This document shows positions 1 through 64,000 of a DNA stretch of 64,000 bases, one piece after another. Origin of the DNA: Candidatus Melainabacteria bacterium (GTDB taxonomy: Bacteria; Cyanobacteriota; Vampirovibrionia; 2-02-FULL-35-15); assembly GCA_016193285.1 (NCBI GenBank), contig JACPSL010000011.1, positions 22,645 through 86,644 on the forward strand. The letters run 5' to 3'. Under the pieces are notes generated by a model. The model was not told the origin of the DNA. It worked only from the letters and a program-made list of their open reading frames with translations, and searched no databases. Every line of letters starts with the position of its first letter. The stretch's first letter is position 1. The translations under genes and the position numbers were made by a program.

Positions 1-151
1 CAGGTTCATACCCAAGGTTCATTCGTAAAACACCTGGAATATATTTTTTCTTTTTAAGATTAGTACAACTAAAAGAAGGAAATAAAATTGAACTAAGCAA
101 CAATTTATCAAACTCTCTACGGGATAGCATAGTAGTTATTTTAGAGTATTT

Positions 152-223
152 AGCCGCCAGCAGGACTTGAACCTGCGACCTAGTGTTTACGAAACACTTG
201 CTCTACCACTGAGCTATGGCGGC
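152..223 (-). tRNA. tRNA-Thr (anticodon CGU)
   Basis: The reverse complement reads GCCGCCATAGCTCAGTGGTAGAGCA...AGTGT-TTCGTAA-ACACT...GCAGGTTCAAGTCCTGC-TGGCGGC-T. The 7-bp acceptor stem, D-arm, anticodon stem-loop and T-arm (GTTCAAGTCC) are all perfect. The anticodon CGT sits at positions 34-36. No CCA is encoded. Confidence 0.85.
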
Positions 224-231
224 ACATTAAG

Positions 232-915
232 TCAAACCAAAATTTCATTTAATTTATTTTTTATATCCAAAAAAACATCCTGCGGTTCTCTTGTAGCATC
301 TATTTCTACAAACCCATAGTCCTTTGACATTTGATCAAGTTCAGCTATTAAATTAGTTTGATAATTTACAAAACTTTCATATAAATCATTACCTAATCTT
401 AAGTCCATTCCTGACTCCCAAAAATTAAATCCTTTTGATCCAAGCACACGAGGTATTAAATCCTTTACAGCAATTTTTAAATAAAAAATAATATCAGGCT
501 TTAATGCTGTTCCATAAATTTCTTTCAGCCATGCTTTGTCAACACCACGTACTATTGCTCTTATAATTAAAGAGTAAATATAACGATCATTTAAAACAAT
601 AAACCCAGCTTTTAAGGCAGGTAAGATTTGCTTTTCAAACCTGTCTGCAAAATCAGTAGCGTAAAACAAGCTTAGGGTTGTTGGACCTAAAGTATGTCCT
701 TCCTTAGCTCTCTTAATACCTTTTCCTGCAAGTTCAGATCTTGCTGCGCCAGTATCAACTACAGCAAACCCTTGACTTTCAAGATAAGACCTCAGCATTA
801 ATGTTTGAGTTGTCCTGCCAACTCCATCAGTTCCTTCAATAACAATAAGCTTGCCAGGATAGACAGAACTATCAAGTTTATATGAGTGCAATCCATAAAA
901 ATCTAGTTTGGTCAT
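232..915 (-). CDS. thymidylate kinase-like protein (dTMP kinase family) with an atypical P-loop
   Basis: P-loop-like LIVIEGTDGVGRTT plus the DRYIYS (DRY) motif typical of Tmk. The start is placed at the internal Met (MTKLDF...) because the ORF-track N-terminal extension looks non-native. The P-loop has Arg where the conserved Lys sits in GxxGxGK[ST]. Confidence 0.55.
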   Translation of the reverse strand: MTKLDFYGLHSYKLDSSVYPGKLIVIEGTDGVGRTTQTLMLRSYLESQGFAVVDTGAARSELAGKGIKRAKEGHTLGPTTLSLFYATDFADRFEKQILPALKAGFIVLNDRYIYSLIIRAIVRGVDKAWLKEIYGTALKPDIIFYLKIAVKDLIPRVLGSKGFNFWESGMDLRLGNDLYESFVNYQTNLIAELDQMSKDYGFVEIDATREPQDVFLDIKNKLNEILV

Positions 916-970
916 AAATGAGATATTACCATGATAACATCTACTTTGGAAACTAAAGAAGCAAAGATAA

Positions 971-1672
971 ATGGATATCTTAAGCAAGATTTCAATCTCA
1001 AAAAAAGAAATAAGTAAATTTGAGATTACTCAAAAGAATCCTCTTGGATTAACATGTGAAAAAATAGCCAAAAATCCACGAGACATAAATTTCAGTCAAA
1101 TAAAAGAAGCAATCGAAAATATTTTACTTCCTGAAAATCTAACAGATCTTATAAGAAGTTCAATTGAGTTTATACTTAAAGATCTTTTTTTATACATGCA
1201 CCAGACAGGTTTATACAATAGGCAACTTAAGCTCTGGAAAACAATTGCAAACATAACACAAATATCAATTTTTAAATTACAAGAAAGGATCTTTAAAAAG
1301 AGGGACTTAAACATACTGATGATAGACTTCTTTATTGATCCTAAGTCCCCGTGTATGAAGGCAATATTGGATCAAAATGAAGAAATTAGTTATGAACACT
1401 TTAAGAAGTTTTTAAACCAAACAACTTTTGAAAGCAATACAAACAGATTAAAAGGGATCTTTTACTTTCTTAAACCAAAACTAGATGACCATTTTGTTTT
1501 AAAACTTATTCAAGACACTTGCTCAATTGATGCAATTTCAAGATATGAATCAATATTAAATGGGACTAAAGATGTAAGATTAAATGTTATAAACTTTAAT
1601 GAGAAGGACAAAAAATATGAGTTCAAACTTGCATATCCAAATGTCACACGTCATGAAAAACAAAAACACTAA
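971..1672 (+). CDS. hypothetical protein
   Basis: 233-aa ORF that fills the gap between the tmk-like gene and hisA. No recognisable motif. Confidence 0.4.
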   Translation: MDILSKISISKKEISKFEITQKNPLGLTCEKIAKNPRDINFSQIKEAIENILLPENLTDLIRSSIEFILKDLFLYMHQTGLYNRQLKLWKTIANITQISIFKLQERIFKKRDLNILMIDFFIDPKSPCMKAILDQNEEISYEHFKKFLNQTTFESNTNRLKGIFYFLKPKLDDHFVLKLIQDTCSIDAISRYESILNGTKDVRLNVINFNEKDKKYEFKLAYPNVTRHEKQKH

Positions 1673-2429
1673 TTTTGAAATAATACCTGCTATTGATATC
1701 TTAGATGGCAAGTGTGTACGTCTAACCCAAGGTCAGTATAATCTTGTTGAAGAATTTTCAAATAATCCTAAAGAAATTGCAAAGAAGTGGATAAGTTTAG
1801 GTGCTACAAGGTTGCACATAGTTGATTTAAACGGTGCAAAAGAAGGATACCCAGTAAATTACAAGACTATAACCAAAATACTAAAAGCAGCACAAGAGAC
1901 TAATAAAGAAATCAAAATCCAAGTTGGCGGGGGGATTAGAACACATGAATCTATAAGAAACTACTTAAATGAAGGGGTAAGTTATCTAATTCTTGGAACC
2001 AAAGTACTACAAGACAAAGTATTCCTTAAAGAAGTTACCAAGAGCTACCTTGAAAAAATAATTATCAGCTTGGATATGAAAAACAACAAGATAGCCATTT
2101 CAGGATGGCAAGAAACAACAGACACTAGCCTAAGCAGCCTGGCTTCAGACATTAAAGACATCAAACAAATTATTTACACAGATATATCAAAAGATGGTAC
2201 TTTAAGGGGTCCAAATCTTGTTTCTTTAAAAGAAATTGCTTCTTTGTTAAACTCAAATATCATAGTCTCAGGTGGTATCTCTACAATAAAAGATATCCAA
2301 ACAATTTTAGACATAAAAGCCTTGGAACATCAAAACATCTCCGGGGTAATCCTTGGTAAGTCTCTCTACAAAGGAACCATAAACTTAAATGAGGCAATTG
2401 AACTAGCTAAAAAAAATTCCAAGCAGTAA
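1653..2429 (+). CDS. hisA: 1-(5-phosphoribosyl)-5-[(5-phosphoribosylamino)methylideneamino]imidazole-4-carboxamide isomerase
   Basis: N-terminal IIPAIDILDGKCVRLTQGQY and C-terminal SGGISTIKDI are classic HisA (TIM barrel) signatures. The start is placed at MKNKNT, giving ~258 aa. Confidence 0.8.
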   Translation: MKNKNTNFEIIPAIDILDGKCVRLTQGQYNLVEEFSNNPKEIAKKWISLGATRLHIVDLNGAKEGYPVNYKTITKILKAAQETNKEIKIQVGGGIRTHESIRNYLNEGVSYLILGTKVLQDKVFLKEVTKSYLEKIIISLDMKNNKIAISGWQETTDTSLSSLASDIKDIKQIIYTDISKDGTLRGPNLVSLKEIASLLNSNIIVSGGISTIKDIQTILDIKALEHQNISGVILGKSLYKGTINLNEAIELAKKNSKQ

Positions 2430-2826
2430 GCTAAAGTGCAGTGAGTGATGTTACTTTTCTAAAAGCGTAGTTGACGAAATTATAAAAAGACGTTAATTTG
2501 CTATTAATAAAGGGTATACTTAATAAGTAAAATAAATGCAGGTGTTTACTGAATGACAGCATGCATCTTTAAAAATAAATTACAAAATAAAAATTAATGC
2601 CAAAAAAGAAAAAAAACAATAATGTAACAAATACAATTGACAAACGCTTTCCCAATGTGCATTTGACGATAGCCCCAAGCTCTATAATTCTTACTACTCA
2701 GACATTGGCCAGCAGAATTGAAATGCAACGTCCTAAAAAAAACAGATCAATTTGGCAAACACAAGAACCATTTGAACACGGGTGAACACAGATAAAAGAA
2801 TTGCAATTTAAGGAAAGGAGAAACTA

Positions 2827-2886
2827 ATGGCTAAGAAAATGAAGAAAAAAGCAGCAAAAAAAGCAAGCAAAAAAAGAAAAAGATAA
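2827..2886 (+). CDS. putative 19-aa lysine-rich peptide (MAKKMKKKAAKKASKKRKR)
   Basis: A strong Shine-Dalgarno sequence (AGGAAAGGAG) sits 7 nt upstream of the ATG. A perfect 13-bp stem-loop terminator follows immediately at 2912-2944. Confidence 0.3.
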   Translation: MAKKMKKKAAKKASKKRKR

Positions 2887-2911
2887 CAAAAATTGCTGCT
2901 TAGTTCTAGGT

Positions 2912-2944
2912 TCAGCCAAGATAGCCCTTAACTATCTTGGCTGA
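2912..2944 (+). terminator. stem-loop (tcagccaagatag / ctatcttggctga, loop ccctta)
   Basis: Perfect 13-bp inverted repeat downstream of the small basic ORF and upstream of yggT. It is followed by gttgtttg. Confidence 0.45.
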
Positions 2945-2988
2945 GTTGTTTGTAGAGATAGGGTAAACTATAATCTAGAAAGAAAATA

Positions 2989-3240
2989 ATGTCTTTAATA
3001 ATAACGATCTTAATTACTGTTGTACAAGGATATGCTTTCTTAATGTTTATTTGGGTTTTATTATCCTGGATCCCAAATTTGAGGTTTTCTAACTTTTATA
3101 GGTTTTTAGACAGACTATTCCTCCCTTTCCTAGAACCATTTAGACAAATTATTCCCCCAATAAACGGCATAGACATTTCACCAATATTAGGTTTTTTTAC
3201 TTTACAACTAGTAGTTTCATTGCTTGGTCAGTTAGTTTAA
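2989..3240 (+). CDS. YggT family membrane protein (Ycf19-like)
   Basis: 83 aa with two predicted TM segments. The N-terminal [26 protein letters not shown] motif is typical of YGGT-family proteins. The stop overlaps the mraY start (TAATG). Confidence 0.6.
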
Positions 3241-4217
3241 TGAATAATTGTCACTATCTCATCTTAATTTTAATTTCAGTAGCTAGCTCACTACTTTTAG
3301 GTAAGTCTTTAATTAAACTTCTTAAGTCCTTAAATGCAAAACAAGCCATAAGACAAGAAGGTCCTTTACACCACGTACAAAACAAATCTAGAACTCCTAC
3401 AATTGGCGGATTAATTTTTTTAATCTCGGTTTTGTTTATTATTTTAATAAGTATCATTTTAAATAAAAAACTTTTAAGTTTTGACCTGATTATTGTTCTT
3501 AGCATAACGTTTATCATGGCAATACTTGGTTTTATAGATGATTATTTAAAAGTTATAAAAAAACATAATAAAGGAATATCAGGCTGGATAAAACTTTTCA
3601 TACAGTTTTTAGTAAGCATAGTATTTTTCTCTACATACTATGAAGGAGCTAGTCTAGTTTATCTTTTCTGGGTATTTTTTATAATTAGCGGCTCAAGCAA
3701 CTCTTATAATCTAACTGACGGACTTGATGGGCTTGTTACTAGTATTAGCTTACTAAGCTTTTTAGGTTTTTTTGTCTTATTTTTAACCCAAGGTAAAACA
3801 GAACTTGCTATTTTTTGTGTAATTTTCTTTGGCTCACTTCTAGGATTTTTATACTTCAATAAATACCCGGCTAAAGTTTTTATGGGCGATACTGGAAGTC
3901 TTGCAATAGGTGGTGCAATTGGCTCACTTGCAATTGCATCAAGGGTTGAACTTCTATTAATCTTCTTTGCAACAATACCAATACTAGAAGCACTGTCTGT
4001 AATTCTTCAAGTAGCAAGTTGCCAACTTTCAAAAAGATTTTTAGGAGTTGATCAAAGAATATTTAAAATGACACCACTTCATCATCATTTTGAGTTAAGT
4101 GGGTGGAAAGAAACTGACATAGTAAAAAGTTTTTTTGTGTTTCAGCTTATTTGTGTAATTATTGGGATATCAATCCAGCTCTGGCATAAAAACTTGAGTG
4201 CTGTCATTAAATGGTGA
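3240..4217 (+). CDS. mraY: phospho-N-acetylmuramoyl-pentapeptide-transferase
   Basis: NLTDGLDGL and [12 protein letters not shown] motifs and a polytopic membrane profile. Confidence 0.85.
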
Positions 4218-4820
4218 GCTGTGATCTGTTGAAACTATATCTAAAAAGTTATTTGTAAGCAAAAACGACAAGATAGTTACTATTTTCCGCCTGTTGTAAC
4301 CAAGCTGGTTTGCAATCTCTCCTAGAGATTTTGTCCCATCTGCTGCATGTAAGAATTCTTGATCTGCCTGAGCTAGATGAATTGTACCTTCTTCTTCTTC
4401 AGTAATCATCCTTGCAATTTCTTCATCTGACTTAGCTTTTAAAATTGTTTTTGAATTTATTCCAAGCTTACAAAGCTTCCTCCATCTTTCATCGTATCTA
4501 GCACCAGTTAAAATTAAATCCTCAGTTGGCCTCTTAATAGTTTTAGGTCTTTGAATTGGTAAAGAATAAAATGCAAACCTGCCTACAAGCCATAAAAATA
4601 TTTCATATATTGCATCTTCTCCATCATATGTAAGTACATGGGCATCAATAATTTGACCATGTTCAAAATACATGACTCCATACAAGGCGCCTTTTTTTAC
4701 TTGTAAAACTCCATTAGCATTACAATCATTAAGTAACTGTAATATATGAACTAAATTAAATTCTGAAAGTTCACCTGAGAGAACTGGCGAGGTGAGGGTT
4801 TGTTGTACAGTAGTTTCCAT
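4170..4820 (-). CDS. DUF4388-like domain protein
   Basis: [23 protein letters not shown]...[11 protein letters not shown] resembles the DUF4388 (PatA-like) N-terminal domain. The 3' end overlaps the mraY end by 48 nt, convergently. Confidence 0.45.
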
Positions 4821-4982
4821 AAAAAATTATAGGCCTGGACAAAAGTCCAGCTTTTTAATAACAAGAACCCTATCTATTACTATCATTAACAAAAAACAAG
4901 GCTCTCTTGATAAATCTGCCACAAAAAGCTTAAAATCAAACAGTCAAAAGTCAATTGCAAAAACAATAGGGTTAAACCTGAT

Positions 4983-6065
4983 ATGAAACGAATTTTAATA
5001 AGTGGCTTTCTAGGGTTTGATAATTTTGGAGATGAAGCTCTTTTACATGTCTTAATCAGAGATTTACTTTCCCTTGGTGTTCAAAAGCAAAATATAACTG
5101 TACTTTCTCGTAATCCAGACAAAACAAGAAAAACATATGGTGTAAATGCTGTAAACAGGTGGGACTTTTTTGACCTAGTGTATGTTTTACTAAGCCATGA
5201 TCTTTTAATTTTCCTAGGCGGATTATTTCAAGATAAAACAAGTTTCAAAAGTTTTTTATATTATTTCTTCCAACTTTTTATAGCAGGTATTTCTCAGAAA
5301 ATAATTTCTTTTTATGGCGGCGGATTTGGACCATTCCAAAGAAAAATCTCACAAATTTTATTTAATTTTGGGATGAAGAATGTTCACTTACTGTCAGTTA
5401 GAGATCAAGTTTCAGCAAATCTTACATCTGGTGAAAGAAATATTTTAGTGACATGTGACCCTGTCTGGTCAATTACACCTGACTATACATTCCAAGACAA
5501 AATTCCAAATATAAACTGGCATTTGCCAGTTCTAGGTATTACCATGAGAAATGATAAAAACTTAAAGGACTACCACATAACTAATCTTGCTGACAAATTT
5601 GCTAGAGTTCTTCATAGCATGAAGGATTGGCAAGCTTTACTTATCCCTTGCATGCCAGCTAGGGATCTGCCACTTTTACTTGAACTTCAAGACTTAATAA
5701 TAAAAAGACTTCCAGACAAGTCTAGGGTTTCTTTAATTGGAAACTTTAATCAGTTCCCAATCGAACAACAAGCAGGAATACTAGCTAGTTGTGATGTAAT
5801 GGTAGGAATGAGATATCATGGTTTGCTTGTTCCTTTAATTAACTCAAAACCAATTTTTGCTTTTATCTTTGATCAAAAAGTAAAATCACTTGTTGAGTTT
5901 AGTGGTCAGGTAGGTATTTTCTATAAAGATGATTTTGAGCAGCCGTGGAGTTATTTTTGGCAAAATCTTGGGCATTCTGCAACAAAAGCACAAGAAGCAA
6001 TACAAAAAGCTAATGAACTACATAAGAGAAATATTGGGCTTTTAGAATTTCTGGTGAAAGCCTAG
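4983..6065 (+). CDS. polysaccharide pyruvyl transferase family protein (CsaB-like)
   Basis: The N-terminal ILISGFLGFDNFGDEALLHVLIRDL motif is characteristic of the PS_pyruv_trans family. Confidence 0.6.
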   Translation: MKRILISGFLGFDNFGDEALLHVLIRDLLSLGVQKQNITVLSRNPDKTRKTYGVNAVNRWDFFDLVYVLLSHDLLIFLGGLFQDKTSFKSFLYYFFQLFIAGISQKIISFYGGGFGPFQRKISQILFNFGMKNVHLLSVRDQVSANLTSGERNILVTCDPVWSITPDYTFQDKIPNINWHLPVLGITMRNDKNLKDYHITNLADKFARVLHSMKDWQALLIPCMPARDLPLLLELQDLIIKRLPDKSRVSLIGNFNQFPIEQQAGILASCDVMVGMRYHGLLVPLINSKPIFAFIFDQKVKSLVEFSGQVGIFYKDDFEQPWSYFWQNLGHSATKAQEAIQKANELHKRNIGLLEFLVKA

Positions 6066-6802
6066 TGCGAACAAGGATATTAGATCAGCCAATTGACATA
6101 GTAAATATGAATGAAGCTATTTACATAGTTAAAATGTCACTTACCCATCCAAAACAACTCAGGATAATTACTTTAAATCCTGAAATGGTAGTAAATGCTG
6201 CTAGTAGTTTTGAATTCCAGGCTGCTATAAACAATGCTGATTTAATTGTCCCTGATGGTACCGGCATTGTATGGGGATTAAAACTAAAAGGTTATAAAGA
6301 GATAGAAAGAATCCCTGGTATAGAATTAGCTGAAGGGGTACTAGACTTAGCTAATGATCTTTCAAAAAGTGTTGCAATCTTTGGAGGAAGGGAAGAAACA
6401 CTACAAAGAGTTACAGAAGTTTTCAAAATAAAATATCCAAACATAAAGCTTGTAAAAACAATTGATGGTTATCAAGGAGAGAGTAAAGAAGAAAAAAATG
6501 CAAACAACATTGCATGTGAGAATCCAAATATTGTTTTAGTTGCACTTGGAACACCAAGACAAGAAATATGGATAAACAAATACGCTAAATTATTTCCTCA
6601 AAGCTTAATGATTGGGATTGGAGGAAGCTTAGATATTTGGTCTGGCAAAAAAAACAGAGCGCCAATGTGGGCAAGAAAAAATAATTTAGAGTGGGTGTAC
6701 AGAGTAATCAGTGAGCCTAAAAGGGCAATAAGAATTTTAAAAACCTTGCCAAAGTTTGTATGGATGATTATATCTTCACTCCAAACAAGACAGGATTTTT
6801 AA
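6065..6802 (+). CDS. WecB/TagA/CpsF family glycosyltransferase (N-acetylmannosaminyltransferase-like)
   Basis: ILDQPIDIVNMNEAI, VPDGTGIVWG and GGSLDIWSGKKNRAPMWARKNNLEWVYR are family signatures. The start overlaps the preceding gene by 1 nt. Confidence 0.7.
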   Translation: MRTRILDQPIDIVNMNEAIYIVKMSLTHPKQLRIITLNPEMVVNAASSFEFQAAINNADLIVPDGTGIVWGLKLKGYKEIERIPGIELAEGVLDLANDLSKSVAIFGGREETLQRVTEVFKIKYPNIKLVKTIDGYQGESKEEKNANNIACENPNIVLVALGTPRQEIWINKYAKLFPQSLMIGIGGSLDIWSGKKNRAPMWARKNNLEWVYRVISEPKRAIRILKTLPKFVWMIISSLQTRQDF

Positions 6803-8273
6803 ATACATTTATCTTTGTAGTAAGTGCAAGTAGAGTCTTTGTAACAAAAATTGCCGAGAACATGCTAACTAAAACACCAATTGCAAGAGTAATTGCAAAG
6901 CCCCTTACTATACCAGTTCCAAAAATTAAAAGTACAAAACATGCAATTAAAGTATTTATATTACTGTCAAATATACTGCTAAAGGCTCTTTCAAAGCCTG
7001 CATCAATTGCATTAAAAAAACTTTTCCCGGCTTTTAGTTCTTCCTTTGTTCTTTCAAAAATTAAAATATTTGCATCAACTGCCATACCTATACTTAAAAT
7101 AAATCCAGCAATGCCAGCTAAAGTAAGTGTTACTGTATGTTCAAAAATTGTAATTGTAACAAGAGTGTATAAAAGAAGTGCAATACTTGCAATGATACCA
7201 GGCAGTCTATAAAAAACAATCATAAATAAGATTACAAGTAAAATCCCATAAATACCAGCTATAAGGCTTTTATTTATTGAGTCCTGCCCTAGTGTAGCCC
7301 CAACTGATCTTTCCTGGATTATTTTTACAGGAACTGGAAGAGCACCTGCATTTAACTGGACTGCAAGATCCTGAGCTTCTTCTGCAGTAAATCTTCCTTC
7401 GATTTGTCCTTCACCACCAGTTATAGCTGATCTAACTATAGGACTTGAAATTAATCTGCCATCTAAAAATATTGCAAGAGGTTTTTCAATCAACCTCTCA
7501 GTTAATCTGCCAAATTTTTCAATGGCTGGTCCCTTAAGTGAAAAAGTTATAAGCCAGTTCCCTGCTCCATCTGTAACTGCTTGTGCTCTCTTTAAATCCT
7601 TACCAGTAATTCCTGTAGAAAGCCAGATATAATCATCAGCTTTATCTTTTTGGGGGTTAATTTTTTCACCTGGCTTTGCATTAACAAGTTTTGCTGGTTC
7701 TTTAAATTCTAAAAAAGCTGTTTTTAGCAGTCTTCTTTTTACTGTTTCTGGCTCAGCACCTGGTATTTCTACAAGTACCCTATCCTTCCCAACCTGTTGC
7801 ACAATAGCTTCAGCTGTACCAGAAGCATTAACCCTATTTTCAAAAACTTTTATTAAGCCTGATACAGTTTGATTTGTTATTTCCACACCACCTTCTGGTA
7901 CTGCCTGAAAAGTTAATTGAGCTCCACCAACAAGATCTAAACCTAACATAAGTTGTGTTGTAAGTGTAACAAGTGGATTTTGAAATATAACCTGAGAATC
8001 TTTAATTTTTGTTTCAAGTTCTTTAATAGCTTTGCTTGAAAGATTTTTTTCTTTTATAAATTCCTGAAGAGGATCTTCTACATTTTCAGCCAAGCTAACT
8101 ACTCTTTCAGTAACAACAGACTCTCTATTAATTTTTGCCTGGTTTAATTCACCTTCAAGTTTTTTAAGATGATTGTATGAGCCTGTTAAATAAAATGAGA
8201 AGAATGAAAAGAAAGATATTAAAAAAGTTGCAAGTATTATAAATAAACGAAAATTTCTTTTTAAAAAGTTCAC
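6768..8273 (-). CDS. secD: protein translocase subunit SecD
   Basis: LGLDLVGGAQLTFQA periplasmic motif and a C-terminal 6-TM SecD/F region. secF lies ~45 kb away at 52977-53963. Confidence 0.8.
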   Translation of the reverse strand: MNFLKRNFRLFIILATFLISFFSFFSFYLTGSYNHLKKLEGELNQAKINRESVVTERVVSLAENVEDPLQEFIKEKNLSSKAIKELETKIKDSQVIFQNPLVTLTTQLMLGLDLVGGAQLTFQAVPEGGVEITNQTVSGLIKVFENRVNASGTAEAIVQQVGKDRVLVEIPGAEPETVKRRLLKTAFLEFKEPAKLVNAKPGEKINPQKDKADDYIWLSTGITGKDLKRAQAVTDGAGNWLITFSLKGPAIEKFGRLTERLIEKPLAIFLDGRLISSPIVRSAITGGEGQIEGRFTAEEAQDLAVQLNAGALPVPVKIIQERSVGATLGQDSINKSLIAGIYGILLVILFMIVFYRLPGIIASIALLLYTLVTITIFEHTVTLTLAGIAGFILSIGMAVDANILIFERTKEELKAGKSFFNAIDAGFERAFSSIFDSNINTLIACFVLLIFGTGIVRGFAITLAIGVLVSMFSAIFVTKTLLALTTKINVFKNPVLFGVKI

Positions 8274-8321
8274 GAGTATTTAGAATAACACAGCTTAAGC
8301 CTTCTAAGATAAAATAGTACT

Positions 8322-8990
8322 ATGCCAAACTCAAAAATTCTAATTGCTCCTTCAATCTTATCTGCGGATTTTTCAGATCTTAGAAATGAGGTTAAAAAAG
8401 TTGAAGAAGCAGGTGCAGACTGGATTCATGTAGATGTTATGGATGGGCAATTTGTACCAAACATTACAATTGGTGCGCCAGTAGTAAGATGCATAAGACA
8501 AACTACAAAACTACCTCTTGATGTTCATCTAATGATTGCCCATCCTGATAATCACATTAAAGATTTTGTAGATGCAGGTGCAAACATTATCACTGTTCAT
8601 ACAGAGGCTTGTAACCATCTTCAAAGAACACTTGTACACATTAAAGACTTAGGATGCAAAGCAGGCATATCATTTAATCCTCACACACCAGTTGAATCAT
8701 TAAAGTATGTTTTAGAAATTGTTGATTTGGTTTTAATCATGACTGTAAATCCTGGTTTTGGCGGCCAGAGTTTTATTAGTTCTGTAGTACCAAAAATATC
8801 AGAAGCAAAAAAAATGTTTGACGATGCTAAGTTAACTAATAAATATATTGAAGTGGATGGTGGTATTAATATACAAACAGCGCCCATTGTAAGGTCTGCA
8901 GGGGCTAATGTTCTTGTTAGTGGTAACGCTATTTATAGCTTAAAATCTCACATAGAAATTCAAAAAACCATAAATAAAATGAAAGCATAA
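8322..8990 (+). CDS. rpe: ribulose-phosphate 3-epimerase
   Basis: ILIAPSILSADFSDL...HVDVMDGQFVPNIT and VNPGFGGQSF motifs. Confidence 0.85.
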   Translation: MPNSKILIAPSILSADFSDLRNEVKKVEEAGADWIHVDVMDGQFVPNITIGAPVVRCIRQTTKLPLDVHLMIAHPDNHIKDFVDAGANIITVHTEACNHLQRTLVHIKDLGCKAGISFNPHTPVESLKYVLEIVDLVLIMTVNPGFGGQSFISSVVPKISEAKKMFDDAKLTNKYIEVDGGINIQTAPIVRSAGANVLVSGNAIYSLKSHIEIQKTINKMKA

Positions 8991-9093
8991 GATTAAATTA
9001 ATTTAACGTACTGATTTTTAACAAGTTCTTTACCTAAACAAGAGTAAATTACTCCAGGCTTTTTCCAGGTCCTTTAGCAATTAAAAATTTGTT

Positions 9094-10980
9094 ATGAAGG
9101 AACTATTTACAAAGTTATTTTACTTTATCATTGCTGTAGTTTCTACACTACTTTTTTATTTTTTTTATTCAGGCCCAGTAATTGCTGATACTAATGCAAA
9201 GTACATAAATTCTGACTATATTCAAGAGGGCGGTGAAAAAACAAACTGTGAATTAAATGGCGCTTGGACAACAGAATATAACAATTATTACTGGCTTCCT
9301 GAACCTACTAGAACACAAAAAAGTCTGCCGCCGCTTGTAAAAGAAATTACTTATACAGGTGTAACTAAAGAAACAAATTCTGTAGACATAAATACACCAG
9401 AAAGTCTCATACATAAAAGAAATAATTTTTATCTGTCATCTTCTCTAAAAGGTGAATCCATCACAATTACGCAAGAGCTTGAAAATAGCAGCGAATATTC
9501 TGAATGGATTCCTTTAAGCATTTATTTTGATCCAACAGTTACAAATAACTCAGAACAACTAGTAAAAATAAGTCTTTCTTATGCTCATAGCAGTTTAGGT
9601 AATATTGTTTATGTTCAAAATACGAGTTTTAATCTTGGCTGTTATTTAAACTTAATAGTCAAATCTCCTTTAAGAGGACAGATTGGCAGACTTACAATTG
9701 AAATTAAACCTGCAAGTAATGCTTACGCATCATTAAGTGGAATTTTCTGGGGCAAGCAAAAAGAATTAAGTAATTTAAAAGTTTCTTATCATGGCAGTGA
9801 AGAAATAAGTGCACCAATTTGGTATCAAAGCAAAAGAAATGTTGTAATCTGGTCTCCAGAATCTGATACATCAAAAATAAGTATAAGAGTAACTCTTGGT
9901 AAAATCTCATATACAACTTCAACTGGTTTTGAATTCCCACTTGGTAGAGATAGAACATATAACTTTAAAGTATTACAAGGACAAAAAGGGCTTGAGTTTT
10001 ACTTAGGCACAGAGCAAGACTTATGTTCAGGCGGTTGCGAACTTGGTTTATACTTTACTGAGAAACATAAACAATTTATATCAATTTATTCAGCTAACAT
10101 TGATAAGAAAAATATTTTACTTGCAAAAACTGAAACAAACGGTAATGGTACACCCTTATTTGAAAAGTTTTATATAGAACCAAATGACGATGTCTCACTA
10201 AGAGTAAGGATCAACACTAACATTAAAGACTCAACTTCTATACTTAGGGGTTTATATCTTATTCCTAGACAAAACAATTCTTCTCAAATAGTTACTGATG
10301 CTTATGGTAATCAGTACATAAACTTAAGTTCAACTAATGATGTTACTCCCAACATTACTCCCTCTCTTGCCGTCAGTACTTTTACTTCAACCATAGAAGA
10401 AACTCCTAAATCTTCTCCAATTCCTGAACCAACTCCAGAGCCAACACCTGAATCTACAATTATTCCAGATTCTGAGCTTACATCAATTGAATCTTCTCCA
10501 ATTCCTGAACCAATTCCTGAACCAACTCCAGAGCCAACACCTGAATCTACAATTATTCCAAATTCTGAACCTGCATCAATTGAACCTTCTCCAATTCCTG
10601 AATCAACTCCAGAGCCAACACCTGAATCTACAATTATTTCAGATTCTGAACCTGCATCAATTGAATCCTCTCCTACTCTTGAATCCACTCCAGAACTTGG
10701 ACCTACTGACGGGGCAGGAAGTAGCAATCAGCAAAAAGATGATCAACAGCTAGCAAACTACACAGTCCAGCAAGCAGACGATATCTTCCTACCAAATATA
10801 CTTCTGCAAAATGCACTACCAAACGCAACTCAAGTCTCTACTGTACTACCAAACGGAACTCAAATCCCCGATGCACTACCAAATGCAACTCCAAACCAGC
10901 CTGGGAATAGTCACCATCAAGCAGAAGATCATCACCAGCCAAGAAATGGTCATCACTTAGCAGAAGGTGTTGATGAGTAG
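9094..10980 (+). CDS. secreted/membrane-anchored repeat protein with Pro/Glu/Thr-rich tandem repeats
   Basis: N-terminal hydrophobic anchor. The C-terminal half (about 10380-10700) carries three ~90-nt tandem repeats encoding SPIPEPTPEPTPESTIIPDSEP(A/T)SIE, followed by 'LPNATQ' repeats. Confidence 0.6.
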   Translation: MKELFTKLFYFIIAVVSTLLFYFFYSGPVIADTNAKYINSDYIQEGGEKTNCELNGAWTTEYNNYYWLPEPTRTQKSLPPLVKEITYTGVTKETNSVDINTPESLIHKRNNFYLSSSLKGESITITQELENSSEYSEWIPLSIYFDPTVTNNSEQLVKISLSYAHSSLGNIVYVQNTSFNLGCYLNLIVKSPLRGQIGRLTIEIKPASNAYASLSGIFWGKQKELSNLKVSYHGSEEISAPIWYQSKRNVVIWSPESDTSKISIRVTLGKISYTTSTGFEFPLGRDRTYNFKVLQGQKGLEFYLGTEQDLCSGGCELGLYFTEKHKQFISIYSANIDKKNILLAKTETNGNGTPLFEKFYIEPNDDVSLRVRINTNIKDSTSILRGLYLIPRQNNSSQIVTDAYGNQYINLSSTNDVTPNITPSLAVSTFTSTIEETPKSSPIPEPTPEPTPESTIIPDSELTSIESSPIPEPIPEPTPEPTPESTIIPNSEPASIEPSPIPESTPEPTPESTIISDSEPASIESSPTLESTPELGPTDGAGSSNQQKDDQQLANYTVQQADDIFLPNILLQNALPNATQVSTVLPNGTQIPDALPNATPNQPGNSHHQAEDHHQPRNGHHLAEGVDE

Positions 10981-11030
10981 GAACTAATGTCCTTTTCAAT
11001 TGTCAATTTTCAATCTATACTATCTAAGAG

Positions 11031-11642
11031 TTACTTACATACACATCCTACTCCAAGTGGGTTTTTCGTAGTACCAAAATAAATCATTATCATATTATTT
11101 GCATCAACGTCTCTAAACCAGCATTGTCGATTTTTAAATTTTGTACTGCATGTTTTATCGTCATTAGATCTATCACACTTTTCAAATAATGCATCAGTGG
11201 TACACTCAAATGAAGGGAAATCAAATTCATTAGTAGACACACGACTACCAGAAACACATTTATCCTTTATTGGCTTGTTTTCATAAGTACACTTTTTATA
11301 ACAACCACCAGGTGCTGCAACTGCTGGTAGAAGTATTAACTTCGAAAAATCATAAGATTCATTAGGTTCACAGTAATCTTCTCCTTCTTCCACTGGAATA
11401 TCAGCCTCAGGTAGAAGCCCCTCATCAGTTCCGTAGAAACCCTCATCACCTTGTCCGTTATTTGAAGCTCCATCGGTGTCATCATCTGAAGTTCCATCGG
11501 TGTCATCATCTGAAGTTCCAGTGGTGTCATCATCCTGAGCATTAATTCCAGTATGAATAGCTAGGCTAAAACATAGAGATAACATAAATACCATCAAAAC
11601 ATAAAATAAAATCCTTCTACTTTTCATGCTGTTTCTCCTCAA
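11031..11642 (-). CDS. secreted Cys-rich protein with acidic DDDT(D/G)GTS repeats
   Basis: Signal-peptide-like N-terminus (MKSRRILFYVLMVFMLSLCFSLA). Three 24-nt tandem repeats at ~11470-11540, and about 10 Cys in the C-terminal half. Confidence 0.55.
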   Translation of the reverse strand: MRRNSMKSRRILFYVLMVFMLSLCFSLAIHTGINAQDDDTTGTSDDDTDGTSDDDTDGASNNGQGDEGFYGTDEGLLPEADIPVEEGEDYCEPNESYDFSKLILLPAVAAPGGCYKKCTYENKPIKDKCVSGSRVSTNEFDFPSFECTTDALFEKCDRSNDDKTCSTKFKNRQCWFRDVDANNMIMIYFGTTKNPLGVGCVCK

Positions 11643-11705
11643 AAGTAACTAACAATTCTAAATTAGGGTATACCCTGAAAGCTCAAACCTTAAACATTAC
11701 CAGAC

Positions 11706-12341
11706 TTAACCAGCAATTTTATAAATCTTTGCTCCCTTACCTTCTGGAAAAACAATATACCCTTCTAACTTTTCTAAAAGTTCTTGTGATGGATTGTCTG
11801 CTAATTTTAAAATAAGATCTAAAATATCCCTTACTTCTTTATGAACTTCAGCATCTTCTGGCAAATCAGCCGGGTGAGTTACTACTCGCATAGGACTTTT
11901 TTGAATAATTTTTTCTCGCATCTCTACATAATCAGGTGATAAACCAACCACTGCTGAACCTAATGCATCTAACATATCAGCCAGGATCTTTTGTCTAAGC
12001 TCTAACCTCTCTGGATTTTCCTCATCCCACCTGACTAACATTTGTGGCGAGAGCTGTCCAACAATACCATAAATCGTTCCAGGTCCTTCAGCTTTTGTTT
12101 GTAAGCTAACCCCTTCTTCAGTAGTTTTAAGCAAATCAACACTAGCTACTAATTTGCCACCGTATGATAAATATCGTAAAAGCAATACTCCATCGCTGGT
12201 ATGGATTGCTTCTTGTTGAATTACTTTGTCTTTATTTAAAGCATCTGGTTTTCGTTCACATAACACAGCATAGCTTTTAGCTACAAAATCTTCAACTCGT
12301 GCACTAATGTTATTTACTTTCATATAACTAATTTTAACCAA
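11706..12341 (-). CDS. hypothetical protein
   Basis: 211-aa ORF, gene-like composition, no confident motif. Confidence 0.45.
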   Translation of the reverse strand: MVKISYMKVNNISARVEDFVAKSYAVLCERKPDALNKDKVIQQEAIHTSDGVLLLRYLSYGGKLVASVDLLKTTEEGVSLQTKAEGPGTIYGIVGQLSPQMLVRWDEENPERLELRQKILADMLDALGSAVVGLSPDYVEMREKIIQKSPMRVVTHPADLPEDAEVHKEVRDILDLILKLADNPSQELLEKLEGYIVFPEGKGAKIYKIAG

Positions 12342-12474
12342 ATGAGCTTTTAAAAAGCTAGTACTTCAGATTAAATTTCTCTAATACTTTTTTAATTATA
12401 AAGAAAAAATTAAAAACTAACTGTAACATGATTGCATGTTTCATCTTTACTAAGATAAAATTATTAGGTTATAA

Positions 12475-13788
12475 ATGAGCACATCATTAAAAAAATTTAA
12501 GATTGGCTTACTTGGTGCAGGTACAATTGGCTCTACAGTAATTATGGCATTGCACAATCATCCACATATTGAAATTAAGAAAATTGGTGTTAGGGATTTA
12601 AATAAGAAAAGAAATTTTAATGTGTTAGAGTCGATCGGCCGATTGGCTCTAACAACTAATCTAAACGACATTGTTATCGATCCTGAAATTGAAATTGTTG
12701 TAGAAGTTTTAGGTGGATTAAGCCCAGCAAAAGATCTAGTTAGCAAGGCAATACAAAACAAAAAACATATTGTAACTGCAAATAAAGATTTAATTGCAAC
12801 TTACGGCGCAGAGCTTTTTGATTTAGCTAAAGAAAACAATGTTCAAATCCAGCTTGAAGGAAGTGTTTGTGGTGGTATTCCAATAATTAATACCTTAAAG
12901 CAAACTTTAAGTGCAAACACATTTCTAAAAATAATGGGTATCTTAAATGGGACTACAAATTACATACTTACTGAAATGCTAAACAAAAACTTAAGCTTTG
13001 AACAATGTCTGAAAGAAGCTTCTCTACTTGGTTATGCTGAACCAAATCCTACAAATGATGTTTCAGGAAAAGACTCTGCTTATAAATTAGCAATTCTTGC
13101 AAGTATTGCATTCCGCGAAAGAATTAAAATTAATGAGGTTTACACTGAAGGAATTGAGAAGATTACCCCAAGCGATATTGTTCTTGCTGAAGAGCTTGGA
13201 TATAGAATAAAACTTATTGGAATTGCTAGAAATGAAACATGGGTTAGTGGAAACAAGGAAACAGGGAAAATTGATATTAGAGTTCATCCTGCTTTTATAA
13301 AAAAAACAAATACGCTTGCTTCTGTGCTTGGAGTAAACAATGGTGTTCTTGTTGAAGGAAATCTCGTTGGTGAGCTGACTTTAATCGGGCAAGGTGCAGG
13401 TGCACTTCCTACTACAAGTTCAATAATTGGAGATATAAATCTTCTTGTAGCACAACTTTCTTACTCTTCAAAACCAAATCCACAATTTATCTGCCAGCAT
13501 ACATCATATGCAAAAATTAAACCAATTGCAGAAACAACAAATAGATATTTTTTAAGAGTAAGAACTCAAGACAAGCCAGGTGTAGTTGGTCAAATAGGAA
13601 CAATTTGTGGGAAACATGAGGTTAGTATTAATGCTCTTACTCAAAGAGGTACAAACCCAGATGGTACTGCATCAATTACAATACTTACACATTTAGTAAA
13701 AGAAGAAAAAATACAAAATGCAATTAATGAAATTAAAAAATCCCCTAGCGTAAAACAAGTAGAAAATATAATTAGAGTACTGGAATAA
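12475..13788 (+). CDS. hom: homoserine dehydrogenase
   Basis: N-terminal KIGLLGAGTIGSTV Rossmann motif, central catalytic domain and a C-terminal ACT-like domain. 437 aa. Confidence 0.8.
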   Translation: MSTSLKKFKIGLLGAGTIGSTVIMALHNHPHIEIKKIGVRDLNKKRNFNVLESIGRLALTTNLNDIVIDPEIEIVVEVLGGLSPAKDLVSKAIQNKKHIVTANKDLIATYGAELFDLAKENNVQIQLEGSVCGGIPIINTLKQTLSANTFLKIMGILNGTTNYILTEMLNKNLSFEQCLKEASLLGYAEPNPTNDVSGKDSAYKLAILASIAFRERIKINEVYTEGIEKITPSDIVLAEELGYRIKLIGIARNETWVSGNKETGKIDIRVHPAFIKKTNTLASVLGVNNGVLVEGNLVGELTLIGQGAGALPTTSSIIGDINLLVAQLSYSSKPNPQFICQHTSYAKIKPIAETTNRYFLRVRTQDKPGVVGQIGTICGKHEVSINALTQRGTNPDGTASITILTHLVKEEKIQNAINEIKKSPSVKQVENIIRVLE

Positions 13789-13797
13789 AAAGTCAGA

Positions 13798-14961
13798 TTA
13801 AATAAGTCCTATAGCTTTAAAAATCTCTCTCCATGGATATACTGTGACATTCTCATAATGAATTTCATTTTCTGAAAGGCTTGCGCAAAGAAGTTGTGAT
13901 TTGGGATAAACTTCTTTAAAAGATTTAAGGCCTTTTAAATCACTTAGCCTTGGATTTGTATTTGCTTTTATCTCCAAGGCAAATACTTTATCGTCAGGGG
14001 TTTCAATAACCAAGTCTACTTCAGCTCCGTTTTCAGTTCTAAAAAAAGAAAATTCATAGTTTTTATTTTTGTAGTGCGAAAGATGAATTATTTCTTTGAC
14101 AATAAAATGCTCAAATAATCTCCCATATTCAGTTGTATATCTAACTGGTTCCTGATAAATACGTTTAGCTAAAACTCTCTGGACTCCTGTATCAAAAAAA
14201 TAAAATTTAGGATGTCTCATTAATCGCTTTCTTGCTGACTTGACATAAGCAAGAAGATGAAAACCTATTAATGTATCCTCTAGTATCTGAAGATATTCTT
14301 TTACATCTGAACTTTTAGTTGCAGTTTCTCTTGAGATATTTGAATAATTAATTATATTCCCATTTTCACTTGCAGCAAAGCGCAAAAACCTAAGAAATGA
14401 TCCTATGTTTCTTACAATTGCTTCTGCTTTAATTTCTTCTTCAAGGTAAGTTTCTGCATATGACCCAAGCAGTGCTTTTGCAATCTCTGTATCTTTTTCC
14501 AAATAAATTGAAGGGAGTGTTCCAAGATTTAACGCTTTGTTTAAATTAAAATCTTTCCCAAGTTCAATATGAGTAAATGGATAAAGCTTATAAGTAAGTG
14601 CTCTCCCGCCAAGCATGTTTGCATGTGAACGTTTTAGTTTTCTTGCACTACTACCACTAATTGCAAAAACCAGTGATTTATCTTCTTCCATTAAATAATG
14701 AACTTCATTAAGCAGCTCTGGTATTCGTTGTATTTCATCTATGACAATAATGTTCTTCTTTTTATTTCTGTGTACGATTTCTTCCCTAAAAAGATTAGGT
14801 TCTGTTTTAAACTTTTCATACAATTCAGTTTTAAGAAAGTCATAGTATATGCATTCAGAGTCGTTAAAGGTATTTTTTAAGAGTGTGCTTTTCCCAACCT
14901 GCCTTGGTCCAAAAATAAAGAAACTTTTTCCCTTTGGTAATTTAACTAATCGTGAAACCAT
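13798..14961 (-). CDS. AAA-family ATPase with DUF4143-like C-terminal domain
   Basis: Walker A FIFGPRQVGKSTLLK, Walker B IIVIDEIQ, and a C-terminal region resembling DUF4143. Confidence 0.65.
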   Translation of the reverse strand: MVSRLVKLPKGKSFFIFGPRQVGKSTLLKNTFNDSECIYYDFLKTELYEKFKTEPNLFREEIVHRNKKKNIIVIDEIQRIPELLNEVHYLMEEDKSLVFAISGSSARKLKRSHANMLGGRALTYKLYPFTHIELGKDFNLNKALNLGTLPSIYLEKDTEIAKALLGSYAETYLEEEIKAEAIVRNIGSFLRFLRFAASENGNIINYSNISRETATKSSDVKEYLQILEDTLIGFHLLAYVKSARKRLMRHPKFYFFDTGVQRVLAKRIYQEPVRYTTEYGRLFEHFIVKEIIHLSHYKNKNYEFSFFRTENGAEVDLVIETPDDKVFALEIKANTNPRLSDLKGLKSFKEVYPKSQLLCASLSENEIHYENVTVYPWREIFKAIGLI

Positions 14962-15074
14962 ATTAGTATTTTACCACGATTTTTTATTAATAAATCATAA
15001 AACTTCGTGGTGATTTCTTTAATCACCAACTAAAAACCAGCTTACTTGAAGAATACGCTAAAATATCAAAGTCT

Positions 15075-16892
15075 ATGTCAATAGAAACAAGCATTCAGCA
15101 TTCAGCAACAAGCACTCCGCATTTAAAACGTACACACTTTTGTGGCGAAGTTAAAGAATCAGACATCAGTAAGACAATTACTTTAGCAGGCTGGGTAGAT
15201 ACCGCTCGAGATCTTGGTGGAATTATTTTTATCGAGCTTAGGGATCATACAGGTAGATTTCAGATTGTTGCTGACCCATTAAAAAACAAAAATGTCCACA
15301 AAGTTTTTGAAGGCTTACGAAATGAATTTGTAATCATTGTAAAAGGCTCTGTTTCAAAAAGGCCAAAAGACACAGAGAATAAAGATCTACCCACTGGTAC
15401 AGTTGAAATGTACCCGCAAGAAATTGAACTTTTAAATAAATCCAAGCCTCTGCCTTTTATGCTTGACCAAGCTGAAGATGTAGATGAAAACGTAAGATTA
15501 AAATATAGGTTCTTAGATCTACGTAGAGAAAAAATGCAAAAGACTTTTGTGCTTAGACATAAAGTCACACAAGCAATAAGATCAAAACTAAATAAACTAG
15601 GTTTTTATGAACTTGAAACTCCAATACTTACAAAAGCTACTCCTGAAGGAGCACGTGACTACTTAGTTCCAAGTAGAGTACAAGCAGGGAAATTTTTTGC
15701 TCTTCCTCAGTCACCACAACTTTTTAAACAGCTTTTTATGATAAGTGGCTTCCCAAAATATTATCAAATTGCAAGATGTTTTAGAGATGAAGATTTAAGA
15801 GCAGACAGACAACCAGAGTTTACACAAGTAGATATTGAAATGTCATTTATTGATATGGAAGATGTTATTAGTGCTACTGAAGAAATCTTAGTTAGTGCAT
15901 TTGAAGCTAGTGGAATTAAAATTTCAAAACCATTTCAAAGGATAGATTATGACAAGGCAATAGCACTTTATGGTTCTGATAAACCAGACTTAAGATTTGG
16001 TCTTGAGTTTATTGATTTAACTGACGTCATGGCAAAAAGCGAGTTTAAGTCTTTCAGTGAAATTGTAAAATCAGGCGGAGAAACTAAATGCCTTTGTGTT
16101 TCAGGCATTTCAGCCTATTCAAGATCTGAAATGGATAACTTAAAAGCACTTGTAATGTCTAAAGATTTTGGTGCAAAAGGACTTGCATGGATTACATTTA
16201 AATCTGATGGCTCCATGAGTTCACCAATAGTAAAGTTCTTTAAAGATGAAGAGCTAAATGAAATTAAAAAAAGAGGGGATGTAAAACCAGGCGATACATT
16301 ACTTTTCATTGCAGACAAACCAAAAATTGTTGCACAAGCACTTGGAAAACTTAGACTTTATCTTGGAGAAACACTTAATTTAATTAATAAAAATAATCAC
16401 TCCTTAGTATGGATAGTAAACTTTCCATTATTTGAATATGATCAAGTAGAAAAAAGATTAAACTCAGTTAATCATCCTTTTACTTCACCAAAGCCTGAAG
16501 ACATCCACCACTTAGATTCAGATCCCCTAAAAGCAAAAGCTGCTGCATATGACATTATTTACAATGGTGTTGAAATTGGGGGAGGCAGTATTAGAATCCA
16601 CAATGTTGAACTTCAAAGCAAGATATTTAAAATTTTAGGACTTGATGAAACTGTTGCAAAAGATAAGTTTGGATTTTTACTTGATGCATTAAGTCTTGGC
16701 GCACCACCACATGGTGGACTTGCACTTGGATTAGACAGGCTTGTTATGCTACTTACAGGAAATAAATCTATTCGTGATGTTATTGCCTTTCCAAAAACTC
16801 AAACTGCAATTTGTCCACTTACTGATGCACCAAGCGAAATAAACGAAAAACAATTAAAAGAGCTTAGTATAAGGGTGATGGAGCAAAAATAA
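15075..16892 (+). CDS. aspS: aspartate--tRNA ligase
   Basis: Class II aaRS motifs [18 protein letters not shown] and [18 protein letters not shown]-terminal OB-fold anticodon-binding domain. Confidence 0.9.
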
Positions 16893-16951
16893 AAAAGAAA
16901 GGATTTTGAACTTATTCGAGGCTACTTAAATTTTGGAGTGAGTTACATTAC

Positions 16952-17716
16952 ATGCTGGCTAAACGAATAATTCCTTGCTTAGACATAAAAGATAGTCGTG
17001 TTGTAAAAGGCACTAAGTTTTTAGACCTAAAAGATGCAGGCAATCCAGTTGAGCTTGCAAAATACTATAACAATGAAGGTGCGGATGAACTTTGTTTCTT
17101 AGACATTACTGCAAGTCATGAAAATAGAAAAACAATTATTGAAATAGTAGAAGCTGTTGCTGGAGAGGTTTTCATACCTTTTACTGTTGGTGGTGGAATA
17201 AGTACAACAGATCAAATGAGAGACATCTTACGTGCTGGTGCAGATAAAATTACAATTAATACTTCAGCAGTTAAAAATCCAGATCTTATAAAAGAAGGGG
17301 CAAAACTATTTGGATCACAATGTATCGTTCTTGCAATTGATGCAAAAAAAATCCAGCAATCAGCTAAAAAATGGGAAGTATACATCAAAGGTGGCCGTGA
17401 AAACACTAGTCTTGATGCAATTCTTTGGGCAAAAAAAGCAGTAAGCCTTGGAGCAGGTGAAATATTACTTACAAGTATGGATGCTGATGGTACAAAAGCT
17501 GGATACGATATTGAACTTACAAAACAAATTGTAGAAACTGTAAATGTCCCAGTAATTGCATCTGGTGGGGCAGGTGAAATAAAACATATAGTTGAAATAT
17601 TTAAGAAAACTAACTGTGATGCAGCTTTACTGGCTTCAATATTACACTACAAAAACGTTTCAATTAAAGAGATCAAGAAGGAGATGGAGAGAGAAAGATT
17701 AGTTGTTAGAACATAG
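16952..17716 (+). CDS. hisF: imidazole glycerol phosphate synthase cyclase subunit
   Basis: [14 protein letters not shown]...VVKG start and a GGGI motif. 254 aa. Confidence 0.85.
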
Positions 17717-19021
17717 TGTTAAGTTTAAAGCTTCTCTTGTATATTTCTTAGCTAGTTCAACCCCAGGCTGGTTAAATGGATTCACACCTAACAGGTTTCC
17801 AGTTGCTGCTGTTGCTACTTCAAAAATATACATAAGCTTGGCAAGGTAGTATTCATCAAGCTCAGGAAGTGTAATCGTAAAATTTGGTCTTTCATTTTCA
17901 GTCAGTGCACGTCTTGTAGCATCAAGTTCTATATTTAAAACTTCTCCAATTTTATGATCTGCATATAGCTTAAACTCTTGTGATTCGCTTGAAAAATCAG
18001 GAATTGTTAAATCTCTTTTATGCTTGTTTATTTTTACAAAACATACTAACTTATCATTTTGTCCTTCATTAAACATCTGGATTTGAGAGTGTTGATCTGT
18101 TGCTCCAATTGCACCAAGTGGTGTTGATCCTCTTCTTGATTTTCCAAGTGATTCTGCCCAAAGCTGTATAAACCAGTCTACAAAACGTTTTAAACAAGTA
18201 GAGTAAGGCATTAAAACAAAAATGGTTTTATTCGCTACATATGAAAAATAAGCACAAAGTGCAATACTTGCTGCAAGGTTTAATTTTAAGTCTTGAAGCT
18301 TGCATAAATTATCTGCTTCTAAAATTCCAGCTCTAATCTCATTAATATCAACCCCACAAAGTGCTATTGGTAAAAGCCCAACTGGTGAAAACACAGAATA
18401 TCTTCCACCAATATTTTCAGGGATAAAAAACATTGTTACTGAATTTCTTTTCCCAATATCAAATAATAAACCCTTATTTTCTGTTGTAACAAAAACACAT
18501 TGCTTATAAAAATCACAGGCCTCCTCTTGTAACCACTTTTTTATAACCAGCATAGGAATAATTGTTTCAACTGTGCTTCCACCTTTTGAAGCAACAACAA
18601 ACAAGGTTTTGTTTAGTTTTAATCTGCTTAAAATAGTTCGAATAATAACAGGATCAAGATTGTCTATAAAATCCACTGTTAAAAATTCTTTCCTTTTTCC
18701 TTTTGAAAGCCTGTTCCAAAGCGGCGTATTTAAACCTTCAATTATTGCCTGAGCACCAAGACTACTTCCACCAATACCCAACACTAAAAGATGTTCATAT
18801 CTTTCACTAGATAAAATTCCTTGAACAAAATTATTTATCTCTTCAAACATTTTTAAATCGCATGGAAGATTTAGCCAGCCTGCCATAGCTTGAGGATCTG
18901 ATTTTGAACTGTAAAGGTTAGCAATTATATTAAAAACCTTATCTTGGCAACTTTTAAAATTCGCCCCTGATTCAATATTAAAATAATTAGTTAAATCTAT
19001 TCTTATTCTTTGCCGGTTCAT
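17699..19021 (-). CDS. pgi: glucose-6-phosphate isomerase
   Basis: [17 protein letters not shown]-domain motif. 440 aa. The 3' end overlaps hisF by 18 nt, convergently. Confidence 0.75.
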
Positions 19022-20367
19022 TGTTTACTAAATACCCTGGTTTTTTGAAAACATTCTACAACTTTTTCTAATCCTGCTATATGAGAGCCTTTAACAAGCA
19101 CTACTGTCTTGGGCTCCAGTAACCCTTTTAAGATATCACAACATCCATTTATATCTTTAACATTAGTAGCAAACTTTATTTCTTTTAACCTTTCCCCTAT
19201 TGTTATCACACAGCTTATTGGCCTTTGTAATAGCCATTTTGCTAGATCATCTATCAATGGATCTTCAAAAGCACCCAGCTCTGCTAATTCACCAAGCACT
19301 AAAACCTTTTTAAATTCACTATTCCAACACTCAGTCATATTTTCTACTGCTGTTTTTAAAGAGTCAGGATTTGCATTATAAGATTCATCAATTATATAAA
19401 TATCTTCTGGTAGTTCAATTACATTCCCTCTTGACTTGGGAAGTTCAAAAGAAGCAAGGCCTTCTTGAATTTCAGAAGGTAAAAGACTTAAATATTTTCC
19501 AATCAAAATTGCACTTAAGGAATTTAAGACATGAGTCTTTCCTAAAGCATTTACATAATATTTTTCACTTGCAGCACTTTTTACATCAAGCTCAAAATAT
19601 GTTTTTCCATTCTCATAACTTATGTTTTTTGCCTGGCTTAAATCAAAAGTAGCTGTTTTCCATCTCCAGACTTCATGTACAAATTGAACTAATCTAGAAT
19701 CATTAAATAATACTGCTAAGCCGTCTCTTTTTAAGTATTCTAATATTTCACACTTAGCTTTTAGAATTGATTTAATACTTCCTAACCTTCCAATATGTGC
19801 AGTACCAATATTTGTAATTAATGCAATATCTGGTTCTGTTGTCTTGGCCAAGTATTTAATTTCTCCTTCCTTTCTCATTGCAAGTTCCAAGACAAGCACC
19901 TCAGTACCAAGTGACATCTCTAAAATTGTTTTTGGGACACCTATTTCATTGTTAAAATTTGCTTCTGTTTTATGTACTCTAAATTTAGTAGAAAGAACTT
20001 CTGAAATTAATTCTTTTACTGTCGTTTTACCAGAACTACCAGTAATAGCTATAACTTTAGGATTAACCTTATTCCTATAATAATTTGCAAGTAAGTGATA
20101 AGTATCTAATGTGTTTTTTACAAGAATTAAATTTGATCTGTGTTCTTCTTTTACTTTGTAAATCTTATCTCTTTCACAAAACGCCCATGAAACACTATTA
20201 ATAAAATCATGTCCATCAAATTTTTCACCTATAAGTGGAAGAAAAATTTGATTCTCTTTTATGTTTCTTGAGTCTGTACAAATAGAAAATTTTGTATTTT
20301 TATTCTTTATATTTGAATTAAATGAAAAAAGAGTTTCAAGTTCTTTTATCTCAAATTGTGCAAGCAT
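19018..20367 (-). CDS. murF: UDP-N-acetylmuramoyl-tripeptide--D-alanyl-D-alanine ligase
   Basis: Mur ligase P-loop VIAITGSSGKTTVKE and overall MurF domain order. Overlaps the pgi start by 4 nt. Confidence 0.8.
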   Translation of the reverse strand: MLAQFEIKELETLFSFNSNIKNKNTKFSICTDSRNIKENQIFLPLIGEKFDGHDFINSVSWAFCERDKIYKVKEEHRSNLILVKNTLDTYHLLANYYRNKVNPKVIAITGSSGKTTVKELISEVLSTKFRVHKTEANFNNEIGVPKTILEMSLGTEVLVLELAMRKEGEIKYLAKTTEPDIALITNIGTAHIGRLGSIKSILKAKCEILEYLKRDGLAVLFNDSRLVQFVHEVWRWKTATFDLSQAKNISYENGKTYFELDVKSAASEKYYVNALGKTHVLNSLSAILIGKYLSLLPSEIQEGLASFELPKSRGNVIELPEDIYIIDESYNANPDSLKTAVENMTECWNSEFKKVLVLGELAELGAFEDPLIDDLAKWLLQRPISCVITIGERLKEIKFATNVKDINGCCDILKGLLEPKTVVLVKGSHIAGLEKVVECFQKTRVFSKQ

Positions 20368-20377
20368 TGATGTTATT

Positions 20378-30581: not shown

Positions 30582-31130
30582 TTAGAAACTAATTAAAGTC
30601 GTTATCTTGCAGTCCTCTGGCAATTTCTTTCTACCGCTTAAAAATCCTAATTCTACTACAAATGCTATCCCTACTATAATTCCGCTGATTTTTTTAACTA
30701 GTTTTACTGCAGCTTCTGCTGTACCGCCAGTTGCTAAAAGATCATCTACAATTAAAACCCTCTTCCCGGGCTCTATTGCGTCCACATGAATTTCAAGACT
30801 GTCTTTTCCGTATTCAAGATCATATGATACTCTCTCAGTTTTTGAAGGAAGTTTCCCAGGTTTTCTAATTGGTATAAATCCCTTCTCCATTTTATAAGCA
30901 AGTGCACTGCCAAAAATAAATCCTCTTGCTTCAATTCCTGCAATGTAATCTATTTTTTGTTTTTCAAAATATTTTGATAAAAGATCAATTGAATGCTTAA
31001 ATGCTTCAGGATCTTTAAGTACAGTAGTAATATCTTTAAATACAATACCTTCTCTTGGGAAGTCTTCAATATCTCTAATTTTTGACTTAATTAATTCTGG
31101 CAATTTTTTATCAATTTCTTTTGCTGGCAT
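30582..31130 (-). CDS. apt: adenine phosphoribosyltransferase
   Basis: 182 aa. PRPP loop VLIVDDLLATGGTAEAAVKLV and IAGIEARGFIFGSALAYKM. Confidence 0.85.
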   Translation of the reverse strand: MPAKEIDKKLPELIKSKIRDIEDFPREGIVFKDITTVLKDPEAFKHSIDLLSKYFEKQKIDYIAGIEARGFIFGSALAYKMEKGFIPIRKPGKLPSKTERVSYDLEYGKDSLEIHVDAIEPGKRVLIVDDLLATGGTAEAAVKLVKKISGIIVGIAFVVELGFLSGRKKLPEDCKITTLISF

Positions 31131-31150
31131 AATTTATACCTCGCGTTTCA

Positions 31151-32953
31151 TTATACTAGGGCTTCTGCCTGCATCTCTTTTTCTTTACTTTTTTCCATAA
31201 CATACCAGTCCTTTACTTCAAGTTGGATAAAGATCTCACTGTTATAAAAATTTAACTTTGGAGTGTAAGCAAGTTTTACCTTGTCTCCAATATTAAAGTC
31301 AGCCTTATTGTTGTGATTCCAAATTAAGGCTTCAAGTCTACTAATGTATTTATTTGCCCCATCCCCGATTCGCCGATTCGCCGGTTCGATTGTTAGTTTC
31401 AAATGCTGCCCGTTCTTACCAATATTTCTAATGTTTACAATCTCAACTTCTTCACTTACAAAAACAGGGATAGGATTACCTAACCCAAAAGGAGACAGTT
31501 TGTATATTTCACTCATTAGCTTTAAGTTTAAATTTATAAGTGGAAGTTCAAAGTCAATTTTTAGTATTGGTTCCATATTTGAGTCAAAGAGCAAATTATT
31601 TACATGGTTTTTAAAATCAAAGATAAAATTATTTATATTTTCAGGTTTTATACTTAAGCCACAAGCTAGTTTATGGCCACCAAACTTTTCAAGATGAGTA
31701 GAGCAAGAAGTAATAGCTTCAATAATATTTAAATGTTCTGTACTTCTTCCAGAACCACGTGCAATGTTTTGGTCTTTATCTATTGCAATTAAAATTGTTG
31801 GTAAATTATATTTTTCAACTATCCTTGAAGCAACAATTCCAATTACACCATGGTGCCAGCTTTCTTTAGCTAGTACAATACACTTATCGAGCTGAGTGCT
31901 GACTGCTGATTGCTGATTGCTAATCATTTCCATTGCTTCTTTTAATGTCTCTTCACAAAGAGACTGTCTTTGTTTGTTTTGAGTATCAAGTTCAAAAGCA
32001 ATTCTAGCTGCTTCAAGAGAGTTGTTAGTAGTTAAAAGTTTTACTGCAAGACTTGCATCAGCAAGTCTTCCTATTGCATTTATTCTTGGTGCAATTCCAA
32101 AACCAATATGATCAGTTGTAGGGGCGTGGTTTACCACACCCTGACCGCGTTTATTCATGAATCCACATATCTTAAGTAACTCTTGCAATCCAACTTTTTT
32201 TGTGCTTGCTAATTTAGGGAGCCCGATTTGAACTAAGTATCTATTCTCATCTACAAGTGGAGCAAGATCAGCTATCATACCAAGACAAACAAGATCAAGT
32301 AGCTCTTCTTCGCCGATTCGCCCTTTCGCCCCATCGCCGTTTCGTTCTTCTAAGATAACTTGTGCAAGCTTATAAGCTACTCCAACTCCTGGTAACCAGT
32401 GGAGCTTGTGATCTTGTGGCAGGAGTTTTGGATTTAAAACTGCATAAGCAGACGGAAGAATTTCTGGCAGTGAATGATGATCAGTAACAATTACATCTAA
32501 TCCTAGAGAATTTGCAAATTCGATTTCTTTATGGTTTGTAATTCCACAATCACATGTGACTAGTAGGGATGAATGGCCATTCGTCTCAGCAATTTTTTTT
32601 ACAGCATCTAAATTTAATCCATATCCTTCTGTTAGTCTGTTTGGCATATAAAAATCCACATTGTTTGTAAATTCTTTAAGTGTAATTAAAAGACAAGATG
32701 TAGCAGTAACACCGTCCACGTCATAGTCACCAAAGATTGTAATTTTTTCTTTTTTGTTTATAGCTTCTACAATTCTGTCTTTTGCTTTTATTAAATCTGG
32801 AATTTCTTCAGATAGTGATTCTTTATAAAACTTTGGATCTAAATAAGCTTTTGCTTTTTCTTGTGAATTTATTCCTCTATTTGAGAGTAACTTTTCAATT
32901 AGAAACTCTTTTGTAATTTCTCTGTGTTCTTTTATAAGCCATTTATATTTCAT
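31151..32953 (-). CDS. recJ: single-stranded-DNA-specific exonuclease RecJ
   Basis: DHH motifs ITIFGDYDVDGVTAT and VIVTDHH, a DHHA1 region and a C-terminal OB. Three short tandem-repeat insertions keep the frame. Confidence 0.8.
   Translation of the reverse strand: MKYKWLIKEHREITKEFLIEKLLSNRGINSQEKAKAYLDPKFYKESLSEEIPDLIKAKDRIVEAINKKEKITIFGDYDVDGVTATSCLLITLKEFTNNVDFYMPNRLTEGYGLNLDAVKKIAETNGHSSLLVTCDCGITNHKEIEFANSLGLDVIVTDHHSLPEILPSAYAVLNPKLLPQDHKLHWLPGVGVAYKLAQVILEERNGDGAKGRIGEEELLDLVCLGMIADLAPLVDENRYLVQIGLPKLASTKKVGLQELLKICGFMNKRGQGVVNHAPTTDHIGFGIAPRINAIGRLADASLAVKLLTTNNSLEAARIAFELDTQNKQRQSLCEETLKEAMEMISNQQSAVSTQLDKCIVLAKESWHHGVIGIVASRIVEKYNLPTILIAIDKDQNIARGSGRSTEHLNIIEAITSCSTHLEKFGGHKLACGLSIKPENINNFIFDFKNHVNNLLFDSNMEPILKIDFELPLINLNLKLMSEIYKLSPFGLGNPIPVFVSEEVEIVNIRNIGKNGQHLKLTIEPANRRIGDGANKYISRLEALIWNHNNKADFNIGDKVKLAYTPKLNFYNSEIFIQLEVKDWYVMEKSKEKEMQAEALV
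31363..31392. repeat. GC-rich octanucleotide repeat (ccccgatt/cgccgatt/cgccggtt) inside recJ
   Basis: Direct reading. Shares the unit cgccgatt with the second array at 32311-32344. Confidence 0.8.
31891..31925. repeat. heptanucleotide repeat (gctgagt/gctgact/gctgatt x2/gctaatc) inside recJ
   Basis: Direct reading. It encodes SNQQSAVSTQ on the minus strand. Confidence 0.75.
32311..32344. repeat. GC-rich octanucleotide repeat (cgccgatt/cgcccttt/cgccccat/cgccgttt) inside recJ
   Basis: Direct reading. It encodes NGDGAKGRIGEE on the minus strand. The first array encodes RRIGDGANK, a related peptide. Confidence 0.8.
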
Positions 32954-33054
32954 TTTAAATTAATTAATTTAAGATTTGTTCCCTCTTTTACCTAAGGTGT
33001 TTAATAAGATTATTGGTATAGATAAAGCTACGCACAGTACCACAATTATTAACA

Positions 33055-33366
33055 CTAATTGGATATCCATTTTCTTTCTGTCCTTTCGATTAGATGTTCA
33101 GAACCTTTTAATATAAGTATCATACCAAAGTAAGCTAGTAGAAGAGTAAACCCCAGGTATATAAAAGTTTTAAATGAGAGATGTACAAATTCTTCTCTGA
33201 TGTTTAGGACGAATTGTCCAAACGGAGTAAAACATGCAACGCCAAATATTTTAAGTACACTTGAAATATATTTTTGGTTGTTTGTAAATTTCAATCCAGG
33301 AAATCCTAAATCTTTATGTTTTTGTAACCTCTGGTTACAGTAAAGACTATAATTAAGAAGGAACAA
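33055..33366 (-). CDS. hypothetical small membrane protein
   Basis: 103-aa ORF with one hydrophobic segment. Weak support. Confidence 0.25.
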   Translation of the reverse strand: MFLLNYSLYCNQRLQKHKDLGFPGLKFTNNQKYISSVLKIFGVACFTPFGQFVLNIREEFVHLSFKTFIYLGFTLLLAYFGMILILKGSEHLIERTERKWISN

Positions 33367-33398
33367 AATCCTTAACTATCAATTCTCAATTTTTTCTT

Positions 33399-34703
33399 AT
33401 GTCAACATTTACTTATAAAGCACGAAATAATAAAGGTGAACTAAAAGAATCTTCAATTTTAGCTAGTAGTGTTGATAATGCTAGAGCAACATTAAAACAA
33501 GAAGGCTTGTGGGTCCTTGATATTAAACAAATTGATAAAGAAGAAACAAAAGAAGCAAGTGAATTGCCGTTTGCTAATGTGGAAGCTGTGAAAGAACAAG
33601 AACCAGTAAAGAAAGAAAGTATAAAAGAAAAAGATTTCTTGAAAGAGTTTTTAACCAAGTATCAGCCAATTTCTTTAAAAGATATGGTCATTTTTTCCAG
33701 ACAATTTGCTTCAATGGTTGAAGCTGGCGTTGCAATGCTTAGAGCTCTTACTGTTATGACTGACCAGACTCAAAATCCAAGACTAAAAAAAGTATTAGAG
33801 CAAGTAAGATATGATATTGAACAAGGTAGTACTCTTTCAGATGCATTAGAAAAGCATTCTAAAATTTTTGATCGTTTGTATATCTCAATGGTAAAAGCAG
33901 GCGAAGCAGGTGGTGTTTTAGATCAGGTATTAAATCGTTTAGCTTTATTTATGGAAGAAAGGAGCAGACTTACTCAGCAAGTTAAGTCAGCCATGACTTA
34001 TCCTATTGTTGTTATGTTAATTGCAGTTGGTGTTTTTTATGCAATGTTGACTTTGGTGCTTCCAACTTTTTCTGGGCTTTTTACATCGCTTGGTAGTGAG
34101 CTCCCGGCTTACACAAGATTCTTGATTACAATAAGTGAATTTTTAAGATCATGGTATATGTTAGCTGTAATTGCAATAATTGCAGGTTCTGTATGGGGTT
34201 TAAAAAAGTGGTATGGTACAACAGAAGGGAAATTTACAATTGACCTTGCTCTTTTAGGAACCCCTGTTATGGGTGATATTTTAAAGAAGGTTGCAGTAGC
34301 AAGGTTTACCAGGACATTTGGAACCTTGACAAAAAGTGGTGTTCCAATAGTTACTGCATTGGATGTGGTTAAAGATTCTGCTGACAATGCAGTACTTGCA
34401 AAAGCAATTGAAGCAGTACAACAAAGAGTTCAGGAAGGTGGGACTATTAATGGTCCAATGAGTGAAAGTAAAATATTCCCGCCAATGGTTACTCAAATGG
34501 TTGCAATTGGTGAAGAGACAGGACAACTTGAAAATATGTTAGAAAAAGTTGCTGACTTTTATGATGTTGAAGTAAGCACTGCAGTTGAAGCACTAACCTC
34601 GCTTCTTGAACCACTTATGATAGTTACACTTGGTGGCCTTGTTGGTGCAATTGTAGTTGGGATGTACTTGCCAATATTTACTGTGATATCACAGATTAAA
34701 TAG
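33399..34703 (+). CDS. pilC: type II secretion system F / type IV pilus assembly protein PilC family
   Basis: Two T2SSF repeats (DMVIFSRQFASMVEAGVAMLRAL... and FTRTFGTLTKSGVPIVTALDV...) and three TM segments. Confidence 0.75.
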   Translation: MSTFTYKARNNKGELKESSILASSVDNARATLKQEGLWVLDIKQIDKEETKEASELPFANVEAVKEQEPVKKESIKEKDFLKEFLTKYQPISLKDMVIFSRQFASMVEAGVAMLRALTVMTDQTQNPRLKKVLEQVRYDIEQGSTLSDALEKHSKIFDRLYISMVKAGEAGGVLDQVLNRLALFMEERSRLTQQVKSAMTYPIVVMLIAVGVFYAMLTLVLPTFSGLFTSLGSELPAYTRFLITISEFLRSWYMLAVIAIIAGSVWGLKKWYGTTEGKFTIDLALLGTPVMGDILKKVAVARFTRTFGTLTKSGVPIVTALDVVKDSADNAVLAKAIEAVQQRVQEGGTINGPMSESKIFPPMVTQMVAIGEETGQLENMLEKVADFYDVEVSTAVEALTSLLEPLMIVTLGGLVGAIVVGMYLPIFTVISQIK

Positions 34704-34790
34704 ACCATAGACCATAGACCACAGACCATAGGCTACAAGAAGGTCTATAGTCTATAGTCTATTGTCTTTGGTCTTTAGTCTTTGGTCTTT
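34702..34790. repeat. array of ~13 heptanucleotide units (agaccat x4, then tctatag/tctttgg variants) forming an imperfect inverted structure
   Basis: Direct reading gives agaccat-agaccat-agaccac-agaccat-aggctac-aagaagg-tctatag-tctatag-tctattg-tctttgg-tctttag-tctttgg. The second half is approximately the reverse complement of the first. Confidence 0.8.
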
Positions 34791-35079
34791 TTCTAGAATA
34801 CTTCTTACTTATCTCATCCAGGATATTTCTTGGATCAGCCATTACGAAAGGATTTGTAAGCATGTTTGGTAAGTGCTGGAGTTTTTTTAAGTCAGCTGCA
34901 ATTTCTGAAATTTTACTTGATAAAGTAGCCATTGCTCCAAATGCACCAATCTTACAGGAGTTATTTAATTCTTTAATTAACTCATTTAGTTCTTTAGTTA
35001 GGTCTTTGTAAAGAGAGTCTATTAAAGCATGATCCAGTGCTTTTGTTGTGGCTATGTCTTTTTTAGGTTGTGATCGCAT
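34759..35079 (-). CDS. hypothetical protein (C-terminus encoded by the heptamer repeat array)
   Basis: 106-aa ORF. Its last ~10 codons (KTKDQRQ...) are read from the repeat array. Confidence 0.4.
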   Translation of the reverse strand: MRSQPKKDIATTKALDHALIDSLYKDLTKELNELIKELNNSCKIGAFGAMATLSSKISEIAADLKKLQHLPNMLTNPFVMADPRNILDEISKKYSRKRPKTKDQRQ

Positions 35080-35312
35080 GAGTGTATTTAACTCAATAAT
35101 ATCTGGTTTAGATAGAATTTTGAATACTATAAACTCGTAAATCAGATAAAAAAAAATTAATCTTCACGATAATTCAGGCTAAATCACTAAATTGGTAGAA
35201 CTTAACAAGCAACATTAAAAGAAATTTATCTTTATCATTACTACTCTTGAACTTGTTGTAAAGATGCATATGCGTGATAATAAGTAGATGTGTTTTATAG
35301 GATGCTGACAAA

Positions 35313-35741
35313 GTGAATCAAGAAATAGATATAAAGAAAACAAGCTTAATATTAGTCGGGTTAATTTGGTTTCTTGTAGGTTTAGGATTGTCAATTGCTG
35401 GTGTAAGGTGGTTGTTACATTTAAACTTTGGGCCTAAATTTATTATATTTCTTGCAATTGCTCTTTCAATAGGGCTGTTGAAGGGGGAATTTTTACTTCG
35501 GAAAGTAGCTCTTAAGTATTATAAAAGATCTGAAGTCATTCAATTTGATAAAAGTGACATGTTCACAGGTTGTGTGAAAATATTAGGTATAAAAGGTTTT
35601 ATTTTAATTAGTATGATGATGATTTTAGGTTCTTTGCTGCGTCATAGCAGCTTTGATAGACCAATTTTAGGAATAATCTATCTGGCAGTAGGCATTGCTT
35701 TGGTGTATGCTAGTAAAATATTTTTTAGTAATAAAGAATAA
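35313..35741 (+). CDS. hypothetical membrane protein
   Basis: 142 aa with four hydrophobic segments. GTG start per the ORF track. Confidence 0.4.
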   Translation: MNQEIDIKKTSLILVGLIWFLVGLGLSIAGVRWLLHLNFGPKFIIFLAIALSIGLLKGEFLLRKVALKYYKRSEVIQFDKSDMFTGCVKILGIKGFILISMMMILGSLLRHSSFDRPILGIIYLAVGIALVYASKIFFSNKE

Positions 35742-35779
35742 AATATAATTTAATAAGACGACTAATTTAAAAGGGAACA

Positions 35780-36961
35780 ATGCCACAAGTAACATTTGAA
35801 GAACTAAAAAATAAGTATCAAAATAAACCTTTCTTAGAAACTGAAGTAAATTGTAAGTTGCTTTTAAAAACAAAGGAAGGATATATTGTTGATGTTAATG
35901 AAGAGTGGGAAGGTTTTATACCCAATAGCCATGTTGTTAATGGTGCAGAAATTGAACTTCACCAAAGTGAACCTTTTAAGGTTTTAGTTATCTCTGGACC
36001 GGATAAAAGCGATCAGTTTTTAGTTTCGCAAAAAGCACTAAGAGAAAAAACTGTTTGTGAAAATCTTCAAAAATTAAAAGATGAAAACAAACCAATTAAA
36101 ATTACCATCTCAAAAGTAATAAAAGGTGGAGCTGAAGTATATATTGATGGAGTAAGAGCATTTTTACCAGGCAGATACATAAGACTTCCTGGTATAAGTC
36201 AGGAAAACTGGGTTAACCAAGAAATAGAAGTTTTAATTGAGGAGCTGGATTACAAGGAAAGAAAAATTATTTTAAATCACAGAAAAGCCATTGAGCTAGA
36301 CAGACAAAAGAAAGCAGAAGTAACAATTAAAAAATTAAATGAAGGAGATATTATCGAAGCTCCGATTTTACGAATTGCAGACTTTGGGATTTTTATAGAT
36401 CTTGGAGGACTTGATGGTTTAATCCCTGCTTCAGAAATCAGCTGGGGGAGATTTCGTCATCCAAAAGAAGTAGTAAAAGTTGGACAAGTAGTTCAAGCAA
36501 GGATTTTTAGGATTGATAAAGAAAATAAAAGAGTGGCATTAAGCATTAAACAAATTTTAGGAGATCCTTGGGAACAAGTTGAGAGCACGCTGGGAATTGA
36601 TACCCTGGCCAGCGGGAAAGTTATAAGTGAAGCTTCATTTGGATTATTTATTGAGCTTAAACCTGGTGTTGAAGCTTTATTGCATAATTCTGAGATCCCA
36701 GAAAATGTTCAAAGACCTAAAGTAAACTCATTTATTACTGCAAGACTAATAAAAGTTGATCCTGAACAAAGGAAAATAGGGCTTTCACTAAAAGATGTGG
36801 GTCAAAGCACCACAGAATTAGAGAGTCAGGAAGTAGAACAAAGCCTGCAAGATGCTAGTGTTGAAGAAAAACAAAGTAACATAATAGAAGAAGTAGTAAA
36901 CACTGATGCAAGCAGCAGCATCACAGTAGAAAAGAAAGATGAACAAGAGCCAGGAGTATAG
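35780..36961 (+). CDS. rpsA: 30S ribosomal protein S1-like (multi-S1-domain RNA-binding protein)
   Basis: At least three S1 domains (e.g. GDIIEAPILRIADFGIFIDLGG...VKVGQVVQARIFRIDKENKRVALSIKQ). 393 aa with an acidic C-terminal tail. Confidence 0.65.
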   Translation: MPQVTFEELKNKYQNKPFLETEVNCKLLLKTKEGYIVDVNEEWEGFIPNSHVVNGAEIELHQSEPFKVLVISGPDKSDQFLVSQKALREKTVCENLQKLKDENKPIKITISKVIKGGAEVYIDGVRAFLPGRYIRLPGISQENWVNQEIEVLIEELDYKERKIILNHRKAIELDRQKKAEVTIKKLNEGDIIEAPILRIADFGIFIDLGGLDGLIPASEISWGRFRHPKEVVKVGQVVQARIFRIDKENKRVALSIKQILGDPWEQVESTLGIDTLASGKVISEASFGLFIELKPGVEALLHNSEIPENVQRPKVNSFITARLIKVDPEQRKIGLSLKDVGQSTTELESQEVEQSLQDASVEEKQSNIIEEVVNTDASSSITVEKKDEQEPGV

Positions 36962-38330
36962 TTTGTTGACACAAGAAATACAACCCATTACAAAAGATGC
37001 ACAAAAAAATGTGTTAAAAGTAATTTGCGAGTCACCTACTTTAGCAGTTGAGGAACTTGCTCTTAGCTTAAAAAGCAGAGGGAAAGAAATTCTACAGGAG
37101 GAAATCCTTCAGGTTATTTATAGTATCTCGCCAAATAAAAACTGGCACAGGGCAACACAGGAAGATATTTTAAAAGAGATCCTGGAATATCTTTGGACAT
37201 TAGAATCTCAGATTTTATTTTTATTGCCAACAAAACAAAAAGAGACTACTATTGTTGAGTTTAATCAAATTAGGTTACAAAATAAGCAGTCAAAAGTCTC
37301 AAAAGATTTAATTAGACACTTGCAATCATTACTTATGGTTGAAGGTAAAAATCTTGCTAAGTTTAAAAGATTTGAAAAAGAACAAGCAATTCAAACTGAT
37401 TTAGATATAAACATTCAAGCTCAGTGGCTTATAAGAATGATTCTAGCTGGCCCTTCATTAGAGGGGATAAATACAGCACAAGCATTGCCGGTGTTACTCC
37501 AAAATTCTATAAAAGAGAAATTCCCTATTATCTCAGAAAAGGTTGGGAAGAGTTTGCAAAGACTATGTGAAAGATTTGTTGAAAAATACTTTCCTAAAAA
37601 TGTTAGTGAAGAGAAACTAAAAGAATTAGTAAGCTTATACCAGTCAATTTATAATACTCATAAAAAAGGGACAGATACAAATCTATCTATTCAAAGTGAG
37701 TTCCATGATCAAAACAAATTAGTTCAAAATGTGGTTGAGGAGCTAAAAGAGGTACAAGACATTGTAAACAAATCCCATGAAGGTGGCTTTTTAAGCAAGT
37801 TATTCATGGGTAAGGTAAAGAATCGTGAGGGTGTAATAAAAAAAGTTGACGAGGTAATATCAAATCTTAATCAGGTAATTGATTTGAATAATAAGACAAG
37901 TAAGAACCAAAACGAAAAAGTTTTGTTGATACAAAAACTACAATCAGATTATGAAAACATTATTCTAGTAAAAAACCAGTTGGAAAATGATTTAAATGTA
38001 TTAAATGACAGACTTAAAGAACTTCAAAGTAACTCTTCAAACCTGGAGAAAGATCTGCAAGACAAGACTGAGTCTCTTGAAAGATCACATGAAAAAATTG
38101 TAATGCTTCAACGAAAAACAGATGAAATCCCGGAATTAGAAACAAAAGCAAATCATCTAAGAGAAGAGTTAAGTACAGCAAAAGATATTTCCCTAAGGCT
38201 TTATAAGAGAGTAAATAAGCTAAAGACAGAACTGCTTAAACAAAATAATGATAAACCTAAGAATTACAAAATCAATGGAATAAATGGTCAGACAATTATT
38301 AAGATACAGCCCAATGAGGTGATCACTTAG
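36939..38330 (+). CDS. hypothetical coiled-coil protein
   Basis: 463 aa. The C-terminal 200 aa are strongly heptad-like (LENDLNVLNDRLKELQSNSSNLEKDLQDKTESLERSHEKIVMLQRK). Confidence 0.5.
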   Translation: MNKSQEYSLLTQEIQPITKDAQKNVLKVICESPTLAVEELALSLKSRGKEILQEEILQVIYSISPNKNWHRATQEDILKEILEYLWTLESQILFLLPTKQKETTIVEFNQIRLQNKQSKVSKDLIRHLQSLLMVEGKNLAKFKRFEKEQAIQTDLDINIQAQWLIRMILAGPSLEGINTAQALPVLLQNSIKEKFPIISEKVGKSLQRLCERFVEKYFPKNVSEEKLKELVSLYQSIYNTHKKGTDTNLSIQSEFHDQNKLVQNVVEELKEVQDIVNKSHEGGFLSKLFMGKVKNREGVIKKVDEVISNLNQVIDLNNKTSKNQNEKVLLIQKLQSDYENIILVKNQLENDLNVLNDRLKELQSNSSNLEKDLQDKTESLERSHEKIVMLQRKTDEIPELETKANHLREELSTAKDISLRLYKRVNKLKTELLKQNNDKPKNYKINGINGQTIIKIQPNEVIT

Positions 38331-38539
38331 TGTAATCCTACTTTAGTTTCTACAATAGGTAGAATCTCTTCCATTGTTTGGAATACTTTTTTAATAAGTT
38401 CACATACTTGCTCAAGTTTCATTGTAGGTTCAGCATCATCACCTTTTTTTCTTACAGAACTATTTATGTAAGCTACAACAATATCTTTTACTGCTTTTAG
38501 TTTTTCTTCGTTTGAAACATTTTTTAGCATCGATGACAT
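38327..38539 (-). CDS. hypothetical small protein
   Basis: 70-aa ORF whose start abuts the kdsB stop. Same strand as kdsB. Confidence 0.35.
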   Translation of the reverse strand: MSSMLKNVSNEEKLKAVKDIVVAYINSSVRKKGDDAEPTMKLEQVCELIKKVFQTMEEILPIVETKVGLH

Positions 38540-38540
38540 T

Positions 38541-39311
38541 TTAAATTACCCCCTTTGAATAAGATAGCATAAAAATATCCTCAATTGCTTTTATATCTTC
38601 TGGTCTATCTACTGCTGGATAAGATTTCGGTACTACCTCAAGCTTAATCTTAATGCCATTTTCGAGAGCACGGAGTTGTTCCAGTTGCTCTAGCTCTTCG
38701 AGTTTGGATGGAGGTAAGTTACTAAACTTAAGTAATGTTTCTCTTGTGTAAGCATAGATGCCAATGTGGCGGAAATAGGAATTGGTTTCGAGGTTTCGAG
38801 GTTTCGAGGTTTCGAGGTTTTTATAGGGAATTGGTGATCTTGAAAAATAAAGTGCAAAATTATTTTTGTCCATGACTACTTTAACAATACTTGGATTAGT
38901 TAAGTCATCTAGATTTGTAATCGGGGTTACAAGGGTGGACATTTCGAATCCTGAGGTTAGAACTTCTATAACTTTATCTATATATTCACTTGGCATTAGT
39001 GGTTCATCGCCTTGTAAATTAACCACATATTTTATTTCTGGATATTTTTCTGCAACTTCACTAATTCTATCTGTGCCGCATTTGTGATCTTTAGAGGTTA
39101 GACAAACGTCTATCTTAAGTGCTGAGTGCTTGTCAACAAAATCAACAATTCTTTTGTCATCTGTTGCAACAATTATTTTATTTGCAAGTTTTGAACCACA
39201 TGCAGCATTTATTACCCATTCAATCATTGGTTTCCCTGCAATTTTTACAAGTGGCTTTCCAGGGAAACGAGTACTTCCAAAACGTGCTGGAATAATAATG
39301 GCTGTTGTCAT
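38541..39311 (-). CDS. kdsB: 3-deoxy-manno-octulosonate cytidylyltransferase (CMP-KDO synthetase)
   Basis: MTTAIIIPARFGSTRFPGKPLVKIAGKPMIEWV N-terminus. Carries an octamer-repeat insertion that keeps the frame (NLETSKPRNLETN). Confidence 0.8.
   Translation of the reverse strand: MTTAIIIPARFGSTRFPGKPLVKIAGKPMIEWVINAACGSKLANKIIVATDDKRIVDFVDKHSALKIDVCLTSKDHKCGTDRISEVAEKYPEIKYVVNLQGDEPLMPSEYIDKVIEVLTSGFEMSTLVTPITNLDDLTNPSIVKVVMDKNNFALYFSRSPIPYKNLETSKPRNLETNSYFRHIGIYAYTRETLLKFSNLPPSKLEELEQLEQLRALENGIKIKLEVVPKSYPAVDRPEDIKAIEDIFMLSYSKGVI
38784..38823. repeat. octanucleotide tandem repeat (ggtttcga x4 plus a degenerate fifth unit) inside kdsB
   Basis: Direct reading of ggtttcgaggtttcgaggtttcgaggtttcgaggttttta. 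Confidence 0.85.
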
Positions 39312-39369
39312 GTAGAAGATTATAGCTTAAACTTACTCATACACATGACATTTCTTTTATAATGTTTGT

Positions 39370-39825
39370 ATGTCCAGTAAAAAGAAAAAAAAGATTCTTA
39401 TCCTCCATGGTCCTAACCTAAATATGCTTGGTAAAAGGGAAAAAAGTATTTATGGCAAAGTTAGTTTAGAAAAAATAAATAATGAGTTAAAAGATCTTGC
39501 TAAAGAATTAAAAGTTTCTCTTGAAATAAAACAATCAAATATAGAAGGAGAACTTGTAAACTTTATTCAAAGTGCATCTAAGAATGGCACAAGTGGAACC
39601 CTTATAAACCCAGCAGCTTACACACATACAAGCGTTGCAATTCGAGATGCAATTTTAGCTACAAAACTGCCAACAGTTGAAGTGCATCTTTCAAATATTT
39701 ATTCAAGAGAAGAGTTCAGGCAAAAATCACTTACTGCTCCTGCTTGTGTTGGGCAGATTACTGGCTTTGGGAAAGATAGTTATTTGCTTGGCTTAAAGGC
39801 ATTAGTAGGAAAGATTAATGTCTGA
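39370..39825 (+). CDS. aroQ: 3-dehydroquinate dehydratase, type II
   Basis: [22 protein letters not shown] and [12 protein letters not shown] motifs. 151 aa. Confidence 0.85.
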
Positions 39826-40012
39826 TCCAGAAGATTCGTGGCATAAGAAAGCTACTACTACTGTACGTTATGATCTTTGTAGTAAGTGTGAGTTCTTTGC
39901 ACCACAAAAACCATATGAACCTGGAGTAAGATGTATTTTTAATTTAAGGCCAGATGTTGTTTTTGAAGATGATAGAGCTGTTGCAAAGTGTGAAGTGTTT
40001 AAGGGGAAATAG
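39818..40012 (+). CDS. small four-Cys (zinc-ribbon-like) protein
   Basis: 64 aa with Cys at C-x2-C (CSKC), RCIF and AKCE. Its ATG overlaps the aroQ stop (ATGTCTGA), consistent with translational coupling. Confidence 0.4.
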
Positions 40013-40046
40013 TAACATAGTTTTTTAAATTTGGGTATAATTCTAA

Positions 40047-40086
40047 TAAGTATTTGAATTGACAAAAATGGCAATTCAAATACTTA
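40047..40086. promoter_or_regulatory. perfect 15-bp inverted repeat (taagtatttgaattg ... caattcaaatactta) overlapping the abiEii-like start, downstream of a TATAAT box at ~40035
   Basis: Direct reading. The two half-sites are separated by a 10-nt spacer that contains the ATG at 40068. Confidence 0.6.
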
Positions 40087-40862
40087 TTAGATCTATGAAG
40101 AGAAATATTTTTTTTAGAGAAGTTTTTCATTTTTGTTTTTTAGAACATTTGCTTTTAATTTCTGATCCAAAAATTTACATTCTTAAAGGTGGGGTAAATC
40201 TAAGATTTTTCTTTAATAACCCTCGTTATTCAGAAGATATGGATATTGATGTCTTAGCTAGCAGTGTTTCTACTTTAAAAAAAAATGGTTATAAAATATT
40301 AAATGAAAATAGCTTTAGAAGAAGATTGCAAACATTTGGAATAGAAGGTTTAATTATTAATGATCCAGCTAAAGCTAAACACACAGAAACCACTCAAAGA
40401 TTTAAGCTAAAAATCATAACAAGTTCAGGAGAATCACTGCCAACGAAGATTGAATTTTCAAGAAGAAAAAAAACACATGATTTGTACACATATAAGTTTG
40501 ACAGGATAAATACTGAAATCTCAAACAAGTACAATCGCCTTTCTTTTTTATGTCAGCACTACACTGGCAAAACTGCAATAATACAAAAAATCGAAGCATT
40601 ATATGGAAGGTCACAAACCCAAAGCAGAGATGTTTTTGATGTCTTTATTCTAACTCTTGGTGGTCATGCTAAAGAGCTAGATGTAAATAAATTAGATCCT
40701 AATTTAGTTCTTAAAGCAAAAGAAGCAGTCCTATCACTTAATTACAAAGAGTTTAAAGAACAAGTTTTAGAATTTTTAGATGCAGCAGAATATGCAAAAT
40801 ATTCTTCTTATGAAAATTGGACTGAAATGCAAAATAAAGTAGCAGGATTACTTACAATATGA
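40059..40862 (+). CDS. nucleotidyltransferase, AbiEii/AbiGii toxin family (DUF1814-like)
   Basis: LKGGVNLRFFFNNPRYSEDMDIDV matches the AbiEii signature (KGGTAL...R.SEDIDF). The ORF track starts at a TTG (40059); an in-frame ATG at 40068 is the more likely start. Confidence 0.65.
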   Translation: MTKMAIQILIRSMKRNIFFREVFHFCFLEHLLLISDPKIYILKGGVNLRFFFNNPRYSEDMDIDVLASSVSTLKKNGYKILNENSFRRRLQTFGIEGLIINDPAKAKHTETTQRFKLKIITSSGESLPTKIEFSRRKKTHDLYTYKFDRINTEISNKYNRLSFLCQHYTGKTAIIQKIEALYGRSQTQSRDVFDVFILTLGGHAKELDVNKLDPNLVLKAKEAVLSLNYKEFKEQVLEFLDAAEYAKYSSYENWTEMQNKVAGLLTI

Positions 40863-41455
40863 ATCTTAAATTTTTAAATCAAGAGATCTTTTTTACTACT
40901 AGTAATTATGCTTGCTGTAATGATTTAGAAATATCAGCTGCATCAAAACAACTCCATAGACTTTATGCTAAACACGTAATAGAAAAAGTTACGCGTGGCG
41001 TCTGGGCTAATATTAATCATCCTTATTACAACCCGCTAGGAGCAGTACCTTACTTACTTGGCAGGGAACAAGGGTATGTTTCATTTTTAACCGCACTACA
41101 TTACCATGGTGTTATTTCCCAAATACCAGCAAAATTCCAGGTAGCAACTACTGGACATACAAGAAAATTAATAAGTCCTATAGGCCATTTTGAGTTTTTT
41201 CATTTAACACCACTCATGATGAATAAAGGCATTGAATGGAGTCATAGTAAATCTAATTATTTAATTGCTAATGCTGAGAAAGCACTTCTTGACGCTTTAT
41301 ACATTTCTACTTGTAAAGGGAAAAGGTTTTCTTTACTCCCTGAAATAGATTTAGAAGAAGTAGATGTGAAGTATTTTAAAAAATTACTTAAAGAAACAAT
41401 TAAGAGCAAAATTACTAAAAGTGCTATTGAAGAGTATTTTAAAAATCAAACTTAA
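40859..41455 (+). CDS. AbiEi-like antitoxin/transcriptional regulator (COG5340-like)
   Basis: VTRGVWANINHPYYNPLGAVPYLLGREQGYVSFLTALHYHGVISQIPAKFQVATTGHTRKL matches the AbiEi consensus (rG.Y......p.......l...p.gyiS..SAL.yHGL..q.P....vat....r). Overlaps the upstream gene by 4 nt. Confidence 0.6.
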   Translation: MNLKFLNQEIFFTTSNYACCNDLEISAASKQLHRLYAKHVIEKVTRGVWANINHPYYNPLGAVPYLLGREQGYVSFLTALHYHGVISQIPAKFQVATTGHTRKLISPIGHFEFFHLTPLMMNKGIEWSHSKSNYLIANAEKALLDALYISTCKGKRFSLLPEIDLEEVDVKYFKKLLKETIKSKITKSAIEEYFKNQT

Positions 41456-41532
41456 CTTCAGATTAAAGCTAATACAAGTCCTGATATTTATTCTTACCAC
41501 TTATCACTTACCACTGCTAAAATAGCCATGTT

Positions 41533-43539
41533 ATGGAAACACGAGGCCTCTGGTGGAATATTCATGACTTCCCACACTACAAAGAAATCTTTTATAGCTT
41601 ATTTTTAATTTCAGTTTTATTTTTTATTTATGGTTTTTATTTAAAAATTAAAAACTGGTCACGTGGAAGACCAGTAAGTAACTTTAACAATCTGCCTAAA
41701 CGGTTTATAAAAATGTTTTGTAGTAGTTTTCTCTATAAAGGCTGGAGAGGCCCGGTAATTTTTGCGCATGTACTTGTTTTTTATGGTTTTTTTGTTCTCT
41801 GGATAGGCACTGATATTTTAACCGTTCAAGAGCACTTGCCAATTTATTTTTTTGAAGGGACATTTTATAAAGTTTATTCACTTCTTATGGATTTATCTGG
41901 TGTTTTCATGCTTCTTGGGATTTTATTTTTTGCATATATTAGATACATTCAAAAACCCGAAAGATTAGATAATTATCAAAATGATTGGTTACAGCTTGTT
42001 TACCTTGCTTTATTTATAATTGTTGGTTTTTTAATTGAAGGACTTAGACAATCAGCTACAAATCAAATTGAAACATATACATCTGTTGGAATGATGATTG
42101 GAACTTTGTTTCAAGGATTATCTTATGAGGCACAAAAAAACCTGCATCTTATTTTATGGTGGCTGCATTCTTTACAAACATTTTCTTTTATAGCACTTAT
42201 TCCATATACAAAGTTTGCTCATATTTTTGTTAGCCCAGTAAATTTATTTTTTAGTGATTTAAAATCAAGTGGTGCTTTAAGTACTCCTTTTAATTTAGTT
42301 GAACTTATGGCAATGGACAACCCTCCTGAAGATTTTGCACAAGGAGTATCAAAGCTTGAGGATTTTAGCTGGAAGGATCTAATGGACTTGGATGCTTGTA
42401 CTGCTTGTGGTAAGTGTCATGAAATTTGTCCTGCAACAAACTCAGAAAAACCACTTTCACCAAAGTGGGTAATTCTAGATCTAAGGCAAGCTATGTATAA
42501 AAGACCTTTGTTTTCGCATAAGTTTAAAGGGAATTCTAGCTCTACTCTTCCAGGTTTAGTTACTCCAGAAACCCTTTGGTCATGCACTACTTGTAATGCA
42601 TGTGTTGAAGTATGTCCAGTTGGAATAAATCAGCTTACAAAAATTGTTGAGATGAGAAGAACATTAATTACTGAAAACAAAGCCCCTAATAATTTACTTA
42701 ATACATTAAAAAATATCCGTTCAAGATCTAATCCTTGGGGACAGCCAGTAGAAGATCGTGAAAAGTGGACAGAAGGATTAGATGTGCCAAAAGTAGAAAA
42801 TACACCTAGCTTTGAATATTTGTATTGGGTGGGTTGCGCAGGTGCATATGATAGTAGAAATCAAAATATTGCAAAAACAATGGTTAAACTTTTTAAAAAA
42901 GCAAATGTAAAGTTTGCAATCTTAGGAAAGAAAGAAAAATGTACTGGAGACACCGCTAGACGTGCTGGCGATGAAGGGCTTTTTCAAGAGCTTGCAATTG
43001 GAAATATTGAAACATTTAAAAGTATAAATGTCAAAAAAATAGTTACTCATTGTCCACATTGTTTTAATACTTTTAAAAATGAATATCCAAAGTTTGGTTT
43101 AAAGGATGTAGAAGTTTTACATCATACTGAGTTTTTATGGAGCTTGATTCAAGAAGGCAAACTTACAATGACAAAAGAAATTAACCAAGAACTTACTTAT
43201 CATGACTCTTGTTATTTAGGTCGTCACAATAGCCAATATGACGCGCCAAGAAATATTTTAAATAAGATTCCAGGTATAAAATATATTGAAATGAAAAACT
43301 CACGTGAGCAAGGAACATGTTGTGGTGGTGGAGGTGCAGGGCTTTGGTATGAGGCCCTTGGGAAACAAATCAATGTTATGCGGTTAAATGAAATAAAAAA
43401 CTCTGGTGCAAAAACCTGTGCAAGTGCATGCCCATTTTGTACTATTATGTTAGAGACTGCAGGAACGCTAGATAAAAGTGGAGAGCCGCTTGTGGTACAG
43501 GATATAAGTGAGCTGATAGCTCAGAGCGCGGAGCTCTGA
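41533..43539 (+). CDS. membrane-bound Fe-S oxidoreductase, heterodisulfide-reductase-like (NarI/HdrE-like membrane domain fused to a HdrD/GlpC-like 2x[4Fe-4S] + CCG domain)
   Basis: N-terminal ~230 aa with 5-6 TM helices. Two ferredoxin-type clusters (CTACGKCHEICP, CTTCNACVEVCP). Two Cys-rich CCG-type motifs (CAGAYD...C, CCGGGGAG...CPFC). Confidence 0.6.
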   Translation: METRGLWWNIHDFPHYKEIFYSLFLISVLFFIYGFYLKIKNWSRGRPVSNFNNLPKRFIKMFCSSFLYKGWRGPVIFAHVLVFYGFFVLWIGTDILTVQEHLPIYFFEGTFYKVYSLLMDLSGVFMLLGILFFAYIRYIQKPERLDNYQNDWLQLVYLALFIIVGFLIEGLRQSATNQIETYTSVGMMIGTLFQGLSYEAQKNLHLILWWLHSLQTFSFIALIPYTKFAHIFVSPVNLFFSDLKSSGALSTPFNLVELMAMDNPPEDFAQGVSKLEDFSWKDLMDLDACTACGKCHEICPATNSEKPLSPKWVILDLRQAMYKRPLFSHKFKGNSSSTLPGLVTPETLWSCTTCNACVEVCPVGINQLTKIVEMRRTLITENKAPNNLLNTLKNIRSRSNPWGQPVEDREKWTEGLDVPKVENTPSFEYLYWVGCAGAYDSRNQNIAKTMVKLFKKANVKFAILGKKEKCTGDTARRAGDEGLFQELAIGNIETFKSINVKKIVTHCPHCFNTFKNEYPKFGLKDVEVLHHTEFLWSLIQEGKLTMTKEINQELTYHDSCYLGRHNSQYDAPRNILNKIPGIKYIEMKNSREQGTCCGGGGAGLWYEALGKQINVMRLNEIKNSGAKTCASACPFCTIMLETAGTLDKSGEPLVVQDISELIAQSAEL

Positions 43540-43575
43540 GGTCAGTAGTATGCTATCTTATTCTAGGAGAAAAAA

Positions 43576-44406
43576 ATGAATAACTTAAAGTTATTACTAA
43601 TAGTTTCAATATTTTTATTAATTAGTTTGTCAGGTTGTTTAAGAAAAGGAAGCTTAATGCAATGTGCATGTAATCAAGCAATTTCAGCTAGTGATATTGC
43701 TGATAAAGAAACAAAGTGGAAGAAGTTAAATGAAAAAGTAGTTGAGCTTTATAATGAAAAACAATTTTTTAGGGCATCAGGCGAGGCAAAAAAAGCATTT
43801 ACCTTCTCAGAGAAAGAATTTGGTCCAAGTGATCCAAGAACAGCAACAGCATTAAATAACTTGGCTGAGCTATATAGACTCCAAGGGAAGTTTAATGATG
43901 CAGAAAAAAATTACAAAAAAGTATTAATGGTTAGGGAAGAAACTTTAGGAAAAGAGCACCCAGATTATGCTATTTCTTTAAACAACCTTGCAACCTTGTA
44001 TTTTACTCAGAAAAAATATAAAGAGGCAGAACCGTTATATAAAGAATCTCTAGGTATAATTCAGAAAAAAGTTAAAGCTGGTGATGAGAATTTATATACT
44101 CCAGTTAGTAACTTAGCTGAATTATATAAAGCTCAAGGGAAGTACAAAGAAGCAGAACCACTTTTTAAAGAGCTAGTTACAATTACAGAAAAAGCAAAAG
44201 GGAAACAAGATCCTCTTTATGCAAAATCCTTAAATGATTTAGCCGCAGTTTATTACTTAGGAGGAAAGTATAAAGAGTCAGAATTACTTTTTAAACAAGC
44301 TTTAGTACTTTTAGAAAAGTTGCTTGGTAAAACAAATCCTGACTTAGCTGTAGTTAGAAATAATTTATCTGAAGTTACAAAAAAGTTAGCTGTAGCAAAG
44401 AACTAA
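43576..44406 (+). CDS. tetratricopeptide-repeat lipoprotein
   Basis: Lipobox LLISLSGC. Five or six TPR_12-like repeats (ALNNLAELYRLQGKFNDAEKNYKK...). Confidence 0.7.
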   Translation: MNNLKLLLIVSIFLLISLSGCLRKGSLMQCACNQAISASDIADKETKWKKLNEKVVELYNEKQFFRASGEAKKAFTFSEKEFGPSDPRTATALNNLAELYRLQGKFNDAEKNYKKVLMVREETLGKEHPDYAISLNNLATLYFTQKKYKEAEPLYKESLGIIQKKVKAGDENLYTPVSNLAELYKAQGKYKEAEPLFKELVTITEKAKGKQDPLYAKSLNDLAAVYYLGGKYKESELLFKQALVLLEKLLGKTNPDLAVVRNNLSEVTKKLAVAKN

Positions 44407-46001
44407 ACATCACCTCTATATATTTTTAATTTTGGTGGTGATGGTGGTGGTTCTTCAGGTGGTTCATATAGATCTAAATTAGCTGCTTCAAATAATTTTC
44501 CTCTAAGTTCTCTTCTTTTCGGGAAAAACCATTGACTAATACCATATCCTGTTTCACTTAAAACTGATTTTAGTATTTTTTTTAATGGACTGCTGTCATC
44601 TATTAATTCTATAGCTGGCATAAATATATTTATTGCATTTCCAATTAAACCTATTTTTGATAAATTAGAAAAGTTATTTACTAATGGCTCTAATTCTTTT
44701 TTAGTTGGATCATCTTCATCTAGTTTGCTTATATAGTCTTTAAGTTGTACACTCCTAGCGTATTCTTTTGTACTAAATCTAAGAGAGTATAAAACATTTT
44801 GAAATGATCCTCTTATACGGGCAAGTGAATTTATTTTTCTTTTTAATGAATCACTTACATATTCATCTTTGGTAAATGCTGTCACTCCTCTTAATGGCAT
44901 AAAAATTGCTAAAAAACTAAATCCTGCAATTCCAATAAATGGTGCAATTGTTTCATTTAATATTCTTGCTGAGTTTTCTAATACCTTTATATCTCTTGAA
45001 AATAATCCAAGAAATAATTTGCCTAACTTACTTGATGCTTTTTCTCCTTCTTTTAATCTAAGTAATCCTTTTACTCTTCCTTTTAAATGATTTATTGACA
45101 AAACTTCTGATTTTATTATTTCTTCTATAGCTTCTTTACTCTCTTCTTTCCCTAATACTGCAGGAAGAATATTTTTAGCATACTTAAATAAATAATTACC
45201 AAGCCTTTGGTCACTAAGAGCAAGATACCTTAAACTCCAAAGGGAGTTAGTAGGTAAAGTAAGGAGAGAAGTTGCTGTTTCTATTTTATCTGAGTCAAGG
45301 AAGGAGAGAAAAGGTAAAACATAAGGTTTAATATTAGTTTCAAAAGTACAAGAAAGTTCAGCCCAAGTCCCAGCAACATTTTCATAATTATCTCTTTGAA
45401 AAACAGAAACACCTTTATCATCGTCAGCTCTTCCATAAATGTGACCATATAACTTTTTTCCTCTCATGCCTTGGGTGTAACCATGAAGTGCTTTTAAACC
45501 AATCATGAGTGAAGGAGGAAAATAATCCAACTGTTCAAAGGCAGAAATCACTCCACTAAGGATAGAAGCTTCAATAGCATAAGTAGCAGATTCATTTCCA
45601 TATATTTTATTTGCGTGTGCCCAGTCAATGGTTTTTTCTACTTTTTCACATGCCTTGTCTATAACATAAAGAGCTTCTTTTTTATTAAGCTCAACTCCTA
45701 CATCAAGTCCTTTTTGAATTAATTGCTTTGCATGAAATATTCGAGCATCTTTATCTCGATGAACACAAATATCTTTAGCAGCTTCCTCTAAAAATCCATC
45801 ATTATTTCTGTAATGTTCAGGAAAAACATCAGAAAGAGAAATTAATTTGTCTTCGTTATATATTGCTCTTGATGAAAAGTTTTTAAGTTCTTCTTTTAAA
45901 AACTTTTCTAATTTCTTTTTATCCCTTTTAATAACTGGACTTATAAAGACAGGCGGATAATAATCGTGTTTTTGATTTACTGGTGGTGTTGATGCAATCA
46001 T
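44403..46001 (-). CDS. hypothetical protein with Pro-rich C-terminus
   Basis: 532-aa ORF, no recognised catalytic motif. The C-terminus is LYEPPEEPPPSPPKLKIYRGDV. Confidence 0.5.
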   Translation of the reverse strand: MIASTPPVNQKHDYYPPVFISPVIKRDKKKLEKFLKEELKNFSSRAIYNEDKLISLSDVFPEHYRNNDGFLEEAAKDICVHRDKDARIFHAKQLIQKGLDVGVELNKKEALYVIDKACEKVEKTIDWAHANKIYGNESATYAIEASILSGVISAFEQLDYFPPSLMIGLKALHGYTQGMRGKKLYGHIYGRADDDKGVSVFQRDNYENVAGTWAELSCTFETNIKPYVLPFLSFLDSDKIETATSLLTLPTNSLWSLRYLALSDQRLGNYLFKYAKNILPAVLGKEESKEAIEEIIKSEVLSINHLKGRVKGLLRLKEGEKASSKLGKLFLGLFSRDIKVLENSARILNETIAPFIGIAGFSFLAIFMPLRGVTAFTKDEYVSDSLKRKINSLARIRGSFQNVLYSLRFSTKEYARSVQLKDYISKLDEDDPTKKELEPLVNNFSNLSKIGLIGNAINIFMPAIELIDDSSPLKKILKSVLSETGYGISQWFFPKRRELRGKLFEAANLDLYEPPEEPPPSPPKLKIYRGDV

Positions 46002-46164
46002 GATTTATTTGTGATTTTTCCTTTTAACCGAGTTATTATCCATAGAACATTTTTAAGATTTTTGAACTTGTATAAACTTTTTTAAACAAATCAGAGACTT
46101 TTACTGTATTGCAATTAAGGATGGAGTTATAGTTAAGGCATTTTATGAGGTAGGAGCAAGGAAC

Positions 46165-46380
46165 ATGCCAGTAGAAATAGTAAACATACCAAAAACAGGG
46201 GCATGTTTTGTAATACTTAGTACTCCTGAGGCACAAGCAAAGGCTGATAAGCTTCGTGAAGAATTAGACAGGGCTCCAAAGGCTTCTGAAGATGACCCGG
46301 TAATAGAAGCACGTATGAAACGTCGTCTAGCTAGACCCAAACTACCAGACAGCATATATAACCGCGATGTCCCTGAATGA
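46165..46380 (+). CDS. hypothetical small protein (71 aa)
   Basis: SD AGGAGCAAGG before the ATG. GC content is clearly higher than its surroundings. Arg/Lys-rich C-terminal half. Confidence 0.4.
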   Translation: MPVEIVNIPKTGACFVILSTPEAQAKADKLREELDRAPKASEDDPVIEARMKRRLARPKLPDSIYNRDVPE

Positions 46381-46635
46381 AAACCACCTCCTTTCAAAAG
46401 TTTTTAAGTAGTACTGATATTAATACCACAAAGTAATTTTTTTGTGAATCAGGAAAAATCTCTGATTTGGTTATGTTCCTTTAATAATTTCTGTTTTATT
46501 TTGGCTTAATTCTTACAAATAAATTTTTTCAATCTTAAAAAGGGTAAGGTAAAGTATTACTTTCTTAATTATTGATTTCTAAAATTTTTTTTAAGGTTCA
46601 CGGGAAAGAGGTAAATTAAATCGTAATTTCGCGAA

Positions 46636-49290
46636 TTAAACATCTCTTTCTTTTACTTTTAAACAAGCTTGAGCAGCAGCTAACCTTGCAATTGGTACAC
46701 GAAATGGGGAACAACTTACATAATCAAGACCGATTTTATGTGCATATGAAATTGATTTAGGTTCTCCTCCATGCTCGCCGCAGATTCCTATTTTTAATTC
46801 TGGCCTTCTTTTCTTGCCTTCTTGGACAGCAATTTTCATAAGTTTTCCAACTCCTGACTCATCTAAAACTTCAAATGGATTTTCAGTTAGTATTTTTTCA
46901 TCTAAATATTTTGATAAAAATGTTGCTTCAGCATCATCTCTGCTAAAAGCAAAAGTCATTTGAGTTAGATCGTTTGTACCAAAACTAAAAAACTCTGCAT
47001 GTTCTGCAATTTCATAAGCTGTAAGTGCAGCACGAGGTACTTCAATCATTGTGCCAAATTTATAATCAATGTTAATTTTATACTTTTCCATTGTTTCTTT
47101 TGCAACTTTTTCTAACATATCTTTAACAAGCTTAAGCTCTTTTGTTTCACAGATTAATGGAATCATTATTTCTACATTAGTTTTTGTACCAGCTAGTTCT
47201 AATTCACATGCAGCTTCAAAAATTGCTTGTACTTGCATTTTATTTATTTCTGGATAAGAAATCCCAAGCCTGCAACCACGTAAACCCATCATTGGATTTG
47301 CTTCATGTAAAGCTTTAACTCTATGTAAAAGTTTTTCTTCTTTTGTTGAGTCTAGGCTTTTGTATTTAAGCTCGCTAACCTTAATAGCTAACTCATCAAA
47401 CTTTGGCAAGAATTCATGTAGTGGAGGATCAAGAAGTCTTATTGTTACTGGTAAGCCAGACATAACTTTAAATATTTCTTTAAAGTCTTGTTTTTGAAAA
47501 GGAAGTAAATTTGTTAATGCTTCTTCTCTTTCAACTTGACTAGTTGCCATAATCATCTTTTGGATCCAAGGGAGTCTATCTTGTTGCATGAACATATGTT
47601 CTGTTCTACAAAGGCCTATTCCTTTTGCTCCAAATTCAATTGCGACTTTTGCATCAATTGGTGTATCAGCATTTGCTCTTATACCTAACTGTTTAAACTC
47701 ATCTGTCCAAGAAAGTAAAATCTTAAGTTCATTACTTATTTTTGGTTCTTTTGTTTTTATTTCTCCAAGAAAAACTTGGCCACTTGAACCATCTATAGAA
47801 ATTAGCTCTCCTTTTTTTAATGTTCTTCCATTAACTGAGGCTGTTTCTTTATTTAAATCAATCTTTAAAGTTTCACATCCTACTACACATGGTTTTCCCA
47901 TCCCTCGTGCAACTACTGCAGCATGACTTGTCATCCCACCTCTTGAAGTTAATACCCCAACAGCAGGAACTATTCCATGAATATCATCTGGGCAAGTTTC
48001 AACTCTTACAAGAATTATCTTTTCCCCGTTTTGAGAAAGTATTTCTGATTCATCCGGACTAAAAATAATTTTTCCACAAGCTGCACCAGGAGAAGCATTT
48101 AGTCCAATTGCAAGTAGTTTATTTTCATCCTCAGCTTGCTTTTTTGACTGGGGGTCGAAACTTTTTAAGAGAAATTGGTTTAAGGATAAAGGATCAATTC
48201 TTCTTATAGCATCTTCTTTTGAAATGATCTTAGTGTTTGTCATGTCTACAGCAGCTTTTACTGCAGCTTGTGCAGTTCTTTTTGCTGCTCTTGTTTGTAA
48301 TAGCCAAAGCTTGTTTTGTTCAATGGTAAACTCAGTATCCTGCATGTCCTTATAAAATAGTTCTAGCTTTTTAATACATTCTAAAAGCTGCTTATAAGCT
48401 TCAGGCAATTCTTTTTTCATTTCAGTGATTTTTTTTGGTGTTCTTATTCCTGCTACTACATCTTCTCCTTGAGCATTTATAAGGTATTCACCATAAACCT
48501 CATCTTCTCCTGTAGATGGATTTCTTGTAAAAGCAACACCTGTTGCAGAACCATTTCCCATATTTCCAAATACCATTGTTTGTATGTTTACAGCAGTTCC
48601 AAGATCGTCCTGGATTTTATTTAATTTTCTGTAATACTTTGCACGTGGATTATTCCATGATTTAAAAACAGCTTCAATTGCAAGTTCTAGCTGGTTTTTT
48701 ACATCTTGTGGAAATTCTTTTTTTGTTTTTTCTTTTATAGTTTCTTTAAACTTAGCAATTATTTTGGCGGGGCCATTAGTGTTTGATTCCTCTAAAATGG
48801 CTTCAAAAATTCCTTTTTGTATACCCAGAACTACATTTCCAAACATCTGGATAAATCTTCTGTAACAGTCAAGTGCAAAAGATTCATTAGAAGTAGCTTT
48901 AGAAAGAGCAAGAACAGTTTCATCATTTAAGCCAAGATTTAAAACTGTATCCATCATCCCTGGCATTGAAAACTTTGCACCAGATCTAACAGATACTAAA
49001 AGTGGTTTTGTTTTGTCTCCTAACTTTTTATTAGTTTCTTTTTCAATTGTTGTCAGCTTTTCAAATACTTGCTCAAGAAGTCCAGAAGGAAGTTGGAACT
49101 GGTTTTTTGCATATTCATTACAAGCTTTTGTTGTAATGATTAAACCTGGCGGGACAGGAAAACCTGCATGAGTCATTTGAACAAGTCCTGTACCTTTACC
49201 TCCTAAATACTCACGCATTTGTGAGTCATTGCTGTTAAAAGCTTTGTATGCTTCCTGAAATAAATAAACTTTGTGAAAATTATTCTGCAC
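46636..49290 (-). CDS. ppdK: pyruvate, phosphate dikinase
   Basis: 884 aa. Phosphohistidine region GGMTSHAAVVARGMGKPCVVG, N-terminal ATP-grasp and C-terminal PEP-utilising TIM domain. Confidence 0.9.
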   Translation of the reverse strand: MQNNFHKVYLFQEAYKAFNSNDSQMREYLGGKGTGLVQMTHAGFPVPPGLIITTKACNEYAKNQFQLPSGLLEQVFEKLTTIEKETNKKLGDKTKPLLVSVRSGAKFSMPGMMDTVLNLGLNDETVLALSKATSNESFALDCYRRFIQMFGNVVLGIQKGIFEAILEESNTNGPAKIIAKFKETIKEKTKKEFPQDVKNQLELAIEAVFKSWNNPRAKYYRKLNKIQDDLGTAVNIQTMVFGNMGNGSATGVAFTRNPSTGEDEVYGEYLINAQGEDVVAGIRTPKKITEMKKELPEAYKQLLECIKKLELFYKDMQDTEFTIEQNKLWLLQTRAAKRTAQAAVKAAVDMTNTKIISKEDAIRRIDPLSLNQFLLKSFDPQSKKQAEDENKLLAIGLNASPGAACGKIIFSPDESEILSQNGEKIILVRVETCPDDIHGIVPAVGVLTSRGGMTSHAAVVARGMGKPCVVGCETLKIDLNKETASVNGRTLKKGELISIDGSSGQVFLGEIKTKEPKISNELKILLSWTDEFKQLGIRANADTPIDAKVAIEFGAKGIGLCRTEHMFMQQDRLPWIQKMIMATSQVEREEALTNLLPFQKQDFKEIFKVMSGLPVTIRLLDPPLHEFLPKFDELAIKVSELKYKSLDSTKEEKLLHRVKALHEANPMMGLRGCRLGISYPEINKMQVQAIFEAACELELAGTKTNVEIMIPLICETKELKLVKDMLEKVAKETMEKYKINIDYKFGTMIEVPRAALTAYEIAEHAEFFSFGTNDLTQMTFAFSRDDAEATFLSKYLDEKILTENPFEVLDESGVGKLMKIAVQEGKKRRPELKIGICGEHGGEPKSISYAHKIGLDYVSCSPFRVPIARLAAAQACLKVKERDV

Positions 49291-49293
49291 AGG

Positions 49294-50103
49294 TTATCTT
49301 TTTAGTAGCTGCAACTTAGACATTATCTCAATAGCAGTTTCTTCAACTGCCCTGTTTGTCATGTCAATTGTCTCACATTTTAATTCTCTAAAGACCTTTT
49401 TTGAAAACTCTACTTCATGTGAAATATGATCAAGGTCGCAATAATCTGCACTGTAGTCCATTTGAAGTGAATTTGCCCGTGAACTTCTAAAAGACTGAAG
49501 AACTAGTGGGTCACAAATTAATCCTATAATCTTTCCGCTGTTGATTTTAAATAATTTTTCTTGTGGCTCGGTACCTAAAACTATTGGAATATTTGCTGCT
49601 TTTAGGCCATAGTGTTGTGCTAAGTACATACAACTTGGAGTTTTACCTGTCCTTGAAACACCTAATAATATTACATCTGCACTTTCTATATTGCTTATAT
49701 TTTGACCATCGTCATATTTAATTGCATAGTGGATTGCATCCATTCTGTTAAAGTAGGATTCATCAACTTTTAATCTAAGGCCTGGCTCTCGTAAAGGAGG
49801 CGCATGACATATATTTTCTAGTTTAGTTACAATATCACCAAGAACATCATAAGTAGGGATTGAATATTTTTTTGCTTCTTCCATTAACGCTTCTTTAGCT
49901 TCAGGAAGGACTAGTGTGTAAATAATAATTGCTGGTGATTTTATTTCACCTAAAAAAAGTTTTTTTACCTCTTCAGTTGATCTTACTTTCGGAAGCCTTT
50001 GTATTTTTGCTTGAATAGATTCAAATTGGCTAAGTGCAGATTTAGCAACTAGCTCTGCAGTTTCACCACTGCTATCTGATAACGTATAGATTGTAAACAT
50101 CAA
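49294..50103 (-). CDS. pyruvate, phosphate dikinase regulatory protein (bifunctional kinase/pyrophosphorylase, DUF299)
   Basis: P-loop ILLGVSRTGKTPSCMYLA. Lies immediately downstream of ppdK on the same strand. Confidence 0.8.
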   Translation of the reverse strand: MMFTIYTLSDSSGETAELVAKSALSQFESIQAKIQRLPKVRSTEEVKKLFLGEIKSPAIIIYTLVLPEAKEALMEEAKKYSIPTYDVLGDIVTKLENICHAPPLREPGLRLKVDESYFNRMDAIHYAIKYDDGQNISNIESADVILLGVSRTGKTPSCMYLAQHYGLKAANIPIVLGTEPQEKLFKINSGKIIGLICDPLVLQSFRSSRANSLQMDYSADYCDLDHISHEVEFSKKVFRELKCETIDMTNRAVEETAIEIMSKLQLLKR

Positions 50104-50122
50104 GGATAATTATATCAATTTC

Positions 50123-50647
50123 TTATATAGCTTTTTTATCTTTTTTATCGTTATTGTGCTGATCTATGTCTTTATCTTTGTTGATTGACCAGGTTAATAA
50201 TTGACGTCTCCACTCTAGGTCACCTTGTGCTTCTTTAACCAGCTCAATTAAACCCTTAAAGTCGCTAAACTTTAAATCAACAGAAATACCAATTTCTAGA
50301 TTTAACTGAATCCTTTCATGATTTGGTGAGCAAACTAAACAAGCAGCATGTTCAGGCCCATGTACTTCAATTAATGAATTTCTACTAGCTGACTTAGGAT
50401 CAACTGCCCAGTTAACAAAGCCCATTATTTCTGTACACTCGCTTGCATTAAGGAAAAGCCAGGCCATGGATTGATATAAAGATGTATTTAGGTATAGAAC
50501 TATTTCAGGGGATTTAAATTCTATGGCAACAGCACCTTCTTTTTTGTTTAGATATACACCTGCATATGAGTTGGTGAATGATATTTCTTCTTGTGTATTA
50601 ATCTTCATAAATTCCTCATTCTGTCTTTTTACAGCCCTTACTGGCAA
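50123..50647 (-). CDS. hypothetical protein
   Basis: 174-aa ORF. The likely true start is the internal Met (MKINTQ). Confidence 0.4.
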   Translation of the reverse strand: MPVRAVKRQNEEFMKINTQEEISFTNSYAGVYLNKKEGAVAIEFKSPEIVLYLNTSLYQSMAWLFLNASECTEIMGFVNWAVDPKSASRNSLIEVHGPEHAACLVCSPNHERIQLNLEIGISVDLKFSDFKGLIELVKEAQGDLEWRRQLLTWSINKDKDIDQHNNDKKDKKAI

Positions 50648-50781
50648 TATAGAATCCTATATGAAGGTTATGAAAAGGTTTTGAAAAGGTAGGGGTAATT
50701 ACCAGAGAAAGTTAAAATTTAAATAAATTATTTAAGGAAATAACAAGAAGGCTGGATAATATAGACTATGAGGAAATTAAA

Positions 50782-51342
50782 ATGACTAATGATAAAGAAA
50801 CTGCTGGGATACCCCTAACTAGTGAACCTTCAGGTGAAGTAGAAAGCACCCCTGAGATTTCCACAGAACAAGAGTTAGAAAAACTTCAAAAGAAACTAGA
50901 CGAATTAGGAAACCAATATCTTAGAGTTTTAGCAGATTACCAAAATCTTCAAAAGAGATCCTCGCAAGAAAAAGAAGAGCTGTATAAATATGCGGCAGAG
51001 AAAACTATAGAAATTCTTTTACCAGCACTTGATACTTTTGAATATGCTAGACAAACTATAAAACCTGACTCAAGTCCTGAAAAGATTTTAGAGGATTTTA
51101 GTCTAGTTTTTGAAATGTTATTAAAGTGTTTAAAAGATATTGGACTAGAACCAATTGAAGAAACAGGCATACCATTTGATCCTTTTTTACATGAGGTTCT
51201 TCATCAAATACCTACAAATGAACTGCCGGATCATACAGTAATGCAGATTTTAAAAAAAGGCTATAAGCTAAATAATAAAATTATTAGAGCTGCACTAGTT
51301 TCTGTGTCAGCGAAAAAAGAAAAAGAGGAAGAAATAAAATGA
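50782..51342 (+). CDS. grpE: nucleotide exchange factor GrpE
   Basis: Coiled-coil N-terminal half with [13 protein letters not shown] (GrpE ...F.N.RKR motif) and a C-terminal beta domain ([10 protein letters not shown]). Confidence 0.75.
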
Positions 51343-51860
51343 TTGGTTTTACATTGTGGTTTACTGGTTTATCTGGTGCTGGTAAATCAACTATTGCAAA
51401 TATCTTAGAAAATAAATTTAAGAAAATGGGGTTGAAGGTAGAAGTACTTGATGGTGATGTGGTAAGAACACATCTAAGCAAAGGACTTGGTTTTAGTAAA
51501 GAAGATAGGGATGCAAATATTAGAAGAATTGGTTATGTAGCAAGCTTGCTTTCAAGAAATGGTGTTATTGCAATTACTGCTGCAATTTCTCCATACAGAG
51601 AAATTAGAAATGAAGCAAGAGAAATGCATGAGAATTTTGTTGAAGTTTATACAAAGTGTCCTCTTGAAGTTGTAGAAAAAAGAGATATTAAAGGACTTTA
51701 TAAAAAAGCACGTAATGGTGAGATTGCTCAATTTACTGGTATATCTGATCCATATGAAGAACCAATAAGTCCAGAGGTAATTGTAGAAACAGACAAACAG
51801 TCACCTGAAGAAAGTGCAGATAAAATATTAAGCTGGCTGGAAAAGAATGGACATATATGA
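51339..51860 (+). CDS. cysC: adenylyl-sulfate kinase
   Basis: [19 protein letters not shown]-loop. 173 aa. Confidence 0.85.
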
Positions 51861-52912
51861 GTAAGGTTACAAGGTTGCAAGGTTGCAAGGTTACAAGGAT
51901 AATGTTCTTCCTTGTCTCCTTGCTTCCTTGCTTTTTTACCTTCTTACCTCCTTCTTTTGCTGAAGACAAATCTCCAGTTAGGCCAAAAATCGGACTTGCT
52001 CTTGGTGGGGGTGGCTCTCGTGGAGCAGCTCATATTGGGGTGTTGAAGGTTTTAGAAAGAGAAAATATTCCAGTTGATTACTTAGTAGGTACAAGTGCAG
52101 GAGCTTTAATAGCTGCATTGTATTCAGGCGGGGTTTGTCCTCGTGAATTAGAAAAATATGTTTTATCTGGTGCAATTAGTAAGGTTTATAAATCAGATTT
52201 TTCACTGCTTAGGGGATTATTTATTTATATTAACAGAACATGGCGAACATTTATTGGCAAGCCTTTTTATGCAGGATTATACAATGATCATAGATTACAT
52301 AATTTTGTAAATAATGCTATTTCAAAAAGTGACGGAACAATTGATCTGGTTATACCTTTGCATGTCATTGCCGTAGATTTAATTAGTGGGCTTCCTGTGG
52401 TTATTAAGTCAGGTGATATTGGTTTAGCTGTACAGGCCAGTACTGCAATCCCTGCCTTACGCCAACCAATAGTAATTAATGAGCAACTACTCGTTGATGG
52501 TGCAGTTTTAAAAAATATTCCAATTGAAGAAGTAAAAAAAATGGGTGCAAATTTAATAATAGCAGTAGATGTAGATACTAAAATGGAGACCTTGAACAAA
52601 GAAGATTTTAGATCATTTGAATCAGTTTTAACAAGGGCAATAAGTCTTGGATTAAGAGCTCAATCAGAAAGCATTCTAAGTAAGGCAGATGTTGTAATAA
52701 ATCCTGATTTAACAGGGATTGGTATTTTAGATTTGGACAAAAAAAGCTTAGCAAAAGCAATTAAAGCAGGTGAAGAAGAAACGATAAAATTAATTCCTAA
52801 AATAAAAAGAAAAATTGAAGAAAAAAATTATGCTTTAAGAACAGCATATCAAGATTCTTCGTCATTATCTTCTTTCTCATCAGGCATGATGTTTCTAAAG
52901 ACTATTAAGTAA
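51857..52912 (+). CDS. patatin-like phospholipase
   Basis: [18 protein letters not shown] oxyanion motif, GTSAGA nucleophile elbow and a DGA catalytic Asp. The N-terminus is encoded by an octamer repeat. Confidence 0.8.
51863..51898. repeat. octanucleotide tandem repeat (aaggttac/aaggttgc x4.5) in the first codons of the patatin gene
   Basis: Direct reading. It encodes [12 protein letters not shown]. Confidence 0.85.
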
Positions 52913-52976
52913 AGTGTAAAAATAATTGTAAGAATTAAAAATGCAACTCCTGCACCAAGAAGTAGCTCAGAATTAA

Positions 52977-53963
52977 TCATGTTGTTCTAACTCTTCTTCT
53001 TTTAGCAATTTCTCTCCACCAGACTAAAAGTGCACTAGCTACAAATATACTTGAATAAGTACCTGATGCTATTCCTAAAAACATTGCACCAACAAACATT
53101 TTTGTAGTTTCACCACCAAGTAAAAATAAAGTACCGAGTGTAATTAGTGTAGTTAGTGATGTATTTATGCTTCGAACTAAAGTTTGGTTTATACTATCGT
53201 TTGCAATTTCACCAAATGTTTTATTTTTACTTAAGTATTTGGAATTTTCCCTAATCCTGTCAAAAACAACAATTGTGTCATGAACTGAAAAGCCAATTAC
53301 AGTAAGTGCTGCAGTAATAAATAAGCTATCAATCTCAAGTCCCCAAATTAAACTAAAAATTGCAAAAAGACCAATTAATATAAACACATCATGAAGAAGT
53401 GCAATTATTGCACAAAGTGCATAGTCTCTTTTAAACCTATAGGTAATATATAAGACAATTCCAACACAAGTAAAAAGTAAGGCAAGTAAACCAGATGTAA
53501 GCAGTTCAGGACCAATTAATGGGCTTACTGAATCTATTGATAAAATCTCAAAGTTGCCAAATGATTGTCTTAAATCTTCATCTAATTTTTCTTTTTGGCT
53601 AGCTCTCTTTTGAGTAGATTTTCTTTCTTTAATTGCTTTTGATCTAATAATAACTATCTGAGAACCATCAAGAGCTTGTTTTGAGACCTGGATACTGCTT
53701 CCACCAAGTTTATTACGGTCTACAATTTTTCTGGTTTCTTCAAGTCTAATTTCATGCGGGAATTTATATTCCAGCTTTGTTCCACCTGTAAAATCAAGTC
53801 CAAGTTTTATTGGAGAGCCAAACTTGCTTATGCAAATTCCAGCTGCAATTAATCCTGGAATTAAAATAGCAAGTGAAAACCCAAACCAAAACCAGCGGTA
53901 TTTAACAATATCTACTTTCATTTTTTCATAAAAAGTATAGCGTACCTCGTTATAGTATTTCAT
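52977..53963 (-). CDS. secF: protein translocase subunit SecF
   Basis: LGLDFTGGTKLEYKF and a 6-TM SecD/F C-terminal region. 328 aa. Confidence 0.8.
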   Translation of the reverse strand: MKYYNEVRYTFYEKMKVDIVKYRWFWFGFSLAILIPGLIAAGICISKFGSPIKLGLDFTGGTKLEYKFPHEIRLEETRKIVDRNKLGGSSIQVSKQALDGSQIVIIRSKAIKERKSTQKRASQKEKLDEDLRQSFGNFEILSIDSVSPLIGPELLTSGLLALLFTCVGIVLYITYRFKRDYALCAIIALLHDVFILIGLFAIFSLIWGLEIDSLFITAALTVIGFSVHDTIVVFDRIRENSKYLSKNKTFGEIANDSINQTLVRSINTSLTTLITLGTLFLLGGETTKMFVGAMFLGIASGTYSSIFVASALLVWWREIAKRRRVRTT

Positions 53964-53980
53964 ATAATGTTATATGTTAG

Positions 53981-54008
53981 GTAGAGACACACGGCCGTGT
54001 GTCTCTAC
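53981..54008. promoter_or_regulatory. perfect 28-bp palindrome gtagagacacacgg|ccgtgtgtctctac in the secF/yebC divergent intergenic region
   Basis: Direct reading. The left 14 nt are the exact reverse complement of the right 14 nt. GC-rich island in AT-rich DNA. Lies 18 nt upstream of the secF start and 28 nt upstream of the yebC start. Confidence 0.6.
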
Positions 54009-54035
54009 AGAGAATAAACGACGAGATACAAACAA

Positions 54036-54794
54036 ATGTCCGGTCATTCTAAATGGGCACAAATTAAACGTAAAAAGGCAGTAACTGATGCTAAACGCGG
54101 GGCTGTTTTTTCAAAAATTGCAAAAGAGATCATGGTTGCAAGCAAACTAGGAGGGAAAGACCCAAATAGTAACTTTCGTTTGAGGTTTGCAATTGAAAAA
54201 GCAAAAGCAAATCTACTACCACAAGAAAATATAAAACGTGCAATTGAAAAAGGAGCTGGTGTAGATGAAGGTGCTTTAAGTATGGAAGAAGTAATTTATG
54301 AAGGTTATGGACCAGGTGGTGCTGCAATTTTAATTTTATGTACCACGGATAATAAAAATAGGACCGTAGCTGATTTGAGAAGTTATTTTACAAGATATGA
54401 GGGGAAACTTGCTACGAGTGGAGCAGTAAGCTGGATGTTTGAAAAGCGTGGAGAAATTAAAATCCCATGTTCTTCCAATCTCCAAGATGAAATCTATAAA
54501 CTTGCAATTGAAGTTGGTGCAGAAGACATTGATTTACTAGACAGTGAATTTGCAACAATCATTACAAAGCCTGAAGAGCTTGAAAAAGTACAAAAAAATA
54601 TTCTTGCAAAAGAAATAAAACTACAAGAAACACAAATTGTATACCATCCTAAAAAGCATGTAGAAATAAATGATCCTAAGGCTGCAAAAAATCTAATCAC
54701 ATTGCTTGAATTAATAGAAGAACATGATGATGTGCAAGAAGTTTATTCTAACTTTGACATAAGAGATGAGATATTAAATGCAAACACATACTAA
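54036..54794 (+). CDS. yebC: YebC/PmpR family DNA-binding transcriptional regulator
   Basis: MSGHSKWAQIKRKKAVTDAKRG N-terminus. 252 aa. Confidence 0.85.
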   Translation: MSGHSKWAQIKRKKAVTDAKRGAVFSKIAKEIMVASKLGGKDPNSNFRLRFAIEKAKANLLPQENIKRAIEKGAGVDEGALSMEEVIYEGYGPGGAAILILCTTDNKNRTVADLRSYFTRYEGKLATSGAVSWMFEKRGEIKIPCSSNLQDEIYKLAIEVGAEDIDLLDSEFATIITKPEELEKVQKNILAKEIKLQETQIVYHPKKHVEINDPKAAKNLITLLELIEEHDDVQEVYSNFDIRDEILNANTY

Positions 54795-56004
54795 AGAAGA
54801 AATAAATTATTTTATAAAAAATTTAAATACTTTTAGCCAAGATAAAATCACCAAGTGGTTAAAAGAAGTAAAAGAAAACGGATTAACTAATGAAGAAACT
54901 ACTTCTCTCACATTAGCAATGGTAAACTCTGGTGAGACTTTAAACTGGGAAGGCCTGGAACCTACTATTGATAAGCATAGTACTGGTGGTATTGGTGATA
55001 AAGTAACGCTGCTTTTTGCACCATTGGTAGCAGCTTGTGGAATTAATGTACCTAAATTATCTGGGAGAGCTTTAGGGATTACAGGTGGAACAATTGATAA
55101 ATTAGAATCAATTCCTAGTTTTAGAACTAACTTACAAATTGATGAAATAAAAAATCAAGTAAAAAAAATTGGACTTGCAATTTCAAGTGCAAGTGCTAAT
55201 TTAGCCCCTGCAGATAAAAAACTTTATGCAATTAGAGATGTAACAAATACCGTTGATTCCATACCTCTTATTGCATCTTCTATTATGAGTAAAAAAATTG
55301 CAGGTGGTTCAAAAAATATAATCTTAGACGTAAAGTTTGGCTCTGGTGCATTTATGAAGTCATTTCATGATGCAAAATTGCTAGCACGGGCCATGGTTAA
55401 TATTGGTCAGAATCTAGGTAGGAATGTAAAAGCTATTATTTCAGATATGGATCAACCTTTAGGCTATGCTATTGGAAATGCTCTTGAAGTTAAAGAAGTT
55501 ATTGATGTTTTGTCTGGTAAAGAAGTAACTGATTTAGTTGAGATTGTAATTTCTCTTGCAAAGTGTATAGATTTTGCTCCTATGGCAGACAGTGATTTAA
55601 AAGAAATATTATTAGGCGGGAAAGCATTAAGAAAATTTAAAGAAATGGTTATTGCTCAAGATGGAGATTTAAAATTATTTTCAAATTCAAATAAGGCAAA
55701 GCACATTGAAGTTGTAAAAAGTGAACGAGATGGTTATGTACATAAAATAGATGCATTAAGTGTTGGAAAGACTGTTCATACTTTAGGTGCAGGTAGAAAA
55801 AAAGTAAGTGATAGTATAGATCATTCAGTTGGTATATTGTTTTTTAAAAAGTATGGAGACAAAGTAAAAAATGGTGAAGTGTTGTTTGAAGTACATTCAA
55901 AAAACAAAGAAGATGCAGAAAGTGCAAAAAAAACTTTAACCAACTCTGTATTAATTAAACAAGAAAAGCCACAAGAATTAAAATTAATTCATGATATTAT
56001 TTAG
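54778..56004 (+). CDS. pyrimidine-nucleoside (thymidine) phosphorylase
   Basis: DKHSTGGIGDKVTL phosphate-binding motif. 408 aa with a C-terminal alpha/beta domain. Confidence 0.8.
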   Translation: MQTHTKEEINYFIKNLNTFSQDKITKWLKEVKENGLTNEETTSLTLAMVNSGETLNWEGLEPTIDKHSTGGIGDKVTLLFAPLVAACGINVPKLSGRALGITGGTIDKLESIPSFRTNLQIDEIKNQVKKIGLAISSASANLAPADKKLYAIRDVTNTVDSIPLIASSIMSKKIAGGSKNIILDVKFGSGAFMKSFHDAKLLARAMVNIGQNLGRNVKAIISDMDQPLGYAIGNALEVKEVIDVLSGKEVTDLVEIVISLAKCIDFAPMADSDLKEILLGGKALRKFKEMVIAQDGDLKLFSNSNKAKHIEVVKSERDGYVHKIDALSVGKTVHTLGAGRKKVSDSIDHSVGILFFKKYGDKVKNGEVLFEVHSKNKEDAESAKKTLTNSVLIKQEKPQELKLIHDII

Positions 56005-56006
56005 GC

Positions 56007-56603
56007 ATGAGTATAAATAACTTAAATATTGAACAAAATATTCCACAAGATGAACCTAAAATTAGTTTTTTAGAAACTTTTTATGGAGTTTTGTTTTGCC
56101 CAAACAAAGTCTTTTGTGAGCTATATGATGAAGATACTTTTACAGTTTTAGTTTATGGTGTTCTTGCTGTATTTTTGTCTAATCTAGGTAAAGTTGGATC
56201 AGGTAGTGCAAACATCCTAAATATCGTCGGGACTGAAATAATTGGTTTTGTAAGCTGGTTTTTTGTTGGTCTTTTAATATTTTTCTTTAGTACAGTTTTT
56301 AAAACACCAAATAATAGTTTTTTAAGGCTCTTAGGATTTACAGGCTTGTCAAGCATACCATTTTTACTTCTTGCCCCTGTTTCTTTAATAAGTAATTTTA
56401 ATCTTACAATTTATACTGCTTGTGAAGTGTTAGTAAGTCTTTGGACTTTTATTTTGTTTTGGATTAGTCTTGCAAAAAGCTTTCAGCTTGAAGCCTGGAG
56501 AGTTTTTCTTATGGCAATAATTCCTTTTTTATTAGGGCTCTTCTTATTTACATACTTGATTGCAAACATTTTAGGGATGTTTTTCTCAATGAGCCCTATC
56601 TAA
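56007..56603 (+). CDS. Yip1-domain-like membrane protein
   Basis: 198 aa with five hydrophobic segments after a soluble N-terminus. Confidence 0.4.
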   Translation: MSINNLNIEQNIPQDEPKISFLETFYGVLFCPNKVFCELYDEDTFTVLVYGVLAVFLSNLGKVGSGSANILNIVGTEIIGFVSWFFVGLLIFFFSTVFKTPNNSFLRLLGFTGLSSIPFLLLAPVSLISNFNLTIYTACEVLVSLWTFILFWISLAKSFQLEAWRVFLMAIIPFLLGLFLFTYLIANILGMFFSMSPI

Positions 56604-58476
56604 CAGATAATACTTCTTCTTTATTCTTTTCAGTAACCTTGATTTTTTCTTGTGCTAGTGTAATTTCAAAAGCAGTGCCAACACCACTTGGATTAGTTAA
56701 GTATTGAATATTTGCTCCAATTAAATCTGCTCTTTCTTTCATGTCAACAAGCCCAAAGCCACTTTTTGGTTTTTTGTTTAATCCACTTAAATTAAAACCA
56801 ATTCCGTTGTCTCTTATGAGAATTAATATTTGCCCTGGTTGTTCTTTAATTGATACTTCTACCTTTGTAGCATGGGAATGTTTAAAAACATTGTTTAGTG
56901 CTTCTTGAATGATTCTATAAAGATGTATCTCATTAGCTTCAATAAGTTTTAATTTTGAAATTGAGGTAGCTAATTTTGTCTGAATCTTATGATTGGATCT
57001 TCTTGAAAGTTCATCTAAGAGATTTTCAATTGCTGGAATTAAACCCATTGCATTGTCTAACATTGAAGGTCTAAGAGCATTTATTGTCCTTCTAATTTCA
57101 GAAGTAACATTATCGAGTGTATTAATTGATACTCCAAGTTCTTTTTTCATGTTTATAGGCAGGTCCTGTAGTAACATTGATTCTAAGTATCTTCTTAAGT
57201 CAGTAATTCTAGCTAGCGAGTCATCATGGAGTTCTCTAGCAATTCTTCTTCTCTCATCTTCACTTTTGGTAGAAAGTTGTTTTCTTACTTCTTTTAACTC
57301 TTTTACTCTGTTACTTAACATTATAAGAGCTTCTTCTAGTTCTATATTTTGCTCTTGTAAGTTTATTTGTAAAAAAATTAGTGAACCAATAATCAAATTT
57401 CCTAAAACAAGAAATAAAAGAGGAATAAGTTCTATAACAAGCTTGTAATGAGTATAAGAAATCTGGCTAAAGATTATTATGCTTACAAAAAGTAACACAC
57501 CAAGAAACACTCTTTTAGTTGTAGGCAGATTACTAAAAAGTAAACCAAGAAACAAACTTAAAGCAATAAATAAAATTGGATATTCAATGAGGCTGAATTT
57601 ATGAAGGTAGAGGTTATATAAAAGATTTGAGAGTGCTATAGCTTGAACCTCGCTATCAGATAAAAGTGTGTTTTTGTCAAAGGGGCTATAAAGCTGATCT
57701 CTAGTTAATTTGCTTTTTGAACCTATACCCAGGATAATTATTTTATCTTTTAGTAATAACGGGCTGATTTTTCCTTGGGCAAAATCAATTAATGAATACT
57801 TCACGAAAAATTTTACCAAGTATCTTAAGTAAAATTCATTTTTTGCTTTTAAAGTTTGATCAACATCTTTTCTTGTAGATATTTTAAATAAAGCATAGGA
57901 AAAAGCTTGAATATCTCCAAAACTTTTGTCAATTAACTTTATTTTATGTACAGTTTTGTCGTAGTCAGCAAATAATTCTCCATATCCTATTCCAGATGCT
58001 TTTTTTAAGATAGTGCTTGCTATATGTGGAAGTGGTGAATTTATTGAATCTGCAATTACAATGTTTTTAAATTTTGCAATTGTCTTTGCTAGATTTTCAT
58101 CTGCTAGATTACCTGATGGACTGCTTAAGTTTAAGTTTATTCCTATTGACTTGACGTTACTTTTCTCAAGTTTTTCAATAATTAGTCTAATTAAATCTCT
58201 TCCTTTTCTTTCAAAATCTTTTATTGGCATCCCATTTTGCCTAAGTAAAAATTGAGTTTTATCATCAAAAAGTAAAACAACAATTTGTTTCGTAGGAGTA
58301 GGTTCTAATGCTACTTTACTTGAAATATTTCTACCGTTAATTGTTTCAAGTTCCAGCGGCCACCACAATTTTTTGTCTACGTTTAGTACAATAATTGCGA
58401 GAATTAATCCAAGTGCAAGACCAAGTAATCCTTTTCTTGGAAGAAATCTTTTTATATTTTTTATTTCTGTTGCCAT
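56596..58476 (-). CDS. sensor histidine kinase with CHASE2-like periplasmic domain (HisKA_3 + HATPase_c), no cognate regulator adjacent
   Basis: One N-terminal TM, ~270-aa extracytoplasmic region, three TM helices, then RIARELHDDSLARITDL (HisKA_3 His box) and G-boxes DNGIGF / GFGLVDM. Confidence 0.7.
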   Translation of the reverse strand: MATEIKNIKRFLPRKGLLGLALGLILAIIVLNVDKKLWWPLELETINGRNISSKVALEPTPTKQIVVLLFDDKTQFLLRQNGMPIKDFERKGRDLIRLIIEKLEKSNVKSIGINLNLSSPSGNLADENLAKTIAKFKNIVIADSINSPLPHIASTILKKASGIGYGELFADYDKTVHKIKLIDKSFGDIQAFSYALFKISTRKDVDQTLKAKNEFYLRYLVKFFVKYSLIDFAQGKISPLLLKDKIIILGIGSKSKLTRDQLYSPFDKNTLLSDSEVQAIALSNLLYNLYLHKFSLIEYPILFIALSLFLGLLFSNLPTTKRVFLGVLLFVSIIIFSQISYTHYKLVIELIPLLFLVLGNLIIGSLIFLQINLQEQNIELEEALIMLSNRVKELKEVRKQLSTKSEDERRRIARELHDDSLARITDLRRYLESMLLQDLPINMKKELGVSINTLDNVTSEIRRTINALRPSMLDNAMGLIPAIENLLDELSRRSNHKIQTKLATSISKLKLIEANEIHLYRIIQEALNNVFKHSHATKVEVSIKEQPGQILILIRDNGIGFNLSGLNKKPKSGFGLVDMKERADLIGANIQYLTNPSGVGTAFEITLAQEKIKVTEKNKEEVLSVR

Positions 58477-59242
58477 GACTTTTATAGATTCACACTCTCA
58501 CTTAACACTTGATGATTTTAATCACGACAGAGATGAAGTTATTCAACAAGCATTTTCTAATGGTGTTACACATATTGTCCAGTCTTGCGACAATCTTGAA
58601 GAGATTAAAACAAACTTAATTTTAACAAGGAAGTATACCAACCTGTACACAAGTGTTGGGATTCATCCTCATGAGGCTAAAGCTTGGGGGGATGTAAGCT
58701 ATGACACAATTATTCAATATTCAAAAGAAAAAAAAGTAGTAGCAATTGGTGAGACAGGACTAGATTTTTATTACAACTTAAGCCCTAAAGATGTACAACT
58801 ATATGCTTTTAAAAGACAAATTAAAATTGCAAAAGAAGTTTCACTGCCACTTATAATTCATTGCAGAGATGCTTTTAAAGAAGTGATAGAAATCTTAAAA
58901 GAAGAAAAACAAGAAGGAGCTTGTGTTTTTCACTGTTATACAGGAGATCTTGATACTGCTAAGGAAGCACTTAAGCTTGGTTTTTATATTTCTTTTTCAG
59001 GAATACTAACTTTTAAAGGTGCACAAGATTTAAAACTAGTTGCAAAAGAAATACCACTAAAGAGTACTTTAATTGAAACAGATTGTCCTTTTTTAACTCC
59101 AGTTCCTTATAGAGGTAAAAGAAACGAGCCAAAATATGTAAGGTTTGTAGCAGAAGAACTTGCAAGGATTCATAATGTAAGTGTAGAAGAAGTAGGAGAA
59201 ATTACCTCAGAAAATACAAAAAAATTATTTGATATAAGGTAA
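58475..59242 (+). CDS. TatD family hydrolase
   Basis: MTFIDSHSHL start, then GETGLDFYY and HCRDAF motifs. The ORF track extends upstream, but the canonical start is the Met at 58475. Confidence 0.75.
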   Translation: MTFIDSHSHLTLDDFNHDRDEVIQQAFSNGVTHIVQSCDNLEEIKTNLILTRKYTNLYTSVGIHPHEAKAWGDVSYDTIIQYSKEKKVVAIGETGLDFYYNLSPKDVQLYAFKRQIKIAKEVSLPLIIHCRDAFKEVIEILKEEKQEGACVFHCYTGDLDTAKEALKLGFYISFSGILTFKGAQDLKLVAKEIPLKSTLIETDCPFLTPVPYRGKRNEPKYVRFVAEELARIHNVSVEEVGEITSENTKKLFDIR

Positions 59243-59244
59243 AA

Positions 59245-60573
59245 GTGCCAGAAATTAAAATAAATTACAAAGATCTTCCCTCATGTGATGTCCTTGTTGC
59301 AGGTGGAGGATCCGCAGGAGTAGCAGCTGCAGTAGGGGCGTTGCATGCAACGCCCCTACAGGTTGTTTTAATTGAAAAAGCAAGTTTCTTAGGTGGAATG
59401 GCAACAGGCGCTCTTGTAACACCAATGATGAAAAATATGCCAATGGGAAAAGGATTGTTTTTAGAAGTTTGTAATCGTCTTGCAAAAGCTGGTGGTGGAG
59501 CCATCTTTGAAGATGGAAATCCGGGCTGGTTTAATCCGGAGGTTTATAAGATTGTCCTTGACGAAATGTGTGTTGAATCAAATGTTAGGTTGATGTTTGA
59601 AAGTCAAATAATTTCCTGTGATGTCTTAAAGGATGAGATAAAAAATATATATTTTTTTAACAAAGGTGGTTTTTTTTCTATCAGCGCTAAAGAATTTATA
59701 GACTGTACCGGTGATGGCGATCTTATTGCTTTATCTGGTGTAAGTTATAAAGCAGGTGAAAATAATTACAGACAAGCAATGTCACTTCGTTTTATGATGG
59801 CTGGAGTTGACTTAAAGACATTTGCTAACTGGCTAAAAGAAAATGATAAAGCTGGCGATTCGCCAGTTTATTTTTTAAACAATGGAGACATTTTACTTTC
59901 AGGTGCACATACTTTTGAAAAAAATTGGACACTAAAACCTTTTTTTGACGAAGCTTTTAAAAATGGTGATTTAAAAAAAGAAGACGCAGCATATTTTCAA
60001 ATTTTTTCAGTGCCAGACTCACAAGGACTTGTTGCATTTAACTGTCCAAGAATTACGCCAGAAGATAAAATTTTAGATCCACTAAATAATGAAGATACTT
60101 CATGGCTTCTAGTTCATGGAAGGCAAATGATAAAGAGACAAAGCACCTTTTGCAAAAAATATCTTCCTGGGTTTAAAGATTCGTATGTTTGTCAGATAGC
60201 ACCATATATTGGTGTCAGAGAAAGCAGAAGACTTGTAGGGCAATATGTTTTAACAAAGGAAGATGTTTTAAGTGCAAAAAAATTTAAAGATGCCATTGCA
60301 AATTCAAATTGGCCAATTGATATTCATCCGCCTGTGGCAGAGACGCGATTAATCACGCCTCTACCACAACAACCACCCAATGGTGATTATTACCAAATAC
60401 CTCTCAGGTCATTATTACCAAAGGAAAATGAAATTAAAAATTTGATTGTTGCAGGGAGATGTCTTTCTGCAGATTTTGAAGCACAAAGCTCTGCACGTAT
60501 TCAGGCAAATTGCTGGGCTATGGGTGAGGCAGCAGGACTACTAGCTGCTAAGAGAATAAAAGCAGTGCGTTAA
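59245..60573 (+). CDS. FAD-dependent oxidoreductase (FAD_oxidored/GIDA-like family)
   Basis: DVLVAGGGSAGVAAA dinucleotide-binding motif. The coding sequence contains a perfect 28-bp palindrome. Confidence 0.6.
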   Translation: MPEIKINYKDLPSCDVLVAGGGSAGVAAAVGALHATPLQVVLIEKASFLGGMATGALVTPMMKNMPMGKGLFLEVCNRLAKAGGGAIFEDGNPGWFNPEVYKIVLDEMCVESNVRLMFESQIISCDVLKDEIKNIYFFNKGGFFSISAKEFIDCTGDGDLIALSGVSYKAGENNYRQAMSLRFMMAGVDLKTFANWLKENDKAGDSPVYFLNNGDILLSGAHTFEKNWTLKPFFDEAFKNGDLKKEDAAYFQIFSVPDSQGLVAFNCPRITPEDKILDPLNNEDTSWLLVHGRQMIKRQSTFCKKYLPGFKDSYVCQIAPYIGVRESRRLVGQYVLTKEDVLSAKKFKDAIANSNWPIDIHPPVAETRLITPLPQQPPNGDYYQIPLRSLLPKENEIKNLIVAGRCLSADFEAQSSARIQANCWAMGEAAGLLAAKRIKAVR

Positions 60574-60621
60574 TTTTAGTCATTGCTTTTACTCCTATCT
60601 TGAAATAAATCTAAAAAGATT

Positions 60622-61695
60622 TTAACAGATAAAAACACCAAATAAGTAAGCTAAATATAAAATCCCGCAAAATAAGAATGTTCTGTATGTAAGCCTTTTT
60701 TTCTTTAATGAAATTAAAACTATACTTGTGTTAATTAAACAAAAGATAAAAGTTAGAGATGAAATTAATGAACTAATTTTCCAGCTTGTAAATAAAAGCC
60801 CAATTGTTACAGGGAATGTGCTTTGAAAAACAAGTGCTCCTGAAATATTCCCAACAGCAAGTGTGTCTTTTTTTTGTCTAATCCACATCCAGCTGTTAAA
60901 TTTTTCAGGAAGTTCAGTTGCAAGTGGTGTAAGTAAAAGGCTAATAATAAATGCAGGAAAGTTTAACTTGTGTGAGACTTCTTTTATTACTTCTACAAAA
61001 TGGTGAGCACTAAATATAAGAAAAAGCAACGAGACAATTAATTGAAGCCAGATTAACAGTAAATTTGGTTTTAGTTTTGATAAAAGCTTGGTTAATAAAA
61101 AAGGATCCAGATTTTCTTCTAACTCTTCGCCTTTAAACTCAGTCCTTGCTTCTTCTTTTATTGTTAGGTATAAATAAATAACATAAATCAGGATCATTAC
61201 AATGCCAAACAGTATGTGCATAGTGTGGTTTAAAAATACAGCTAAAAATGCAAGTGAAAATGAAATAATAAAAAAAGTTAAGTCTCTTTCTAAAACAGTT
61301 TCATCCATTTTAATTTCTTTTGATTTTCTTCTTCCAGTTTTAAAATAAATCCAGCTTGCAAATCCAATTAAAAAAAATGCAATTGTACTTAACATAAATG
61401 GGGCACCAATAATTGCACCAATACTTATTTGATTCATATATTGACTAAAAGGATTTGTGGTATCAAATTCGCCTTTTAAAACTTTAATCAAAGTTTCTTT
61501 ATTTATTCCCCAAAATATTGCTACTAAAGGAACAATTGTTTCTGGTAAGGCTGTTCCAACAGCAGCTAAAAGGCTTCCTGTAATTCCATGTGACAAGTTT
61601 AACTTTGCACCGAGCCACTCAACTGAATTACTAAAAACAATACATGAAATTAAAATTGCAATTAGTGAGATAAAAAAGTAAAGCAAAAGCTCCAT
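60622..61695 (-). CDS. Ca2+/Na+ antiporter (CaCA family)
   Basis: Two alpha-repeats, GTALPE (AVGTALPETIV) and ELPE (LATELPEKF). About 10 TM segments. Confidence 0.65.
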   Translation of the reverse strand: MELLLYFFISLIAILISCIVFSNSVEWLGAKLNLSHGITGSLLAAVGTALPETIVPLVAIFWGINKETLIKVLKGEFDTTNPFSQYMNQISIGAIIGAPFMLSTIAFFLIGFASWIYFKTGRRKSKEIKMDETVLERDLTFFIISFSLAFLAVFLNHTMHILFGIVMILIYVIYLYLTIKEEARTEFKGEELEENLDPFLLTKLLSKLKPNLLLIWLQLIVSLLFLIFSAHHFVEVIKEVSHKLNFPAFIISLLLTPLATELPEKFNSWMWIRQKKDTLAVGNISGALVFQSTFPVTIGLLFTSWKISSLISSLTFIFCLINTSIVLISLKKKRLTYRTFLFCGILYLAYLFGVFIC

Positions 61696-61707
61696 GAGAA
61701 CTAGAGT

Positions 61708-61737
61708 ACAGCGTATAGCGTATAGCGCATAGAATAG
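61708..61737. repeat. heptanucleotide tandem repeat (acagcgt/atagcgt/atagcgc/atagaat) in the intergenic region upstream of ctpA
   Basis: Direct reading. Confidence 0.7.
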
Positions 61738-61765
61738 TAAACCAATTTGTTATAATTCGGTATTA

Positions 61766-62992
61766 ATGAAAAGTTCAAACAAGACAAAAAAATACTTGAA
61801 GATAAATTTACTTACTTTTTTAGTTTTGTTTTTCTTGTTACATTCAACAATCTTTATACAAAAGGTTAGCGCAGACTCTGAAAAAACAAAGGCAGTAGCT
61901 TTGTATAATACTGCTTGGAAAGTGGTCAATGAAAAATTTTACTTTAAGTCAACGATTGATTTAGATAGCTGGCAAAATAAATTTGAAAACAAAATAAATA
62001 ACCTAACAGATGCTCATAAATATATAAATAAACTTATTAAAGCATTAGATGATCCATATACAAGGCTTTTAACAAAGGAAGAATTTAAAGATGAACTAAA
62101 CATTATGAACTCAAAACTAATTGGAATTGGAGTTAAACTTGCACTTAACAAACCAAAAATAATTGAAGTTCTTCCAGATAGTCCAGCGAACAAAGAAGGT
62201 CTTGTGCCAGATGATTACATAATAAGTATAAATGGCAAGAGTACTAAACATTTAAATCCAAACCAGGTAGCAAACTTATTAAGAGGACAAGAAAATTCTT
62301 TACTTACAGTTAAGCTAAAAAGGGGGGATGAAATTTTAACTAAGGTATTAAAACGTAAGGAAGTTAAACTTAAAGTAGTTTCAAGTAAATTGTTAGATAA
62401 CGATGTTGCAATTATAAAAATTAGTTCTTTTATTCCTGAAAGCACAAGTGAGTTGTTTAAAAACGAAGTTTTAAAACTTATGGCTACACGTGGCTTAATT
62501 ATTGATCTTAGAAATAATTCAGGGGGCTTAATGAAGAATGCAGTTGAGATTGCAGATATGTTTTTAAAAGAAGGCAAAATAGTTACAACTGTAAGTGACT
62601 CAGGTAGAAAAAATGAGTTTGCAAATTCAGATCAAATTACAAGTTCACATCTTATTATCTTAGTAAATGAAAGCACTGCAAGTGCTAGTGAGATACTAGC
62701 AGGTGCTCTAAAAGAAAATAAAAGAGCACTTGTAATTGGTAAGAAAACTTATGGTAAAAGTCTTGTTCAAGAAATTCTACAACTCCCTGATGACTCTGCT
62801 TTGCATCTTACAATTGCTGCTTACTTAACTCCCTCTGGAAGAAATATTAACAAAGTTGGGATTGTACCTGATGAAATTGTAAGTGATGAAGGGATGCAGG
62901 TTGAAAGAGCAAAAGAAATTTTAATTTCCTTAGAGAAGAATACAAACAACGTGATTGCAGGGTTTTGGTATAATCATTGCTATGACAACTAA
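61766..62992 (+). CDS. ctpA: carboxyl-terminal processing protease (S41 family) with PDZ domain
   Basis: PDZ segment GIGVKLALNKPKIIEVLPDSPANKEGLVPDDYIISING and S41 catalytic region (ASASEILAGAL...TYGKS). Confidence 0.75.
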   Translation: MKSSNKTKKYLKINLLTFLVLFFLLHSTIFIQKVSADSEKTKAVALYNTAWKVVNEKFYFKSTIDLDSWQNKFENKINNLTDAHKYINKLIKALDDPYTRLLTKEEFKDELNIMNSKLIGIGVKLALNKPKIIEVLPDSPANKEGLVPDDYIISINGKSTKHLNPNQVANLLRGQENSLLTVKLKRGDEILTKVLKRKEVKLKVVSSKLLDNDVAIIKISSFIPESTSELFKNEVLKLMATRGLIIDLRNNSGGLMKNAVEIADMFLKEGKIVTTVSDSGRKNEFANSDQITSSHLIILVNESTASASEILAGALKENKRALVIGKKTYGKSLVQEILQLPDDSALHLTIAAYLTPSGRNINKVGIVPDEIVSDEGMQVERAKEILISLEKNTNNVIAGFWYNHCYDN

Positions 62993-63410
62993 CCTCCCAA
63001 GACATAATATTGGTGCAATATGCAGTCAAGTAAGTTTTGACAGGGTTACACATGCAGTTCATCTTTTAAATATTCAAAATATTTTTCAAACTACGACCTT
63101 ACCTGCTACCTTAACTCAGTTTGTAGTTGCAAATCAATGGACTAATGCTCAAGGTACTTTTTTACAACAGCTTGAAATATTTGCTCCAAGCGGACAATTA
63201 CTTGCTGAAAGAAAAAATCAATTTACTATTACTTCTAGTCCTCCAATTTCTTGCCACTGGTGCATTGACTCATTCTCAATGATGTTGACTTTAAGAGAGA
63301 CAGGGGTTTACTATGTAACTATTTCTATTGGCAGACAAGAGGGCCCAATGGAGTCTATGTGTAATATTCCTTTTGAATGCCGCTTGGTACCTGTACAATC
63401 TGCAGGTTAG
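62982..63410 (+). CDS. hypothetical protein
   Basis: ORF between ctpA and murG. The start is placed at the Met (MTTNLPR), overlapping the ctpA stop by 11 nt. Confidence 0.35.
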   Translation: MTTNLPRHNIGAICSQVSFDRVTHAVHLLNIQNIFQTTTLPATLTQFVVANQWTNAQGTFLQQLEIFAPSGQLLAERKNQFTITSSPPISCHWCIDSFSMMLTLRETGVYYVTISIGRQEGPMESMCNIPFECRLVPVQSAG

Positions 63411-63430
63411 GAAGGACACGGAAATTATAA

Positions 63431-64000
63431 ATGAAAAAGGTTGTACTATGTGGTGGTGGAACAGGTGGACATATTTTTCCGAGTATTGCTGTTGGCGAGA
63501 TATTAAAAGAAAAAGGTTGTGATCTTTACTATCTTGGAGTTAATAAAAAACCTGAAGAGTATATTGCAGAAAAAAATGGAATAGATTTTTTTGGTTATGA
63601 TTTTTTAGGCTTTCCAAGAAAGCTTCAAAAAGAACTTTTCGCCTGGCCTTTTTATTTACTTAAGGCAGTATCAAAAGCAAAACTTTATTTAAAGCATTAT
63701 AGACCAGAAATAGTTTTTGGAACTGGGGGATATTCTGCAGCTCCTGTTTTTATTGCTGCAAAAAGATTAGGCATTTCATATATTGTTCATAATCTTGATG
63801 TTAAGCTTGGTCTTGCAAATAAATTTTGTTCAAATGGTGCATTAGCCTTGACATTGGGTTTTGAAACAAATGAGCTCCCTGAAAATAAAAAAGAAAATGT
63901 CATTGTTACTGGTAATCCAGTAAGGAAATGTTTTTTAGAAATTGAAATGTTAAATAAAGCTACCCTCTGCAAAGAGTTTAATTTTAGCCCGAATAAAAAG
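63431..64000 (+). CDS. murG: UDP-N-acetylglucosamine--N-acetylmuramyl-(pentapeptide) pyrophosphoryl-undecaprenol N-acetylglucosamine transferase (3'-truncated at window end)
   Basis: MKKVVLCGGGTGGHIFPSIAVGEIL, the canonical MurG N-terminus. No stop codon before the window end. Confidence 0.8.
   Translation, partial: MKKVVLCGGGTGGHIFPSIAVGEILKEKGCDLYYLGVNKKPEEYIAEKNGIDFFGYDFLGFPRKLQKELFAWPFYLLKAVSKAKLYLKHYRPEIVFGTGGYSAAPVFIAAKRLGISYIVHNLDVKLGLANKFCSNGALALTLGFETNELPENKKENVIVTGNPVRKCFLEIEMLNKATLCKEFNFSPNKK

Follow-up and report, generated by a model that had tools for sequence, protein, structure and literature searches.

Short tandem-repeat arrays in variable loops of RecJ in a Candidatus Melainabacteria genome

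The recJ gene of a Candidatus Melainabacteria bacterium contains three in-frame tandem arrays, of period 8, 7 and 8, within a stretch of 33% GC (64,000 nucleotides, analysed as a whole and referred to here as the window), which raises the question of how such repeats arose and whether they matter to the protein that carries them. The gene (31151–32953, minus strand) encodes a single-stranded-DNA exonuclease and is listed as an uninterrupted open reading frame of 600 amino acids. Its product displays the Pfam domains PF01368 (DHH), PF02272 (DHHA1) and PF17768 (RecJ_OB) in that order, all above cut-offs, and matches the solved RecJ structures 8y30 (E 3.6e-93), 5f54 and 2zxo. The catalytic motifs DxD, D, DHH, D and GGH are all found, and the alignment columns D76/D78/D80, D135, D158-H159-H160, D229 and G425-G426-H427 are invariant with orthologues; judged by these features, recJ of the window is intact. 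The RecJ listed by NCBI under 'Candidatus Melainabacteria bacterium' is 100% identical to that of the window, and the records show the identical protein on three contigs. Bacteria do not generally need RecJ to live, and the original prediction had no foundation for calling it essential.

The positions of the three arrays, all on the minus strand, are borne out both by TRF and by the sequence itself. Array 1 (site C, 31359–31390) reads GGCGAATC GGCGAATC GGGGATGG on the coding strand, with a decayed fourth unit, GGCAAATA, at 31351–31358; its forward strand, ccccgatt-cgccgatt-cgccggtt, occupies 31363–31386, and TRF places it at 31365–31388 (period 8, 3.0 copies, 93% matches, score 41). It encodes ANRRIGDGANK in a loop of the OB domain, RRIGDGANK being residues 527–535. 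Array 2 (site B, 31891–31925) consists of AATCAGC AATCAGC AGTCAGC ACTCAGC and a degenerate unit on the coding strand, or gctgaNt four times followed by a degenerate fifth unit on the forward strand (TRF period 7, 4.4 copies, 91% matches, score 48), and encodes SNQQSAVSTQ at the end of a long inter-domain helix and in the loop that follows. Array 3 (site A, 32309–32344), the weakest of the three by TRF (32309–32331, period 8, 2.9 copies, 86% matches, score 32), reads GGCGATGG GGCGAAAG GGCGAATC GGCGAAGA on the coding strand and cgccgatt-cgcccttt-cgccccat-cgccgttt on the forward strand (32311–32342). Its peptide NGDGAKGRIGEE, like RRIGDGANK, is encoded without a break in the reading frame, as had been predicted, and forms residues 204–215, a loop of the DHH domain between helices 189–205 and 215–228.

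On the coding strand one core is common to all three arrays (AATCGGCG, AATCAGC and a AATCGGCG-like form), and related units recur in relatives, in agreement with the proposal of a repeat family. The heptamers should not have been set apart from the octamers, since dropping one base from the octamer unit AATC(A/G)GCG yields AATCAGC, the unit of array 2. The encoded peptides are indeed related, but their likeness is automatic, because an 8-nt period, whichever frame it is read in, yields the cyclic peptide G-E-S-A-N-R-R-I. RNA folding of arrays 1, 2 and 3 revealed no hairpin (z +0.18, +0.22 and -0.23), and with z about 0 we reject the idea that these arrays are there for a structure formed by the RNA or DNA.

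The arrays lie at sites where RecJ length varies. Sites A, B and C comprise 18, 18 and 22 residues in the window compared to outgroup medians of 13, 15 and 13, i.e. gains of 5 residues for array 3 at site A, 3 for array 2 at site B and 9 for array 1 at site C, with 11 more at a further site, A2; the nearest relative with a known sequence shares only about 70% identity, and these gains are undatable. Within the close Melainabacteria clade, length ranges over 8–49 residues at site A, 9–24 at A2, 11–28 at B and 10–30 at C, compared to 13–18, 6–14, 13–15 and 11–21 in the outgroup, while five control segments of RecJ are invariant at 18 residues. By alignment, the hypervariability of loop length is confined to the close Melainabacteria clade, outgroup RecJ being shorter and near-constant there. 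Site A falls in a 6–9 residue gap in alignments to solved RecJ structures and is predicted to be a loop (206–214) between two helices, modelled at reduced confidence; site B is predicted to span the end of helix 312–350 and the loop 351–358, and site C is an OB-domain loop (525–539) with pLDDT below 50 at residues 529–536. The model places the sites, as had been suggested, in loops or where a helix ends, and its confidence is lowered at these points. The related suggestion of lineage-specific insertions holds in that length is added relative to the outgroup and the controls do not vary, but the net gain from array 2 is only 3 residues, and it covers residues present in relatives: its 31 nt account for a net gain of 9 nt at site B. 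On this comparison the arrays seem to replace loop sequence, not just to lengthen it, and array 2 may be an inherited feature and not a new one.

The original prediction counted two GC-rich arrays in recJ, which leaves out a further GC-rich insert, GTAGGGGCGTGGTTTACCACACCCTGACCGCG, detected by a GC-island scan at 32118–32149 (site A2). It is an imperfect GTAG-tagged hairpin of weak fold (z -1.0) and encodes the loop KRGQGVVNHAP, where pLDDT drops below 50 at residues 268–275. The same scan identified a perfect 28-nt GTAG-tagged palindrome, GTAGGGGCGTTGCATGCAACGCCCCTAC, at 59332–59359 (fold z -5.4), which keeps the frame of an FAD oxidoreductase gene (59245–60573; Pfam FAD_oxidored from the same gene in L127), lies in the region of its Rossmann motif and is translated as VAGGGSAGVAAAVGALHATPLQVVLIEK. 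The 9-mer GTAGGGGCG is found solely at these two places, and by sequence the recJ insert is a decayed copy of the palindrome that remains intact at 59332–59359.

Further arrays lie elsewhere in the window. The perfect octamer array GGTTTCGA (38784–38820, minus strand, coding strand AAACCTCG; 4.6 copies, TRF 100% matches, score 74) is in frame in a kdsB-like cytidylyltransferase gene (38541–39311; Pfam CTP_transf_3 over residues 4–222) and encodes KNLETSKPRNLETN; it measures 37 nt for a net gain of 18 nt, or 6 residues, over four relatives, in none of which is a proto-unit seen. TRF also reports two inverted pairs on the plus strand. ATAGACC x4.6, a spacer and GGTCTAT/GTCTTTA x6.9 (34700–34790) begin at the pilC stop codon and form a long hairpin (-39.8 kcal/mol, z -6.3) that is probably a terminator or RNA-stability element. 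AAGGTTRC x4.5 followed by TCCTTGCY x5.6 (51863–51953; -40.3 kcal/mol, z -6.3) lies directly past the stop codon of an APS-kinase gene, and its 3' arm, when translated, is a candidate signal peptide of the downstream patatin-like gene (Pfam APS_kinase and Patatin on the flanking genes). Two heptamer arrays reported by TRF, TAGCGTA x4.4 (61702–61732) and CTTACCA x3.3 (41493–41515), are intergenic. Copy numbers of the arrays outside recJ are identical in an independent Logan assembly.

The recJ genes of relatives display different repeats at the same sites. These include GGCGTGTC x3.5, perfect, at site B of L001, which also has a GC-rich palindrome flanked by heptamers at site A; inverted AGAGATC and TCAYCTC arrays at site C and a 95-nt hairpin element at site A of L002; AATCAGA/AGTCAGA x5 at site B of L125; and hairpins at sites A and A2 of L123, the GC-rich hairpin elements in relatives' recJ measuring 60–95 nt. 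At the position of array 1, L125 has ACGAATCAC compared to GCGAATCGGCGAATC in the window, as would fit a proto-unit that expanded locally; at site A no proto-unit is visible in relatives. The heptamer family also occurs in relatives between genes and in genes other than recJ, with related units at several loci in L002 and L125. Recurrence in relatives and in other genes is a matter of direct observation, as are the arrays themselves, their departure from chance and their placement in lineage-specific hypervariable loops. Across six related genomes (167 kb), about 11 arrays lay deep inside ORFs and 7 of them were in recJ, an excess that we set aside because those relatives were picked for odd RecJ inserts. 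As an unselected control we took 80 distant RecJ loci from a metagenome scan with the close-clade RecJ alignment, which relied on generic RecJ motifs and gave RecJ of only 33–41% identity. True in-frame heptamer arrays were present in two, which are RecJ genes of cyanobacterial type, both in loop A2 (one being GGGCAAT x19 followed by an inverted array), and recJ held 4 of the 32 arrays at these loci, no higher than its share of the sequence.

We considered whether the periodicity could be a meaningless by-product of ordinary coding sequence, using 100 third-order Markov simulations of the window as a model of chance. Seven period-7/8 TRF arrays of score at least 41 were observed compared to 0.04 expected, and three period-7/8 arrays with at least 60% GC compared to 0.02 expected; across periods 4–12 the five strong arrays in the window have periods 7 and 8 only (simulated mean 0–0.02 per period). 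The 14-mer TTCGCCGATTCGCC is common to arrays 1 and 3, 940 bp apart; just one other GC-rich 14-mer recurs in the window, compared to an expectation of 0.05. False positives do exist, e.g. the TRF 'octamer array' in the GC-rich RecJ of locus L140, which we rejected as the conserved motif WHHGIIGIVASR, and about 4 period-7/8 arrays of score at least 32 are expected per window, so that array 3 by itself scores near the noise level. Yet the recJ segments lie in non-conserved lineage-specific loops, outside conserved motifs, and the recJ arrays are far above chance for a window of 33% GC; for arrays 1 and 2 the by-product explanation is refuted, and overall it is scarcely credible. It is very improbable that the arrays are contingency (phase-variation) tracts in which gain or loss of one unit frameshifts recJ off and on. 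With periods of 7 and 8, neither divisible by three, any single-unit slip would cause a frameshift, and the kdsB-like array runs for 4.6 units with no mismatch; however each recJ array has only about two perfect units (93%, 91% and 86% matches), the window's other arrays keep their copy numbers in the independent assembly, and RecJ is identical on the three contigs, a weak test made on assembled sequence. Selection for a changed RecJ, whether through Arg/Gly loops of the OB domain that alter ssDNA binding or through a mutator-like loosening of repeat stability, is also improbable. RRIG from array 1 does lie within an OB-domain loop, and Di Nocera et al. speculate on mutators from REP insertions in repair genes (PMC3733652). 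The concentration of arrays in recJ of the six related genomes would point the same way were it not biased by the choice of relatives, and it is offset by the control loci, with true arrays in only 2 of 80 and no excess share for recJ; each relative has a different insert or none, therefore nothing is conserved, and model confidence at the inserts is low. We also regard as very improbable a self-reinforcing link in which RecJ is, in the Melainabacteria clade, a preferred and not just a tolerant target of the very repeats it restrains. In E. coli, RecJ is reportedly one of several single-strand exonucleases that keep tandem repeats stable (work attributed to Feschenko, Rajman and Lovett in 2003), and if the link were true, repeat loops or occasional 7/8-nt frameshifts could weaken or switch RecJ, leading to faster array formation and spread genome-wide.

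A further alternative derives the arrays from tiny mobile elements, either REP-like or similar to the SDRs of Nostoc, of which an enzyme inserted pieces into recJ with no local slippage, and this we consider unlikely, although several observations favour it. The host is AT-rich but its inserts are rich in GC, arrays 1 and 3 have the 14-mer exactly in common, and the site A2 insert is a decayed copy of the 59332–59359 palindrome. Relatives have clear in-frame hairpin elements at the same recJ loops, one of them (L001) within a heptamer array, and in-frame REPs in DNA-repair genes are documented in a published survey (PMC3733652). A genome-contig scan for GGCGAATCGGCGAATCGG returned, among the matches listed (at least 120), nearly all GC-rich taxa (median locus GC 0.62) and no Melainabacteria; RGCGAATC arrays, again among the matches listed, reach 19 copies in Anaerolineae/Thermoflexus MAGs and form a dispersed family in several Chloroflexota MAGs. 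Against this, arrays 1–3 are strand-asymmetric direct repeats with z about 0 and no visible target duplication. No other tandem copy of AATCRGC(G) occurs in the window plus 13 kb of extension (about 77 kb of the genome), and the extension holds no new arrays. Enrichment of lone AATCRGC or CGCCGATT units outside arrays was rejected by the counts (16 observed compared to 13 expected). The diversity of units among the window's arrays argues against one mobile sequence, and no transposase was found by Pfam among the ORFs adjoining arrays. The suggestion in the original prediction that the repeats are mobile thus loses support through the lack of a hairpin, of further tandem copies in about 77 kb and of over-represented single units.

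We propose instead, with a probability of roughly 0.6, that the recJ segments are partly decayed, in-frame arrays of STRR type belonging to one unit family, AATC(A/G)GC(G), which arose by slippage or template switching and persist as neutral passengers. On this proposal 7- and 8-nt arrays would arise across genomes of the cyanobacterial lineage as slipped-strand or template-switch replication expands or copies a short unit, a mechanism that we infer. Most would settle between genes, often as inverted hairpin-forming pairs, and an intragenic array would persist only if its net change is a multiple of three, its reading strand is free of stops and it occupies a permissive loop. RecJ of the Melainabacteria clade would offer four such loops, filled repeatedly and independently by different repeats, and the encoded Gly/Arg/Asp-rich peptides would most likely have no role in RecJ, their neutrality being assumed. 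Some observations sit awkwardly with this reading. At 62% GC, the units of arrays 1 and 3 stand out from a genome of 33% GC, an odd outcome for local expansion, and their common 14-mer suggests that both were copied from one source and did not each arise locally. Arrays also seem to overwrite loop sequence, in the kdsB-like gene and at recJ site B, and relatives show no proto-unit for either site A or the kdsB-like gene.

The STRR heptamers of cyanobacteria are said to have been described by Mazel et al. in 1990. Heptamer repeats are abundant in cyanobacteria and occur now and then within ORFs, and the arrays described here resemble STRR, TAACTGA and GGGGA(C/T)T heptamers in being tandem repeats, in part of a 7-nt unit, that run from a few copies to about 20, are numerous in a genome, mainly intergenic and near stop or start codons, often forming hairpins and sometimes in frame inside ORFs (PMC4679880, PMC4692102). 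The host is likewise of the cyanobacterial lineage, the core ATCAG is in common with TCAGTTA, the reverse complement of TAACTGA, and an STRR-like excess of period-7/8 arrays is present in the 64-kb window (7 compared to 0.04 simulated). Whereas the STRR unit is 7 nt, only array 2 has period 7 (x4.4) and arrays 1 and 3 have period 8, AATCAGC and AATCRGCG being one base apart. Unlike STRR, the recJ unit has no other tandem copy in about 77 kb, units are diverse with no dominant one in 64 kb, and the host is a non-photosynthetic Melainabacteria MAG rather than a heterocystous cyanobacterium.

Elhai et al. are said to have reported in Genome Research in 2008 that SDRs of Nostoc and Anabaena are tiny elements inside heptamer arrays, and that some lie within genes whose reading frame they leave intact. 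The L001 site A element, a GC-rich palindrome flanked by heptamers, can be likened to these by description, whereas the window's recJ arrays have no embedded element. In-ORF repeat units of Borgs are reportedly multiples of three; the recJ units are 7 and 8 nt, and therefore only particular copy numbers keep the frame. The likeness to Borg proteins lies in recent in-ORF tandem repeats that add low-complexity, probably disordered peptide (PMC9879509). Intragenic REP and Rickettsia palindromic elements, i.e. GTAG- or CGTC-tagged palindromes, are described in Di Nocera et al. 2013 (PMC3733652) as short GC-rich in-frame repeats in loops of conserved proteins, notably those of DNA replication and repair, recJ not being named in its main text. 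The fourth recJ insert, the 59332 palindrome and the site A elements of relatives fit this description. Arrays 1–3 do not, being direct tandem repeats with no stem-loop and no GTAG or CGTC tag, GTAG occurring at 32118 and 59332.

STRR-type 7/8-nt arrays and REP-like hairpins thus appear to extend from photosynthetic cyanobacteria to their non-photosynthetic Melainabacteria sisters, of which we found no published report in the literature searched. The recJ arrays are most likely one local instance of the clutter of short repeats that typifies the cyanobacterial lineage, carried as harmless passengers, and reveal no new kind of system. Their interest lies in the remodelling by repeats, again and again, of the same few loops of conserved enzymes. 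When Melainabacteria proteins are annotated, odd inserts rich in Gly/Arg/Gln/Ser should be taken to derive from repeats and not to be functional motifs, and intragenic 7- or 8-nt units represent latent frameshift sites. The array phenomenon is much wider than recJ, and wider than the Melainabacteria genome studied here.

The three tandem arrays of the original prediction were confirmed in recJ at the coordinates it gave, both in the sequence and by TRF. On the plus strand these are array 1 (ccccgatt-cgccgatt-cgccggtt; TRF 31365–31388, period 8, 3.0 copies, 93% matches, score 41), array 2 (gctgaNt heptamers; TRF 31891–31921, period 7, 4.4 copies, 91% matches, score 48) and array 3 (cgccgatt-cgcccttt-cgccccat-cgccgttt; TRF 32309–32331, period 8, 2.9 copies, 86% matches, score 32). 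The window contains 7 period-7/8 arrays scoring ≥41, compared to 0.04 expected from 100 third-order Markov simulations, and 3 such arrays of ≥60% GC, compared to 0.02 expected; a stricter home-made detector covering periods 4–12 found arrays at periods 7 and 8 only (5 observed, essentially 0 simulated). Array 3 alone is near noise level; what supports it is a high GC content together with its resemblance to array 1. The two share TTCGCCGATTCGCC, and only two GC-rich 14-mers, this one included, occur more than once in the window (0.05 expected).

Read on the coding strand, array 1 is GGCGAATC GGCGAATC GGGGATGG GGCAAATA, array 3 is GGCGATGG GGCGAAAG GGCGAATC GGCGAAGA and array 2 is AATCAGC AATCAGC AGTCAGC ACTCAGC. 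The rotated octamer AATCGGCG and the heptamer AATCAGC have the same core, the heptamer being one base shorter, and the units themselves therefore argue for one repeat family, not two. The encoded peptides of arrays 1 and 3 (RRIGDGA, GDGAKGRIGE) are indeed alike, as had been noted, but this needs no special cause since an 8-nt period gives the same cyclic peptide, G-E-S-A-N-R-R-I, in any frame. The two arrays align best (26/32 bases) after a two-unit circular shift. Among the octamer pattern-scan matches listed, AATCAGCG and AATCGGCG alternate inside single Chloroflexota arrays, and (A/G)GCGAATC arrays of at least 19 copies at their longest (L119 778–931, L004 1219–1300, L103, L027, L044 and others) are spread over several contigs in MAGs of Anaerolineales, Thermoflexus and other Chloroflexota, where they apparently form a dispersed family of octamer repeats built on the unit of the recJ arrays.

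The recJ gene (31151–32953, minus strand) is a single unbroken ORF of 600 aa in a window of ~33% GC, with DHH, DHHA1 and RecJ_OB domains and a strong match to solved RecJ structures (8y30, E 3.6e-93). Its product is 100% identical to an NCBI RecJ entry named 'Candidatus Melainabacteria bacterium', the same protein being on record from three contigs; further relatives share 60–70% and then ~45% identity, those named at the latter level belonging to Cyanobacteria, Caenarcaniphilales and other Melainabacteria. In alignment with orthologues none of the catalytic residues varies, and the gene therefore looks functional from its sequence. The stop at 31151 leaves it without a C-terminal region of ~200 residues found in most close relatives (~800 aa), which in relatives is also repeat-bearing (e.g. 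TGGTCTGCCCCAACA x3, L002 12197–12241).

When RecJ proteins of the close clade (21) and the outgroup (11) are aligned, length varies at only four places within the first 600 residues, namely sites A, B and C, which hold arrays 3, 2 and 1 respectively, and a further site, A2. Site A spans 18 residues in the window (close clade 8–49; outgroup 13–18, median 13), A2 18 (9–24; 6–14, median 7), B 18 (11–28; 13–15, median 15) and C 22 (10–30; 11–21, median 13), compared to a constant 18 (outgroup median 18) in each of five control segments. In an AlphaFold2 model (mean pLDDT 85.7, pTM 0.85) site A is loop 206–214 between helices 189–205 and 215–228, site B is the end of long helix 312–350 plus loop 351–358, site C is OB-domain loop 525–539 (pLDDT <50 at 529–536) and A2 is a loop with pLDDT <50 at residues 268–275; sites A and B also coincide with gaps in alignments to solved RecJ structures. 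Given these length data, modelled loops and gaps, the array segments are lineage-specific and lie in permissive loops. The proposal of lineage-specific insertions thus holds in the sense of length-variable loops with a shorter outgroup median, the net gain at array 2 being only 3 residues.

A GC-island scan identified a fourth GC-rich insert at site A2 (32118–32149, GTAGGGGCGTGGTTTACCACACCCTGACCGCG), an imperfect GTAG-tagged hairpin encoding a low-confidence loop (aa 268–277) that is an indel hot-spot across the clade. The only recurrence of its first 9 bases is at 59332, where a perfect 28-nt palindrome (GTAGGGGCGTTGCATGCAACGCCCCTAC, 59332–59359) lies in frame in the part of an FAD oxidoreductase gene (59245–60573) that encodes the Rossmann motif; this palindrome looks like a REP-type element (short palindromic repeat) within a conserved fold.

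We compared recJ DNA of five relatives at the four sites. L001 has a perfect GGCGTGTC x3.5 array at site B, and at site A heptamers (AATCAGA/GATCAGA/AGTCAGC) followed by a 60-nt GC-rich palindrome and further heptamers. L002 has an in-frame 95-nt GC-rich hairpin element at site A (ACGTCATTGCGAGGAG...CTCCTCGCAATGACGT), and at site C AGAGATC x4.4, a spacer and an inverted TCAYCTC array; L123 has hairpin elements at sites A and A2, and L124 has plain sequence at all four sites. At site B, L125 carries five AATCAGA/AGTCAGA-type units in the position of array 2, matching it at 20/30 nt, and array 2 may therefore have been inherited rather than newly formed. The relatives' heptamer family is also found between and within other genes of their genomes. 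An in-gene case beyond recJ is L002 2600–2694, where GAGATTG x3.3 and TCTCTGA x4.9 lie in the 3' portion of a gene for an S1-domain protein.

Of the 80 distant, unselected RecJ loci (743 kb) listed by a homology scan, two have true in-frame heptamer arrays, both in loop A2. In L198 (JAESFN010000289.1; RecJ 35% identical, locus GC 0.41), GGGCAAT x19 followed by inverted ATTCCCA x4.6 (6793–6962) adds ~57 residues in frame (GQGAMGKGQWAMG..., IPNSQFPIPNS); the other has AAAATCC x5. An apparent concentration of arrays in recJ among six related genomes was biased by the choice of relatives, and the unselected loci give it no support. A TRF 'octamer array' in a GC-rich RecJ (L140 2899–2940) is a false positive, since GC-rich codons for the conserved motif WHHGIIGIVASR account for it, and is a caution for repeat calls within genes.

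Elsewhere in the window the most striking array is a perfect octamer repeat (GGTTTCGA x4.6, 38784–38820), which keeps the reading frame of a kdsB-like cytidylyltransferase gene and makes a loop 6 residues longer than in four relatives; a single-unit slip would frameshift this probably important gene. Inverted heptamer arrays (ATAGACC vs GGTCTAT/GTCTTTA) in the intergenic region starting at the pilC stop codon (34700–34790) fold into a predicted hairpin (-39.8 kcal/mol, z -6.3) that looks like a terminator. Inverted octamer arrays directly after the APS-kinase stop codon (51863–51953, intergenic) also form a long hairpin (z -6.3); from an ATG at ~51903 the 3' arm reads as a plausible predicted 20-residue signal peptide of a patatin-like protein, and the repeat may thus supply coding sequence.

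The best-supported reading is that arrays 1–3 are of the STRR type (short tandemly repeated repetitive heptamers of cyanobacteria). Slippage or template switching would generate the 7/8-nt arrays, selection would keep them only where they are in frame, stop-free and within permissive loops, and the inserted RecJ peptides would be neutral passengers. Copy numbers of the other window arrays are the same in an independent Logan assembly. Derivation from a mobile element or by templated copying remains the main rival, because the high GC of the unit, the exact 14-mer common to two sites 940 bp apart and the seeming overwriting, rather than lengthening, of loop sequence all fit poorly with STRR-type slippage. 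Arrays 1–3 lack terminal inverted repeats and visible target duplications, and their secondary structure does not exceed chance (fold z +0.18, +0.22, -0.23). No further tandem copy of the recJ unit occurs elsewhere in the 64-kb window or in 13 kb of added flanking sequence.

Cyanobacterial heptamer repeats are well known, mostly intergenic and occasionally within ORFs (PMC4679880, PMC4692102), and in-frame REP-type palindromes have been catalogued in DNA replication and repair genes, with a speculative mutator reading (PMC3733652, whose main text does not mention recJ). In our literature search no publication linked such repeats to Melainabacteria. The repeat kinds are thus known; what is new is their occurrence in this Melainabacteria lineage, as STRR-like arrays in units of both 8 and 7 nt and as REP-like hairpins, and the repeated occupation of the same RecJ loops. 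The window also holds coding tandem repeats in two ORFs (10409–10696, 81-nt units x2.3; 11460–11534, 24-nt units x3), which differ in kind from the 7/8-nt arrays, and two GC-rich islands at 152–223 (AGCCGCCAGCAGGACTTGAACCTGCGACC and GCTCTACCACTGAGCTATGGCGGC) that look like a putative minus-strand tRNA gene.

Follow-up and report, generated by a model that had tools for sequence, protein, structure and literature searches.

A predicted toxin-first AbiE-family toxin-antitoxin module with an operator-like palindrome in a Melainabacteria genome

The window analyzed here (a stretch of 64,000 nucleotides from a Candidatus Melainabacteria genome) carries two overlapping open reading frames (ORFs) on its forward strand, at 40059 to 40862 and 40859 to 41455, as the first-pass annotation had described. 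Within the first lies abiEii (40095 to 40862), which encodes a DUF1814/COG2253-type nucleotidyltransferase, the predicted toxin, of 255 amino acids (aa) when counted from the conserved start. The second (40859 to 41455) is an abiEi-like gene. Its 198-aa product, which is predicted to serve as both antitoxin and autorepressor, joins a winged helix-turn-helix at the N terminus to a C-terminal domain. The start of the abiEi-like gene overlaps the stop of abiEii by 4 nt (ATGA, 40859 to 40862), giving an overlapping bicistronic operon, as in AbiE. The neighbors of the module are aroQ (PF01220, E = 3e-57) and a gene for a CCG/4Fe-4S/NarI-like Fe-S oxidoreductase. The housekeeping context remarked on in the earlier reading extends to the wider surroundings, which also consist of housekeeping genes and contain no defense island.

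Since more than 100 homologues of the first ORF product are 253 to 256 aa long and an upstream alignment across the family places the conserved toxin start at ATG 40095, we assign the start to this codon (255 aa) rather than to 40059. The AbiEii nucleotidyltransferase signature that the first-pass annotation had recognized in this ORF was borne out by Pfam, PADLOC, motif, and fold comparisons. The product scored 54.5 bits against Pfam PF08843 AbiEii (E = 2e-14; the gathering cutoff is 22.5 bits) and matched 16 PADLOC AbiEii models. All four motifs, as defined for AbiEii (I/II, hG[G/S]...R..DhD; III, KLxAaxxR; and IV, +DxxD [PMC3985639]), are present, with the motif residues falling at G32-G33, R44, S46, D48-x-D50, K165...R172, and R178-D179-x-x-D182. 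The columns that are invariant among 45 diverse homologues are K31, G32, and G33; R44, Y45, S46, E47, D48, and D50; K165, A168, L169, and R172; and R178, D179, and D182. The AF2 model of the abiEii product (pLDDT of 92.5) matches the folds of JHP933, MenT3, and MenT4, with Foldseek E values of 1.5e-7 to 7.7e-6 for MenT3 and MenT4 and a query-normalized TM-score of 0.66 to MenT4. Sequence searches of the PDB gave a match to JHP933, and this only weakly.

The prediction that the second ORF encodes a two-domain AbiEi/COG5340-type protein, likewise made in the first-pass annotation, is supported by PADLOC models, profile comparison, and fold. Its product matched 27 PADLOC AbiEi models, the best of them (E = 5.4e-18) over nearly its full length (residues 25 to 187), and an hhalign comparison of its profile with an antitoxin-first AbiEi from Runella returned a probability of 97.4% (E = 9e-12). 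A Pfam search gave no match at an E value of ≤0.1, so that the Pfam AbiEi_1 to AbiEi_4 models were not passed, and the score on NCBIfam NF047376 TAA_AbiEi (47.7 bits) lies under the equivalog cutoff of 150; some homologues at 50 to 57% identity do bear PF13338. In the HMM check proposed with the first-pass annotation, the AbiEii Pfam model is above its cutoff and PADLOC recognizes both ORFs, but no Pfam AbiEi model matches the second. Since neither profile nor single-sequence searches of PDB sequences found an AbiEi for this protein, a comparison of folds was needed. When its AF2 model was searched against the PDB with Foldseek, the sole significant match was 6Y8Q (Streptococcus agalactiae AbiEi; E = 4.9e-5, 211 columns), at a full-length TM-score of 0.33 to 0.35, and the N-terminal domain was also akin to winged-helix proteins. 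The stretch S87-Q88-I89-P90, each residue of which is invariant or almost so, falls in a loop that has low pLDDT in the model and is probably flexible. Purifying selection acts on both genes, with dN/dS values of 0.12 to 0.14 for abiEii and 0.13 to 0.15 for the abiEi-like gene at dS values of 0.6 to 1.6. In NCBI, the 198-aa partner is labeled "hypothetical protein."

The start of abiEii is preceded by a palindromic, operator-like element (40037 to 40096) whose perfect 20-nt arms (40042 to 40061 and 40072 to 40091) are separated by 10 nt and lengthen to 28 nt at 89% complementarity (40037 to 40064 and 40069 to 40096). About 0.04 matches to such a repeat would be expected in the window by chance. 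Its computed fold is strong (−29.5 kcal/mol, z = −6.7), and a search of Rfam gave no relevant RNA family. The first-pass annotation had reported a perfect 15-bp inverted repeat straddling the start codon; the repeat is real, with arms that are actually 20 nt long, but it does not straddle the start, as the perfect repeat ends 3 nt before ATG 40095 and thus lies wholly upstream of it. Straddling would occur only if TTG 40059 or ATG 40068 were the start. No Shine-Dalgarno sequence was found before ATG 40095.

A sigma-70-like promoter on the forward strand (GTAACA-18 nt-TATAAT, 40012 to 40041) abuts the palindrome with its −10 box at 40036 to 40041, where the first-pass annotation had placed a TATAAT just upstream of the repeat. 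With 10 of 12 matches, it is the best promoter-like site between 39300 and 41700, and two Melainabacteria relatives (loci L001 and L004) have TAGACA-17-TATAAT at the equivalent position. It is probably the working promoter of the window's copy. The center of the palindrome holds, on the forward strand, TTGACA (40059 to 40064), the −35 box of the family, the first half of which is the "TTG start" of the ORF as listed. CTTATT (40083 to 40088, forward strand), set apart from the preceding TTGACA by 18 nt and from the following ATG by 6 nt, is a degenerate remnant of the family −10 box. The change from CATAAT to CTTATT in the right arm is matched by a change from ATTATG to AATAAG in the left arm, so that symmetry is kept. 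In the window's lineage, symmetric arm mutations destroyed the right-arm −10 box, and transcription across the operator is probably driven by the TATAAT bordering the left arm on its outer side. Since the window's copy lacks the family −10 box, its own transcription start and regulation may differ.

Across 66 aligned loci of the family, the palindrome (~50 bp) occupies one fixed position before the toxin gene. Symmetric cells of this alignment are complementary in 81% of cases, and 183 of them are changed on both sides; with slid pairing, the corresponding values are 31 to 36% and 28 to 63. The central hexamer reads TTGACA at 43 of the 66 loci and differs in its last base (TTGACG or TTGACT) at a further 19, and the −10 hexamer of the right arm is CATAAT in 54. 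At 62 of the loci, the −10 box lies in the right arm and the ATG follows 5 to 7 nt after it; given this short distance in most family members, a leaderless mRNA is expected. The palindrome cores of the copies that were compared for dN/dS are identical at 14 or 15 of 15 positions. The operator-like character initially ascribed to the repeat therefore held up, in that the element is fixed in position and covaries symmetrically over the promoter across the 66 loci, as expected of an AbiEi operator. Its architecture also matches published AbiEi operators, with S. agalactiae AbiEi repressing from two 23-bp inverted repeats located 3 bp apart and Rv2827c repressing from inverted-repeat pairs located 13 bp apart, and we regard the palindrome as a putative AbiEi operator on these grounds. 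In the antitoxin-first Runella relative, a 17-nt, N10 palindrome ends at the start of its first gene. When mutual information was calculated between five covarying operator positions and all AbiEi and AbiEii columns, the top scores went to high-entropy toxin columns; shared ancestry swamps any signal, and no specific link between the palindrome and the recognition helix of this AbiEi emerged.

A search of species-representative genomes gave relatives of the toxin in 471 stretches. The toxin gene precedes the antitoxin gene in all 79 scorable loci among 80 related genome loci (the remaining one is cut by a contig end), and the toxin-first loci span at least five phyla. Loci L001 to L006 show this order and the overlap in unrelated genomic contexts, and plasmid copies in Miltoncostaea, Bosea, and Acidiphilium, at 24 to 35% identity, are also toxin first; more distant AbiEi relatives are antitoxin first. 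The segment over which copies are similar runs from the −35 box to the abiEi stop codon. No flanking repeats or target-site duplications were found around the module, and searches for relatives gave none in phage genomes and one weak match (36% identity) in viral contigs. In characterized AbiE systems, the nucleotidyltransferase gene follows that of the regulator/antitoxin (Dy et al. 2014), and the first-pass annotation had pointed to the reversed order at this locus. The order is real and, with its 4-nt overlap, fixed, but its implied novelty is weaker than thought: it is shared by a large clade, and, since RlegTA has been described as a toxin-first functional toxin-antitoxin (TA) system in a 2026 preprint (10.64898/2026.01.19.700257), it is probably not new.

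We consider it probable that the locus is an intact, self-contained two-gene AbiE-family TA and phage defense module of the abortive-infection type that is autoregulated and horizontally mobile, in the order promoter/operator, abiEii, abiEi; its toxicity, rescue, DNA binding, and phage defense are all predicted from sequence, structural models, and analogy. The module is a fairly ordinary member of a large family, and standard defense-system models already find such loci. By analogy with characterized relatives, two AbiEi molecules would occupy the two arms of the palindrome, using the winged-helix domain for DNA contact, and would thereby repress the operon. AbiEii would transfer nucleotides to a component of the translation machinery, resulting in growth arrest; the most likely targets are the acceptor ends of tRNAs, which MenT toxins modify in this way. 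AbiEi would bind the toxin and induce auto-phosphorylation of Ser46, which would neutralize it, and the toxin would be set free when a phage infects or the module is lost. If neutralization is catalytic, the antitoxin is needed neither first nor in excess, so a toxin-first, translationally coupled layout would be workable. Ser46 is invariant in the 45 diverse homologues, lies two residues before the D48-x-D50 metal site, and corresponds in position to T65 of AbiEii and S78 of MenT3, the latter of which is neutralized through S78 phosphorylation. The locus has the sequence features of a type VII system, namely a Ser acceptor in S46-E47-D48-M49-D50 and a conserved antitoxin loop, and phosphorylation is predicted.

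The module could, however, be AbiE-like and yet be neutralized without induced auto-phosphorylation: the antitoxin might sequester the toxin stably, as happens in MenAT1, follow an unknown route like that of MenAT4, or be mainly a transcriptional repressor. The AbiE phosphorylation mechanism rests on one preprint, and MenT4 is not neutralized by phosphorylation; we judge this alternative rather unlikely. Against it stand the invariance of Ser46 exactly at the acceptor position and the conserved antitoxin loop S87-Q88-I89-P90, which lies in a low-confidence part of the model and resembles the D85-E86-I87 loop that is essential in S. agalactiae AbiEi. It is less probable still that the palindrome of the window's lineage works chiefly at the RNA level, as a hairpin in a ~45-nt 5′ untranslated region transcribed from the TATAAT at 40036 to 40041, throttling toxin translation or setting mRNA stability instead of, or alongside, repressor binding. 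Such a role would suit the strong fold, the stem that stops 3 nt before the AUG, the ATG without a Shine-Dalgarno sequence, and the retention of the upstream promoter in the Melainabacteria clade with decay of the internal −10 box (and, in L001 and L004, of the internal −35 box as well). In contrast, a transcript starting ~7 nt past the TATAAT would begin within the left arm and lose part of the stem, and Rfam yielded no match. Moreover, 62 of the 66 loci have their −10 box within the right arm, which puts the palindrome outside the transcript, and the palindrome is nevertheless conserved and symmetric.

That the pair is a housekeeping or decaying nucleotidyltransferase and regulator with no TA function, next to an unrelated palindrome such as the terminator of the aroQ operon, appears highly improbable. 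The housekeeping genes around the module fit such a proposal, but the three-part unit of palindrome and both genes recurs in unrelated contexts across many phyla, the toxin motifs are all intact, and dN/dS is about 0.13. A terminator function for the palindrome was rejected because the stem is followed by no T-tract, a terminator scan found none there, and the element is conserved whatever the strand of the upstream gene, being kept in L001 and L004 although that gene runs in the opposite direction there. Data on distribution and conservation largely refute a housekeeping role and leave the AbiE-family module as the preferred reading.

More tentatively, and with less than even confidence, we propose that the toxin-first AbiE clade may be a distinct, undescribed architectural variant. 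It would combine a single palindromic operator that holds the whole promoter, a leaderless toxin mRNA, and translation of the antitoxin by termination-reinitiation at ATGA; in the Melainabacteria, the −10 box would have shifted out of the right arm to the left edge, giving a hairpin-forming leader with the operator preserved. If this is true, expression of the neutralizer would be strictly downstream of the toxin, which would be workable only with catalytic neutralization. The toxin-first, apparently leaderless, coupled layout offers a natural test of catalytic (auto-phosphorylation) versus stoichiometric AbiEi neutralization. The module also shows that the AbiE/DUF1814-COG5340 family exists in two fixed gene orders and that the operator-like palindrome accompanies the promoter in either of them. 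For annotation, PADLOC-type models or the profile built here would name such partners clade-wide, whereas Pfam misses the second ORF. The locus adds no new class of system, and its defense role in the Melainabacteria genome is a prediction from sequence.

Compared with AbiE of S. agalactiae and Lactococcus lactis (COG5340-COG2253), the module has the same DUF1814 toxin with motifs I to IV, an antitoxin of ~200 aa that combines a winged helix-turn-helix with a C-terminal domain, a bicistronic arrangement with a 4-nt overlap, and a Ser/Thr acceptor two residues ahead of DxD. Inverted repeats lie over the promoter in both; in S. agalactiae, the arms measure 23 bp and are spaced by 3 bp, and here they measure 20 to 28 bp and are spaced by 4 to 10 bp. 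In contrast, the gene order is reversed here (toxin first), and the solved S. agalactiae AbiEi has no detectable pairwise sequence similarity to the second ORF product. The spacing from GG to DxD is 14 residues here and 16 (G50 to D67) in S. agalactiae, and most family members are apparently leaderless, whereas the S. agalactiae transcript has a 26-nt leader and a ribosome-binding site.

MenAT3 (Rv1044-Rv1045, TakA/TglT) and MenAT4 (Rv2827c-Rv2826c) of Mycobacterium tuberculosis share the toxin fold and COG5340 partners with the module but are antitoxin first, with toxins of ~290 aa and larger antitoxins. Rv2827c autoregulates through 23-bp inverted-repeat pairs, as is predicted here, although it uses four repeats and shows negative cooperativity. 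In SanaTA of Shewanella sp. ANA-3, the partner of the DUF1814 toxin is likewise COG5340 related, though small, and the two SanaTA proteins are classed by PADLOC under AbiEi/AbiEii, but the submodels matched differ from those of the window's proteins. On plasmid NC_008573, at what we take to be the SanaTA locus (picked by its 136-aa antitoxin size and DUF1814 neighbor rather than by a published locus tag), the 136-aa DUF6088 antitoxin is encoded upstream of the toxin and is without the C-terminal domain. As this presumed locus is antitoxin first, we rejected the "TA" in system names as a guide to gene order.

RlegTA of Rhizobium leguminosarum reportedly goes back to the 2013 work of Sberro et al. 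It is reported to have a DUF1814 toxin and a 205-aa COG5340 antitoxin "encoded downstream," to be a functional TA system, and to have reduced T7 plaque diameter when tested in Escherichia coli (10.64898/2026.01.19.700257). In searches of plasmids, no close relative of the window's proteins was found in R. leguminosarum; the sole R. leguminosarum locus found (on pRlX5) is toxin first with an overlapping downstream ORF of weak AbiEi likeness (hhalign probability of 11%). Compared by the preprint's description, RlegTA resembles the module in its toxin-first order and in the size class of its antitoxin (205 versus 198 aa).

The first of the two open reading frames, ORF1, was confirmed as an abiEii gene for a predicted toxin, its product scoring 54.5 bits against PF08843 (cut-off, 22.5) and matching 16 PADLOC AbiEii models. 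Both frames were present as the first-pass annotation had placed them (40059-40862 and 40859-41455), and NCBI names their exact products "AbiEii/AbiGii toxin family protein" and "hypothetical protein HYY52_02625." Since more than 100 ORF1 homologues measure 253 to 256 aa and an upstream alignment of 66 loci sets the conserved toxin ATG at 40095, we assign abiEii to 40095-40862 (255 aa); what looks like a "TTG start" at 40059 forms the opening half of a TTGACA hexamer. The residues invariant among 45 aligned toxin homologues (G32 and G33; R44-Y45-S46-E47-D48-x-D50; K165..A168-L169..R172; R178-D179-x-x-D182) correspond to motifs I to IV of S. agalactiae AbiEii, the protein in which these motifs were delineated and mutagenized (PMC3985639). 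In fold, the AlphaFold model (pLDDT, 92.5) matches three DUF1814 enzymes, JHP933, MenT3/TglT, and MenT4.

The assignment of the second frame, ORF2, to AbiEi held: 27 PADLOC AbiEi models matched it, the best of them (E = 5.4e-18) nearly end to end. The Pfam search gave no match. It scored 47.7 bits on NCBIfam TAA_AbiEi, under the equivalog cut-off of 150. The model of this predicted antitoxin (pLDDT, 82) comprises an N-terminal winged-helix domain and a C-terminal mixed alpha/beta domain, and the one PDB entry that it matched significantly was 6Y8Q, the AbiEi of S. agalactiae (E = 4.9e-5, 211 columns). Globally, its TM-score to 6Y8Q was low (0.33 to 0.35), which may reflect a differing domain orientation; domain orientations have been reported to differ between AbiEi and Rv2827c, the M. 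tuberculosis MenAT4 antitoxin. A profile of the ORF2 family matched the antitoxin-first AbiEi of a Runella plasmid (probability, 97.4%; E = 9e-12). Both genes are under purifying selection (dN/dS, 0.12 to 0.15).

The toxin-first order claimed for this module was found here and in its relatives. Two other Melainabacteria genomes carry relatives at 68 to 76% identity in which the toxin precedes the antitoxin and the 4-nt overlap is kept, in entirely different neighborhoods. When one genome per species was scanned, 471 stretches encoded relatives; among the best 80 of these (44 to 76% identity), in which gene order was scored, all 79 scorable loci were toxin-first and 1 ended at a contig edge. 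Their hosts include Melainabacteria, Gammaproteobacteria (many Woeseiaceae), Bdellovibrionota, Planctomycetota, Limisphaerales, and others, and one gammaproteobacterial metagenome-assembled genome (MAG), BMS9Abin36, has two toxin-first modules (L012 and L019) on separate contigs. Plasmid copies at 24 to 35% identity (Miltoncostaea, Bosea, and Acidiphilium) are toxin-first too, with an overlapping AbiEi-like partner, whereas in remoter AbiEi relatives, carried by Xanthomonas and Runella plasmids, the antitoxin gene leads. The AbiE family thus has two gene orders, and on these sequences the toxin-first order is the mark of a large, old clade. Since similarity between copies spans the -35 box to the abiEi stop codon, the mobile unit is the promoter/operator plus the two genes.

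The surroundings in this Candidatus Melainabacteria MAG are housekeeping, as described previously: aroQ and a CCG/4Fe-4S/NarI-type oxidoreductase gene flank the module, with RecJ, PilC-like, S1, KdsB, and PPDK genes further out. A forward-strand ORF of 64 aa (39818-40012; containing VRCIF and AKCEVF), Cys-rich and without a match in Pfam or NCBIfam, starts within the aroQ stop region (ATGTCTGA overlap). Because it is absent upstream of the related Melainabacteria modules L001 and L004, it is assigned to the host operon rather than to the module. Two long ORFs, one of 463 aa and Lys/Glu-rich (36939-38330, forward) and one of 532 aa (44403-46001, reverse), had no Pfam match at E ≤ 1e-5.

Among 81 distinct upstream regions, a large palindrome occupies positions -53 to -3 in most, and 67 of the 81 also have a TTGACA-like hexamer at its center. 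Alignment of 66 of the 67 regions with both features gave the consensus ttaATTATGnATnTnnA-TTGACA-tatacgg-CAATnnAnATnCATAATtaa-n-ATG. We compared symmetric pairing of the arms with slid pairings and 500 column shuffles: 81% of cells were complementary (31 to 36% in slid controls), 183 cells had changed on both sides (28 to 63), and the covariation score was 0.311 (0.05 to 0.07), values that none of the 500 shuffles reached. Base pairs flip at five positions; one pair, for example, is T:A, C:G, or A:T, and two others are A:T or G:C. The central hexamer is TTGACA in 43/66 loci, CATAAT follows 18 nt downstream in 54/66, and the first ATG lies 5 to 7 nt past the -10 hexamer in 62/66 and is in frame in 65/66. 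Given these hexamers and spacings, the promoter would lie wholly within the palindrome and the toxin mRNA should be leaderless in most members, which argues that the element functions as DNA rather than RNA. In the antitoxin-first Runella operon, a 17-nt, N10 palindrome ends at the start of the first gene; judged from sequence, the operator remains with the promoter in either gene order.

The half-sites of L012 and L019 differ at co-varying positions (…GTATTTGAATTG… versus …GTATCTATATTG…), as would be expected if each module were insulated from the other's repressor. The palindrome is built differently, at an unchanged position, in some sub-clades (L009-L011 and L021; L016 and L018; L022, L025, and L032), for example as TGAATTCAT-N6-ATGAATTCA or as TTTTGTT(G/T)ACG-tatt-CGTAAACAAAA, with a center of merely 4 nt; in some members the central hexamer departs from TTGACA. 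A toxin-first Melainabacteria MAG locus at 55% identity (L054) had no recognizable palindrome or TTGACA/CATAAT in the 160 nt upstream of its inferred start, and may use a different start or have lost the operator.

The 15-bp repeat previously said to straddle the start codon exists but is larger, with perfect 20-nt arms (40042-40061 and 40072-40091), and ends 3 nt ahead of the ATG. Over 28 nt the arms are 89% complementary, and chance alone would yield ~0.04 such matches. The two arms have changed in step and symmetrically (ATTATG to AATAAG, CATAAT to CTTATT), which leaves the palindrome perfect but destroys the internal -10 box. The reported TATAAT box (40036-40041) does adjoin the left arm and, with GTAACA 18 nt upstream, is the top promoter-like site of the region; L001 and L004 keep TAGACA-17-TATAAT at the equivalent site, and their central TTGACA is degraded to TTTCCA/TTTCCG. 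In this lineage the transcript therefore likely begins with a leader of ~45 nt that takes in much of the repeat, whose fold z-score is -6.7. A secondary RNA-level effect may be added here.

Action as a DNA operator has precedent. Published AbiEi operators overlap the promoter, with one monomer binding each arm (the 23-bp inverted repeats are separated by 3 bp in S. agalactiae and by 13 bp for Rv2827c), and the family palindrome matches both in architecture. The palindrome is most probably the site at which AbiEi represses the operon, and AbiEii most probably acts on translation, blocking it through nucleotidyl transfer as MenT toxins do at tRNA acceptor stems. In S. agalactiae, binding of AbiEii by AbiEi leads the toxin to auto-phosphorylate T65, two residues ahead of D67-x-D69, and the flexible loop D85-E86-I87 of the antitoxin is essential (2026 preprint, 10.64898/2026.01.19.700257). 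The invariant Ser46 of our toxin occupies the T65 position, and a conserved antitoxin loop of low model confidence, S87-Q88-I89-P90, is comparable to D85-E86-I87. Such catalytic neutralization would account for tolerance of a coupled, toxin-first layout.

Since PADLOC models already assign both proteins to AbiE, the module joins systems of an established type. Three minor details are possibly undescribed: the placing of the promoter within the palindrome across the family, the likely leaderless mRNA, and the relocation of the -10 box. Its gene order is opposite to that stated by Dy et al. (2014), who place the regulator gene ahead of the nucleotidyltransferase gene. The pair presumed to be SanaA/SanaT, on Shewanella sp. 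ANA-3 plasmid NC_008573 (L094, 21935-23283), is antitoxin-first despite the "TA" name, with the gene for a 136-aa DUF6088 protein overlapping a downstream AbiEii-family gene and a type I restriction-modification operon following directly; system names are thus no guide to gene order. By description, the module resembles RlegTA (Sberro et al., 2013), whose RlegA, according to the 2026 preprint (10.64898/2026.01.19.700257), is a 205-aa COG5340 antitoxin downstream of a DUF1814 toxin, sharing with our module both the toxin-first order and the COG5340 antitoxin.
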